Shown in pieces: positions 1 through 64,000 of a DNA stretch of 64,000 bases. This DNA comes from Rhynchopus sp. YZ270_cl-10 (taxonomy: Eukaryota), in contig OZ037846.1 in assembly GCA_964035575.1 (NCBI GenBank), forward strand, positions 1,116,001-1,180,000, in the 5' to 3' direction. The position numbers were made by a program, and so were the translations under genes. Numbering within the stretch: position 1 is the stretch's first letter; each line of letters begins with the position of its first letter. The notes beneath the pieces were generated by a model. It was not told where the DNA came from and searched no databases. It saw only the letters and a list, made by a program, of their open reading frames with translations.

Positions 1-2293
1 TTCGTGGGCATTCGGTGCACCCACCGGCCGAGCCCGTGGATCAGCGACTGGGGACACTTCACGTTCCTCCCGATGATGGTTGGGGGCGCTAACACCGGGT
101 ACTCTGGGAGCAACACTTATTCGATCTACAACCCGAACAGCAAGACCAGTGTGTGGAAGCCGTACCACTTTGCAACAGACCTGCCGTCCTCCGGCAACGA
201 GAACGGTGTGCTGCGTCTGGAGCTTGCACCAAGCAGCCACGCTGCCGTGACGCGTGTCGTGTACCCGACCGTGAGCAGGGTGCCGGCGGCAAACTACAAC
301 GAGTCGCGTGTCCTGCGCTGGAAGCTGCCCACGTACGAGGACACACTGAAGTTCGACACTGTAGGTGGCGTGCTGAGGGCGTCCGGCTACACGATGTCCG
401 AGAAGGACCCCTCCAACCAGCTCAAGACCTTCGTCGTGATTGAGGTGGAGACGGACGCAACGCTGTTCTCGACACACTTCAGCTCCGAGTTGGGTATGTC
501 TTTGGATGGGGGATCTATGGAGTATATCTTTGGTCTTTGCTGTGCGGATGTGTCTCAGGAGACTGAGGGCACATCGAATGGTGTTCTTGGTTGTGTGGTT
601 AAGGGTTAGTTTTTGTGCACTAACATACCACAGGTTAACTTCAAGCAATGTTGTCAACACACCCATCACAGGTTACGCGATCTACGACACGGACGGAGAT
701 GAGTTCATCATCAAGATGGCAACGTCGCTGATCTCTGAGGACCAGGCATGGCACAACCTGAAGTCGCAGGTCGGTTCGCTGACCTTCGACGAGGCACGTG
801 CCAAGGCAAAGGCAGAGTGGAACACCTTGCTCTCCCGTGTGGCAGTGACGCCGATTGCAGACGACGAGGACAACCTCAAGGTCTTCTACTCGTCGTTCTA
901 CCGTGCGTCGCAGTTCCCACGCTTCACGTCCGAGTACGACGTGCACGGGAAGGAAGTGCACTTCTCCACGTACGCGCCTGTCTCTGAGCGCAGGGCTGTG
1001 TACCGCAGTGGTGACCACAGCACGCTTGTCAAGGATGGACCGCTTGTCACAGACAGTGGCTTCTGGGATGCGTACCGCACTGTGTACCCGTGGCTGTCGG
1101 TCACACACACTGATGTGCTGGGACGCATGGTGCAGGGATGGGTGAACGCATATCAGGAGGGTGGCTGGCTGCCAAAGTGGGCGTCTCCTGGCTACAGGAA
1201 CAGCATGGTGAGCACGATGGGTGACTGCGTTCTGGCGGACGCGATTGTGAACGACATTGGCGGCTTCAACGTGTCTGGCGCCTACGACGCGATCAAGCAG
1301 GACGCCTTCAAGACCGACGACGGCGGCTCGGGCAGGGGCCGCGAGGCACTGTCTGCATACCTCGAGAAGGGCTACATCCCGCACGGCAACAGGGAGGACG
1401 TGTCTGTGTCGCTCAACTTCTACCTTGCAGACTACTCGATTGCGCAGGCCGCCATCAAGCTTGGCGACACAAAGACTGCCAACGAGCTTCTCGAGCGCTC
1501 TGCACAGTACCCATCACTGCTCCACGACGACGGGTTCATGCGTTCGCGCGACACGACAGGGAACTTCCTGACTGAGTTCGACCAGTACGCATGGGGCGAC
1601 TCGTACACAGAGTCTGGACCGTGGCAGTACCGTTTCTACGTCCCACACGACCCTAAGGGACTTGCTGTGGAGTACATGAAGCGTGGCATTGATATGTGCG
1701 AACGTCTGCAATACGCCATGACTGGGCCCGCCACTGCGCACACCGGAGGCTACAGCCAGATCATCCACGAGATGACTGAGATGACGGACATCTGCTGGGG
1801 CCAGTACGCACACGACAACCAACCCGTGCACCACATGCTGTACATGTTCGGAGGAATGTCCGACAGTCTGAACGACACCTGCGCACTGCGCGGACAGTAC
1901 TGGCTCCGCAAGGCCGTCACCGAGCTTTACCTCCCCTCGGTGGATATGTTCTCTGGTGATGAGGACAACGGTGAGATGGCGGCGTGGTACCTGCTCAGCT
2001 CGATTGGGCTGTACTGGCTTGCGCCTGGGTCGGGCAAGGTGAGCCTGGGTATGCCGCTGTTCCGTGAGGTCACCATCACACTCAACAACGGACGCAACCT
2101 CACTGTCACAAGCAACGAGCAGCGCAGCTCCTCCAAGACCATGTGGCACCGTGACGACGACGAGACCTTCCCTGCCGTGCACTACGTGAAGTTCAACAAC
2201 GAGTTTGTCTCTGGCACCACCATTGACTACCAGACACTCATGCTGGGAGGCAAGCTGCAGTTCTTCATCAAGCAGTACCAAAAGGACTGGTAG
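1..2293 (+). CDS. GH92 alpha-mannosidase (likely alpha-1,2), copy 1, 5'-truncated by the window edge; exons <1..493 and 672..2293
   Basis: Motifs THRPSPWISDWG, TDSGFWDAYRTVYP, GWLPKWASPG, YTESGPWQY, IIHEM, QYAHDNQP, GDEDNGEMAAW. Splicing GTATGT(494)...CACAG(671) joins the two ORFs in frame as SSELG-YAIYD. Confidence 0.9.
494..671 (+). other. GT-AG spliceosomal intron (178 nt) in GH92 copy 1
   Basis: GTATGT donor and ...acacacccatcacAG acceptor; removal restores the frame; same position as the intron in copy 2. Confidence 0.85.
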
Positions 2294-3983
2294 ACACAAC
2301 ATCAACAGCAGAAACGTGGTAGGTTATTGAAAAAAAAAACTATATACTGGGAGATGAGTTATTTTGATTCTTCCTATTTAACGGCGTTGCCAAAATTTTG
2401 TTAGCGTGTCTTTTATTCGTCTGTTTGTTTGCCTTTCCTTTTTTTGATTATTGTGCCAAAAAACCAGCGTAAACTGATGAGGATAAAACCCCCTGAACCT
2501 AGCGAACGACTTTTCTCGATTCAAAAAAAACCACCCCCCCTCGGTTTGGGGTCTCATCCGGGTAGTTGACCTGACAGAGTGATGGTGTGGGAAGACGTTG
2601 CAACATTCCACGAAATGGCGAAGGGTGTATAGCTGCCCTGTACGTTAGAATAACGTTGTGTCGATATGTTGCACCCCCCTTTTGGGTGTGATCCGTTTAT
2701 GTTATTATCGTACACCTATTTACTCACTGCTTCCTTCCGAGACCTTGACTGTCTATCCTTTTCTTTTATTTTTTTTTTTTTCCTTTTTGCTAAAACGATG
2801 TGTGGCGCGCCCAAGTCGGCTTACTCCCATCTTGTAGTTGCATGTAAAATATAACGACCCCACTCCTTTTTAAAGATGTACCTGTGCACACGTGAGCCAC
2901 CTACGTCTTTAAGTGTTCATCTATGAACACACTGTTTACGGGCTGTGTTGTATTTCGCGTCAATTTTTCTTTTGTTTCAATCATCCCGAGGGGAACATTT
3001 AAAAGCCGAATGTGTCTCACCCCCGGTACAGCCCGGTACATGCCGGTCATTGTACCAAGGTACACTGTTCGAGAGGGCTTTGTATTTCAAGTCTTCTTTA
3101 AAGTAAATTTTTTGATGTCCACCAACCTTTTTTAAAGCCAGGTTCCTGATTCTCGCGCAAATTGGGGGGGAGAAAATAAAATGGGGGAAAAGAGAACGCT
3201 CCCCGAAATGCTTCGCTTGAGGACTGGTATCGTGTTTACACTTTTAACCACCTGCGTTCTGTTATTTTTGAAAAAAGGTGTCTATGTGGGTCTACGTGTT
3301 GCGCGCGTGTTTTGTGTTGTGTTTTTGCAGTGTTTTCCCCCACTGATGCACAGCGAGAGGCTTAGGATCATCTTCCCAACTTCCCCCTCTCCCTTTCCTG
3401 TGTGAATTTCACTTCTATTTGATCAAAAAATAAAATAAAATATCCCCCTTTCCTATGGTCACTGCCTGATTTTTAGTGTGCACCATTTCATGGGTGCCCT
3501 ACCCCTGGTGTACCCACCCCCCCAGCTGGGTGACGATGGCGATTGTAAAAAAAAAAGAAAACAAAAAGAATACACGGGGTCAGAAATTCGACAGGGGGTG
3601 ACCAGCATTGAGGCCTTACATCGTGCTGGATGAAGAAAAAAATTTCCCCCCTTACCCCCTCTACCCTATTTTATAGTCTAGGGGCCGACACTACTTTTTT
3701 TTTTACCTTTCTTTTAGCGTTTTTGGTTGACATAATATTGTGATGCCTGATACCAGATGTAAAATTTCTACTTTATTTTTACGGTACACTGTTCACGAGA
3801 GGGCTGTGTATTTGAGGCATATGAAGGCAACTTTTACTTTGTCCACACTGGTACGGCATCAAAAAAACACCCCGTAGGGAATTCCTCGGATCAGTCCACT
3901 ATCAGTACACTACAATCAAGCTTTCAATAAAAGGGAAACCATCCCACTGCCTTGAGTGGTATGTACCCTGCTGATGTAGAACA

Positions 3984-4033
3984 CAAAAACAAAAACAAAA
4001 ACAAAAACAAAAACAAAAACAAAAACAAAAAAA
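3984..4033 (+). repeat. (AAAAAC)n microsatellite
   Basis: Directly visible, about 8 units. Confidence 0.9.
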
Positions 4034-4234
4034 CGTGATGATGAGGTGGTGACAGGGTCAAAGTACATTCACTACACTGCGCGGTATTCAATAAAGTGGG
4101 ATTTGGTACGATAAACCCAGGTTGCTAAAGACCGATTTGGTGTTTGATAACTCCTTTGGGGAATTATCGCAAATAGGTTCTTTTTAGCAATGTGGGATTG
4201 CAGTGGTTACCCTCCCCCAGGAGTCCACCCCCCT

Positions 4235-4965
4235 CAGTGCTGACGCTAAGGAAAAATCCGGTCATATATGACCAAAAAAAAAAAGGAAAAAAAAAGTCTG
4301 AAAATATGCCGGTCATATATGACCGGTCATATATGACCGGTATTGGGTGGGTGGGCAGGGTGGGGTAGGGGATGGTCGGAAGTCCCCCCCCAGTTGGCAC
4401 CTCACACGAGCCTCTGAGAGTGACCAGAAATGGCCTCATGAACAAAGTGACCCCGTCACAGCCAGAACGCGACTCAATTGGTCAAATGCCGAAGGAAAAG
4501 GAAGCAGGCAGCGTGGCGAAATAATAAAAGTAGCGTACCGTGCGCCTGCGGCGCAAGCTTATCGTAATTGCATGACACGGTACTGGGTACTGAGCCCAAA
4601 AGTGGACGACATCTAAAAATTTCCGCCTGCGGCGCGGCAGCCCTTGACCCATTTTCACCCTTTTCTTGTTCAGTCGGCAGGATCACTTGGCCCTTCACCA
4701 TACACTGATGTTAACCAAAAGCCAAGAACTTGTCCGTTTCGTCAAATTGACCCCACCACAGCGCGGACAGATTCCAAAAACCCCACAAACTAGCTTCTCC
4801 AGGTCTTTCGCGCGCGAAGCGCGCGAAAAATTTTTTTGACCACCTCACCCCCCCTAAGGTCAAAAAAACCGGTTCCTAAAAAAACCTCTGAAAAGGGCAT
4901 GAAAAAAAAAAAATCAAAAAAAAAAAAAAAAAATGACCGGCTAGCCGGCCTTAGCGTCAGCACTG
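4235..4965. mobile_element. Non-autonomous hAT-type TIR element (MITE)
   Basis: TIR CAGTGCTGACGCTAAGG / CCTTAGCGTCAGCACTG; 8-bp TSD ACCCCCCT at 4227-4234 and 4966-4973; subterminal ccggtcatatatgacc repeats. Confidence 0.9.
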
Positions 4966-6108
4966 ACCCCCCTCAAAAAAAAAAAAAAAAAAGAAAATAA
5001 AAAAAAAAAAAACACAATCCCCCCCGCCCCACAAACGTTCCCCTCAGATACAATTTCGTTTTTTTTTTTCCCCAGATGTCAACCCTAATGGCTGTAGGAC
5101 ATTGCATGGTTGGGGTGTGCACCGGGTCATGTTACCAAGGTACACTGTCGAGAGGGCTTTTGTATTTCAAGTCAAACTTTTATTTTTTGGGGCACATTTT
5201 TTTTTTTTTATGAGAGGTACTCAGGGGTGTCGCTAATTCGGGTCCAGGGTCCCGACTTTTTCAAAACCAAAAAAAAAATTTGCACCCCTAGTAAAATCTG
5301 TGTAGGAAAAAAAAAATTTGCACCTAATACAGGGTGGGTTTAATGTGTTAACAACTTGTTCTTTTTTTAAGTGAGAGGCCACCGTGAACTCGGTTGTGTC
5401 AGAACGTTCCAAAAACGAGGTTTTTGGGGGTCAGGGAAAATCACCAGGTGCCGCCCTCACCCCGCGAAGATTTATTTTTTTGGGTGGGATTTCCTTACCC
5501 TGCCTTACCCTTTTTTTTTGCAGACCAGGGTTTCCTTAGTAAAGGTACCATAGCGTGGTTTTGCGCACACATGTGACCCCACCGTGGAGAGCAATCGGCT
5601 CGCGCAATCAAAAGAACGCAGAGAAAAAGGAAAAGACAAAAAGACAAAAGCTGGGTACCGTGCGCCTGCGGTGCTACCGTTCTCAGTCAAGAACACCACA
5701 ATTTCATCTGAAGCTGTGTTTTCAGACTTGAACATGACCCTTGTTTACGAGAATTGGCAGTCTCGAAAAGTGCACAGGAATAAAAAAATGGTCAAAACTT
5801 AAATACCGAAAACTCGTCCATTTTTCCAAAATGACCCCATCACTTTCTGCAATTGCACCGCATCGGACGATGCAATCAACAAAAACGCCTCCCCTTTTTT
5901 CGTGATCTGGGAACATGCTTGCAAGGGTTTCCTTGCTAAAACCAGAGAATCTCATACTTCATAGTAAGGGTACTTTAGCGTATTTTAGCGCACACATGTG
6001 ACCCCACCGTGGAGAGCAATCGGCTCGCACAATCAAAAGAACGCAGAGAAAAGGGAAAAAGACAAAAGTTGGGTACCGTGCGCCTGCGGCGCTACCTACT
6101 GTTCTCAG

Positions 6109-7287
6109 CAGGGCGTTCGCTATCGCCATCGTTTTTTCCTGATCGTGGCGAAATGCCAAAAAACCCGAAATTTTTGCTTTTTTTACTAGTGCTTAAAATA
6201 GGTCAAAAAAAATTTTCCCGCCGGAGAGAAGCTAGTTCGTGGGGGTGAATCCCTGGTACTGAGTGGTCGAAAAAATTTGCGATTTGCGCGTGATCCCTTC
6301 CCCAGCACTAAAACCAGCAAAACGATGGAGAATTTCATCAATCCCCCCCTCACTGAGGGTCTCTTTGTGCTGTTTAATCAAACAGATGTACAAGAGAGAG
6401 GCATCTGTCATATGAGACTTCATCCTTTGATTATTTTCAATTAACTAAAACGTCTCTCTGCCGTTGAAGGTTGACACGAGTAGTGACACCTTCTATAACA
6501 GGGGGTACGGGACACCTTCAGCAGACTGCAAGATTGAGGAGCGAGCGGGAGTGCTGGGGAAACTTCCTTCACGGCAGGCGGGTTTGCGGATGATTTTGAG
6601 TACAGTGGACACTGTGGACACTCTGCGACCCCCCCCGAACGTACATGACGTAGCGCACATAACGTGCGTACGTAACGTACATAACGTAGCGTACGTAACG
6701 TACATGACGTAGCGTACATGACGTAGCGCACATAACGTACATGACGTAGCGTACATAACGTAGCGTACGTAACGTACATGACGTAGCGTACATGACGTAA
6801 CGTACATAACGTAGCGTACGTAACGTACATGACGTAGCGTACATAGCGTGCGTACGTTCATGCGGCCAGATTTGACGAAATTTAATGTGCCAAGAACTTG
6901 TCCAATTTTCGAAATTGACCCCACGGTGGAAAGATCAGTGATCCGAAAATGCAAATAACAGCACTTTTGGCCACATTCTCCACACGGGTGTAACATTCCC
7001 TGTACAAAAGGCTCACGACCCCTATTCGCAAAAGGGGACGTAGCGCGTAGCGCCACCCCAAAATCAGGGTCAATTTGCGAAGGTATGCCTCCGGGGGGGG
7101 TCGACAGGGTGGGGGGGAGAAATCTCTCTCTCATTTTTTTTTTCCCCCCTTTTTTTATTTATTTATTTATTTATACAGGGTTTCGCCCCGGTGGGGCGAA
7201 GCCCTGGGGCGAAATAAAATGTCATTTTTTCAGGAAAAGATTTTTTTAACGAAAAAAAATATTTTTCGCCCCGGGGCGAACGCCCTG
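6109..7287 (-). mobile_element. Nested hAT deletion derivative with a decayed transposase C-terminus
   Basis: TIR CAGGGCGTTCGC / GCGAACGCCCTG; 8-bp TSD GTTCTCAG (6101-6108, 7288-7295); minus-strand remnant ...STAERRFS...MKSHMTDASLLYICLIKQ resembles the hAT dimerization region; second copy at 62303-63047. Confidence 0.9.
6638..6858 (+). repeat. Minisatellite of ~14-bp units (GTACATGACGTAGC / GTACATAACGTAGC variants)
   Basis: Directly visible; absent from the copy of the same element at 62303-63047. Confidence 0.9.
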
Positions 7288-8268
7288 GTTCTCAGTAATG
7301 TCAAAAACACCACAATTTCATCTGAATTTGGGTTTTCAGACCTGAAAATGACCCATGTTTAAGAGTATGGGTTCATATTTTGTGAAAATTTAAGTCACTA
7401 AAAGTTTGTCCATTTTTCCGTATATCCCCCACCACAGCCTGGGATTGGCTCGGAAATGCCACAAAACACTGTTTTTTCGCCCCCTGGTAATGGAAAAAAA
7501 ATCCCCACGTAAAAAAAAAAATTTGCACCCCGATTTCAGATTTTTCAAAAATTTCCCCAAAATTAGCGACACCCCTGGAGGTACTGCCCTGTACACATCT
7601 CAGGGATGTCTGCAGGATAATATCAACTTCGCTTTGTTCATTTGCGGCTCTGGACACAACTTTTACTATTTTTTTTTTACTTCTCCCCTTAGATGCGGCG
7701 CCTGGACGGAATACCTTTTCGGGTTAAAGGGCAACTAAAGCATGGCGCTTAGGTTTTTTTGAAAGATTTTGCTTTTATTCTCGAGGTATTCCACTTGTAG
7801 TTTCTTTTTCCTTTGTGTATAAAAAAAAAGTGTGTCGAACCGCTGAGAGAGAGGCAACGGAGTTCAGCCCTTCTCCTGCCCTCTTCTTGTCTCGAATGTC
7901 CCATAGTCCCTGATACATGATCTTAAAACAGAACCCCACACCACCCCATTTTTTTTTTCTGGATATTTTTTGGGCATGGGCATGGGGGTGCTGCACAGTG
8001 CGTTTGGACGACCAATGGACTGTAGGGTGTGTGTCAGAGGCGTTTCAGTTCAGTCATTTCTATACTTCTGTACTTCATTGGTCTCGCTACGTAACCCCCT
8101 CTGACAATCACTCCCCCTGCCCCCCCTCCCCCGCCCCACCCCTGGCACCTTGGTTTCCCCTCCCCCCGCCCCCTGCCGCCTTGGTGTTTGTCAACCCCCC
8201 CCTACGTGGTGCGGCTTGTGAAGGGTCACTAGGAGTTCTTCCCCCCCGACACATATCGGCATCACAAA

Positions 8269-10167
8269 ATGTCTTCAAGCTTCGAGGAGCTGCTGAAGAA
8301 GGCCAAAGCCCTTAAGGCTAAGGCAAAATCCCCTCTCGTGCGCCAGAGGCTCCTCGAGATCTTGGGTTTACTCCTCGATCTCGCCTTTGACGACGAGGAC
8401 GCAGGCCCCGCCCCCGCCAAACGGCCAAGGTTGGAGCCGGCGCCAACCCCGCCCCCTACAACGAACATCACCAGCAACAGCACCAGCAACAACAACAACG
8501 ACGACGACAACGACAAGGGCATGGACGAGGCCGCCGCACCTACCTTACCGCCCAAAGCGAAAATGCAACAGAAGGAGAAGAAGAAGAAGAACGGCTGGCA
8601 GACCGTGAAGGGGCCGAAGAAGGGCACGCCCCATGCCACCAACGCGCAAAGACCGGCGGACGCTCCTACGCAGTCGCTCCTCCTACGCCAAGAGGACTGG
8701 GACATCCCGGTGAGGACGGCGCAGGACTTCGAAGACCCTACTCCACCTGCGAGTGGCGTGCTCCTCATCCCGAAGGACACCTCCGACGCCGGGCGGCACG
8801 AATGGGTTGAGCGTCTGAGGGGACTATCAGTGCTCGCCAAAAACAGCGGATTTGGGCTGGTATCATTCCGCCCACTGTCATCGAACCCGGAGCAGGAGCA
8901 GAAGCTGCCGATGCTCTTCAGCAAAGGCGGCGTGACGGTGTGCCGCGATGTGTACACGTGGTACACCGACGAGGTGAAGCCGAAGGTGAAGTTCGCCACC
9001 GTGGAGGTACAGGACTCCACCACAGTCATCCAGGCTGTGGTACGGAAGTCGGCCCTGAGCGCCGTTACGCAGAAGCTGCTGAACGACCTGAAGACGGCCG
9101 CCCCAGCTATGGCTGAGCTGGTGAAGAGAGCGACACTGCAGCTGGATGTGAAGACCCAACACAACAGGGTCTTCCACGTCACAACCTACAGTGACAGGAC
9201 CGAGGCGTCGGTACGCGTGCCGGTGGCGAAGAAGATGGAGCTACTGCGCAGTAGTGGGAGGTACGGGGTGTTCTGGCGGACCATCTCCTTTGTGAAAGGG
9301 GGATACCAGGAGCCCATCCTCTGGCTCAAGACCGAGGCGACGTTGAAGGAGGCCCTGCGGGTGCACGAGGTGGTGAAGAGCGACGGTGTAGTTTCGGCCG
9401 CCAAGCGGTATGGTTTGCGCATGGGCAGCGGTGACGACCTGGAGAGGTACCGGACGGCAGCAGGCAACTTGGCGTGCGAGCCCCGCGACACCTCGGGGTT
9501 GCTGTACGAAGTGCGTGGTGCCTCTCCCACAGAAGAGGCGGATGATGTGATGCGCTCGCTGCAGTCGTCGTGGCAGTGTGTCTCCCGCAAGTCGTACCGC
9601 ACGAAGGGGTCCCTGGTCCTCATTGTCGAGAGCGCGTCTGCCCCCCAGTGGCCGATCTTATGCAGGAGTAACAGGTCCTCTCTCCATATCACTGAGTGCA
9701 CCACGGACGCCTTGCGCCACAAGAAGAGCAAGGGCAAGACCTACGTTGGTGCAGTGAAGCGGCAGAAGGTGACCCTCTCGATGGAGGACTTCCCGGCGCT
9801 GAGCCCTGACCCCAGCAATGCGAGCAGGGGTGTGAAGCGTACTGCGACTGGTCAGCCTGCGCCTGCACCGACACCTGCAACAGCCGACGACCGCTCCCTC
9901 TTCAAGAGGGCGATAGACATGTTCTCCAGGTCCCCGGCCAGAGAGGAGATGGCTGAGGATGTGGAATTGCCTGATGCCGAATCTGAGGAGGGTGATAAGG
10001 AGGAGGTGCATGTGCATGCGTGGAACCAATCACACACAGTGGTGGTGCAGACAAAGGACGCCGCCTGCGCATGTTGTGCGACTAAAATTAAGCACAACCA
10101 CGGCGCCAACAAGTGCCCGGGTTGCGACGCGCTCATCTGTGCCACGTGCTTCGGCAACAGCCAGTGA
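8269..10167 (+). CDS. LINE ORF1 protein (632 aa): basic/low-complexity N-terminus, Cys-rich zinc-finger-like C-terminus
   Basis: Long ORF directly upstream of the APE-RT ORF; C-terminal H...CACC...CPGC...CATC. Confidence 0.75.
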   Translation: MSSSFEELLKKAKALKAKAKSPLVRQRLLEILGLLLDLAFDDEDAGPAPAKRPRLEPAPTPPPTTNITSNSTSNNNNDDDNDKGMDEAAAPTLPPKAKMQQKEKKKKNGWQTVKGPKKGTPHATNAQRPADAPTQSLLLRQEDWDIPVRTAQDFEDPTPPASGVLLIPKDTSDAGRHEWVERLRGLSVLAKNSGFGLVSFRPLSSNPEQEQKLPMLFSKGGVTVCRDVYTWYTDEVKPKVKFATVEVQDSTTVIQAVVRKSALSAVTQKLLNDLKTAAPAMAELVKRATLQLDVKTQHNRVFHVTTYSDRTEASVRVPVAKKMELLRSSGRYGVFWRTISFVKGGYQEPILWLKTEATLKEALRVHEVVKSDGVVSAAKRYGLRMGSGDDLERYRTAAGNLACEPRDTSGLLYEVRGASPTEEADDVMRSLQSSWQCVSRKSYRTKGSLVLIVESASAPQWPILCRSNRSSLHITECTTDALRHKKSKGKTYVGAVKRQKVTLSMEDFPALSPDPSNASRGVKRTATGQPAPAPTPATADDRSLFKRAIDMFSRSPAREEMAEDVELPDAESEEGDKEEVHVHAWNQSHTVVVQTKDAACACCATKIKHNHGANKCPGCDALICATCFGNSQ

Positions 10168-10203
10168 CTTGACCCCAAGCTCGTTAAGCATGTGACTACC
10201 ACC

Positions 10204-13200
10204 ATGCAACAATGTCTCCTCTCCGACGGAGACATCCACCCGCATCCTGGACCCAAGAAAGCCTCAAGCAAGACCGGCACGCAGCACAACATCCGCACAG
10301 CCGGCCCACCAGCAGCGAAGAAACAGCGCACTGCTGCCGCCAGCACAGGACCACCCGTGTCTGCCGTTCCCCCTACGAGCGAAGGTTGCATCACAGTCAC
10401 CACCTGCAACGTCACCTCCTACGCCAACCACGCTGCCTGCACGCTTGCGTTGAACAGCACAGTGCTCTGCCTGCAGGAAGTGAAGCTGACGGAAGAAGGT
10501 GCCCGCAGGATGGAAGCCGACCTCCCGCCTGTCTGGAAGCCACTTTGGGGCAGACCGCAGCCTGGATACATGCTTGCAGGTATACGTCACCCCACCATTG
10601 CGGAGAGGGGCGGTGTAGCCACACTAGTGCGCAGACCCACGAGCGCATTCCATGACAACACGTTGACCGACATCAACTTGTTCCAAGACAGGATTCAGCT
10701 CACGCGCTTGGCCCTGGGGGCGGGTGGTGTCTTCCTATACATCTTCAACGTGTACGCCCATTCAGGCTCTGAAGGAGGGAGGAAGAAGGATCGCGAGAAA
10801 CTTCTGCACTGCGTCCTCAACACCATGCCTAATGCTCTAGGGAAGGACGTGCCGGTGGTTGTGTGCGGTGACCTGAACACCTCTGCCTCTACGTCGTACA
10901 TCTTGCGGGAAGCGGTGAAGTCTGGGTGGACTGATGCTGCTGTGGTGCAGGCCCAAAGGCTTGGATGTGTCCCTCCTCCTCCAACCTTTATGCGACGCGA
11001 CTCAGATGGTACGCGGATTGACCACGTATTGCTGAATGAGGTGGCGGCCGCCGCCTTGTCTAGGTGTACGACGCACCACGTGGGAGTACCGCAGCACAGC
11101 GCTGTCACTGTGGAACTCTCCCTTGCAGCATTCGCACAACTAGTCTACCGATTTGTTGTACCGAAGGATCTGTCGATGGTGAAGCCTGACCTGAGTGTGC
11201 AGAGATCAGCACAATGCGCCGCTCTCCTGGCTGCGAAGGGCTTCCACGAAGCTGAAACACGTCTGGACGTACATGACATGTGGAATGCGGTGTCGCAGGC
11301 CAGTGAGGAGTATCTTCTTTTGTGTGCGAATGACGACGGCATCCCCACGAATCGTGGCCACCGTGGCCGTGGTGAGGTGAGGCAGCCGGTGCAGAAATCG
11401 ATCGCAGCTCCGACCACGAAGTACTCGACTGGTGCTGCCCCCCCTCGACAGGTGGAGTTGGCCCGCCTGGCTAACATGTCTCTCGAGCTCGAGATTCAAC
11501 TTAAAAGATTGGTGAATGGGGGGTTCACCGTGCTGGAGCACAAGACTCGCCGCCTGTGGGAATCGACACTCCGAAAATGCAAGGAGCTGCGTGTGCGTGA
11601 CCTATCTGTGGACGACCTTCCCCTGGGCATAGCAGAGCAGCTGACGCTAGCAGAGGACCTCCACACTACCTCTGCGTCTCTGGCGAGTGACCTGGGTAGG
11701 GACACCAGGACCTACAGGGAAAAGCAACAGAAGCTGAAGGCGGTACACAACTTTGACGTGGACCGAAAAAAGCTCACGGCCTTCTGCAGGGGCTCCCTAC
11801 CCGACGATCTGCTGGCTGTGGCTAGAAGAGACGGAACCCTGACGGCCAACGCGCAAGAGATGGATGCCATCCTCCAGGAAGAGTGGAAATCTGTGTTCCA
11901 GCTCTACCGCGAGTGTGCCGAGCCGGAATATGCTGATTTCGACGCTGTGTTTGGGAAGCATGTGACGAAGCACAACATGGATCTGCTCCCTCTCACTGGG
12001 GAAGACCTGGACCGCGTTCTGCAGAGTAAGAAGAAGTCTGGCGCATGTGGTGTCGATGGGTGGCGTATGGGTGAGCTGAAACGCCTTCCGATGGTCCTGC
12101 TGAACGCATTTGCCACAACGTTCAACGAGATCGAAGAATCCGGCACGTGGCCTGAAGCGTTGCTCACTGCGCTTGTGACGCTCACTCCCAAGGGAGAGGG
12201 AAAGGACCCGCTGGACCACCGCCCGATCACCGTGACGAGCAGTGTGTATAGGCTATGGGCTTCTGCACGCGTTCGGAACATCCAGAAGTGGCAAGAAACC
12301 TGGATACATAAGGACCAGCACGGCTTCCGCCCTCGCCACGGGGCCCACAACGTTCTGTTTGACATCTGCACACAGCTGGAAGACGCACTGTCTGGAGGAG
12401 AACCGCTGTACGGTCTGGCACTTGACTTTGCTAAATGCTTTGACCGTGTCCCCCAGAAGCTTACCCTCGAGCTCGCAGCACGACTTGGGCTACACCCCCG
12501 CATTCTGCAGCCGCTCCGCACCATGTACGAGCAACTGCAACGTAGGTTCCAGCTTCCACTTGGCGTAGGTACCTCGTTTAGAGTGACGAACGGCATCCTC
12601 CAAGGGTGCCCCATCAGCGTCGTAATGATTAATGCGCTGGTCGCGGTGCTGCTGAAGGACCTGGACAGCTGCAAGAACTCCTGCTCACGAGCGTACGCTG
12701 ACGACATCACCCTACTGTCACGGAAGTCGATGAACAGCTTAGAGCCATGCCTGCGCATTGTGGAGAGGTTCTGTGCCATCACCGGCATGAAACTTAACGA
12801 CACCAAAACCGTAGCATTTGGATCACGTGAGAACTTTACCAGCACTCTTGCCTCGAACACAGGACACAGATACAAAACACTGGTGAAGGTCAAGATCCTA
12901 GGGGTCTACCTCTACTGCTCGAAGCACTCTCGACGCTCCTCCCCTGATCGAGTCCGCAAGGCCATCGCAGCCCTACAACGCCTACGATGTATGCCGCTGG
13001 CGTTCTACCACAAGTATAGAATTGTGTCAGAATGCATCCTCCCGGGTGCGCTGTATGAGGTCCCGTACGCCCTGCCCTCGCAGTCTAGCTTGAAGGAACT
13101 CTCCACCGCCGTCAACACCTGCCTCTGGGGCAGTGACTATGGTACGCGCGCAGGCCTCGCAATACGCACGGTACTGTTGAAGAGCCATCGCACTGACCCG

Positions 13201-14556
13201 GCCGCCATCGTATGCAACCGGTCCATGAACGTTGTGCTTGACCACATAGCATTTGATGCAACACTGAGAGAACGATGCCTGTCGATACACAAGAGGTACA
13301 ACGCAGGAGGAGGTTGGGACTTCCGCCCCCACGGGCCGGTCGGCAACATGACCTCCACTAGCATACTGACAGGCGTGAGATGGTGTGACGACCTAACAAC
13401 CGTCACGGAGCTGTCAAGCGCCCCCGTGGAAGAAGAGAAGACACACGCCCTAGGTCTTCTCGCGCCAGGTGAACGACACCACGCCATTCGCGAAATCGTC
13501 CGACGACAGAAGTTCACAGATCTTGCCTTGGACAGACCGACTTACGACGGCGCTCAACACGGCGTCAACCTCGCCGACACCACGTACCTGCACGACCAAT
13601 TGCAGTGGTCCCACCCCCTGCTAGCTTACCGCCTCCGCCGTATCATCTGCGATGGGATACTCTACGCGCATCCTACGGTGCTGTGCCTATACGAGTCAAC
13701 AAAGAGAGGTGGCATACACCTCGAAGTGAATCAGTGCCCCTTATGCCTCACACCAACCTCCGGGCTGGCGAAGCACCTGCTGTGGACTTGCCCGCACACT
13801 GTATCTGCTAACGTGAAGGAAGCGCACCGCCCTCTCCTCGACAGGATCGGCCCGAACACCCCGAGTTGCCTGGCTATGCATGGCATAGCTCCCACGAACA
13901 CGCCCAAGCAAGTCGTCGTTGACACGCAGAGATACCTGCTGGACGTCACCACCGCAGTAGATGATCACCTGTCCTCGCGGACTACCACAGCGCCTGCACG
14001 CCACCCATGGCGTATGGACTTTGAAGTGTTCGATGCGCCCCCATACCAGGAGGCCATCTACCGGCAGCTCGCCCCTTTCTTTGGGAAGGACGATGATCCG
14101 AGATGCAAGCAGAAGCGCCACGAACTGAAGCGAATGCTCCAATGGGCCTCCTCCCTGAAATGGAGCACCGCCAACCTGCCTGTGACATGCGTGGAACTTG
14201 CCATTGACTTGGAAATTTTCCACAGGATCTACGTTCTCCGGCCAACCTCTAACATTAGAGAACGGGCCTCTGCCTTGCGCACATTGCTCAACAAGCTTCA
14301 CCGCCTGTGCAAAGCTCTTGGGATCCAAAACCCATTTCCCGCATCTGCCATCTCCTCCTCACGGGGCCTCCGGTCCATTGGCGCACCCGGACTTATAGGC
14401 TACGACCGTCGCCCAGTTTTTACGTACCCGCGCTACACTATGCACATGCTCGAACACGTCATCGTACGTGCCAAAATTACGAACTCCGGCTGGGGAAATG
14501 ACATCATCCCTGACAACAAACTTGTAGAAGCCAGCGCAGCTGAAGCTATGCGATAA
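10204..14556 (+). CDS. LINE ORF2: 2A-like motif, APE endonuclease, reverse transcriptase, C-terminal CCHC zinc finger
   Basis: APE motifs TCNVTS, LCLQEVK, NVYA, CGDLN, RIDHVL, PQHSAV; RT motifs RPITV, QHGFRP, LDFAKCFDRV, GILQGCPIS, YADDI; CPLC...HLLWTC. First ATG is at 10204, but the frame is open back to the ORF1 stop. Confidence 0.93.
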   Translation: MQQCLLSDGDIHPHPGPKKASSKTGTQHNIRTAGPPAAKKQRTAAASTGPPVSAVPPTSEGCITVTTCNVTSYANHAACTLALNSTVLCLQEVKLTEEGARRMEADLPPVWKPLWGRPQPGYMLAGIRHPTIAERGGVATLVRRPTSAFHDNTLTDINLFQDRIQLTRLALGAGGVFLYIFNVYAHSGSEGGRKKDREKLLHCVLNTMPNALGKDVPVVVCGDLNTSASTSYILREAVKSGWTDAAVVQAQRLGCVPPPPTFMRRDSDGTRIDHVLLNEVAAAALSRCTTHHVGVPQHSAVTVELSLAAFAQLVYRFVVPKDLSMVKPDLSVQRSAQCAALLAAKGFHEAETRLDVHDMWNAVSQASEEYLLLCANDDGIPTNRGHRGRGEVRQPVQKSIAAPTTKYSTGAAPPRQVELARLANMSLELEIQLKRLVNGGFTVLEHKTRRLWESTLRKCKELRVRDLSVDDLPLGIAEQLTLAEDLHTTSASLASDLGRDTRTYREKQQKLKAVHNFDVDRKKLTAFCRGSLPDDLLAVARRDGTLTANAQEMDAILQEEWKSVFQLYRECAEPEYADFDAVFGKHVTKHNMDLLPLTGEDLDRVLQSKKKSGACGVDGWRMGELKRLPMVLLNAFATTFNEIEESGTWPEALLTALVTLTPKGEGKDPLDHRPITVTSSVYRLWASARVRNIQKWQETWIHKDQHGFRPRHGAHNVLFDICTQLEDALSGGEPLYGLALDFAKCFDRVPQKLTLELAARLGLHPRILQPLRTMYEQLQRRFQLPLGVGTSFRVTNGILQGCPISVVMINALVAVLLKDLDSCKNSCSRAYADDITLLSRKSMNSLEPCLRIVERFCAITGMKLNDTKTVAFGSRENFTSTLASNTGHRYKTLVKVKILGVYLYCSKHSRRSSPDRVRKAIAALQRLRCMPLAFYHKYRIVSECILPGALYEVPYALPSQSSLKELSTAVNTCLWGSDYGTRAGLAIRTVLLKSHRTDPAAIVCNRSMNVVLDHIAFDATLRERCLSIHKRYNAGGGWDFRPHGPVGNMTSTSILTGVRWCDDLTTVTELSSAPVEEEKTHALGLLAPGERHHAIREIVRRQKFTDLALDRPTYDGAQHGVNLADTTYLHDQLQWSHPLLAYRLRRIICDGILYAHPTVLCLYESTKRGGIHLEVNQCPLCLTPTSGLAKHLLWTCPHTVSANVKEAHRPLLDRIGPNTPSCLAMHGIAPTNTPKQVVVDTQRYLLDVTTAVDDHLSSRTTTAPARHPWRMDFEVFDAPPYQEAIYRQLAPFFGKDDDPRCKQKRHELKRMLQWASSLKWSTANLPVTCVELAIDLEIFHRIYVLRPTSNIRERASALRTLLNKLHRLCKALGIQNPFPASAISSSRGLRSIGAPGLIGYDRRPVFTYPRYTMHMLEHVIVRAKITNSGWGNDIIPDNKLVEASAAEAMR

Positions 14557-14566
14557 CGAATATGAT

Positions 14567-14601
14567 AAGGTGACTAAGCACGAGAGGCTTAGGATCATCT
14601 T
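14567..14601 (+). other. 3'-terminal stem-loop of the LINE (dispersed motif)
   Basis: AAGGTGA-CTAAGC-acgagag-GCTTAG-ga-TCATCTT; CTAAGC/GCTTAG pair perfectly and the outer stem has one G.U pair; 10 nt after the ORF2 stop. Confidence 0.75.
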
Positions 14602-14659
14602 ATAAACTTTTCTTTCTATTTGTTTCTCCGGGAAAGTGCTTGACATGATTTTCCATATA

Positions 14660-15099
14660 CCGTCTTTTGAAAAATTATGGACCAGAAAAATAGGTCCATA
14701 AAAAAAAAAAATCCCAAAAAGTCCATAATTGTTCTGGTCCATCATTGTTCTGGTCCATGTTATTTCTGGTCCATCTGTGTTAGGCTTTTTTTTTTTTGAA
14801 CTTGTCCATTTTCAGACCCATTCCGAGCTTTCGGTACCGCACGTTGGCGGGGCATCTCGGCTTATATGTGGCCCGGTAGACCCATTCCGAGCTTTCTCCC
14901 CACACAAGCGGTCGTCGCACGCGCTTCGCGCGCGCGACTCCCTGTCAAAATTCTGGACAAGTACAAAAAAACCCCACACATATGTCGGACCAGAAAAATA
15001 GGTCCATAAAAAAAAAAAATCCCAAAAGGTCCATGATTGTTCTGGTCCATCATTATTCTGGTCCATGTTATTTCTGGTCCATATTTTTTCAAAAGACGG
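14660..15099. mobile_element. Tc1/mariner-type MITE with TA TSD
   Basis: TIR CCGTCTTTTGAAAAA..ATGGACCAGAAA / TTTCTGGTCCAT..TTTTTCAAAAGACGG flanked by TA on both sides; internal ttctggtccat repeats. Confidence 0.85.
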
Positions 15100-15233
15100 T
15101 ATATTTTTTTTGGGTGATCAAGTACTTGATAGAAAAAAACAATCCTTATCTTATGTGACCGCAAAAAAAACAAAAGCAAAAACCAGGAAACCATCAAAAA
15201 AAAGAAGGAAAGAAAGAGCGAAACCAAACAACC

Positions 15234-17680
15234 ATGCGTGCCTTCACACTGCTGGCTGCTGCCAGCTGTGCCCTGGCTGTGTCCAACCCTGAGGAGTACG
15301 TCGACATCATCGCTGGAGCGAAGGGCATCTTCCAGATGAGCAGGGGCAGTCTTCTCCCGCTGGTCAGCACCCCGTGGGGGTTCAACGGGTGGAGCGCGTT
15401 CACGAACGTCGACGACAGCCAGTGGTGGTGGAACAACGACCAGCGCAACTTCGTGGGCATTCGGTGCACCCACCGGCCGAGCCCGTGGATCAGCGACTGG
15501 GGACACTTCACGTTCCTCCCGATGATGGTTGGGGGCGCTAACACCGGGTACTCGAGCACCAACACATACCAGATCTACGACCCGAACAGCAAGACCAGTG
15601 TGTGGAAGCCGTACCACTTTGCGACCGAGCTGCCGTCCTCCGGCAACGAGAACGGTGTGCTGCGTCTGGAGCTTGCGCCAAGCAACCACGCTGCCGTGAC
15701 ACGTGTCGTGTACCCGACCGTGAGCAAGGTGCCCTCTCCACACTTCAACGAGACGCGTGTCCTGCGCTGGAGGCTGCCGTCCTACACAGACACACTCAAG
15801 TTCGAGCAGATCGGTGGCGTGCTGAGGGCGTCCGGCTACGTCATGTCGAGCGACCTCAAGACCTTCGTCGTGATTGAGGTGGAGACCGAGGCCACATTGT
15901 TCTCGACACACTTCAGCTCCGAGCTGGGTATGTGCACGTTTGTGTTGTATTTTGTTCATTTTATTGTGGCAATGGGAGTGAGGAATTGAGTATTGTGTTA
16001 GAAGTGTATAGGAATGAAGGAACTTCAAGCAATATTGTCAACACACCCATCACAGGTTACGCGATCTACGACACGGACGGAGATGAGTTCATCATCAAGA
16101 TGGCAACGTCGCTGATCTCTGAGGACCAGGCATGGCACAACCTGAAGTCGCAGGTCGGTTCGCTGACCTTCGACGAGGCACGTGCCAAGGCAAAGGCAGA
16201 GTGGAACGCCGTGCTCTCCCGTGTGGCAGTGACGCCGATTGCAGACGAAGAGGACAACCTCAAGGTCTTCTACTCGTCGTTCTACCGTGCGTCGCAGTTC
16301 CCACGCTTCACGTCCGAGTACGACGTGAACGGGAAGGAAGTGCACTTCTCCACGTACGCACCTGTCTCTGAGCGCAGGGCTGTGTACCGCAGTGGTGACC
16401 ACAGCTCGCTTGTCAAGGATGGAGTGCTTGTCACAGACAGTGGCTTCTGGGATGCGTACCGCACTGTGTACCCGTGGCTGTCGGTCACACACACTGATGT
16501 GCTGGGACGCATGGTGCAGGGATGGGTGAACGCGTACGAGGAGGGTGGCTGGCTGCCGAAGTGGGCCTCTGGCAGTGGCTACATCAACAGCATGGTGAGC
16601 ACGATGGGTGACTGCGTTCTGGCGGACGCGATTGTGAACGACATTGGCGGCTTCAACGTGTCTGGCGCCTACGCCGCGATCTTGAAGGACGCCTACAAGG
16701 TGAGCGACGTTGGACACGGCAGGGGCCGCGAGGCACTCTCGACGTACATGAAGAAGGGCTACATCCCGCACGGCAACAGGGAGGACGTGTCTGTGTCGCT
16801 CAACTTCTACCTTGCAGACTACTCGATTGCGCAGGCCGCCATCAAGCTTGGCGACACGAAGGCTGCCAACGAGCTTCTCGAGCGCTCTGCACAGTACACC
16901 ACACTGCTCCACGACGACGGGTTCATGCGTTCGAAGGACACACACGGCAACTGGATGGAGGGCTTCGACCAGTACGCATGGGGCGACTCGTACACAGAGT
17001 CTGGACCGTGGCAGTACCGTTTCTACGTCCCACACGACCCTAAGGGACTTGCTGTGGAGTACATGAAGCGTGGCATTGATATGTGCGAACGTCTGCAGCA
17101 CGCCATGACTGGGCCCGCCTCTGTGCACCAGGGTGGATACGGCTCCATCATCCACGAGATGACTGAGATGTCTGACAACTGCTGGGGCCAGTACGCACAC
17201 AACAACCAACCCGTGCACCACATGCTCTACATGTTCGGAGGAATGTCCGACCGTCTGAACGACACCTGCGCACAGCGTGGACAGTACTGGCTCCGCAAGG
17301 CCGTCACCGAGCTGTATCTCCCTAAGGCGGAAATGTTCTCTGGTGACGAGGACAACGGTGAGATGGCGTCATGGTACCTGCTCAGCTCGATTGGGCTGTA
17401 CTGGCTTGCGCCTGGGTCGGGCAAGGTGAGCCTGGGTATGCCGCTGTTCCGTGAGGTCACCATCACACTCAACAACGGACGCAACCTCACTGTCACAAGC
17501 AACGAGCAGCGCAGCTCCTCCAAGACCATGTGGCACCGTGACGACGACGAGACTTTCCCTGCTGTGCACTACGTGAAGTTCAACAACGTCTTCATCTCTG
17601 GCACCACCATTGACTACCAGACACTCATGCTGGGAGGCAGGCTTGAGTTCTTCATCAAGCAGTACCAAAAGGACTGGTAG
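15234..17680 (+). CDS. GH92 alpha-mannosidase (likely alpha-1,2), copy 2, secreted; exons 15234..15927 and 16056..17680
   Basis: Signal-peptide-like MRAFTLLAAASCALA; LPLVSTPWGFNGW, THRPSPW, GFWDAYRT, IIHEM, QYAHNNQP, GDEDNGEMASW; intron GTATGT(15928)...CACAG(16055) restores the frame. Confidence 0.92.
15928..16055 (+). other. GT-AG spliceosomal intron (128 nt) in GH92 copy 2
   Basis: Same phase and position as in copy 1; last ~35 nt almost identical to the copy 1 intron. Confidence 0.85.
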
Positions 17681-19199
17681 ACACAGCAAAAGAAGCCGTT
17701 CTAAGGGGGTTGTTCAATTTAGCACACTTTCCCCCCTCCATTTTTTTTCTCCAAATTTTATTTTTAAAAGGTGACAAAAAAAGGCAACGAGCTTTTGGTC
17801 ATCTTGGCTAACTTTTTCTTTTGCAACGTTACCACTATCAATTGCCAAAAAAAAAAAAGAGGAGACGACGCTGGTGCATAAAACTCCATCTTTCGATTGA
17901 AAATAATATCTTAATCTTTTTCAACGTTACTACAGAGGTCTTTCACCAACGATGTCCTTTTTTGTACAGGGAGAGTGTTCCGAGAAGAAGAAAACAAAGG
18001 AGGAAGAGGAAGAGAAAAAAAAATTAAAAGTGGAGATTGCACAACATGGCAAACACAAACCGAGGCAACTACACTACTCCGACAATTTATCAAAAAAAAA
18101 AAACCACACAAGAGAGATCATCGCGCTCGTCTGCGGTGACATAAAAATGTTTAGTATAGTGGAGCACACTCTAGGGTGGCTACACTAATACAACCAAGTT
18201 TTCAAAAAAAACAGCAAAAAAAAACAACAAAAAGAAAGGGAATGAAGAATATGCCCAAAGAGAAATTCGTCAATACAACACACTCCTTTTTTTGGTTTTT
18301 GCTAAAATAAATAAAAAAAAGCAAGCCTCCCCCCACAACCCTACCTGCTTCGCATCATACTGCTGTTCCCCTCTGTTTAGTGCATTTACTGTACACATGT
18401 CCTTTTTTAAAAAAAAATAGCAAAGAAGTTGTGTTGTATTGATATTCTTTCTCTCAGATGTCAAACCTCGAAAAAATGCATGATTGGGGTTCACCCACAG
18501 TGCGTAATTCACGAGGGGGGTTTTGTTTTTGTTTTGTTTTTCACGTCAAAAATAAAATCCTTTTTTTTTTGTGTGTTTCCTACCTTTTTTTTTTTTTTCA
18601 TAGCTTCTTGAATTTTTTTTGTTTCCAATGCCTGCTTCCGCCGGTGTCTGGCGAGTCGTTGGCATTTTTTCTCTCTGTTTTTTTTTCTCTTCTTTTTTTT
18701 TTTGTGTGGAAAGCGTGCGCGTGTTTTCATTGAGCGTTTGTTTATGCTGTTGCGTCACCCGTCAGACACAGTTTTCTTCATTTTTTTTTTTTTTTTTTTT
18801 TTTGTGTGTAAAAAATAGGCGTGTCTCTGTGATGAAAATTTTTTGAGGTATGGACAGCTTCCTATAAGCATATTGCCCAGTGTGTCTACGTGGTGTGTTG
18901 TGTTCTTTTATAACGTCGGTTTTGTGAATTCTCTTCATTTTTTACTTTAAAAAAAAAGGGGATTCTCCGGGTATTATTCACAGAGGAGAAAGGGAGGTGA
19001 AGCGGAAGTGGTTTCACGACGGTAAAATACATGAGTTGTCTTGTGGTTTTAGTTTGTGCCACATAAAGTAAAAAAAACAATTTGGGTACATTTAGTGCAC
19101 CCTATTATACCTTCTATTCAGTAGAAGAGAAAGTATATGAAACAAGTTTGTGATTTTTTGCTGTTGGCTTGCAACGGTGGAAAAAAAAATCACAAAATA

Positions 19200-19990
19200 A
19201 TATATATTATTATCGTGAATTTATTTTCCAGTATTTCACGCACAGGTGGAAACAGCCCGAGGGGAAGCATTTTTTCCCGAGGGCGAAGCCCGAGGGGAAA
19301 AATGCTTCCCCGAGGGCTGTTTCCACCTGTAAGTGAAATACTGGTATAAATTCACGAAAATATATTATTTTATCTCCAAATGAGACCATGAATTTCACAA
19401 CCCGTTTTCACGTACAAAGAGACGAGGGTGGGGTGGTTCTTTTTATGATGATTTTTGATTCAGTTTTTTGATGTGGAACTCTTAGCGCTGGACAGCGCCT
19501 TGAGCCAGAACTGGTGCAGCGGGTTTGTGGCGCTTACGCGGCTGTACTTCTGATGAAGATGAGGAAGACGATGACGATGAGTCACTTGTGTTCGTGTCGG
19601 ACTCACTCTCCACAGGTGCCCTCGCACGTTTTTGAGGTCTCATTTGGGATTTTTTGATGAAAATTTGGGAAAAAAAACGTGTAAATCCGTGGTTTGTGTG
19701 ATACAGAAAATTAACTCAAAAATGCGTTTGAGACCCCCAGAATGGCTCAAAATGCCTCTTTTCTGGCTTTAATTGCAAAATTGGGCCTCCAAAGGCCTCC
19801 AAAAAAATTTTCGAGAGTTCAGTTCTACGATTTTCTGAGCGTGAATTTATTTTTCTGAGCGTGAATTTATTTTTCTGAGCGTGAATTTATTTTTTGAGCG
19901 TGAAATACCGGAAAATAAATTCACGCACCTCCTTCACGATTTTGTGAAGGGGCGTGAAATTCATGGTCTCAAGCGGGGATAAAACTATAT
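19200..19990. mobile_element. Putative non-autonomous element built of two adjacent inverted-repeat units
   Basis: Near-perfect 145-bp palindrome at 19213-19357 centred on GGGCGAAGCCC; second IR TGAGACCATGAATTTCAC (~19381) / GTGAAATTCATGGTCTCA (~19954); TATAT-rich borders. Confidence 0.55.
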
Positions 19991-20295
19991 ATCAACTCAT
20001 TGACTTCATTGTTGTGCACTCTTCCTTTTTCTGTTGCTTATCCGCTCTCTTCTATTAAGGTGACTAAGCATGAGAGGCTTGGGGTCATCTTATAAAACTT
20101 TTCTTTATTTGATGTGCACGAGAGACGTATACCATCTTCGCATTTTCTTTATTTTTTTTTTTTGAAAAATTGAAAATCCAGTGCCCTGCGTCCGCTGATG
20201 TACGGTGAGACGTTTGTACTTTCAAATTTTTTTTATTTTTTTTTTAATTTTTTGAAGGATGTGTGTGTCTGCAAGAAGAAAGCATATTAATCAAT

Positions 20296-21143
20296 GGTGT
20301 GGCTAAATCCAGTACAAAAACAGCACAAAAGAAGTACAAAAGAAGTACAAAAATTACACTTTATTTTGGGGGTGTTTTTCGCGAAAAATTATTTCCCTGT
20401 ATAAACTTTTTGGGGGTCGGGGTCGGGGGCTCGGGGGGAAATTTTTTTTTTGGCCTACAAAAAATTGGGGAATTTTTTTTTCTTCTTCGATTATTGGGAG
20501 TCTGTGCGTGCTGTGATGGGGTCACTTTGCGCTGAGAAATGAGTATTTTTGACCTAAAATGCATGCATCAGTTTTTACAGGGCATTTATAGGTTTAGTGT
20601 AAAATATGGTCAGTACTTGACCACTGAGGGTAAAGTGCAAAGTAAACGTGGGGCAGTTTGCATAGCTGCGAACTTTGCTGCATGTTGTGACCCACCATTT
20701 TACGGACGGAGCTCGTAGAACCCAATGAGGAGTGAGAAAGAAGGATATGGCCAACGAAAAAAGTAGCGTACCGTGCGCCTGCGGCGCAAGATTGCAACCC
20801 ACCCTTTCCCGTGACATAGTTCAGCAGCACAAATGTGCAAGTATAAGCGCAATTTTTTGAAATGTTGCGCACCTGGCTTCGCCAGAAACTTTCGTTCTAG
20901 CAAAATACTAGATAAAATTTACGGAACTGACGATAATTACCAACGACAGTGCCAATTTATGTCGACATTTTTCAGAAATGTTGCATACCGTGGCTTCGCC
21001 AGGAACTTTTGGGCCATGACTTGGGGCGATTGGGAAAGTACGAATTGGTACCAAAAATAAAAAAAACCCCCTTTTTTTGGGTATACAAAAAAAATACAAA
21101 AGAAGTACAAAAATTACACTTTATTTTTGGAGTTAGCCACACC
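20296..21143. mobile_element. Non-autonomous TIR element with GG termini and a 7-bp TSD
   Basis: TIR GGTGTGGCTAA / TTAGCCACACC; AATCAAT on both sides (20289-20295, 21144-21150). Confidence 0.8.
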
Positions 21144-21815
21144 AATCAATGTTTCATTTGTTTTTCTACATTTTTTTTTTAAAAATATCTCGTATCCTCT
21201 CCGACTTTTAGGGCGGGGGGGGGGTTTTTTCCGCACCCCCCCTGACTACCGCTGGAAAGGGGGGTGTTTATCTAACCGTGTGCAAAGATTATTTCCTTGT
21301 GTATTTTGTTATATTTGTTTTCAAGGTGACAAAGCAAGGGCTTCGGTTCATCTTTCAAACCCTTTTTTCTTTTCTTTTCTTTTTGTTCGGAATTCGGATT
21401 TTTTTTTTTAAACCCCTCCCCCGCCCTCTTCTCTTCCCCCGTTGTTTTGCCATTTCATCAGTTTTTTGTGCCCTTGTTTGTATTTTCTTTTTTGGTTTCT
21501 GAGTGAACATGGAAAAACTTTTCAAAAAAAAAAAGCTGTTCCAAAAAAAAAACTTGGCTTGAAGTGGTCTTACTGACGTCTTGTCTATGTAATAAAATAG
21601 TTTTTCTAGGTCTTCTACTTAGCCACCAATACAATAAATACCCACACAGGGGATGGGGGCAATGTCCCCCTCCTTTCCCCACCCAAACCCCCCTTTTATT
21701 TTTGATGTGTGTGTGTGCCTCACTAGTTTCGAGAAAAACAAAGCCTGATGTGGCACGTTGTCATGAAAGCAACATCCGACTGGGTATTTTTTTTTTTTTT
21801 TGGAAAGTGGAGATT

Positions 21816-24800
21816 CAGGGTCCTCAACCGTAGACAAAGTCTGGCCACAGATTTGTCTAAGTTAAAAAAAAAGGCTAAAAAAAAATTTTCGCGCTCCGCG
21901 CGAAAAGGTCCTGTACAAAGCTAAAAATTGGGGGCTTTTTTTTTTTGTGTTGCTTTTTCGAAACTCGTTAAGTGGTCTTTTCATTTCAATAGAAGAGTTC
22001 GACAAATGAACAATCACACCCCACCCCACCCCTTCGCCCCACCCGTACCCCTAACCCCATTGTCCCCCCAACCTGATAAGCATCACACAGAAACTCTAAC
22101 CTTCTTTCTTTTAAAGGCTTCAAAAATCCTTTGGATTTGGTCAGGCGTAAATTTATTCTCATTTGTCTCTGCCTGTTTGCACATAAGAATGCATAGCAGA
22201 CTTGAATCCAGCAGTTTGTTTCTGTAGCTATTCTTGACGTACTTCATGCCGTTGAAGCAGCGCTCGTCTTCAACTGATGTGACGGGGATTGACAACCCAA
22301 GCAAAACAAGATCCCTCATAATGGGGTAGGCGTCTCCTGCGGAACTTGTCAAGAATGTTGCGATCAGGTCCGAAGTGTCCTTTGTTGTAGTTCTCTTCGA
22401 CAAAACGTCCACCAGGATCCTCCATTCTTTCACAGCTACAGCTTTCTTTGTCTCCAGACTGTTCAGTTCTGGCGACTCCTCAACGAACGGCGTCGTGTCC
22501 ACGCTCAGTAACGGCGTTGTTTGAGTGCGCGATATCACAGTATGCTCCGTCTTGGAGTACTCTGGTCTCCCACGCGTCTTCTCGCCCACAACATCGTACT
22601 TTTTGTACTCGAGTGTATGCAGCTCAGTAAATTCCTCGATGAGCTTCTTCACCTCGGTGTTGCCGTAGATCGCCAGCCCGTCCGCGTTAGCAGGGAGGTT
22701 GCGGATGTCGAATACTGAGAAGCATCTCACAATGTCCATGTTCACGAATCGTTCACTGAGGCACTTCAGCAGCTCCTTGAGGTATGGCTTGCAGACCGTG
22801 TCGTGATGAATCGCAAAGTTCCGACGGGAAAGTTTTGTACCGTGGCATTGATTATACCTCGGTACCCATTCTGGGTAGAACGGGAACATGTTCGGGTTGG
22901 TTTCAAGCAACGACAATGACGCAACACATTTGTCGATGTGGCTGCAAACGGTGAGCAGGTTTGTGTTCCTGCTCTGGAGCGACGTCGACAGCACGTTCAA
23001 CTCGTCCAGGACCACCGTCATGAAGGACAACGTTGCAAAAAAACCGGGCTCTTTGATGTGCTGCGCGATGAACGGTGCTTCCACGTCGCCGGCCTCTCCA
23101 AGCTTGCACAGGGCGCTGTGCACGGCGGGGTACTCCTTGCGGACGGTGCTGCAACACCTGCCGTTGGTGAGCCACCGGGTGTCACCCGGCTTTGCGATGA
23201 GGATGTCACAGTACTCACACAAGTCGCGAAGTTCCTCCAGCATCTCCTCCAGGGTGTCGAGCTTAATCTTGGATCCCGAAAAAAAAACCCACACCCACCG
23301 CAGGCCGTCGAAGAACCGGGTAATCTCCGGCGATTTCCCCTCTGCCGCTGCTTCTGGGCCACAGAGTGCGAGGGAGTGTGCGTAGCACCAGGTGAAGAGG
23401 GCGCCTGGGTTTATGTCTGCACGGATTTGTTGTTGGCAGCCCTTGTTCGAGGAACGCATTGCCGATGCGCCATCAAACGAGCATCCACTCATCTTCCCGT
23501 AGTCGAGCCCGAGCTGGTCTATCCACTTCGTCAGCAACGATGCGTAACCAGCCCCCGTCTGGTCCTTCAGCTCACCCATCATGATGAGCTTCTCGACGGG
23601 GGTGGCACCGACCATGTATCGCACGACGAAGACGAGTTGCTCCTTCTTGCTGACGTCGCGTGAGCAATCCCCCGACAGGCCCCAGAAACGGGAGGCTTTG
23701 ACCTGCTTGAGGAGGTCTTCTGTCAACACCTCCGTGATGCAGGACATGATCTCTAAGACTGCACCGCAGCTGAGATAGCGTATTTGTTGTCTGAGGTATG
23801 CCTCCATGTCGGTGCACTCCAGCTTGTCTGCGAAAAAACTCAGAAACTCCTCCAAGTTAGAGTGCCCTACACCTTTGCGCGCGAGGAAAACAATAACCTC
23901 AATGCATATTTTCAGCATTTTTTGGTTGAACTCGACTTCTTTGTCGCTGTTGGCGTGCAACGTGTGAAGCACGGTTCCATTGGAAGCCTGCAGAGCGGCA
24001 GCCTTCACGAGACGTTGGTGTTTGGGGTCGCCTGCATGCGCAGGGAGGTCTCTGGCGAGCTTGGTCTTTGCATGAGAGAAAGCACCACAATACAAGCACT
24101 TGAACTTGTCTTCACCCACCACCAACCAGGGGGAAAAACGGTTCAAATGGCCCTGCACCGTGCTCTCCCGCAGACCCATACAACCTTTCTCCTGCGCTTC
24201 GCGTTTACGTTTCAGCGTGTTGGTGGAGTCGGTGTTCGCTGGTGCGGTCGTGGTGTTCGTGAGGTTGGGATTGTTCGTGTTGGAGTGCGTGGGACCTAAG
24301 AAGACAACATCGCCGTCAGAAGAGTACTCGTCGACATCATCGATTTCCATTGCTGCCTCGGGTTGCTCGGATGCTGCGTTGCGTCTCACTGGCACACATT
24401 GCTCCTCCTCCTCTTCTTCGGACGTTGAATCCACGTACTTAACAGCACTCACCTGTGGAGCCATCATCACCACACGTTTCTTCACCTTCTTGCCTTGCGA
24501 CACCTGGCTCTGCACAGACACGGCAGAGGCATCGCTGTCTCCCCCCTTCTCTGCTTCGTTCATGGCGAACTCATGCGCCTCCGCAACGATCGTCAGGATC
24601 GTCTTCCGCTTGCTCCCCTCCCTGTCGTCGTCCGCCAGTTTGGCGCGATCAAACTCCTTCAACCAGAGTTTGAGCACCTTGTTGGTGTCGTTCTGGTGGT
24701 TTTTAAACCCCCTCACCGTCCCCTCCGCCACAAGAAAAAGGTGAAGGGAAGCGAGCCGGGGTGTCGGACCATCGGGGATGGACTTGTACTTGCCTGAAGA

Positions 24801-25187
24801 CCACAGGTCGTAGTGCGTATCCCCTTTGTTGGGTTCCACCACACGTACCACAGGTGCCGCAACAGCTCCCTTCTTGAACATGGACACGATGGTGGGCTGT
24901 GCTTTGGAGGTCTTGGCAGTGGCAGGCATTTTTGCGGATGAGTTTGTTCAATTGTAGTTAGTCTGAGGAGGTGGCTTGTGTGGGTGGGTACAATGGGGTC
25001 CGCGCAGGTGAGGACTGAGGGAGTCTTGAGGGAACTCATTTTTTTTTTTTGTTTTCAGTAAAGCTTCTTCTCTTTCAAACCACCCAAAAACCCAAAACCC
25101 AGGTTTTGTCTAACTTAGACAAAGCGTTTTTCAAAAAAAAAAAAATTGTCTAAGTTAAGGCCTAACTTAGACAGGTTGAGGACCCTG
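21816..25187 (-). mobile_element. Complete, probably autonomous hAT DNA transposon (3372 bp)
   Basis: TIR CAGGGTCCTCAACC / GGTTGAGGACCCTG; perfect 8-bp TSD TGGAGATT (21808-21815, 25188-25195); subterminal TTGTCTAAGTTA repeats at both ends; intact transposase ORF. Confidence 0.95.
22083..24929 (-). CDS. hAT transposase (948 aa; DUF4371/ZMYM1-like type)
   Basis: Zinc finger PWL...CLYC...H...H; GDCSRDVSKKEQL (D), FDGASAM (D), CYAH (CxxH), TRW, SIPVTSVEDERCF (E, dimerization region). Confidence 0.92.
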   Translation of the reverse strand: MPATAKTSKAQPTIVSMFKKGAVAAPVVRVVEPNKGDTHYDLWSSGKYKSIPDGPTPRLASLHLFLVAEGTVRGFKNHQNDTNKVLKLWLKEFDRAKLADDDREGSKRKTILTIVAEAHEFAMNEAEKGGDSDASAVSVQSQVSQGKKVKKRVVMMAPQVSAVKYVDSTSEEEEEEQCVPVRRNAASEQPEAAMEIDDVDEYSSDGDVVFLGPTHSNTNNPNLTNTTTAPANTDSTNTLKRKREAQEKGCMGLRESTVQGHLNRFSPWLVVGEDKFKCLYCGAFSHAKTKLARDLPAHAGDPKHQRLVKAAALQASNGTVLHTLHANSDKEVEFNQKMLKICIEVIVFLARKGVGHSNLEEFLSFFADKLECTDMEAYLRQQIRYLSCGAVLEIMSCITEVLTEDLLKQVKASRFWGLSGDCSRDVSKKEQLVFVVRYMVGATPVEKLIMMGELKDQTGAGYASLLTKWIDQLGLDYGKMSGCSFDGASAMRSSNKGCQQQIRADINPGALFTWCYAHSLALCGPEAAAEGKSPEITRFFDGLRWVWVFFSGSKIKLDTLEEMLEELRDLCEYCDILIAKPGDTRWLTNGRCCSTVRKEYPAVHSALCKLGEAGDVEAPFIAQHIKEPGFFATLSFMTVVLDELNVLSTSLQSRNTNLLTVCSHIDKCVASLSLLETNPNMFPFYPEWVPRYNQCHGTKLSRRNFAIHHDTVCKPYLKELLKCLSERFVNMDIVRCFSVFDIRNLPANADGLAIYGNTEVKKLIEEFTELHTLEYKKYDVVGEKTRGRPEYSKTEHTVISRTQTTPLLSVDTTPFVEESPELNSLETKKAVAVKEWRILVDVLSKRTTTKDTSDLIATFLTSSAGDAYPIMRDLVLLGLSIPVTSVEDERCFNGMKYVKNSYRNKLLDSSLLCILMCKQAETNENKFTPDQIQRIFEAFKRKKVRVSV

Positions 25188-25453
25188 TGGAGATTGCACA
25201 AAACTGTGGCAACACAACCGAGACAACTGCACTACTCCAACAATTTGTCAACAACTAGACGATATCATCCGCCAACTGATCTTGATAACAATAAAAATCT
25301 AACAGTGTTTTTCGTTGAACGCAGCCAAATAGGAGTAAAAATCTGTTTGGCGCAAAGGTGAAGAGAATCAAAGGGGAAATACTGTTATACAAGATCTGAA
25401 CGGTGGCTTTCTTTTTGTCTAGTTCTGCTAGCTGAATACACTATGTGTTAGGG

Positions 25454-26148
25454 CAGGGTTTCCGCCAAGGGGGACCGGGGGGGACCATGGACCCCCCCAA
25501 TATTTTTCCCAGAAAAATCCGGATTTTTACAGGGGTTTGGGGGGGACCATGGTCCCCCCCAAGAAAAATGGGGTTTTGGAGGTTGTAGATGACCCCCCAT
25601 GGTCATGCGACCCCACCGTGCAGAGCATTTGGCTCGCTGTGCCAGAAGAAGTGGAAGAAAAAGGGGGTGGTGCAATCTTTTTAAAAAAGGGTAAAAGTAG
25701 CGTACCGTGCGCCTGCGGCGCTGTGTTGCTAGCTATGTGATATTGATATACTTCCATCGATACTTCCGTGCATTGCCCCTTTTTCTAAGGAGGCTTCGGT
25801 GCAAGGGACGGGTAGTTATTACATGTTGCCACTGCAGCACTGTAATGCTGTATCACCATACAATAGAAAAAGCAAACACCATCACCCTCCACTCTCACAG
25901 GACCCCTTACCTTGTTAAGCTTCCACCCCCGACCTCCAAACAAACCACCTCTACCAGACACACAGCTGTGAAGCTTGTCATGGCTGCTATCAAACCTGGT
26001 GCACCCTTCGCCTCTCCACTCTGTGGCCTGCAGGGAGGCGCGCGCGAAGCGCGCGACGACCGCTTTTGCGGGAGAAAAATTTTTTTTGGGGGGTCTTTTT
26101 GATGGTCCCCCCCAATTCCTGAAACCCCAAATCCTGGCGGAAACCCTG
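25454..26148. mobile_element. Non-autonomous CAG-ended TIR element with a 5-bp TSD
   Basis: TIR CAGGGTTTCCGCCA / TGGCGGAAACCCTG; TAGGG on both sides (25449-25453, 26149-26153). Confidence 0.85.
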
Positions 26149-26326
26149 TAGGGGGGAAAAAAAAAAATGTAACCTGTTGATGATGCAACTTTTGTGGCTC
26201 ACCCCAACCAATTTTTTTTTTTTTTTAAAGATGAGGAACGCATGAGGCATGCTTTAGTCAGGTCCATCTTATAAACTTTTTATTTTTCTTTATTGTTTCT
26301 CTCTTCCAAGAGAGTCTTTGCACAAA

Positions 26327-27395
26327 CAGTGTTTCCCACGGTGAGATTTTGGGGTGAGAAATCTCACAAAAAAAAAAAAAAAAAAAAAAGTGAGGTGAGA
26401 AATCTCACCTGCAGGAAAAAAAAAAAAAAAAAAAAAATCATGGTTGAACCACGGGAGTACCATGGGGAACTGGGTTGCTGACCGCACCATCCAGGCTGTA
26501 CCTCAATTTTTTTTTGCCTGCGGCGCCCAGTGTCTTATCCAGGAATCCAGATTTTAAGTTTGGGGGGGGTCAGTTTGTTTTTTTTTGCCCAAATTTTTTT
26601 TTCAGCACGACCAGGGAAAACATTGGGAACATAGTGAACTGTATATTTTTTTTTTGCGGAGCAAAAAAAAACAATATAAATGGCGCCGCAGGCGAAAATT
26701 TTTTTGGGTACGGTGTAAATGTATAGCTATTTACACCACGCCGAGGAAACACCTCAAACCCAGCTGAAAAAACTGACCCCCCCCACCGGCCCAAATTTCC
26801 GGAGAAAATTTGGGGGGGGTCACTGACCCCCCCCCAACCGGCCCAAAAAATACACTGGCGGCGCCATTTTCCCTTTTTTGCTCCGCAAAAAAGGGTTAGG
26901 TGTGTGACTATGTCCTGTAAAAAGATAGATTTTTACACTGTACCCTAATTTTTTTTCGCCTGCGGCGCCATTTGTTTGATTTTTTTTTTGCTCCGCAAAA
27001 ATCCCTATGTTCCCAATGTCCCTGGTCAGCAGTGCTGAGAAATTTTGGGCACAAAAACAAGCTGACCCCCCAATCTTCCAACGACAGTGACATTTATGTC
27101 AACAATTTTTAGAAATGTTGCGTACCGTGGCTTCGCTTGGGTGCCATGCCTGCCGTTTATTTTGTAAATGTACTGAGGTTACTGATAATTCGTGTACCAT
27201 GTGTGCCTGGTGCAAATATCAATGAAGTGCCGAACTCCGAGAAATTCTCACATTCCGCCGGAGGCCCCCAACTTGAGCTAAGGTGGGGACCCGGGCGCGC
27301 GAAGCGCGCCCGGGCTCGCCACACCTATACAAAAACCCGCAAAACCGCAAAATCTCACCTATTTTCAGAGTTAGGTGAGATGCTGGGAAACACTG
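26327..27395. mobile_element. Non-autonomous hAT-type element
   Basis: TIR CAGTGTTTCCCA / TGGGAAACACTG; 8-bp TSD TGCACAAA; subterminal GGTGAGA repeats. Confidence 0.88.
26528..26857. mobile_element. Nested hAT-type MITE
   Basis: Short TIR CAGTGT / ACACTG; 8-bp TSD GCGGCGCC (26520-26527, 26858-26865). Confidence 0.75.
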
Positions 27396-27789
27396 TGCAC
27401 AAAAAAAAAAAAAAAAGAAAAAACAAAAAATACGAATCCAAAAAAGGGAAGAAATGATGAAAACAACCAACAACGGAGGGGGAAAAAAAAATACGCCCCA
27501 CCCCACGAGGAAAATATCATCCTTTTCCAACTTTCCCAAAAAAGTGCAAAAAAAAAATTTTTTTGTTCTTAGTGTCGCTGCCTGCGTTGCTCTCGGATCT
27601 TTTTTCGCGTAGGTCAGTCAGATATGGATGGTGGCACCGTGCTTATGATCTCTATTTTAATGGCGTTGGTGATGTCCTTTTTTATTGTGCACAGCGCGCA
27701 TGAACAAGACTGAACGGCTGTTCTTATCAAGACTCCTCCCCTCCCCTCACAACACCCTCACACCTCACACACCATTGCAGGAATTTCCT

Positions 27790-30700
27790 ATGCATACCAA
27801 CATGGTGCTGCCGTTTCTTGCTATTTTTATGGCATCAGTTCTGCCAGTGTCAGGATTTGTGCAGTCGTTCACTCCCACAAGTGAAATGACGTTTGAGTGG
27901 TCGCTCAGCAGTGATGGCAACACGATGTCGATCTCGCTGATCTGCGACTTTGATAAGTGGTGTTCTGTTGCCTTTGGCTCAAGCATGAGTGACGCAGACA
28001 CAATCACGTGCTCCACAACCACGCCTGGATCGTGTGAGGATGCTCACTCTACGGGGCTGTTCCAACCACCACGCGACGCAGTGCAGAACCTGAACAGCAT
28101 CACTTCCACCACAAGCAACGGGAAGACGACCTACACAATGACACGTCTGATGAACACTGGTGACTCTGTGGACAGAGTGCTCGTTCTTGGCACCACACCA
28201 ATCATTTGGGGCATTGGGCCGAACCTCGACATCAGGACCACACACACGAAGAAGTCAGGTGCAACAATTCTTCTGACGATCAACGAGCCTCCTGCAACAC
28301 CGCCGCCCTCGAACTCTGTGTGGGTGCGTGGGTGTGGTGGGGCACGCATCCTCTCTGAAAACGAGATGACGATTGACTACGAAATGGGTTCGCTGGGTGC
28401 TGACGAGGCAGTGCAGTTCACAGTTGCCATCACTGGCACGTACAACTACGGGTCCATCGGGTTCCGGACGACTGGTGACGAGATGCAGAACTACGACATT
28501 CTTGCTTGGGACCTGTCGCAGGACAACATCGTGGACTACAACATCATGACTGTGCCTGAGGCCGCACCGTCTGGTGTGGACGGGCAGCAGGATGGTGTCT
28601 TTGTGTCGAGGACGGGGCGTACAGTGGTCTTCCGGAGAAGGCTGTCGACAGGTGATGCGCACGACTACGTCCTGCAGTCAGGCAGACAGTTTGAGCTTGG
28701 CTGGGCTGTGGGGTACGGCAGCCCCAACGACGGGACGTGGACGGAGCACCCTGAAGCAGACGATGCAGACGTCACGCTCAACGCTTGCCCTCCCACACCG
28801 TCCCCACCCGTCACGTCCGCACCTACAGCTTCACCACCAACCCCCATGCCACCCACACCACCAGCACCTGGTCAGTCGGGGACCGGTGCTACACCTGGAA
28901 GTCAGTTCTTCAGGCCAAACCAAGACATGTCGTTTGAGTGGTCAATGAGCACAGACGGGACAACACTGTTGATGACACTCGACTGCATTTCCACAAAGTG
29001 GTGTTCCATCGGGTTTGGCGCAAGCATGAGTGACGCAGACACAATCACGTGCTCCACAACCACGCCTGGATCATGTGAGGATGCTCACTCTACGGGTCTG
29101 TTCCAACCACCACGCGACGCAGTGCAGAACCTGAACAACGTGAACGCAGTGACCGCAAACGGGAGGACTGTCTTCACAATGACACGTCTGATGAACACTG
29201 GTGACTCTGTTGACAAAGTGCTTGTGCAGGGCACGGCGCCGCTTATCTGGGGTGTGGGTGTCGGTGAGGACATCCGTTTGACACATGCGACAAAGGGTGC
29301 CACGACCATCTTGCTCTCCACGAATGTCGCACCTGCAACACCAGCGCCTCCTACAGCCGCCACACAGCCTGCACCTGCACCTTCACCACCAACCCCCATG
29401 CCACCCACACCACCAGCACCTGGTCAGTCGGGGACCGGTGCCGCCCCTGGAAGTCAGTTCTTCAGGCCAAACCAAGACATGTCGTTTGAATGGTCAATGA
29501 GCACAGACGGGACAACACTGTTGATGACACTCGACTGCATTTCAACAAAGTGGTGTTCCATCGGGTTTGGCGCAAGCATGAGTGACGCAGACACAATCAC
29601 GTGCTCCACAACCACGCCTGGATCATGTGAGGATGCTCACTCTACGGGTCTGTTCCAACCACCACGTGATGCAGTGCAGAACCTGAACAACGTGAACGCA
29701 GTGACCGCAAACGGGAGGACTGTCTTCACAATGACACGTCTGATGAACACTGGTGACTCTGTTGACAAAGTGCTTGTGCAGGGCACGGCGCCGCTTATCT
29801 GGGGTGTGGGTGTCGGTGAGGACATCCGTTTGACACATGCGACAAAGGGTGCCACGACCATCTTGCTCTCCACGAATGTCGCACCTGCAACACCAGCACC
29901 TCCGACACCCGCACCCGTTGTTGGGCAGGCTGGACCGACATACTCAGTTGTGTTTGCACCTGAGTACAGCATGACATGGAGCATTGCAGGCGACGTCATC
30001 ACGTACGTCTTTACATGCAGCCCGGGTCTGTGGTGTGCCTTTGGGTTTGGGACGAGCATGGCGGATGCGGACACTTACACATGCTCGCAGTCATCGTGCT
30101 TTGATGGTCACTGCTCTGGGTACGTTGTTCAGGTGCAGGACGTGCTGAACGACGTGCTTTCGTACAGCATCGTGGGTGCGACAGACTACACGTTCTCGCG
30201 CAAGGTGGACACAATGGACGCTGTCGACACTGTCATCGTGAACCAAATGCAGGACGTGATCTGGGCGTACGGGCCGTACACAGCTGGCAACCTGGACACA
30301 CACGAGGCTGGCGGAAGCTTCGGGAGCTTGCAGATCAACTTTTTCACTGGTGCCTCAGCTTCGGTGGGGACGAACAAGCTGGTGTACCTGATCCTCATGT
30401 TTGTGCTGCTGTTGCTGCCTGCGATGTTCGTGCCACTGACAAAGCTGTGCTGCCGCAATGCGTTTGAGGCACCACGCTTCCTGGGAAGGATGATGGTGAA
30501 GGGAGTGGGTGTCTACGTGGTGGGAGTGATGTGGGCAGGTGCGGCAGTGTGCTTATACTACGCGAACGAGGACAGGCTGGTGTGGTACAAGTCCCTCGGC
30601 CACGTTGCGCAGCTGCTCCTGGGCATGAGCTTCTCGATGCCGTCTGGGAGGCAGAGCTGGATCTGGATCTGCTTTGGGATGCCTCACGAGAAGGTTGTGT

Positions 30701-31848
30701 TCTTCCACGGCATCATCGGGTTTCTGTTCATGGCAGTCGGGACACTGCACGGTGTGATGTACATTGTGGACGGCGAGAACGCATTTGAATGGGGTGGTGG
30801 GCATGTGAACAACCTTGCAGGGACGCTTGCCATTATCTTCATGTTTGCGCTGTGTGTGACGTCCCTGCCACCTGTGCGCAGGGGTGCGTACCACTTCTTC
30901 CTGATGGCGCACTGGTGCTTCATTCCGTTGATCCTCATCTTCAGCATCATCCACGCCACATCCACGGTGCTGTTCCTGATCCCGGGAATAGTCTCCCTGA
31001 TTGCACAGAGGGTTGTGCGCAACTTCATCGTGCCCTACTACACAGTGGTGTCGAAGTGTGACACCCCTTCGCAGGCATACTCGAAGATGCATGTCGCTCC
31101 TGCAGTTCCGCCCACAAAAGAGCCGATGTTCAACTTCCACGACATCTTCCCAGGGATGTACATCAGGGTGCGTGTGAAGTCGCTGTCGAACATGCTGCAG
31201 TCGCACCCCTTCTCTGTGATGCGTGTGCACCCGGAGACACGTGGCTTTTCCATTGTTGTGAAGAACGTGGGGAAGGGAACGTCGACGGACAACATGATCC
31301 AAGACCTGCAGACAGGTTCGCTGCTGCGTGTGTCTGAGCCCTGCGGTGCTGCCTCGATGGACCTGCTCAGCTACGACAGAGTGCTGCTTGTTGGCGGTGG
31401 TGTGGGTGTGACACCGTTGATTGCTGCACTGAACTACTTGAAGACACGCAGCGTGTACCAGGAGATGTCAGTGAAGGGACAGAGAGTGCGCCACAGAGTG
31501 ACCCTTGTGTGGGCTGTGCGTGACGTCGAGCTTCTTGAGCTCCTTGCAGACGAGCTGATCTCGTGCATCAATGCCATGTCCGACCTGGACCTGCAGATCA
31601 ACTACACAGGGGTTGTGAACAGAAACCACAACGTGTTTGGGGTGCTTGGCAGCAAAATCAAGTACGGGAGGCCTGCAATGGAGAAGGTTCTGAATGGTTT
31701 TGGTGACCCAAAGTGGTTCAAGAGTTTGGCAGTTTTCACCTGCGGTCCACATGCACTGACTGGTGGGGCGAAGAAGGCTGTGTCAGCGTATGCAGGTCAG
31801 TACCCCTGGATGAAGGCTGACGTTCACAACGAAACCTTTGAGATGTAG
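27790..31848 (+). CDS. Five-DOMON ferric-reductase/NOX-family flavocytochrome (copy A)
   Basis: Signal peptide; five DOMON-like domains (WCSVAFGSSMSDAD, YGSIGF...M, WCSIGFGASMSDAD x2, WCAFGFGTSMADAD, each with a downstream IWG/WA...H) joined by Pro/Thr linkers; two H-x13-H transmembrane pairs; HPFS (FAD), GGGVGVTP and CGP...HNETF (NAD(P)H). Start placed after the CA-rich acceptor AG at 27780; ATG 27802 is an alternative. Confidence 0.88.
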   Translation: MHTNMVLPFLAIFMASVLPVSGFVQSFTPTSEMTFEWSLSSDGNTMSISLICDFDKWCSVAFGSSMSDADTITCSTTTPGSCEDAHSTGLFQPPRDAVQNLNSITSTTSNGKTTYTMTRLMNTGDSVDRVLVLGTTPIIWGIGPNLDIRTTHTKKSGATILLTINEPPATPPPSNSVWVRGCGGARILSENEMTIDYEMGSLGADEAVQFTVAITGTYNYGSIGFRTTGDEMQNYDILAWDLSQDNIVDYNIMTVPEAAPSGVDGQQDGVFVSRTGRTVVFRRRLSTGDAHDYVLQSGRQFELGWAVGYGSPNDGTWTEHPEADDADVTLNACPPTPSPPVTSAPTASPPTPMPPTPPAPGQSGTGATPGSQFFRPNQDMSFEWSMSTDGTTLLMTLDCISTKWCSIGFGASMSDADTITCSTTTPGSCEDAHSTGLFQPPRDAVQNLNNVNAVTANGRTVFTMTRLMNTGDSVDKVLVQGTAPLIWGVGVGEDIRLTHATKGATTILLSTNVAPATPAPPTAATQPAPAPSPPTPMPPTPPAPGQSGTGAAPGSQFFRPNQDMSFEWSMSTDGTTLLMTLDCISTKWCSIGFGASMSDADTITCSTTTPGSCEDAHSTGLFQPPRDAVQNLNNVNAVTANGRTVFTMTRLMNTGDSVDKVLVQGTAPLIWGVGVGEDIRLTHATKGATTILLSTNVAPATPAPPTPAPVVGQAGPTYSVVFAPEYSMTWSIAGDVITYVFTCSPGLWCAFGFGTSMADADTYTCSQSSCFDGHCSGYVVQVQDVLNDVLSYSIVGATDYTFSRKVDTMDAVDTVIVNQMQDVIWAYGPYTAGNLDTHEAGGSFGSLQINFFTGASASVGTNKLVYLILMFVLLLLPAMFVPLTKLCCRNAFEAPRFLGRMMVKGVGVYVVGVMWAGAAVCLYYANEDRLVWYKSLGHVAQLLLGMSFSMPSGRQSWIWICFGMPHEKVVFFHGIIGFLFMAVGTLHGVMYIVDGENAFEWGGGHVNNLAGTLAIIFMFALCVTSLPPVRRGAYHFFLMAHWCFIPLILIFSIIHATSTVLFLIPGIVSLIAQRVVRNFIVPYYTVVSKCDTPSQAYSKMHVAPAVPPTKEPMFNFHDIFPGMYIRVRVKSLSNMLQSHPFSVMRVHPETRGFSIVVKNVGKGTSTDNMIQDLQTGSLLRVSEPCGAASMDLLSYDRVLLVGGGVGVTPLIAALNYLKTRSVYQEMSVKGQRVRHRVTLVWAVRDVELLELLADELISCINAMSDLDLQINYTGVVNRNHNVFGVLGSKIKYGRPAMEKVLNGFGDPKWFKSLAVFTCGPHALTGGAKKAVSAYAGQYPWMKADVHNETFEM
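28831..29903 (+). repeat. Intragenic tandem duplication, 552-bp period (linker + DOMON)
   Basis: Units starting at 28831 and 29383 are nearly identical. Confidence 0.95.
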
Positions 31849-32735
31849 GTGACGGTGCTGTGCACACTTTCCTGAGCATTTACTTAAATTAGACAACCCA
31901 CCCCACACCCTCTCTTGAACTTCTGCATGCCTCCCACCACATATTTATCATTTCCTTTTCACATCCTTGACAAGTAGTGTACCTACGTAGGCGTTTACCT
32001 GAAGTGTGGATACAAAGTTAATCTGCCCTGAGTTGCATTCGACTCCACTGCACCACGAGGAAGGGAAGGTGGAGAGAGTTTTGCCTGATGCTTTTTCTTT
32101 ATTCAGTGCGTGAGTGCGCGAGTCTTTGCAACGAAGGTAGCGTCTGAACAGAGCAAACTAACATAGAACGTCGTTGGCACAGTGATTGTGGATACTTCGA
32201 GAGGAAAGAAATGCAACGATTCCCCCACCTTTGTCAAATGTTTTCTGTTCTTCCTGAATTGAAAATATGTGAATCTAATATTCTTTTCTTTCCCCCTTTG
32301 TATTCACTTGCACACTGTGTTAACACTTTCCCCCCATGGTCCCACTGATGACTGTATTATGATGGACAATTACCACAACAATACGGCCACCACTGTCTGG
32401 TCCGCTCCTTCCCTCTCTTTATTTCGACCACTCTTACACTACTTTCCGCATCCGGTTTCCTGTGGGAAACTTCAAATCGATTGATTTGATGTGGCTACAA
32501 CACGCCACCCTGCAGGATAATGAACTCCTACCGTCCTAACGAGGTTGTTTGGTTGGCTATTTCAACCTTTCTCCATTTCCCCCTCTTTTTTTTCTTCTTT
32601 TCCCCATTTGTGTTGCTTGCACCCGAACACTATCCTGTGAAGATGTCGTACAAGGAAATCTTTGTCTTTGCGAATTCGAGCTGCTCTCACCACCAACCCC
32701 TTTCAAAATTACGCTTTTTTTTTTGTTTTTAAATT

Positions 32736-33175
32736 CATAGGTTTCGGACGCGCGTTCGCGTTTTCTGGGCGTTTTCGAGTGCGCGTTTGAAAAACGAAAA
32801 AAAAAACGCGCGTTCGGAAAAAACGAAAAAAAAACGCGCGTTTGAAAAACGAAAAAAAACGCGCGTTCGGAAAAAACGAGAAAAAAAACGCGCGTTTGAA
32901 AAACGAAAAAAAAAAACGCGCATTCGAAAAAGTGGAAGCCTCATGTTTACATGGGGAGGTTTTTCGAACGCGCGTCGAAAAAGTGGTTTTTTCGAACGCG
33001 CGTTCGAAAAAACCACTTTTTCGAACGCGCGTTTGAAAAAAAAAAAAAAAACGCCCTTTTTTTTTTTACGCGCGTCCGGCTTTTCAAACGCGCGTTTTTT
33101 TTTTTTTTCATGTGCGCGTTTTCCGATTTTGGATTTGCGCGTTTTCGATTTTCGAACGCGCGTTCGAAACCTATG
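32736..33175. mobile_element. Foldback MITE built of AACGCGCGTTCGAAAA repeats, 5-bp TSD
   Basis: TIR CATAGGTTTCG.ACGCGCGTTCG / CGAACGCGCGTTCGAAACCTATG; AAATT on both sides. Confidence 0.88.
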
Positions 33176-35327
33176 AAATTTACGCAAAAATGTGTTTTAG
33201 AAAACGGTCAAGAAGCAACTGTCCTGCTTTGATAACTCTTTGTATCCCCTATTTGAAAGAACATGTATGTTTTTTTTTTTTTTTGGGATGTGTGTGCACC
33301 CGAGCTTTCACATTTCCTTTTATTTCTTCCACAATGTGCTTTTCTTGTCTTTGATTGGAAAGAAAATGTAAAATTGTTTTTCCACGATACCAACAGTTCC
33401 ATCACCATGCATAGGCAGCAACGTAGTATATAGCATGCTTGTAGGTGTGAATGCTTAGTATTGTTGTTAGAAAAAAAACTCTGTTCTTCGAAAAAAAAAA
33501 ATGTGGCGGATATGTGATTCAGCGCACTGTTTTTCTTTTTTTGTTTTATTTTGACATCGATGGTGTGGCTGAAACCAGCTATTATGCCTCCACGGTAGAA
33601 GTACACAATAGTGTACATTTTGTTTTTTTGTGCTCAACCACATCAATCGAGTCAACGTCATTTAAAAGAAAAATAGTTGCGTTCGATGGGAAAGAAAACA
33701 ACTGTTCTCATTTTCCTCAAATGAAGTTATCAAATTTGGTACAACAAAATGCTGCGTATTCTCTGATTTCTATGACATTGTTTTGCTGTCTGTTTTGTTT
33801 TTTTATACCTCTTCCCTTTTCCCCCCTTTTTCGTATGGGTGACTAAGCACGACAGGCTTAGGTGCATCTTCTTTATTTTAATTGGGACCGCAAAAATGTC
33901 ATTTTTCATTTTTGAATGAAACATTACCACAATGTAGATTGTACGGCGATGAGTGTAATTGTTTCGTTGTGTCCTTAGTTGTCTGGTGGTGCCTTTCTTT
34001 TTGTCAAAATTCCGGTATTCATTTTGTTTGGTGCTACGAGTCATGTATCTGACATATAAACACCAACAAAAAGAATTACCTCCCCCCCTTTCCCGTGCTT
34101 TACGTGACATCTGGCTGCAGATGGTGTACGGTTCTTCGTCACAGAGCCGCTCCGGTACACCGCTTTTGTTTTATTTTCTTGAGAAGCCTTCTGATTACCT
34201 TTAGAAGGATAGGCCAGCGTGCAGGGGTGGGGCGCGTGCACGATGTAGGGTACCTTGTTGTGCTTGCTTCTGGTGAGTCTGCTCATTTGTTTGCATGCCC
34301 AATGCTGTATCAGTGTTTTCTTTTTCAAGTGTGTTTTTCCTTCAACAATTAGACGAGAGATCCCCGATGGACCAACTCCATCTTTCTCAGGGAAAAAAGA
34401 TGCCTCGATCATCTTTCATTACAGCAAGGTAGTAAGGTTTAGGTTCTGACCACCTTTTTATTGCTGGACTGACGAGGGGCAGGAGACCACAAGACATGTC
34501 ACCAGAAAAAGCCACAACTAACGAAAGAGAGAGAGTGTGTGTGTTTTATTGTCGGGATGTCTTATTGTGTGCACCCTCGTTACCCAGTCGATGTATTGTC
34601 TTTCTTTGTCCTTTGTGCCCTGTGGGGATCATTTCATTTCTCAAGTTCCTTTTTTTTTGGTAAATTTTCAAATGTTTTCTGTTCTCTCCTGAATTGAAAG
34701 TATATGAAGTTATCTCACCTCTTTTCTACCCTTCCCACAGTTTCTCCCCGCCACCAGGAGAGGGACTTTGTTCAGTTCAATTTCACTACGGACCCTACAT
34801 CGAACAGGCCTAATTACCCTTCCCTGTGCCTCCAATGATCCCCGTTCATCTGACTGATGAGAGGAAGCGGGAGTAGGGCATATCAGATAGTAACCATTTT
34901 TTTTTCCAGCGTTTTTTGGTGACATGCCTGAATACAGATTAAATTTCTACATGTTTTCGCGTCCCCTTCCTTACCGGCACCAGCTCAGCACGGATGATTG
35001 TGTCGGCAGCGGCACCAGCAGACCCTCCTTCTGTGCCTTCTCCACCCCTTCCTCCTCCATGCATTTGTCGAACAACTGACACACCGGACTGCACACCCCT
35101 GCCACGCTCCTTGGAGCAGGGATGCGGAGATGGGTCGCAGCGAGAAAGGGCTCTTTTCTTCTTCCTTCACATCGTCGTCCGTGCCGTCAGGACCCGCCAC
35201 GTTCACCTCGGGAGATGAGTGGAGGCCCCCTTCCTCTGACACCCGCCCAAAGCCCGCCTCCCACATTGCCTGATAGGCAGGGGGGACGAACAGCGCGATA
35301 CGGCGATCCGCGATCCCGTCTGAGGCG

Positions 35328-35777
35328 TCAGGTGCCGTGCCTGCAAAGCGATTCGCACGCTTTGCGAGAGACCCCTGCTGCGGGAGCAGGGGCGGCGTCC
35401 CTCGGCGCGTGACGCTGAAAGTTTTCCATGCATTTCCGCACTTCGTCAGGAACATTAATATCATCGTAGTGGTGGGGGTGGAGTAGAGTGGCTTTTGGTT
35501 TGACAGCTGGAGTGTGCGTGAAAGTGTTTCTACTTAGTTCTAATACCAATAAATCACAGCCCTGCAGAGTAGACCCTGTGGCCAGTGTAAGCTTGTCTCC
35601 GTGCACGGTGTTCCTGCACATGTTGTCGCAGTACTGGGCAAAAGTAGATGGATCTTCCGAACCCGACTCTGCACAGTACGTCTTTTTGATGTCATCGTTG
35701 TTGCGCAGCTCGGCTACGATCGTGTCCCGCAGCTGTGCCCCGTCCCCAGTTCCAGCCGTTGCCATTGCGGTGAACTG
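35328..35777 (-). pseudogene. OTU-like cysteine protease fragment
   Basis: QFTAMA...LRDTIVAELRNN...FAQYCDNM...HGDKLTLATGSTLQGCDLLV...HHYD follows the OTU pattern; truncated at the catalytic-Cys position by the junction with the reductase unit. Confidence 0.6.
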
Positions 35778-35883
35778 TCACCGACAGCGCATGAACAAGA
35801 CTGAACGGCTGTTATTGTCTTCAAGACTCCTCCCCCCCCCTCACAACACCCTCACACCTCACACACCATTGCAGGAATTTCCT

Positions 35884-37936
35884 ATGCATACCAACATGGT
35901 GCTGCCGCTTCTTGCTATTTTTATGGCATCAGTTCTTCCAGTGTCAGGATCAGTTGCACCTGCAACACCAGCGCCTCCGACACCCGCACCCGTTGTTGGG
36001 CAGGCTGAACCGACATACTCAGTTGTGTTTGCACCTGAGTACAGCATGACATGGAACATTACAGGCGACATCATCACGTACGTCTTTACATGCAGTCCGG
36101 GTCTGTGGTGTGCCTTTGGGTTTGGGACGAGCATGGCGGATGCGGACACTTACACATGCTCGCAGTCATCGTGCTTTGATGGTCACTGCTCTGGGCAGGT
36201 TGTTCAGGTGCAGGACGTGCTGAACGACGTGCTTTCGTACAGCATCGTGGGTGCGACAGACTACACGTTCTCGCGCAAGGTGGACACAATGGACGCTGTC
36301 GACACTGTCATCGTGAACCAAATGCAGGACGTGATCTGGGCGTACGGGCCGTACACAGCTGGCAACCTGGACACACACGAGGCTGGCGGAAGCTACGGGA
36401 GCTTGCAGATCAACTTTTTCACTGGTGCCTCAGCTTCGGTGGGGACTAAGAACAAGCTGGTGTACCTGATCCTCATGTTTGTGCTGCTGTTGCTGCCTGC
36501 GATGTTCGTGCCACTGACAAAGCTGTGCTGCCGCAATGCGTTTGAGGCACCACGTTTCCTGGGAAGGATGATGGTGAAGGGAGTGGGTGTCTACGTGGTG
36601 GGAGTGATGTGGGCAGGTGCGGCAGTGTGCTTCTACTACGCGAACGAGGACAGGCTGGTGTGGTACAAGTCCCTCGGCCACGTTGCGCAGCTGCTCCTGG
36701 GCATGAGCTTCTCGATGCCGTCTGGGAGGCAGAGCTGGATCTGGATCTGCTTTGGGATGCCTCACGAGAAGGTTGTGTTCTTCCACGGCATCATCGGGTT
36801 TCTGTTCATGGCAGTCGGGACACTGCACGGTGTGATGTAGTGTGATGTACATTGTGGACGGCGAGAACGCATTTACATGGGGTGGTGGACATGTGAACAA
36901 CCTTGCAGGGACGCTTGCCATTATCTTCATGTTTGCGCTGTGTGTGACGTCCCTGCCGCCTGTGCGCAGGGGTGCGTACCACTTCTTCCTGATGGCGCAC
37001 TGGTGCTTCATTCCGTTGATCCTCATCTTCAGCATCATCCACGCCACATCCACGGTGCTGTTCCTGATCCCGGGAATAGTCTCCCTGATTGCACAGAGGG
37101 TTGTGCGCAACTTCATCGTGCCCTACTACACAGTGGTGTCGAAGTGTGACACCCCTTCGCAGGCGTACTCGAAGATGCATGTCGCTCCTGCAGTTCCGCC
37201 CACAAGAGAGCCGATGTTCAACTTCCACGACATCTTCCCAGGGATGTACATCAGGGTGCGTGTGAAGTCGCTGTCGAACATGCTGCAGTCGCACCCCTTC
37301 TCTGTGATGCGTGTGCACCCGGAGACACGTGGCTTTTCCATTGTTGTGAAGAACGTGGGGAAGGGAACGTCGACGGACAACATGATCCAAGACCTGCAGA
37401 CAGGTTCGCTGCTGCGTGTGTCTGAGCCCTGCGGTGCTGCCTCGATGGACCTGCTCAACTACGACAGAGTGCTGCTTGTTGGCGGTGGTGTGGGTGTGAC
37501 ACCGTTGATTGCTGCACTGAACTACCTGAAGACACGCAGCGTGTACCAGGAGATGTCAGTGAAGGGACAGAGAGTGCGCCACAGAGTGACCCTTGTGTGG
37601 GCTGTGCGTGACGTCGAGCTTCTTGAGCTCCTTGCAGACGAGCTGATCTCGTGCATCAATGCCATGTCCGACCTGGACCTGCAGATCAACTACACAGGGG
37701 TTGTGAACGGAAACCACAACGTGTTTGGGGTGCTCGGCAGCAAAATCAAGTACGGGAGGCCTGCAATGGAGAAGGTTCTGGAAGGGTTTGGTGACCCAAA
37801 GTGGTTCAAGAGTTTGGCAGTTTTCACCTGCGGTCCACATGCACTGACTGGTGGGGCGAAGAAGGCTGTGTCAGCGTATGCAGGTCAGTACCCCTGGATG
37901 AAGGCTGACGTTCACAACGAAACCTTTGAGATGTAG
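35884..37936 (+). pseudogene. Single-DOMON ferric reductase copy B, frameshifted
   Basis: A 10-bp tandem duplication GTGTGATGTA (36830-36849) creates TAG at 36838-36840 and shifts the frame; otherwise nearly identical to copies C-E. Confidence 0.85.
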
Positions 37937-40657
37937 GTGACGGTGCTGTGCACACTTTCCTGAGCATTTACTTAAATTAGACAACCCACCCCACACCCTC
38001 TCTTGAACTTCTGCATGCCTCCCACCACATATTTATCATTTCCTTTTCACATCCTTGACAAGTAGTGTACCTACGTAGGCGTTTACCTGAAGTGTGGATA
38101 CAAAGTTAATCTGCCCTGAGTTGCATTCGACTCCACTGCACCACGAGGAAGGGAAGGTGGAGAGAGTTTTGCCTGATGATTTCTTTTTCCAGTTCGTGAG
38201 TGCGCGAGTCTTTCTCAAGAAGGTAGCGTCTGAACAGAGCAAACTAACATAGAACGTCGTTGGCACAGTGATTGTGGATACTTCGAGGGGAAAGAAATGC
38301 AACGATTCCCCCACCTTTGTCAAATGTTTTCTGTTCTTCCTGAATTGAAAATATGTGAATCTAATGTTCTTTTCCCTTTGTATTCACCTGCACACTGTGA
38401 TAACGTAAAAATGTGTTTTAGAAAACGGTCCAGAAGCAACTGTCTAGCTTTGTTAACTCTTTGTATCCCCTTTGGAAGAACATGCATGATTTTTTTCTCC
38501 CACAATGTGCTTTCTCATCTTTGATTGGAAAGTATATGAAACTAGTTACGTTCGATGGGAAAGAAAACAACTGTTCTCATTTCCTCAAATGAAGTTATCA
38601 AATTTGGTACAAAAAATGCTGCATATTCTCTGATTTCTATTACATTGTTTTGCTGTCTGTTTTGTTTTTTTTCCCCCTCTTCCCCTTTCCCCCCTTTTCG
38701 GTTAAGGTGACTTAGCACGACAGGCTTAGGTTCATCTTAAAAACTTTGCTTTATTTTAATTGTGACCGCAAAAACGTCATTTTTCATTTTTGAATGAAAC
38801 ATTACCACAATGGAGATTGTGCGGCGATGAGTGTAATAGTTTCGTTGTGTCCTTGGTTGTCCGGTATTCATTTTGTTTGGTGCTACGAGTCATGTATCTG
38901 ACATATAAACGCCAACAAAAAGAATTACCTCCCCCCCTTTCCCGTGCTTTACGTGACATCTGGCTGCAGATGGTGTACGGTTCTTCGTCACAGAGCCGCT
39001 CCGGTACACCGCTTTTATTTTATTTCCTTTTTCTTTGGTTTTTTTTGTTCAGCTTCGTGAGTCTGCTCATTTGTTTGCATGCCCAATGCTGTATCAGTGT
39101 TTTCTTTTTCAAGTGTGTTTTTCCTTCAACAATTAGACGAGAGATCCCCGATGGACCAACTCCATCTTTCTCAGGGGAAAAAGATGTTTCGATCATCTTT
39201 CATTACAGTAAGGTTTAGGTTCTGACCACCTTTTTATTGCTGGACTGACGAGGGGCAGGAGACCACAAGACAATGTCACCAGAAAAAGCCACAACTAACG
39301 AGAGAGAGTGTGTGTGTGTTTTATCGTCGGGATGTCTTATTATGTGCACTATCGCGCGCCTCGTTACCCAGTCGATGTATTGTCTTTCTTTGTCCTTTGT
39401 GCCTGTGGGGATCACTTCATTTCTCAAGTTCCTTTTTTTGATAATTTTTCAAATGTTTTCTGTTCTCTCCTGAATTGAAAGTATATGAAGTTATCTCACC
39501 TCTTTTCTTCTTCCCCTTCCTCCCCAATTGCTGCAATAAGGCGTTGTACATGTTTTCATGAACCCTCAGGACAAAAGGGTTGGGCGAGGTGCCCCAAAAG
39601 TGCCCAAAAATACCCGCCTTTTTTCTCTTTTTTTCCCCCCAAAAAAAAAAATCCAGAATTATGCGATGTCGCATAATTCGGCCTGAGTAGCTATTTCTCT
39701 GATGTGACATGCCATGAATGATAACAGATTGAAATTTTCTACTTTCAGTTTTTGCGTCCCCCTCCTTACTTTGGCAGTAGCTCAGCACGGATGATGGGAA
39801 TTAGTTGCGCCCGATCTGGAGCGTCGAGAGCAGCCCACTTAGCACTGTCCCTCTTCAACTTTTTCGACACCACCCCTGACGATTGTGTCGGCAGCGGCAC
39901 CAGCAGACCCTCCTTCTGTGACTTCTCCACCCCTTCCTCCTCCATGCATTTGTCGAACAACTGCCACACCGGACTGCACACCCTTACCACGCTCCTTGGA
40001 GCAGGGATGCGGAGATGGGGCGCAGCGAGAAAGGGCTCCTTTCTTCCTTCACATCATCGTCCGTGCCGTCAGGCCCCGCCACGTTCACCTCGGGAGATGA
40101 GTGGAGGCCCCTTCCTCTGACACCCGCCCAAAGTCCGCCTCCCATTGCCTGATTGGGGGGACGAACAGCGCGATACCGCGATCCGCGATCCCGTCCGGCG
40201 CCGTGCGCGTCTGGGACTTGCATTGTTTGCGGGCGGTCGCAACCTCCAACTCCTGCAGGTCCCCGAAGCACTCCCACGCCATACTGACTATCTCCCCAGT
40301 CATTTGCAGCTTATTGAATTTCGTTGTCAGGGAGTGGGGTGCCCCCCCGCTTCCCAGCCTTCGCTTATGCCTGAATGCGTGAAGGAGAACTCCTTCTTCG
40401 GGTAGTTCAGGAATTCTACCAACGTGTTGTGGAAAAGACATCGTTCTGTGGGGAAGAGGGGTAAGTTGGTAGTGAAGCAAGATATTTTCTGCAATGAAAT
40501 ACAGAAGCTGTAGGTTTAGAAATTGTTGGTGATGTAAGGACTTTTTTTTGTTGTGTACCGAGAGCGCATGAACAAGACTGAACGGCTGTTCTTATCAAGA
40601 CTCCTCCCCTCCCCTCACAACACCCTCACACCTCACACACCATTGCAGGAATTTCCT

Positions 40658-42700
40658 ATGCATACCAACATGGTGCTGCCGTTTCTTGCTATTTTTATGG
40701 CATCAGTTGTGCCAGTGTCAGGATCAGTTGCACCTGCAACACCAGCGCCTCCGACACCCGCACCCGTTGTTGGGCAGGCTGGACCGACATACTCAGTTGT
40801 GTTTGCACCTGAGTACAGCATGACATGGAACATTACAGGCGACATCATCACGTACGTCTTTACATGCAGTCCGGGTCTGTGGTGTGCCTTTGGGTTTGGG
40901 ACGAGCATGGCGGATGCGGACACTTACACATGCTCGCAGTCATCGTGCTTTGATGGTCACTGCTCTGGGCACGTTGTTCAGGTGCAGGACGTGCTGAACG
41001 ACGTGCTTTCGTACAGCATCGTGGGTGCGACAGACTACACGTTCTCGCGCAAGGTGGACACAATGGACGCTGTCGACACTGTCATCGTGAACCAAATGCA
41101 GGACGTGATCTGGGCGTACGGGCCGTACACAGCTGGCAACCTGGACACACACGAGGCTGGCGGAAGCTACGGGAGCTTGCAGATCAACTTTTTCACTGGT
41201 GCCTCAGCTTCGGTGGGTACGAAGAACAAGCTGGTGTACCTGATCCTCATGTTTGTGCTGCTGTTGCTGCCTGCGATGTTCGTGCCACTGACAAAGCTGT
41301 GCTGCCGCAATGCGTTTGAGGCACCACGTTTCCTGGGAAGGATGATGGTGAAGGGAGTGGGTGTCTACGTGGTGGGAGTGATGTGGGCAGGTGCGGCAGT
41401 GTGCTTCTACTACGCGAACGAGGACAGGCTGGTGTGGTACAAGTCCCTCGGCCACGTTGCGCAGCTGCTCCTGGGCATGAGCTTCTCGATGCCGTCTGGG
41501 AGGCAGAGCTGGATCTGGATCTGCTTTGGGATGCCTCACGAGAAGGTTGTGTTCTTCCACGGCATCATCGGGTTTCTGTTCATGGCAGTCGGGACACTGC
41601 ACGGTGTGATGTACATTGTGGACGGCGAGAACGCATTTACATGGGGTGGTGGACATGTGAACAACCTTGCAGGGACGCTTGCCATTATCTTCATGTTTGC
41701 GCTGTGTGTGACGTCCCTGCCGCCTGTGCGCAGGGGTGCGTACCACTTCTTCCTGATGGCGCACTGGTGCTTCATTCCGTTGATCCTCATCTTCAGCATC
41801 ATCCACGCCACATCCACGGTGCTGTTCCTGATCCCGGGAATAGTCTCCCTGATTGCACAGAGGGTTGTGCGCAACTTCATCGTGCCCTACTACACAGTGG
41901 TGTCGAAGTGTGACACCCCTTCGCAGGCGTACTCGAAGATGCATGTCGCTCCTGCAGTTCCGCCCACAAGAGAGCCGATGTTCAACTTCCACGACATCTT
42001 CCCAGGGATGTACATCAGGGTGCGTGTGAAGTCGCTGTCGAACATGCTGCAGTCGCACCCCTTCTCTGTGATGCGTGTGCACCCGGAGACACGTGGCTTT
42101 TCCATTGTTGTGAAGAACGTGGGGAAGGGAACGTCGACGGACAACATGATCCAAGACCTGCAGACAGGTTCGCTGCTGCGTGTGTCTGAGCCCTGCGGTG
42201 CTGCCTCGATGGACCTGCTCAACTACGACAGAGTGCTGCTTGTTGGCGGTGGTGTGGGTGTGACACCGTTGATTGCTGCACTGAACTACCTGAAGACACG
42301 CAGCGTGTACCAGGAGATGTCAGTGAAGGGACAGAGAGTGCGCCACAGAGTGACCCTTGTGTGGGCTGTGCGTGACGTCGAGCTTCTTGAGCTCCTTGCA
42401 GACGAGCTGATCTCGTGCATCAATGCCATGTCCGACCTGGACCTGCAGATCAACTACACAGGGGCTGTGAACGGAAACCACAACGTGTTTGGGGTGCTTG
42501 GCAGCAAAATCAAGTACGGGAGGCCTGCAATGGAGAAGGTTCTGGAAGGGTTTGGTGACCCAAAGTGGTTCAAGAGTTTGGCAGTTTTCACCTGCGGTCC
42601 ACATGCACTGACTGGTGGGGCGAAGAAGGCTGTGTCAGCGTATGCAGGTCAGTACCCCTGGATGAAGGCTGACGTTCACAACGAAACCTTTGAGATGTAG
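40658..42700 (+). CDS. Single-DOMON ferric reductase copy C
   Basis: Intact ORF with the same motifs as the C-terminal part of copy A. Confidence 0.9.
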   Translation: MHTNMVLPFLAIFMASVVPVSGSVAPATPAPPTPAPVVGQAGPTYSVVFAPEYSMTWNITGDIITYVFTCSPGLWCAFGFGTSMADADTYTCSQSSCFDGHCSGHVVQVQDVLNDVLSYSIVGATDYTFSRKVDTMDAVDTVIVNQMQDVIWAYGPYTAGNLDTHEAGGSYGSLQINFFTGASASVGTKNKLVYLILMFVLLLLPAMFVPLTKLCCRNAFEAPRFLGRMMVKGVGVYVVGVMWAGAAVCFYYANEDRLVWYKSLGHVAQLLLGMSFSMPSGRQSWIWICFGMPHEKVVFFHGIIGFLFMAVGTLHGVMYIVDGENAFTWGGGHVNNLAGTLAIIFMFALCVTSLPPVRRGAYHFFLMAHWCFIPLILIFSIIHATSTVLFLIPGIVSLIAQRVVRNFIVPYYTVVSKCDTPSQAYSKMHVAPAVPPTREPMFNFHDIFPGMYIRVRVKSLSNMLQSHPFSVMRVHPETRGFSIVVKNVGKGTSTDNMIQDLQTGSLLRVSEPCGAASMDLLNYDRVLLVGGGVGVTPLIAALNYLKTRSVYQEMSVKGQRVRHRVTLVWAVRDVELLELLADELISCINAMSDLDLQINYTGAVNGNHNVFGVLGSKIKYGRPAMEKVLEGFGDPKWFKSLAVFTCGPHALTGGAKKAVSAYAGQYPWMKADVHNETFEM

Positions 42701-43727
42701 GTGACGGTGCTGTGCACACTTTCCTGAGCATTTACTTAAATTAGACAACCCACCCCACACCCTCTCTTGAACTTCTGCATGCCTCCCACCACATATTTAT
42801 CATTTCCTTTTCACATTCTTGACAAGTAGTGTACCTACGTAGGCGTTTACCTGAAGTGTGGATACAAAGTTAATCTGCCCTGAGTTGCATTCGACTCCAC
42901 TGCACCACGAGGAAGGGAAGGTGGTGAGAGTTTTGACTGTTTTCTTTCAGTTCGTGAGTTCGCGAGTCTTTCTCAGGAAAGTAGTGTCTGAACAGAGCAA
43001 ACTAACATAGAACGTCGTTGGCACAGTGATTGTGGATACTTCGAGAGGAACAAAAAATGGAACGATTCCCCCACCTTTTCAAATGTTTTCTGTTCTTCCT
43101 GAATTGAAAATATGTGAATCTAATATTCTTTTATTCCCCGTTGTATTCACCTGCATGCTGGGTTCACACAAACATATGTTTTAGCAAACGGTCAAGAAGC
43201 AACTGTCTAGCGTTGTTAACTCTTTGTATCCCCTTTGGAAGAACATACATGGTTTTTTTCTCCCATACTGTGCTTTCTCGTCTTTTGTTGGAAAGTATCG
43301 TGTTTTGAAAAATATGACCAGAAGAATTCGTACATAGGTAAGTAAAAGGAAAAAAAAAGGTTTTTTTGTTGATTGCACAATTACCCTGTTGTAGGGGTGG
43401 TTGGCGAGGAAGTATTTCTCCTTTAAGCTACGATTGTAGATATATAAAAAAACATCCAAAAGATCTATGAGTATTCTGGTCCATATTTTTTTTTTCTTCA
43501 AAATATGGAAAATGAAAGTTGTTTTTGCACGATAACATTTCGAGAGCTTTCACATTTCCTTTTATTTCTTCCACAATGTGCTTTTCTTGTCTTTGATTGG
43601 AAAGAAAATGTAAAATTGTTTTTCCACGATACCAACAGTTCCATCACCATGAATAGGCAGCAACATAGTATATAGCATGCTTGTAGGTGTGAATGCTTGG
43701 TATCATTGTTGTTTGTTTGACATCGAT

Positions 43728-43809
43728 GGTGTGGCTGAAACCAGCTATTATACCTCCACGGTAGAAGTACACAAAAGTGTACATTTTGTTTTTTGTGCTC
43801 AACCACACC
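43728..43809. mobile_element. 82-bp mini-MITE related to the GG-ended element (also at ~33562 and ~50086)
   Basis: GGTGTGGCTGA / TCAACCACACC; flanks CATCGAT / AATCGAG look like a decayed 7-bp TSD. Confidence 0.55.
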
Positions 43810-44486
43810 AATCGAGTCAGCGTCATTTAAAAGAAAAATAGTTGTGTTCGATGGGAAGGAAGACAAAGTGTTCTCATTCCTCAAATGAAGTTAGGGCATG
43901 GCAAGTATTTCTATTGTTTCGCGTCCTGCGTGCGTACAGATTTTTGAGAATTGGGAAAAAAAAACTAGTCCGAAAAAAAACTAGTTTAGGGTTACCTCTA
44001 GAGGTACTCGACTTGGTGGCGTGGTCGGTTCCCGACCGCAAACAAAAATGGGGTGGCGACGGGGGGTGCGCCGCAAAAAACACAAAAAAAAAAAACCTGT
44101 ACCACAAAAAATCACAAAAAATCACATGGTGGGTTTCACTGTACATTGACCCGTCACCAGCGTTCGACAATACGTACTGATACGTATCAGTACGCGTACG
44201 TGGGGGGTATTTCTGGAAATACGTGACTTTATTTTCTCCTCTGAGATGGTGTGAACCGTTGTACGCGGTACAACCGCGGGAGACATACGGGCGAACCACG
44301 GGGAATCTGGAGGGGGTACCCCTTTTTATTTTTATTTTTCCCGTTTTTTGGTGTTTACTCACTCACGGTGGTAAGGGTCACACAGAGTCACGGTTCTAAC
44401 CGAGCGGGGTCGCAAAATTTTCTAATGCGCTGAATTATCCCAAAAAAGTGGTTTTCTCGGGGAAATTTTTTTTTCAACCCCTACAG

Positions 44487-45199
44487 ACTGTACTGTACTG
44501 TACTGTACTGTACTGTACTGTACTGTACTGTACTGTACTGTACTGTACTGTACTGTACTGTACTGTACTGTACTGTACTGTACTGTACTGTACTGTACTG
44601 TACTGTACTGTACTGTACTGTACTGTACTGTACTGTACTGTACTGTACTGTACTGTACTGTACTGTACTGTACTGTACTGTACTGTACTGTACTGTACTG
44701 TACTGTACTGTACTGTACTGTACTGTACTGTACTGTACTGTACTGTACTGTACTGTACTGTACTGTACTGTACTGTACTGTACTGTACTGTACTGTACTG
44801 TACTGTACTGTACTGTACTGTACTGTACTGTACTGTACTGTACTGTACTGTACTGTACTGTACTGTACTGTACTGTACTGTACTGTACTGTACTGTACTG
44901 TACTGTACTGTACTGTACTGTACTGTACTGTACTGTACTGTACTGTACTGTACTGTACTGTACTGTACTGTACTGTACTGTACTGTACTGTACTGTACTG
45001 TACTGTACTGTACTGTACTGTACTGTACTGTACTGTACTGTACTGTACTGTACTGTACTGTACTGTACTGTACTGTACTGTACTGTACTGTACTGTACTG
45101 TACTGTACTGTACTGTACTGTACTGTACTGTACTGTACTGTACTGTACTGTACTGTACTGTACTGTACTGTACTGTACTGTACTGTACTGTACTGTACT
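44487..45199 (+). repeat. Perfect (TACTG)n array, 141 full units
   Basis: 44491-45195 = 705 bp of uninterrupted TACTG. Confidence 0.98.
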
Positions 45200-45221
45200 C
45201 CCCCTTCGGTGGTGGTGACTA

Positions 45222-45485
45222 CACGACGGTGAAGTAACGGGTGTTACAAGTGGAGTTACATGTAACTTTTGTTACATGTAACCCACTTGTAACGTTACAA
45301 GTGGGTTGCATGTAATGTTACATGTACCACCACCAAAAACCACTGAACTTCACCTAATTTCAGGCAAAATCAGGTGGTGGTACATGTAACGTACTTGTAA
45401 CTGTTACAAGTAGCACTTGTAACGGTTTTTCACTTGTAACGTTACGAGTAACTTCACTTGTAATGTAACATACTTCACCGTCGTG
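45222..45485. mobile_element. Tc1/mariner-type MITE (264 bp), TA TSD
   Basis: TIR CACGACGGTGAAGTA / TACTTCACCGTCGTG flanked by TA; internal GTTAC/GTAAC repeats. Confidence 0.9.
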
Positions 45486-47035
45486 TACGCACGAGAGGCT
45501 TAGGTTCATCCTATAAACTTTGATGTATTTTAATTGGGACCGCACGGCGATGAGTGTAATAGTTCCGTTGTGTCCTCCGGTTGTCTGGTGGCCCCATTTT
45601 ATTTTTGTCAAAATTCCGGTATTCATTTTGTTTGGTGCTACGAGTCATGTACCTGACATGTAAACGCCAACAAAACAATAACCTTCCCCCCCCTTCCCGT
45701 GATTTACGTGACATCTGGCTGCAGATGGTGTACGGTTCTTCGTCACAGAGCCGCTCCGGTACACCGCTTTTGTTTTATTTGCTTTGTCTTTGTCTTTGTC
45801 TTTGTTTTTGGTTCTAGGTCTACGAGTTCCTTTTATTGGTCAATTTTCAAATGTTTTCTGTTCTCTCCTGAATTGAAAGTATATGAAGTTATCTCACCTC
45901 TTTTCTTCTTCCCCTTCCTCCCCAATTGCTGCAATAAGGCGTTGTACATGTTTTCATGAACCCTCAGGAAAAAAGGTGCCCCACAAGTGCCCAAAAATAC
46001 CCGCTTTTTTTCTCTTTTTTTCCCCCAAAAAAAAATCCAGAATTATGCGATGTCGCATAAGTCGGCCTGAGTAGCTATTTTCCTGATGTGACAGGCCTGA
46101 ATGATAACAGATATAAATTTTCTACTTTCAGTTTTTGCGTCCCCTTCCTTACCCGGCAGTAGCTCAGCACGAATCATGGCAATTAGTTGCGCCCGATCTG
46201 GAACGTCGAGAGCAGCCCACTTAGCACTGTCCCTCTTCAACTTTTTGTTGTGTCGGCAGCGCTGCACCAGCAGGGTAACCCCCTTCTGTGCCTTCTCCAC
46301 CCCTTCCTCCTCCATGCATTTGTCGAACAACTGACACACCGGACTGCACACCCTTGCCACGCTCCTTGGAGCAGGGATGCGGAGATGGGGCGCAGCGAGA
46401 AAGGGCTCCTTTCTTCTTCCTTCACATCGTCGTCCGTGCCGTCAGGACCCGCCACGTTCACCTCCGGAGATGAGTGGAGGTCCCCTTCCTCTGACATCCG
46501 CCCAAAGCCCGCCTCCCATTGCCTGATAGGCAGGGAGGACGAACAGCGCGATACCGCGATCCGCGATCCCGTCCGGCGCCGTGCGCGTCTGGGACTTGCA
46601 TTGTTTGCGGGCGGTCGCAACCTCCAACTCCTGCAGGTCCCCGAAGCACTCCCACGCCATACTGACTATCTCCCCAGTCATTTGCAGCTTATTGAATTTC
46701 GTTGTCAGGGAGTGGGGTGCCCCCCCGCTTCCCAGCCTTCGCTTATGCCTGAATGCGTGAAGGAGAACTCCTTCTTCGGGTAGTTCAGGAATTCTACCAA
46801 CGTGTTGTGGAAAAGACATCGTTCTGTGGGGAAGAGGGGTAAGTTGGTAGTGAAGCAAGATATTTTCTGCAATGAAATACAGAAGCTGTAGGTTTAGAAA
46901 TTGTTGGTGATGTAAGGACTTTTTTTTGTTGTGTACCGAGAGCGCATGAACAAGACTGAACGGCTGTTCTTATCAAGACTCCTCCCCTCCCCTCACAACA
47001 CCCTCACACCTCACACACCATTGCAGGAATTTCCT

Positions 47036-49078
47036 ATGCATACCAACATGGTGCTGCCGTTTCTTGCTATTTTTATGGCATCAGTTGTGCCAGTGTCAGG
47101 ATCAGTTGCACCTGCAACACCAGCGCCTCCGACACCCGCACCCGTTGTTGGGCAGGCTGGACCGACATACTCAGTTGTGTTTGCACCTGAGTACAGCATG
47201 ACATGGAACATTACAGGCGACATCATCACGTACGTCTTTACATGCAGTCCGGGTCTGTGGTGTGCCTTTGGGTTTGGGACGAGCATGGCGGATGCGGACA
47301 CTTACACATGCTCGCAGTCATCGTGCTTTGATGGTCACTGCTCTGGGCACGTTGTTCAGGTGCAGGACGTGCTGAACGACGTGCTTTCGTACAGCATCGT
47401 GGGTGCGACAGACTACACGTTCTCGCGCAAGGTGGACACAATGGACGCTGTCGACACTGTCATCGTGAACCAAATGCAGGACGTGATCTGGGCGTACGGG
47501 CCGTACACAGCTGGCAACCTGGACACACACGAGGCTGGCGGAAGCTACGGGAGCTTGCAGATCAACTTTTTCACTGGTGCCTCAGCTTCGGTGGGTACGA
47601 AGAACAAGCTGGTGTACCTGATCCTCATGTTTGTGCTGCTGTTGCTGCCTGCGATGTTCGTGCCACTGACAAAGCTGTGCTGCCGCAATGCGTTTGAGGC
47701 ACCACGTTTCCTGGGAAGGATGATGGTGAAGGGAGTGGGTGTCTACGTGGTGGGAGTGATGTGGGCAGGTGCGGCAGTGTGCTTCTACTACGCGAACGAG
47801 GACAGGCTGGTGTGGTACAAGTCCCTCGGCCACGTTGCGCAGCTGCTCCTGGGCATGAGCTTCTCGATGCCGTCTGGGAGGCAGAGCTGGATCTGGATCT
47901 GCTTTGGGATGCCTCACGAGAAGGTTGTGTTCTTCCACGGCATCATCGGGTTTCTGTTCATGGCAGTCGGGACACTGCACGGTGTGATGTACATTGTGGA
48001 CGGCGAGAACGCATTTACATGGGGTGGTGGACATGTGAACAACCTTGCAGGGACGCTTGCCATTATCTTCATGTTTGCGCTGTGTGTGACGTCCCTGCCG
48101 CCTGTGCGCAGGGGTGCGTACCACTTCTTCCTGATGGCGCACTGGTGCTTCATTCCGTTGATCCTCATCTTCAGCATCATCCACGCCACATCCACGGTGC
48201 TGTTCCTGATCCCGGGAATAGTCTCCCTGATTGCACAGAGGGTTGTGCGCAACTTCATCGTGCCCTACTACACAGTGGTGTCGAAGTGTGACACCCCTTC
48301 GCAGGCGTACTCGAAGATGCATGTCGCTCCTGCAGTTCCGCCCACAAGAGAGCCGATGTTCAACTTCCACGACATCTTCCCAGGGATGTACATCAGGGTG
48401 CGTGTGAAGTCGCTGTCGAACATGCTGCAGTCGCACCCCTTCTCTGTGATGCGTGTGCACCCGGAGACACGTGGCTTTTCCATTGTTGTGAAGAACGTGG
48501 GGAAGGGAACGTCGACGGACAACATGATCCAAGACCTGCAGACAGGTTCGCTGCTGCGTGTGTCTGAGCCCTGCGGTGCTGCCTCGATGGACCTGCTCAA
48601 CTACGACAGAGTGCTGCTTGTTGGCGGTGGTGTGGGTGTGACACCGTTGATTGCTGCACTGAACTACCTGAAGACACGCAGCGTGTACCAGGAGATGTCA
48701 GTGAAGGGACAGAGAGTGCGCCACAGAGTGACCCTTGTGTGGGCTGTGCGTGACGTCGAGCTTCTTGAGCTCCTTGCAGACGAGCTGATCTCGTGCATCA
48801 ATGCCATGTCCGACCTGGACCTGCAGATCAACTACACAGGGGCTGTGAACGGAAACCACAACGTGTTTGGGGTGCTTGGCAGCAAAATCAAGTACGGGAG
48901 GCCTGCAATGGAGAAGGTTCTGGAAGGGTTTGGTGACCCAAAGTGGTTCAAGAGTTTGGCAGTTTTCACCTGCGGTCCACATGCACTGACTGGTGGGGCG
49001 AAGAAGGCTGTGTCAGCGTATGCAGGTCAGTACCCCTGGATGAAGGCTGACGTTCACAACGAAACCTTTGAGATGTAG
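47036..49078 (+). CDS. Single-DOMON ferric reductase copy D
   Basis: Protein identical to copy C in the ORF track. Confidence 0.9.
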   Translation: MHTNMVLPFLAIFMASVVPVSGSVAPATPAPPTPAPVVGQAGPTYSVVFAPEYSMTWNITGDIITYVFTCSPGLWCAFGFGTSMADADTYTCSQSSCFDGHCSGHVVQVQDVLNDVLSYSIVGATDYTFSRKVDTMDAVDTVIVNQMQDVIWAYGPYTAGNLDTHEAGGSYGSLQINFFTGASASVGTKNKLVYLILMFVLLLLPAMFVPLTKLCCRNAFEAPRFLGRMMVKGVGVYVVGVMWAGAAVCFYYANEDRLVWYKSLGHVAQLLLGMSFSMPSGRQSWIWICFGMPHEKVVFFHGIIGFLFMAVGTLHGVMYIVDGENAFTWGGGHVNNLAGTLAIIFMFALCVTSLPPVRRGAYHFFLMAHWCFIPLILIFSIIHATSTVLFLIPGIVSLIAQRVVRNFIVPYYTVVSKCDTPSQAYSKMHVAPAVPPTREPMFNFHDIFPGMYIRVRVKSLSNMLQSHPFSVMRVHPETRGFSIVVKNVGKGTSTDNMIQDLQTGSLLRVSEPCGAASMDLLNYDRVLLVGGGVGVTPLIAALNYLKTRSVYQEMSVKGQRVRHRVTLVWAVRDVELLELLADELISCINAMSDLDLQINYTGAVNGNHNVFGVLGSKIKYGRPAMEKVLEGFGDPKWFKSLAVFTCGPHALTGGAKKAVSAYAGQYPWMKADVHNETFEM

Positions 49079-50844
49079 GTGACGGTGCTGTGCACACTTT
49101 CCTGAGCATTTACTTAAATTAGACAACCCACCCCACACCCTCTCTTGAACTTCTGCATGCCTCCCACCACATATTTATCATTTCCTTTTCACATTCTTGA
49201 CAAGTAGTGTACCTACGTAGGCGTTTACCTGAAGTGTGGATACAAAGTTAATCTGCCCTGAGTTGCATTCGACTCCACTGCACCACGAGGAAGGGAAGGT
49301 GGTGAGAGTTTTGACTGTTTTCTTTCAGTTCGTGAGTTCGCGAGTCTTTCTCAGGAAAGTAGTGTCTGAACAGAGCAAACTAACATAGAACGTCGTTGGC
49401 ACAGTGATTAAAAAATGGAACGATTCCCCCACCTTTTCAAATGTTTTCTGTTCTTCCTGAATTGAAAATATGTGAATCTAATATTCTTTTATTCCCCGTT
49501 GTATTCACCTGCATGCTGGGTTCACACAAACATATGTTTTAGCAAACGGTCAAGAAGCAACTGTCTAGCGTTGTTAACTCTTTGTATCCCCTTTGGAAGA
49601 ACATACATGGTTTTTTTCTCCCATACTGTGCTTTCTCGTCTTTTGTTGGAAAGTATCGTGTTTTGAAAAATATGACCAGAAGAATTCGTACATAGGTAAG
49701 TAAAAGGAAAAAAAAAGGTTTTTTTGTTGATTGCACAATTACCCTGTTGTAGGGGTGGTTGGCGAGGAAGTATTTCTCCTTTAAGCTACGATTGTAGATA
49801 TATAAAAAAACATCCAAAAGATCTATGAGTATTCTGGTCCATATTTTTTTTTTCTTCAAAATATGGAAAATGAAAGTTGTTTTTGCACGATAACATTTCG
49901 AGAGCTTTCACATTTCCTTTTATTTCTTCCACAATGTGCTTTTCTTGTCTTTGATTGGAAAGAAAATGTAAAATTGTTTTTCCACGATACCAACAGTTCC
50001 ATCACCATGAATAGGCAGCAACATAGTATATAGCATGCTTGTAGGTGTGAATGCTTGGTATCATTGTTGTTTGTTTGACATCGATGGTGTGGCTGAAACC
50101 AGCTATTATACCTCCACGGTAGAAGTACACAAAAGTGTACATTTTGTTTTTTGTGCTCAACCACACCAATCGAGTCAGCGTCATTTAAAAGAAAAATAGT
50201 TGTGTTCGATGGGAAGGAAGACAAAGTGTTCTCATTCCTCAAATGAAGTTAGGGCATGGCAAGTATTTCTATTGTTTCGCGTCCTGCGTGCGTACAGATT
50301 TTTGAGAATTGGGAAAAAAAAACTAGTCCGAAAAAAAACTAGTTTAGGGTTACCTCTAGAGGTACTCGACTTGGTGGCGTGGTCGGTTCCCGACCGCAAA
50401 CAAAAATGGGGTGGCGACGGGGGGTGCGCCGCAAAAAACACAAAAAAAAAAAACCTGTACCACAAAAAATCACAAAAAATCACATGGTGGGTTTCACTGT
50501 ACATTGACCCGTCACCAGCGTTCGACAATACGTACTGATACGTATCAGTACGCGTACGTGGGGGGTATTTCTGGAAATACGTGACTTTATTTTCTCCTCT
50601 GAGATGGTGTGAACCGTTGTACGCGGTACAACCGCGGGAGACATACGGGCGAACCACGGGGAATCTGGAGGGGGTACCCCTTTTTATTTTTATTTTTCCC
50701 GTTTTTTGGTGTTTACTCACTCACGGTGGTAAGGGTCACACAGAGTCACGGTTCTAACCGAGCGGGGTCGCAAAATTTTCTAATGCGCTGAATTATCCCA
50801 AAAAAGTGGTTTTCTCGGGGAAATTTTTTTTTCAACCCCTACAG

Positions 50845-51657
50845 ACTGTACTGTACTGTACTGTACTGTACTGTACTGTACTGTACTGTACTGTACTGTA
50901 CTGTACTGTACTGTACTGTACTGTACTGTACTGTACTGTACTGTACTGTACTGTACTGTACTGTACTGTACTGTACTGTACTGTACTGTACTGTACTGTA
51001 CTGTACTGTACTGTACTGTACTGTACTGTACTGTACTGTACTGTACTGTACTGTACTGTACTGTACTGTACTGTACTGTACTGTACTGTACTGTACTGTA
51101 CTGTACTGTACTGTACTGTACTGTACTGTACTGTACTGTACTGTACTGTACTGTACTGTACTGTACTGTACTGTACTGTACTGTACTGTACTGTACTGTA
51201 CTGTACTGTACTGTACTGTACTGTACTGTACTGTACTGTACTGTACTGTACTGTACTGTACTGTACTGTACTGTACTGTACTGTACTGTACTGTACTGTA
51301 CTGTACTGTACTGTACTGTACTGTACTGTACTGTACTGTACTGTACTGTACTGTACTGTACTGTACTGTACTGTACTGTACTGTACTGTACTGTACTGTA
51401 CTGTACTGTACTGTACTGTACTGTACTGTACTGTACTGTACTGTACTGTACTGTACTGTACTGTACTGTACTGTACTGTACTGTACTGTACTGTACTGTA
51501 CTGTACTGTACTGTACTGTACTGTACTGTACTGTACTGTACTGTACTGTACTGTACTGTACTGTACTGTACTGTACTGTACTGTACTGTACTGTACTGTA
51601 CTGTACTGTACTGTACTGTACTGTACTGTACTGTACTGTACTGTACTGTACTGTACT
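50845..51657 (+). repeat. Perfect (TACTG)n array, 161 full units
   Basis: 50849-51653 = 805 bp of uninterrupted TACTG. Confidence 0.98.
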
Positions 51658-51679
51658 CCCCCTTCGGTGGTGGTGACTA

Positions 51680-51943
51680 CACGACGGTGAAGTAACGGGT
51701 GTTACAAGTGGAGTTACATGTAACTTTTGTTACATGTAACCCACTTGTAACGTTACAAGTGGGTTGCATGTAATGTTACATGTACCACCACCAAAAACCA
51801 CTGAACTTCACCTAATTTCAGGCAAAATCAGGTGGTGGTACATGTAACGTACTTGTAACTGTTACAAGTAGCACTTGTAACGGTTTTTCACTTGTAACGT
51901 TACGAGTAACTTCACTTGTAATGTAACATACTTCACCGTCGTG
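51680..51943. mobile_element. Duplicate of the 264-bp TA-TSD MITE
   Basis: Same TIRs and flanks as 45222-45485; copied with the tandem unit. Confidence 0.9.
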
Positions 51944-53493
51944 TACGCACGAGAGGCTTAGGTTCATCCTATAAACTTTGATGTATTTTAATTGGGACCG
52001 CACGGCGATGAGTGTAATAGTTCCGTTGTGTCCTCCGGTTGTCTGGTGGCCCCATTTTATTTTTGTCAAAATTCCGGTATTCATTTTGTTTGGTGCTACG
52101 AGTCATGTACCTGACATGTAAACGCCAACAAAACAATAACCTTCCCCCCCCTTCCCGTGATTTACGTGACATCTGGCTGCAGATGGTGTACGGTTCTTCG
52201 TCACAGAGCCGCTCCGGTACACCGCTTTTGTTTTATTTGCTTTGTCTTTGTCTTTGTCTTTGTTTTTGGTTCTAGGTCTACGAGTTCCTTTTATTGGTCA
52301 ATTTTCAAATGTTTTCTGTTCTCTCCTGAATTGAAAGTATATGAAGTTATCTCACCTCTTTTCTTCTTCCCCTTCCTCCCCAATTGCTGCAATAAGGCGT
52401 TGTACATGTTTTCATGAACCCTCAGGAAAAAAGGTGCCCCACAAGTGCCCAAAAATACCCGCTTTTTTTCTCTTTTTTTCCCCCAAAAAAAAATCCAGAA
52501 TTATGCGATGTCGCATAAGTCGGCCTGAGTAGCTATTTTCCTGATGTGACAGGCCTGAATGATAACAGATATAAATTTTCTACTTTCAGTTTTTGCGTCC
52601 CCTTCCTTACCCGGCAGTAGCTCAGCACGAATCATGGCAATTAGTTGCGCCCGATCTGGAACGTCGAGAGCAGCCCACTTAGCACTGTCCCTCTTCAACT
52701 TTTTGTTGTGTCGGCAGCGCTGCACCAGCAGGGTAACCCCCTTCTGTGCCTTCTCCACCCCTTCCTCCTCCATGCATTTGTCGAACAACTGACACACCGG
52801 ACTGCACACCCTTGCCACGCTCCTTGGAGCAGGGATGCGGAGATGGGGCGCAGCGAGAAAGGGCTCCTTTCTTCTTCCTTCACATCGTCGTCCGTGCCGT
52901 CAGGACCCGCCACGTTCACCTCCGGAGATGAGTGGAGGTCCCCTTCCTCTGACATCCGCCCAAAGCCCGCCTCCCATTGCCTGATAGGCAGGGAGGACGA
53001 ACAGCGCGATACCGCGATCCGCGATCCCGTCCGGCGCCGTGCGCGTCTGGGACTTGCATTGTTTGCGGGCGGTCGCAACCTCCAACTCCTGCAGGTCCCC
53101 GAAGCACTCCCACGCCATACTGACTATCTCCCCAGTCATTTGCAGCTTATTGAATTTCGTTGTCAGGGAGTGGGGTGCCCCCCCGCTTCCCAGCCTTCGC
53201 TTATGCCTGAATGCGTGAAGGAGAACTCCTTCTTCGGGTAGTTCAGGAATTCTACCAACGTGTTGTGGAAAAGACATCGTTCTGTGGGGAAGAGGGGTAA
53301 GTTGGTAGTGAAGCAAGATATTTTCTGCAATGAAATACAGAAGCTGTAGGTTTAGAAATTGTTGGTGATGTAAGGACTTTTTTTTGTTGTGTACCGAGAG
53401 CGCATGAACAAGACTGAACGGCTGTTCTTATCAAGACTCCTCCCCTCCCCTCACAACACCCTCACACCTCACACACCATTGCAGGAATTTCCT

Positions 53494-55539
53494 ATGCATA
53501 CCAACATGGTGCTGCCGTTTCTTGCTATTTTTATGGCATCAGTTGTGCCAGTGTCAGGATCAGTTGCACCTGCAACACCAGCGCCTCCGACACCCGCACC
53601 CGTTGTTGGGCAGGCTGGACCGACATACTCAGTTGTGTTTGCACCTGAGTACAGCATGACATGGAACATTACAGGCGACATCATCACGTACGTCTTTACA
53701 TGCAGTCCGGGTCTGTGGTGTGCCTTTGGGTTTGGGACGAGCATGGCGGATGCGGACACTTACACATGCTCGCAGTCATCGTGCTTTGATGGTCACTGCT
53801 CTGGGCACGTTGTTCAGGTGCAGGACGTGCTGAACGACGTGCTTTCGTACAGCATCGTGGGTGCGACAGACTACACGTTCTCGCGCAAGGTGGACACAAT
53901 GGACGCTGTCGACACTGTCATCGTGAACCAAATGCAGGACGTGATCTGGGCGTACGGGCCGTACACAGCTGGCAACCTGGACACACACGAGGCTGGCGGA
54001 AGCTACGGGAGCTTGCAGATCAACTTTTTCACTGGTGCCTCAGCTTCGGTGGGTACGAAGAACAAGCTGGTGTACCTGATCCTCATGTTTGTGCTGCTGT
54101 TGCTGCCTGCGATGTTCGTGCCACTGACAAAGCTGTGCTGCCGCAATGCGTTTGAGGCACCACGTTTCCTGGGAAGGATGATGGTGAAGGGAGTGGGTGT
54201 CTACGTGGTGGGAGTGATGTGGGCAGGTGCGGCAGTGTGCTTCTACTACGCGAACGAGGACAGGCTGGTGTGGTACAAGTCCCTCGGCCACGTTGCGCAG
54301 CTGCTCCTGGGCATGAGCTTCTCGATGCCGTCTGGGAGGCAGAGCTGGATCTGGATCTGCTTTGGGATGCCTCACGAGAAGGTTGTGTTCTTCCACGGCA
54401 TCATCGGGTTTCTGTTCATGGCAGTCGGGACACTGCACGGTGTGATGTACATTGTGGACGGCGAGAACGCATTTACATGGGGTGGTGGACATGTGAACAA
54501 CCTTGCAGGGACGCTTGCCATTATCTTCATGTTTGCGCTGTGTGTGACGTCCCTGCCGCCTGTGCGCAGGGGTGCGTACCACTTCTTCCTGATGGCGCAC
54601 TGGTGCTTCATTCCGTTGATCCTCATCTTCAGCATCATCCACGCCACATCCACGGTGCTGTTCCTGATCCCGGGAATAGTCTCCCTGATTGCACAGAGGG
54701 TTGTGCGCAACTTCATCGTGCCCTACTACACAGTGGTGTCGAAGTGTGACACCCCTTCGCAGGCGTACTCGAAGATGCATGTCGCTCCTGCAGTTCCGCC
54801 CACAAGAGAGCCGATGTTCAACTTCCACGACATCTTCCCAGGGATGTACATCAGGGTGCGTGTGAAGTCGCTGTCGAACATGCTGCAGTCGCACCCCTTC
54901 TCTGTGATGCGTGTGCACCCGGAGACACGTGGCTTTTCCATTGTTGTGAAGAACGTGGGGAAGGGAACGTCGACGGACAACATGATCCAAGACCTGCAGA
55001 CAGGTTCGCTGCTGCGTGTGTCTGAGCCCTGCGGTGCTGCCTCGATGGACCTGCTCAACTACGACAGAGTGCTGCTTGTTGGCGGTGGTGTGGGTGTGAC
55101 ACCGTTGATTGCTGCACTGAACTACCTGCGTGCACGGAACGGAGAACCCCAAGAGCTGGAGCTGGAGGGAGAGGCAGTACAGGACAGAGTGACCCTTGTG
55201 TGGGCTGTGCGTGACGTCGAGCTTCTTGAGCTCCTTGCAGACGAGCTGATCTCGTGTATCAATGCCATGTCCGACCTGGACCTGCAGATCCACTACACAG
55301 GGGTTGTGAACGGAAACCACAACGTGTTTGGGGTGCTCGGCAGCAAAATCAAGTACGGGAGGCCTGCAATGGAGAAGGTTCTGGAAGGGTTTGGTGACCC
55401 AAAGTTGTTCAAGAGTTTGGCAGTTTTCACCTGCGGTCCACATGCACTGACTGGTGGGGCGAAGAAGGCTGTGTCAGCGTATGCAGGTCAGTACCCCTGG
55501 ATGAAGGCTGACGTTCACAACGAAACCTTTGAGATGTAG
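53494..55539 (+). CDS. Single-DOMON ferric reductase copy E (variant NAD(P)H-domain loop)
   Basis: Intact ORF; RARNGEPQELELEGEAVQD replaces KTRSVYQEMSVKGQRVRH. Confidence 0.9.
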   Translation: MHTNMVLPFLAIFMASVVPVSGSVAPATPAPPTPAPVVGQAGPTYSVVFAPEYSMTWNITGDIITYVFTCSPGLWCAFGFGTSMADADTYTCSQSSCFDGHCSGHVVQVQDVLNDVLSYSIVGATDYTFSRKVDTMDAVDTVIVNQMQDVIWAYGPYTAGNLDTHEAGGSYGSLQINFFTGASASVGTKNKLVYLILMFVLLLLPAMFVPLTKLCCRNAFEAPRFLGRMMVKGVGVYVVGVMWAGAAVCFYYANEDRLVWYKSLGHVAQLLLGMSFSMPSGRQSWIWICFGMPHEKVVFFHGIIGFLFMAVGTLHGVMYIVDGENAFTWGGGHVNNLAGTLAIIFMFALCVTSLPPVRRGAYHFFLMAHWCFIPLILIFSIIHATSTVLFLIPGIVSLIAQRVVRNFIVPYYTVVSKCDTPSQAYSKMHVAPAVPPTREPMFNFHDIFPGMYIRVRVKSLSNMLQSHPFSVMRVHPETRGFSIVVKNVGKGTSTDNMIQDLQTGSLLRVSEPCGAASMDLLNYDRVLLVGGGVGVTPLIAALNYLRARNGEPQELELEGEAVQDRVTLVWAVRDVELLELLADELISCINAMSDLDLQIHYTGVVNGNHNVFGVLGSKIKYGRPAMEKVLEGFGDPKLFKSLAVFTCGPHALTGGAKKAVSAYAGQYPWMKADVHNETFEM

Positions 55540-56600
55540 GTGACGGTGCTGTGCACACTTTCCTGAGCATTTACTTAAATTAGACAACCCACCCCACACC
55601 CTCTCTTGAACTTCTGCATGCCTCCCACCACATATTTATCATTTCCTTTTCACATTCTTGACAAGTAGTGTACCTACGTAGGCGTTTACCTGAAGTGTGG
55701 ATACAAAGTTAATCTGCCCTGAGTTGCATTCGACTCCACTGCACCACGAGGAAGGGAAGGTGGTGAGAGTTTTGACTGTTTTCTTTCAGTTCGTGAGTTC
55801 GCGAGTCTTTCTCAGGAAAGTAGTGTCTGAACAGAGCAAACTAACATAGAACGTCGTTGGCACAGTGATTGTGGATACTTCGAGAGGAACAAAAAATGGA
55901 ACGATTCCCCCACCTTTTCAAATGTTTTCTGTTCTTCCTGAATTGAAAATATGTGAATCTAATATTCTTTTATTCCCCGTTGTATTCACCTGCATGCTGG
56001 GTTCACACAAACATATGTTTTAGCAAACGGTCAAGAAGCAACTGTCTAGCTTTGTTAACTCTTTGTATCCCCTTTGGAAGAACATACATGGTTTTTTTCT
56101 CCCATACTGGGGTGATCTGGGGACTTTTTTTTCAAGATTATTCACCAGCCATTCACAAAAATTCACAACGAGGCGAAAAGACACGTGATACACCATGTGT
56201 GGGATCTTTTGTGAATTTATGTGAATCGCTAGTGTACATGTGGTGGCATGCTTCCCTGTAGGGTGGTGTACCATTTTTTCCCCCAGCGTAATTTAGGTGT
56301 AATTGTGGTGTAGTTGTGGTTAGTTGTGTGTAGTTGTGCTGAAATTGTACTGAAATTGTGCCTGATATAGGCACAGCTCAGGTGAGTATGGTGCCAGTTG
56401 TGCCCAGTTATGTCATGGGTAAAACGGTACATATTATTAGAGTATTATTAGAGTAAGAGTTGTTACAACACCAGCCCCCAAGGGACGCCCCAAAGGGCCA
56501 AAGACTCTTGCTTCTCAGGAGCTGAAGGAGGAGGTAGAGGAGATAAAAGAGGAAGAGAAGAAAAGGTATTACCCTTGTTCTCTCTTCTCTTCTCTTCTTT

Positions 56601-57074
56601 GGGGCGTTCCCAGGGCAAATTTAAAAGCAACGAAAAAATGTTTTTCTTGGAAGAGTAAAATGAAAATGAAAAAGTGTCTACACTGTAGGTAATCGCATGA
56701 AAAAAGTGTCACCCGCAAAGGGGTTTGCGGGTTGACAGGGTTTCCCTGTCTATGTGAAACAAACACGGTAATGTCTTCAGATGAAACAAAGTCTAGATTC
56801 CCCGATATCTTCAACATCTCGTCGCAGTTTGTCAATTTGTCGTGTTCGTCTTTGTTCCTGTACGTCATAAACTTCGTTCTCAACCCAACTCCAAGCACTC
56901 TCACTTCCCCAGAAATTTTTCGCACGTTCATTCTCTCAGCAAAAATTCGAAAATAATGAATATTCACAGAATTGTGGAAAAAATCGAAAAAAAATAAATA
57001 TTCGAAAGTCATGAACATAGGACAGAAATTCGCAAATCCGAATAAAAAAAAAATTCGGAAATTGGGAACGCCCC
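56601..57074 (-). mobile_element. Small TIR element carrying an inverted homologue of the 58947-59080 transposase tail
   Basis: TIR GGGGCGTTCCCA / TGGGAACGCCCC; minus strand LRTKFMTYRNKD...LTNCDE matches LRRKFMMYRNKD...LTNCDE; no TSD seen. Confidence 0.6.
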
Positions 57075-58122
57075 AAAAAATAGAAAAATTTATTTTCTAG
57101 TTGTCTTTCAACTCTTCATCTGCAGGCTTTTAGAAATTCCTAAAACGACTGCAGAAAAGCGTTGGCAGACGTCTAGCCACAAATACGGCTACGAGGAAGC
57201 TGGCCTCGAGGTATGCCTTTGAAATGAAAGGTTATGCTTGACAAAAAAAAAAAAAAAAAAAAACAAGTAATTGCTATCGGAAAAAAAACGGGGTGTGCTG
57301 TGGTTATGGGAGGACCCACACTCCTGAACACCGCCCTGTAGAAATAATCTACACTCTGCTCTTCTGCAGGTATGCAAACGCTGCCACAACCACTGGGACG
57401 CCTGCACTTGAAACGTTCAAGAACGGGGGCTGTCCCTCAGACTCCTCTTCGTCCAGCACCATTTGCTCGATGGATGGTCGGCATGTTCCAGCTCGTTGTC
57501 GTGCACAGCCTCCCACTCATCGTCGCCGGAGGAGGAGTGTGCAAGGAACACAGACGACTAACTGTCGTCGATCACACCAGGCGCATCAGCACCACCCAGC
57601 AAAGCGCCAGGCTGCTATGTTGGTTTCGAAAATCGCGCGGGGTTTCCCACAGCACACCTCGTTTTTTTCTTAGCAATTCCTTGTTTTGTTATTGTTGTTT
57701 TCCACACACCTTCCTTCAACCCTTGTAGGATCAGTTGCTATTTTTTTCTAGAAAACTTGAAATTACACATTTCAAGAGAACAAATTAAAAAGGGTCCTTA
57801 TTTGCATTTTTGGGCTCCGCCCGTGCAGTGGTGGGGTCAATCTCGAAAATTGGACAATTTTTTGACCACTTAAATTTTGAGAAATATGAGCCCGGTTCCT
57901 TATACGTGGGGCCCATTTTCGGCTAAAATTTTCCTCAAAATCTGGTTTTGTAAAATTGACCCTTTACTCCCCCCCCACATCGATTTCAATACTATACCTT
58001 ACTTCACCTACGGTTGCCCTTACAGGGGGGGTGAAGGAAGGTAAGTTGAAAAATAGGTCAGGAAGGCCACAACCCTCCCCGAAAGCCAGAAAAGAAAACT
58101 GGACCTGACCTCGGAAGATTCT

Positions 58123-59085
58123 GTGATGTACTGCACATTCTGCCGCAAGGTCATCCAGTGTCACTTCCCTCATGTGGTAAAGGGCCACATCGACTCTGAT
58201 GGGCACATAGCGGCTAAAAAAAAGGCAACTAAAAGCGGGGACACCAAAACGCCTGACACCCCTCAGTCACCCCCATTGGATTACCAAGCATTCGTAGACG
58301 ATTTCGCATACGCTGCAAATCTTGCTTGCGCTACGGAGGGACAACTGAGTTGGTTCCGTGCAGCCGTGCTCAAGCACCTCTCCATACCGAACATGCCCAA
58401 GCCAGACCGATGTGGCCTTCAAGGAGCTCGGCCAGATGTGGAAGGAGTTAGAACCCTTGGTCGGCTTTTTTGAAGCCAGCTCCAACCAGTCGGTTGGCAA
58501 ATGGGGAGCCACCACCTTTTTACCGAAAGGTGGAAGTTGCTCTTACCAAAGCAACAGGTTCTTGGTTGAAGGACTGTTGGGGTAATTACGTCAACAAACG
58601 GCTCTTTGAAGTCTTGGGGATGTTTGATCCCTCTTCTGTGTGCATGGGACTCATCGAGAGGCCCCCGGACCAGAAGGAACTCAAAGAGCTCTTTCCTGCA
58701 TGCTGGACGGATGTGGTCCACGCGGAGTACGTTGTGTACGTAGAGACGGACAACGCAATGCTGAGAGAATGGGGAAAAGCGAAAGATTTCTGGGGAAGTG
58801 AGCGTGCTGCGAAGGACTTTCCTCTCCTCTCTCCGATAGTCTCGTGCATTGAGACGATACCGGTATCAGTGACACAAGTCGACTCCTCCTTCGCTTCCCT
58901 TCGTGCGTTCATGAATGCGCTGAAAGGGAATACCAAACCCGCTGCGTTGAGAAGGAAGTTTATGATGTACAGGAACAAAGACGTGGTCGGGCGCCTGACA
59001 AACTGCGACGAGGATGTTGAAGATGTCGAAGATGTCGGGCAACCTGACTTTGTTTCATCTGATGACATTACCGTGTTTGCTTACT
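58123..59085 (+). pseudogene. Internally deleted, frameshifted hAT-like transposase (BED/CGGBP1-like finger + dimerization region)
   Basis: YCTFCRKVI...VKGHIDSDGH zinc finger; second frame FW...DFPLLSPIVSCIETIPVSVTQVDSSFASLR; catalytic core apparently missing. Confidence 0.65.
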
Positions 59086-59383
59086 GGGGGGCGAATAAGA
59101 GATCAGGGGTGAATAAGAGATCAGGGCCGAATAAGAGATCAGGTTGAGATTTTGGGGGTATTTTTTTTTTTTTTTTTTTTTTTTTGCATCCAACAGGGTT
59201 TTATCTTGAAAAAACATTTTGAAATTTTACCCTGTCTACCCGGTCTGGCAAAAAAGTGGTCAAAAAAATTTTTTTTGCCTCCGGCGAAAATGTCTTTTTG
59301 CTTTTTTTTCCCCAAAAAAATATATATATTTTTGGCTCGTCCGTTCGCCTAATAAGAGATACCACATCTCTTATTCGCCCCCC
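59086..59383. mobile_element. Small TIR element
   Basis: GGGGGGCGAATAAGAGAT / ATCTCTTATTCGCCCCCC with AATAAGAGAT subterminal repeats; TSD obscured by the C-run. Confidence 0.6.
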
Positions 59384-59673
59384 CCCCCCCCCCCCCCTAG
59401 GCATAGATGTCATGCGAAGAGATTCTTCGGATTCTTCGTATTTTCTTCGTATTCCTCTTCGCATATTCTTCGCATTCGGAAAATGCGAAGAATATGCGAA
59501 GAAAATGCGAAGAATTTTTTTCCACCAATACTTTGCCCACAAAGGGATCGAAAGTGCTAAGGTGCAGATGATCGCACTGGGAAATAAGTTGCATTTTTCT
59601 TTTATTCACGCCGTTTCCTTTAAATTTTCAACGAGTATGCAATACGTTTGGAAAATAATTTACTATATTTATA

Positions 59674-61040
59674 CATAGCGCTCCAATTAGACTCTAACTA
59701 GATAATTAGAGTCGGCAGTTCGAGTATAATTAGAGTCTTTAAAACTCTAACTGAACTCTAATACTCTAACTGGACTCTAATTAGAGTCTAATTAGAGTCC
59801 TATAAGAGGGTCAATAAAGAGGGGCACATCAATCAATGCTATAGCCATCAACCCAGGGGGCATAGCTAGTGCAAGAAATTCGAATTTGTAATCCAGAAAG
59901 TCTGTTCTCTGCTTGCAGAGAACCAGACACAAGAAAATATTGTTTGTTCCCCCAGAAAACCAGTGCACAATTCACACTCCTTGTGGATGGTCTTGTTGCC
60001 TTTGTAGCACAGGAATTTTGGCCCAGGGCATGCACTTGAAGCATGGCTATTTGGTGTATGGGGCAGGGTGTTGTTTTGTTATGAATTCTCTTTGGTATAA
60101 CATCTAAGTCAATCGCGGGTAGTTGTTCAGCGCGTTCAGGCTTGGATCTCTCCTGGGTTCATAAGTAGTATTTCTTCGGATGAAATGAACGTATGCTCGC
60201 TATAGATTTCCCGTCAACACAGCCGTTGATACTGGGATTATCCCTTCGACCCCTTAGTGGTAGTTAAACGCGATTGACATTTACATTCCTACAGATGAAA
60301 GAACAAGACACCACTTCTGTACCCGCGCATCAAAATTGTAGAAAACTTTGCACCCGAAACACCTTCAATAACGCCCGCCAAAAGGCGCCCCTTGTTGCTG
60401 GGAGTTGGTTCTCATGTTTGATACCTGCACAGCGGGCATTCCTCTGAGTCCAACGCTGCTTGGCCTGTCTGCGCCGTTGCACCGAAGGTGCACATAGAGT
60501 TTTTGCATCGCATTCCCTAATGTGTGGGTCACTCACACTTGAGGGCATGTGCCACTGCGCGGGTTTGAGTACCTGGGTACCCATAGCTGAGAATAAGCCG
60601 GGTCCCGAGTCTCGGGTTGCGCCTACTCCCGGTACTGGGTACTAGGTACAGTAGGACTAGGACTAGGCCCCCACCCTCCCGCGACCGGGTCCCCGACCCG
60701 CTTTCAGGCGGACCCACAGCGCCTTCACATATTGTGTCCTGATAACTCGGTTCCCCAAGTCTTATTTTCAGCTATGTGGGTACCTGGGCACCTGGGTCCT
60801 ACAGAGGAACCTTAGGGGGACCGGTTCCTTACGGCGTTTGCACCTACAAGAAGCCTGTTGTTTTACTCTAATTAGACTATAATTAGAGTGTAGTTAGAGT
60901 CTAATTATGCTCTAACTGCACTCTAATTATAGTCTAATTGAAGAAAAGCGACTCTAATTATACTCTAACTGGACTCTAACTGACTTGGCCCAAAATCCCA
61001 GACTCTAATTATACCCTAATACTCTAATTAGAGCGCTATG
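59674..61040. mobile_element. Nested TIR element with ACTCTAATTAGAG subterminal repeats
   Basis: CATAGCGCTC.AATTAGA / TCTAATTAGAGCGCTATG; TATA-type flanks. Confidence 0.8.
60582..60776. mobile_element. Doubly nested 195-bp hAT-type MITE
   Basis: TIR CATAGCTGAGAATAAG / CTTATTTTCAGCTATG; 8-bp TSD TGGGTACC; inverted relative at ~61336-61572. Confidence 0.85.
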
Positions 61041-62302
61041 TATATATATTCGTTTGTCTGTTTTGCTCTTTTTTGTGCTCCTCCATAACAGCTCTTCCTC
61101 TTTTTTCTGTGATATTTTGCCCCACCTTACTGTATAAAAAAGAAAACAACAGACATGGCTTCATAAATATATTGAATATCGTCAATATATTGATTTGGTG
61201 ATGAATATTATTGATTGAATATTGAAAGTATCAATAATATTGACTGAAAACTGTCAATATTTCAATAGTATTGAAATATTGATCATATTATTGAATATTG
61301 ACGTTGCAGTGCCTGATTTTTCCTTGACGGGAGGCCATGGCTGAGAATAAGACTTGGGGACCCGGGACCCGGTTATTCTCAGTGGGACTGGGCACAATAT
61401 GTCGAAAACGCTGTGAAAACGCCTGAAAGCGGGTCAGGGACCCGGGCGCGGGAGGCTGGGGCATGGATGGAGGGGTATTCCCAGTCCCTAGGACTGGGAC
61501 TGTACCCAGTGACCAGTACCCGTCCTAGTTCTAGTCCTGGGACAGTACCCGGGACCCTGCTTATTCTCAGCTCCCTTCCAGCCACAGAGTGGAGAGGCAA
61601 AGGGTCAAACTTTTCTGTTGAAGCCATGTGCGCAACATTTCAAAGATTGTGCCATAAATCGCACATTATCACAGCCAAACTATATCATGGATAGGGTAGA
61701 GCTGTGGGCTACCGCTCGTAATTCCTAAACACTTGTGTTTAGGTTTTTAAGCTTGCTGCCCTCCCAGTACCCTCCTGGTGCACCCACCCGAAAATGCACC
61801 AAAGTGTAAGATTTTTTCGGCGTTGGAAAGATTGGGCCTCAAAAATGCGAATCACCAAATCAGATCTGTGAGAGATTTGTTTTTAATTCCTATTTTCGTG
61901 TCGCGAGTTTACGTGGGAAATGCTTTAGAAACGTGCGTTCCTTAAGTACCCTGTGGGCAAAACAGGCGTTTTTCACCAAAAACCGGGATTTTCGCCTTTT
62001 TGGGTGGCTTTTTGGGCCCATACCCGGCTATATGGACTGGGAAACGCGATTCTGGGGTGCTAGAACCAGGTCTAGGCCGCACAGGGGTACTTCTGTGGGC
62101 AAAAACAACCCACAAAACCATGCACTGCGTTGTGTTCTGTGACCATTCAAGTGTTTTAGCTAGTGCACGAGGCGTTGCTATCGATTTGGTTTCGTTCTCG
62201 CTCATCAACCACACGAGCTAGCAAAAAATATTTAGGATTCGCAAAACCAAATTTTGTCCGCGCCGCAGGCGCACGGTGCGCTACTTTTTTATGGGAGTTG
62301 CG

Positions 62303-63047
62303 CAGGGCGTTCGCTATCGCCATCGTTTTTTCCTGATCGTGGCGAAATGCCAAAAAACCCGAAATTTTTGCTTTTTTACTAGTGCTTAAAATAGGTCAAA
62401 AAAAAATTTTTCCGCCGGAGAGAAGCTAGTTCGTGGGGGGTGAATCCCTGGTGCTGAGTGATCAAAAAAAATTGCGATTTGCGCGTGATCCCTTCCCCAG
62501 GACTAAAACCAGCAAAACGATGGAGAATTTCATCAATCCCCCCTCACTGAGGGTTCTCTTTGTGCTGTTTAATCGAACAGATGTACAAGAGAGAAGCATC
62601 CGTCATATGAGACTTCATCCTTATTTTGATTATTTTCAATAAACTAACCCGTCTCTCTGCCTCCACCAAGGTTGAAGATAGAGTTGACACGAGTAGTGAC
62701 ACCTTCTATAACAGGGGGTACGGGACACCTTCAGCTGACTGCAGGATTGAGGAGCGAGCGGGAGTGCTGGGGAAACTTCCTCTCACGGCAGGCGGGTTTG
62801 CGGATGATTTTGAGTACAGTGGACACCCCCTCTGTGACCCCCCCTCCGGGGGGGTCGACAGGGTGGTGGGGAGAAATCTCTCTCTCTTTTTTTTTTTTTT
62901 TCCTCCCTTTTTTTTTTTTTATTTATTTATTTATACAGGGTTTCGCCCCGGTGGGGCGAAGCCCTGGGGCGAAATAAAATGTCATTTTTTCAGGAAAAGA
63001 TTTTTTTAACGAAAAAAAATATTTTTCGCCCCGGGGCGAACGCCCTG
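62303..63047 (-). mobile_element. Second copy of the hAT deletion derivative (745 bp)
   Basis: TIR CAGGGCGTTCGC / GCGAACGCCCTG; 8-bp TSD GAGTTGCG; minus strand YPLL*KVSLLVSTLSSTLVEAERRVSLLKIIKIRMKSHMTDASLL aligns by eye to the C-terminus of the 22083-24929 transposase. Confidence 0.9.
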
Positions 63048-64000
63048 GAGTTGCGAACATACATTTGAAAAATCCATCCATCCACATATGAGAGGATCAG
63101 TGAGTAAATAGTTCCGCTTATGGGCCCAGGAGGCTTCCCCTGGTCAGGGGTGGGGTTTGCTGCTTGGAGAGGAGGTTGTTCTGGGTACAGAACGAGAAAA
63201 AAGAGTAGTTGAAACGTGCTAAAACGCAGTCGAGCTCATGCAAAGGGTAGGAGGTGGGTGTTCCGTACCGTAAGAGAACGGAGGCGGTTCACAACCGCTC
63301 GACGAATCACGCGACCTCTTTATACCCCAGCCTTTTTAACAGCCAAAAAAACTCTATGATTTTGCACGTGTTACCGTGGGACTCTAAGGGCAATCATGGC
63401 TCAGTTCGTAAACGTGCACGTGCCATTCAATGCCAAAATATTTATATCTCGTGTGTATTGTGTTTTTCTCGTCAGCGTTTTAAAAACAAAAATAGTAAGG
63501 TGGGACATAAATCACAGAAAAAAAGAGGAAGAGGTGTGCACGGAATATGCACTTCGCATTCTTCGCATATTCTTCGCATATTCTTCGCATGTTGGAAAAT
63601 GCGAAGAATATGCGAAGAATGCGAAGTAGGCGAAGAATATGCGAAGAAAATACGAAGAAAATACGAAGAATTTTTGGGATTTTTGAAAATGCGAAGAATC
63701 CGAAGAATCTCTTCGCATGACATGTATGCCTAGGGGATACGACTCCAGCCATTTTGGCTGGGACCAAACGCACGGAAAATTCATTTGGCATTATCTGGCC
63801 ATCTCCAAGGCAACTGCGGGTGAAAAACACCCTCAGAGTGGGTCACAGGGGGCCTGTGGGTCGAAAAACGACCCAGAAGCCACCCCAGAATACAAAAAAA
63901 TGGAAAAAAATAGTGAAAAAACGGCTTTTTTCACGTTTTGGCCACTTTGGGCAAAATAGCGATTTTTCGAGAAAAAAATCAAAAACCGGGATATTTTTTG

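Follow-up and report, generated by a model that had tools for sequence, protein, structure and literature searches.

Known routes to LINE ORF2 expression

How ORF2 is translated from a bicistronic LINE mRNA is presented as a long-open question in PMC3894237 and PMC5009743. The closest described systems are the LINEs L1Tc/Ingi, CR1-26_BF, CR1-53_BF and CR1-1_LG, in which, according to PMC3708506 and PMC3894237, a 2A-like peptide lies just N-terminal of the ORF2 APE endonuclease. The same arrangement is found in the element analyzed here, which lies within a 64,000-nucleotide stretch of Rhynchopus sp. DNA (hereafter, the window). Those 2A-bearing APE LINEs mostly lack ORF1, Ingi/L1Tc being a single ORF without it (PMC3708506), whereas the window's element has a full, 632-aa ORF1 whose in-frame stop precedes the skip site by 28 codons. 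It also departs from them in its core, DIHPHPGP, and in having one subfamily without a visible AUG. For the two-ORF cases CR1-26_BF, CR1-53_BF and CR1-1_LG, no in-frame stop is described in the sections of PMC3708506 and PMC3894237 that were available. In Cordylochernes scorpioides, ORF1p-2A-ORF2p polyproteins likewise have a 2A-like sequence between the domains, but are annotated as continuous (bioRxiv 2026.06.17.732966), whereas in the window a fixed stop precedes the 2A.

Several other systems share individual features with this junction. The alphavirus UGA-CUA type II sites and MuLV gag-pol (PMC3159437, PMC13517186) resemble this junction in that one in-frame stop separates an abundant upstream protein from a polymerase, and UGA-C is among the shared features. 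Type II contexts are UGA-CUA or UGA-CGG (PMC3159437), whereas in the window the context is UGA-CUU, no 3′ stem was seen to be conserved within its lineage, and release is predicted to occur by StopGo in place of a protease. Human L1 and SART1 (PMC5972666, PMC11485995) are similar in their bicistronic mRNA, short spacer, dispensable AUG (L1) and 3′ structure (SART1), but lack a 2A, whereas the window's spacer is conserved as protein; nor does the window have the UAAUG stop-start overlap of SART1, its nearest in-frame ATG lying 12 codons past the stop and being absent in subfamily B. In cardioviruses (PMC5009743), StopGo is closely followed by −1 frameshifting, so that, as proposed here, two recoding events lie no more than a few dozen codons apart, although the order is the reverse and the second event is of a different kind. 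No case of LINE readthrough, or of readthrough combined with 2A, was found in the literature searched, which consisted mostly of non-subscription full text available in part.

Layout of the element

The window contains an intact two-ORF LINE (Table 1) in which ORF1 and ORF2 share one frame with a single TGA between them. The first-pass annotation had described the junction as CAG TGA CTT GAC with no further stop, and this holds: the frame is open over 10168-14556. It reads LDPKLVKHVTTTMQQCLLSDGDIHPHPG-P, the final Pro (10252-10254) standing 28 codons from the stop. With ORF1, an ORF2 carrying APE and RT, and multiple dispersed copies, the element has the makeup of an APE-type non-LTR retrotransposon.

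Table 1. Features of the LINE, in window coordinates
Feature	Position	Strand	Remarks
ORF1	8269..10167	+	ATG 8269; 632 aa; last codons CAG TGA (10162-10167); family with 38 homologues
ORF1 C-terminal zinc finger HxH..CxxC..CxxC..CxxC	10009..10149	+	six Cys invariant in 15 aligned homologues
In-frame TGA plus CTTGA	10165..10172	+	within the 41-nt block 10132-10172 common to subfamilies A and B
28-codon spacer, 2A-like unit	10168..10251	+	equal length and frame in subfamily B, changes mostly third-position
Two predicted hairpins 3′ of the stop, subfamily A	10188..10235	+	z −3.6 for 10160-10249; second broken in B (by eye)
In-frame ATG, subfamily A (window)	10204..10206	+	strong context; AAT in subfamily B; Lys in A-type copy P0145
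CLLSDG plus core DIHPHPG-P	10213..10254	+	skip predicted at the Gly-Pro bond (Gly 10249-51, Pro 10252-54)
ORF2 frame, stop to stop	10168..14556	+	1462 codons, intact, ends TAA
APE endonuclease	10387..11064	+	Pfam PF03372, residues 98-299; first strand from ~residue 74
Reverse transcriptase	12211..12840	+	PF00078, residues 682-891; YADD motif
3′-terminal hairpin	14565..14603	+	z −5.4; similar 29-58 nt pieces at 7 further window places

The predicted fold of ORF1p gave only weak RRM-like matches, with nothing at E<=0.001 in Foldseek; its C-terminal zinc finger is, by its pattern, presumably C1-like. Neither a target-site duplication nor a poly(A) boundary turned up, so that the 5′ end of the element is not delimited. 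An Rfam search of 7300-15000 for a 5′ Pr77/HDV-like ribozyme returned no match at E<=1; near 8140-8235 there may be a loose likeness to such a ribozyme. A GA bulge in the 3′ hairpin prompted a selenocysteine reading of the UGA, which was rejected as the bulge differs in other copies; a SECIS stem is also much longer than the stem of this hairpin.

Fixation of the stop and conservation of the spacer

Copies were compared via sequencing-run contigs and protein clusters rather than by direct whole-genome alignment. Six of the seven runs compared, from three studies, cover the stop, and in none of these six does a letter other than those of the window appear at 10165-10167, in contigs that drop rare variants. 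The same contigs listed no joint across the stop, which has no bearing on expression or splicing. All four members of the ORF1 protein cluster end at the window's TGA position, and the exact 632-aa ORF1 occurs on eight contigs, which may be copies within the window's own assembly. In 20 finger-bearing ORF1 homologues the C-terminus lies 0-29 residues past the same zinc finger. The TGA is, to judge from these comparisons, the normal end of ORF1 in the family and not a private mutation. The first-pass annotation had asked beforehand whether other copies carry a sense codon at the TGA or a frame-breaking indel in the spacer; neither was seen, and the spacer has 28 codons in subfamily B as well.

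Subfamily B keeps TGA CTT GA, the reading frame and the spacer length without gaps, and the two subfamilies diverge from position +6 after the stop. Over the 14 readable spacer codons, A and B show 11 third-position versus three second-position differences (Fisher p 0.007, counts by eye). Six residues are identical, each via a different codon, and two of these lie upstream of the AUG position. Further downstream (10330-10587), 12 of the 14 changed codons are synonymous. Judged by its own substitution pattern, conservation of the spacer between A and B is of the coding type, at the protein level. A and B are identical over 41 nt at the stop, but also over several other blocks, that at 10426-10583 being longer. 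Such identity may stem from exchange between the subfamilies; it offers no independent support and was not accepted as evidence for a nucleotide signal.

In agreement with readthrough, the 90 nt at the window's stop give the best fold of 70 windows placed along the element. At known structured readthrough sites, synonymous positions 3′ of the stop are conserved, with the type II stem ~7-12 nt past it. In subfamily A the fold is stable (z −3.6) and its main hairpins start ~20 nt past the stop, whereas B diverges and the second hairpin is, by eye, not kept.

The 2A-like motif

The six reading frames of the window contain 28 PGP triplets, and only the one at the junction fits a relaxed 2A core. 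It departs from the class A core, (D/G/C/N)(V/I)ExNPG-P, in that DIHPHPGP has His at both p14 and p16. The earlier caution that HPH is non-canonical was thus well placed, although each His occurs singly in active natural StopGo peptides, which reach ~90% StopGo with His at p14 or p16 according to PMC12846837. Compared by eye with the motifs in that paper, CLLSDG provides both the Gly at p11 and the Leu-rich/DLTxDG-like upstream hexapeptide. In P2A and F2A no N16 substitution was above threshold (bioRxiv 2026.09.24.754024), and in class B 2A peptides His was weaker than Asn (PMC12338488). The double-His core was not found in the text passages of the StopGo literature searched; if readthrough and skipping hold, it would be an addition to the known 2A repertoire.

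HPHPGP is kept in both subfamilies, B having Ser at p12. A 2A-like motif also occurs just upstream of APE in 18 of the 42 relatives with an APE N-terminus, in ExN, HPN and HPH forms, and is thus conserved at the domain boundary. The suggestion that the 28 codons from stop to Pro form a 2A unit gains from both comparisons, the length being retained in B and the motif in relatives.

Distant relatives and variation of the junction

The initial APE search returned a single match, one near-identical protein. We considered 124 motif loci, comprising the best 120 of ~420 metagenome motif matches (80 with full flanks) and four loci from viral contigs. Among the matches listed, the in-frame layout occurs in three of the 124 loci, the remainder being mostly unrelated elements, chance matches or loci too short for a verdict, and none carries the ORF1 of the window's family. 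The viral contigs gave no relatives, their four motif loci lacking both the family ORF1 and APE.

A distant LINE family has an ORF1 homologous to that of the window (E 5e−8). In its loci L056, L057 and L083, ORF1 is in frame and the TGA stands 30, 30 and 31 codons before the Pro, respectively; the P0210 cluster represents a fourth lineage, with 30 codons and a spacer without Met. In the window, L056, L083 and the P0210 lineage, where it belongs to a His codon, the base after the stop (+4) is C, whereas L057 has A; CTA follows the TGA in L083 only. L056 and L057 have a common hairpin starting 5-6 nt past the TGA (z −3.5 and −3.0), in which 27 of 30 cells pair, with two double-sided and four one-sided changes, compared with 25-37% when slid; the shuffle control, based on two sequences, is not significant (136/500). 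No hairpin follows the stop in L083. The family is called no more than distant because long branches meet there in a quick RT tree, from which six rows were dropped for short RT cover (including P0088) before 99 rows were thinned to 64, and which includes no named reference elements.

Among 64 APE-bearing RT relatives, 18 are called from inside APE, among them numerous copies from four D. papillatum families. The norm in the clade looks like no AUG before the enzyme. Against readthrough stand the long open leaders of D. ambulator P0006, P0007 and P0059. Two junctions appear to be out of frame, so that readthrough would be impossible there. In D. japonicum P0060, back-translation assigns the ORF1 finger to a different frame, in which a stop could first occur 28 codons upstream of the Pro; some finger arises in 31 of 300 shuffles, the profile score being 17.8 versus a null maximum of 16.9. 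In L125, known from one, possibly decayed copy, ORF1 and the 2A frame overlap out of frame. No canonical slippery site was seen by eye in either overlap.

Possible routes into ORF2

Our leading but tentative reading, which we place slightly short of an even chance, is that ORF2p is made by readthrough of the UGA-C followed by StopGo at the 2A-like motif. Most ribosomes would stop at the UGA and release the 632-aa ORF1p, while a small share would read through and translate the 28-codon spacer. Skipping of the Gly-Pro bond would then yield a free endonuclease-RT with an N-terminal Pro. The same mRNA would thus give, as minority products, ORF1p extended by 29 residues and ORF2p starting PKKASSK. 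Readthrough, skipping and the ORF1p:ORF2p ratio are what we infer from the sequence. How ribosomes enter ORF2 seems able to differ among members of the clade, because the skip would yield the same N-terminus however the ribosome arrives. If readthrough and skipping hold, the junction would be a tandem recoding design of a kind that we have not found described for LINEs, and would account for the ORF2 calls that begin within the endonuclease in members of this clade.

The first-pass proposal of a leaky stop stands as far as the single in-frame UGA-C is concerned, which is fixed in the family as in type II readthrough; the next codon is CUU and not CUA or CGG. Its combination of readthrough with 2A is partly supported by the fixed stop, the kept frame and the conserved motif, but these data do not set readthrough apart from an AUG-independent restart, and two relatives seem out of frame. 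On a broader scale, it is conceivable, though we give it somewhat less than even credence, that the junction exemplifies a widespread protist-LINE cassette resembling retroviral gag-pol and present in two distant families, with programmed readthrough of the ORF1 stop and a ribosome skip 28-31 codons later replacing the protease. The 2A would let the junction alternate between entry in frame and entry out of frame, while in other branches OTU-type protease domains would take its place.

A serious, if on the whole unlikely, alternative is that termination at the TGA releases normal ORF1p and that a small number of ribosomes resume translation there or immediately downstream without an AUG, as proposed for human L1, the short 2A peptide then freeing an ORF2p with an N-terminal Pro. 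The stop-to-2A distance stays at 28-31 codons even in P0060, with its apparently different frames, and called starts lie at similar positions, 29 codons before the Pro in sister P0004, 28 in P0088 and 30 in P0080. L1 ORF2 translation is AUG-independent (PMC11485995, PMC5009743), SART1 coupling, too, requires 3′ structure (PMC5972666, PMC10275272), and no readthrough structure is conserved between A and B. Yet restart needs neither a common frame nor TGA-C, while an in-frame TGA is present in all four short-spacer DNA lineages (window, L056, L057 and L083). Moreover, the window lacks a stop-start overlap and has no in-frame AUG, CUG, GUG or UUG within eight codons past its stop. The junction itself is compact (90 nt), intact, available in two natural versions (with and without AUG) and paralleled in a distant family.

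It is improbable that the stop is read through but that skipping at the HPH motif is poor or replaced by stalling, giving mainly an ORF1-ORF2 fusion or less ORF2p. The core departs doubly from DxExNPGP in A, and B has the Ser at p12. Many retrotransposon 2A-like peptides lowered protein instead of skipping (bioRxiv 2026.06.17.732966), and high activity was confined to 7.4% of the retroelement 2As (bioRxiv 2026.09.24.754024). Against this, HP[NH]PGP and ExNPGP interchange at the same place in relatives, HPHPGP is retained in both subfamilies, and the relatives of the window family yielded no natural protein that runs contiguously from ORF1 through the spacer into ORF2.

Initiation at AUG 10204, by reinitiation or on a spliced-leader trans-spliced mRNA, with the 2A trimming a 16-residue leader, seems quite improbable; of these, reinitiation had been offered in the first-pass annotation. 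The codon is in strong context (ACCACC-ATG-C) and is the gene-caller start of A-type ORF2 on six contigs, and spliced leaders are added to mRNAs in Euglenozoa (PMC10161547). However, it is replaced by AAT in B, where an ATG is possible among the seven unread codons, and by Lys in P0145, and clade members mostly have no called start before APE. In addition, an out-of-frame ATG-TGA at 10190 precedes it, and 16 residues are short for StopGo according to PMC12846837.

Removal of the stop by cis-splicing, joining ORF1 to ORF2, has very little probability: several D. papillatum gene models do connect ORF1 with APE over the end of the finger, in some cases at a recurring position, but they cut the conserved finger, their joints differ in other copies, and they may be predictor artefacts, spurious introns near repeats being a warning in PMC10161547. 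Selection for an unbroken in-frame spacer would also not be expected under splicing. Finally, a private nonsense mutation in a formerly single ORF can practically be dismissed, for although the distant-family protein P0210 has Trp at the stop (perhaps a TGA called as Trp, or a mutant copy), the stop is fixed in all copies and both subfamilies and ORF1 homologues end at the same landmark.

The ORF1-ORF2 junction

The junction of the LINE in the window has the layout proposed in the first-pass annotation, with an in-frame TGA, 28 codons, DIHPHPG-P and an open ORF2 frame. The window has 28 PGP triplets across its reading frames in all six phases, and DIHPHPG-P alone among them forms a 2A-like core. 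The closest named RT relatives of the LINE come from Diplonema species (about 45-56% identity), which makes a diplonemid host probable. The junction is real and conserved.

Features of the LINE and its surroundings (positions within the window)
Feature	Position	Strand	Remark
ORF1	ATG 8269 to TGA 10165-10167	+	from sequence
ORF2 frame	to TAA 14554-14556	+	1462 codons open after ORF1 stop; contains APE endonuclease and RT
Predicted skip-site Pro of DIHPHPG-P	10252-10254	+	28 codons past ORF1 stop
DOMON-ferric reductase tandem array	27673-55539		one long, four shorter
10-nt satellite arrays	near 44.3-45.2 kb and 50.8-51.7 kb		within DOMON-ferric reductase region
Glycoside hydrolase 92, two copies	440-2293 and 15878-17680		flanking LINE
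hAT transposase	22083-24947	-	intact

All four members of the ORF1 cluster terminate at the same point, with an identical protein on 8 contigs (possibly the window's own assembly). Seven sequencing runs were compared, and the six covering the stop have no alternative letter there, run contigs being prone to drop rare variants. The C-terminal zinc finger is complete in 20 of 38 ORF1 homologues (one being the window's own cluster), all of which end 0-29 residues past the finger, 18 within 10. ORF1 is joined to APE or RT only in D. papillatum gene models, which omit the end of the finger, and among such joined proteins none is contiguous across the junction. With no sense codon in the covering runs and homologues ending at the same landmark, the stop is not a private mutation.

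A second subfamily, B, recovered from run contigs, represents about 40-50% of the summed depth, the window's copy belonging to subfamily A. Depth of a 41-nt contig (10132-10172) is 1600 versus 925+630 (A+B) in run X1 and 2000 versus 1076+760 in run X4; because it matches A and B together, CAG TGA CTT GA is common to both. Past this block, A and B align gap-free over 22 letters, 7 of them different; the following 14 codons of B derive from two overlapping loose contig ends, after which it rejoins A at HPHPGP. The B spacer retains the 28-codon length and frame of A and is thus free of the frame-breaking indels that would have spoken against the first-pass proposal. Between the two spacers, 14 codons counted by eye show 11 third-position and 3 second-position changes (p 0.007), and six residues are identical, each encoded by different codons. 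Core position p12, Asp in the window, is Ser in B. Further downstream (10330-10587), 12 of 14 changed codons are synonymous. Identity between A and B also extends over other blocks (158 nt in one case), so exchange between the subfamilies may account for the segment they have in common around the stop. Loose contig ends at 10207 and 9762 suggest truncated copies starting there.

ORF2 starts and RNA structure

The AUG at 10204, previously suggested as an alternative start, is present in A in a strong context (ACCACC-ATG-C), preceded by an out-of-frame ATG-TGA at 10190, whereas B has AAT at this position and one A-type copy has Lys. B letters 10173-10194 are unread, so an ATG is possible there. 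The other ORF2 type clustering with the window's, taken to be B, has its called start at a Met within the endonuclease. The APE profile is matched by 64 of 102 RT relatives, 18 of which have called starts inside it; listed members of four D. papillatum families (15 listed per cluster; starts are gene-caller predictions) begin at profile positions 37, 106, 155 and 52-67. This suggests that members of the clade often lack an AUG ahead of the enzyme.

The region 10160-10249 folds with z -3.6, and the stop segment is the lowest of 70 folding windows along the element (-4.2), two ORF1 windows being close (-3.6 and -3.3). Its hairpins begin about 20 and 45 nt past the stop, later than the structures of known readthrough sites, placed 7-12 nt after the stop in the relevant section of PMC3159437. 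The second hairpin is disrupted by B's letters (by eye).

Related junctions

A scan for the 2A motif yielded at least 124 loci, at least 35 with HPH, most of which are short, belong to other elements or match by chance. In three decayed copies of a parallel LINE family (L056, L057 and L083), a homologous ORF1 ends in frame at TGA, followed by 30, 30 and 31 codons, respectively, before the Pro and then by APE; spacer Met is absent in L056 and L057. In the related P0210 protein cluster, ORF1s share an end point, the 30-codon spacer opens with His and lacks Met, and one protein has Trp at the stop position; ORF1 matches the ORF1 profile (E 5e-8) and RT is distant. A hairpin begins 5-6 nt past the stop in L056 (z -3.5) and L057 (z -3.0); pairing is seen in 27 of 30 cells, against 25-37% in slid controls, and two changes are double-sided. 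For these two sequences the shuffle control of pairing was not significant, and folding revealed no post-stop hairpin in L083. Prompted by the OTU-bearing ORF1, we guess that these copies and the related cluster are dinoflagellate elements. At another locus, L054, GDIHPHPGP stands between an open frame of at least 830 codons and a tyrosine recombinase-like protein (by eye).

Other relatives are arranged differently. P0060 of D. japonicum has an ORF2 frame that extends a long way upstream without a stop. When the protein is back-translated, the +1 frame can accommodate HxHxW together with all six cysteines of the finger, and the earliest stop that could occur lies 28 codons ahead of the Pro; the finger controls are modest (31 of 300 shuffles yield some finger; profile score 17.8 versus a null maximum of 16.9). 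In L125 an AUG-less 2A frame is overlapped by an ORF1-like frame (one copy, broken downstream). P0004, sister of the window's element in a quick tree (98%), has its called start 29 codons before the Pro, at the position of the window's TGA, and in three ORF2s of D. ambulator the leader is long and open. What stays constant is thus a stretch of about 28-30 residues with the 2A at its end, and the entry route seems variable. L125-L129 are LINE relatives on short contigs within prokaryote MAGs, probably eukaryotic contamination.

The 2A-like motif

The motif lies directly upstream of APE in 18 of 42 relatives having the APE N-terminus, as ExNPGP, HPNPGP, HPHPGP or GEAxxPGP. Among the remaining 24, several are spliced models or have their start at APE, and in some an OTU domain occupies this position (PF02338 in P0048, P0066 and P0085; similar by eye in P0026 and P0045). 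P0077, also without 2A, shares with these five an OTU-type or other papain-like-looking domain just before APE. A protease may stand in for the skip in relatives without 2A. Tandem 2A-like motifs, 80-280 residues apart and in some cases with a hydrophobic stretch between them, precede APE in P0036, P0050, P0088 and L125. A side branch (P0071, P0076, P0080, P0101, L126) has (R)VGEAxxPGP at the 2A position.

According to the main text of PMC12846837, natural variants with His at p14 and those with His at p16 are each about 90% active, and the window's CLLSDG resembles the LLLLSG-like and DLTxDG-like upstream motifs of natural 2A peptides described there. The main text of bioRxiv 2026.09.24.754024 reports that N16 tolerates no change in P2A or F2A, that E14H is tolerated only in P2A, and that only 7.4% of retroelement 2As are highly active. 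His is less active than Asn in the main text of PMC12338488, and in that of bioRxiv 2026.06.17.732966 retrotransposon 2A-like peptides mostly decreased protein output. No double-His core was found in these four main texts.

Possible mechanisms

We tentatively favour, at a little less than an even chance, a sequence-based reading in which ribosomes would read through the TGA, translate the spacer and then undergo StopGo at the 2A-like motif. It would account for the shared frame, TGA-C and a coding spacer starting at the stop, as well as the dispensable AUG and the parallel-family hairpin. An AUG-independent restart of the L1 kind, leading into the same 2A, is less likely, but a serious contender: it accounts for the fixed stop-to-Pro distance and for out-of-frame relatives, and L1 and SART1 employ restart routes (sections of PMC5972666, PMC10275272, PMC11485995 and PMC5009743). 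Readthrough with weak skipping is rather unlikely; initiation at AUG 10204, lost in B, or trans-splicing is improbable. Splicing is very improbable, and a private stop has practically no chance of being correct.

L1Tc/Ingi and many other LINEs are known to carry a 2A before APE; most of these have no ORF1, and three LINEs with two ORFs and a 2A are named as exceptions (sections of PMC3708506 and PMC3894237). Viral readthrough is reviewed in PMC13517186 (in the portion concerned), the relevant portion of PMC10161547 does not treat such ORF1-ORF2 junctions, and our literature searches found no description of LINE readthrough, alone or with 2A. The window junction appears to be a modified form of known LINE 2A and readthrough designs.

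Ends of the element

The C-rich 5' region (8140-8235) loosely resembles the L1Tc/Ingi 5' hallmark and has no Rfam match. The 3' hairpin (14565-14603) recurs as 29-58 nt pieces at 3354, 20056, 26265, 33838, 38703, 45486 and 51944, with unrelated upstream DNA in all seven. They represent either insertions with extreme 5' truncation or the tails of short partner elements.
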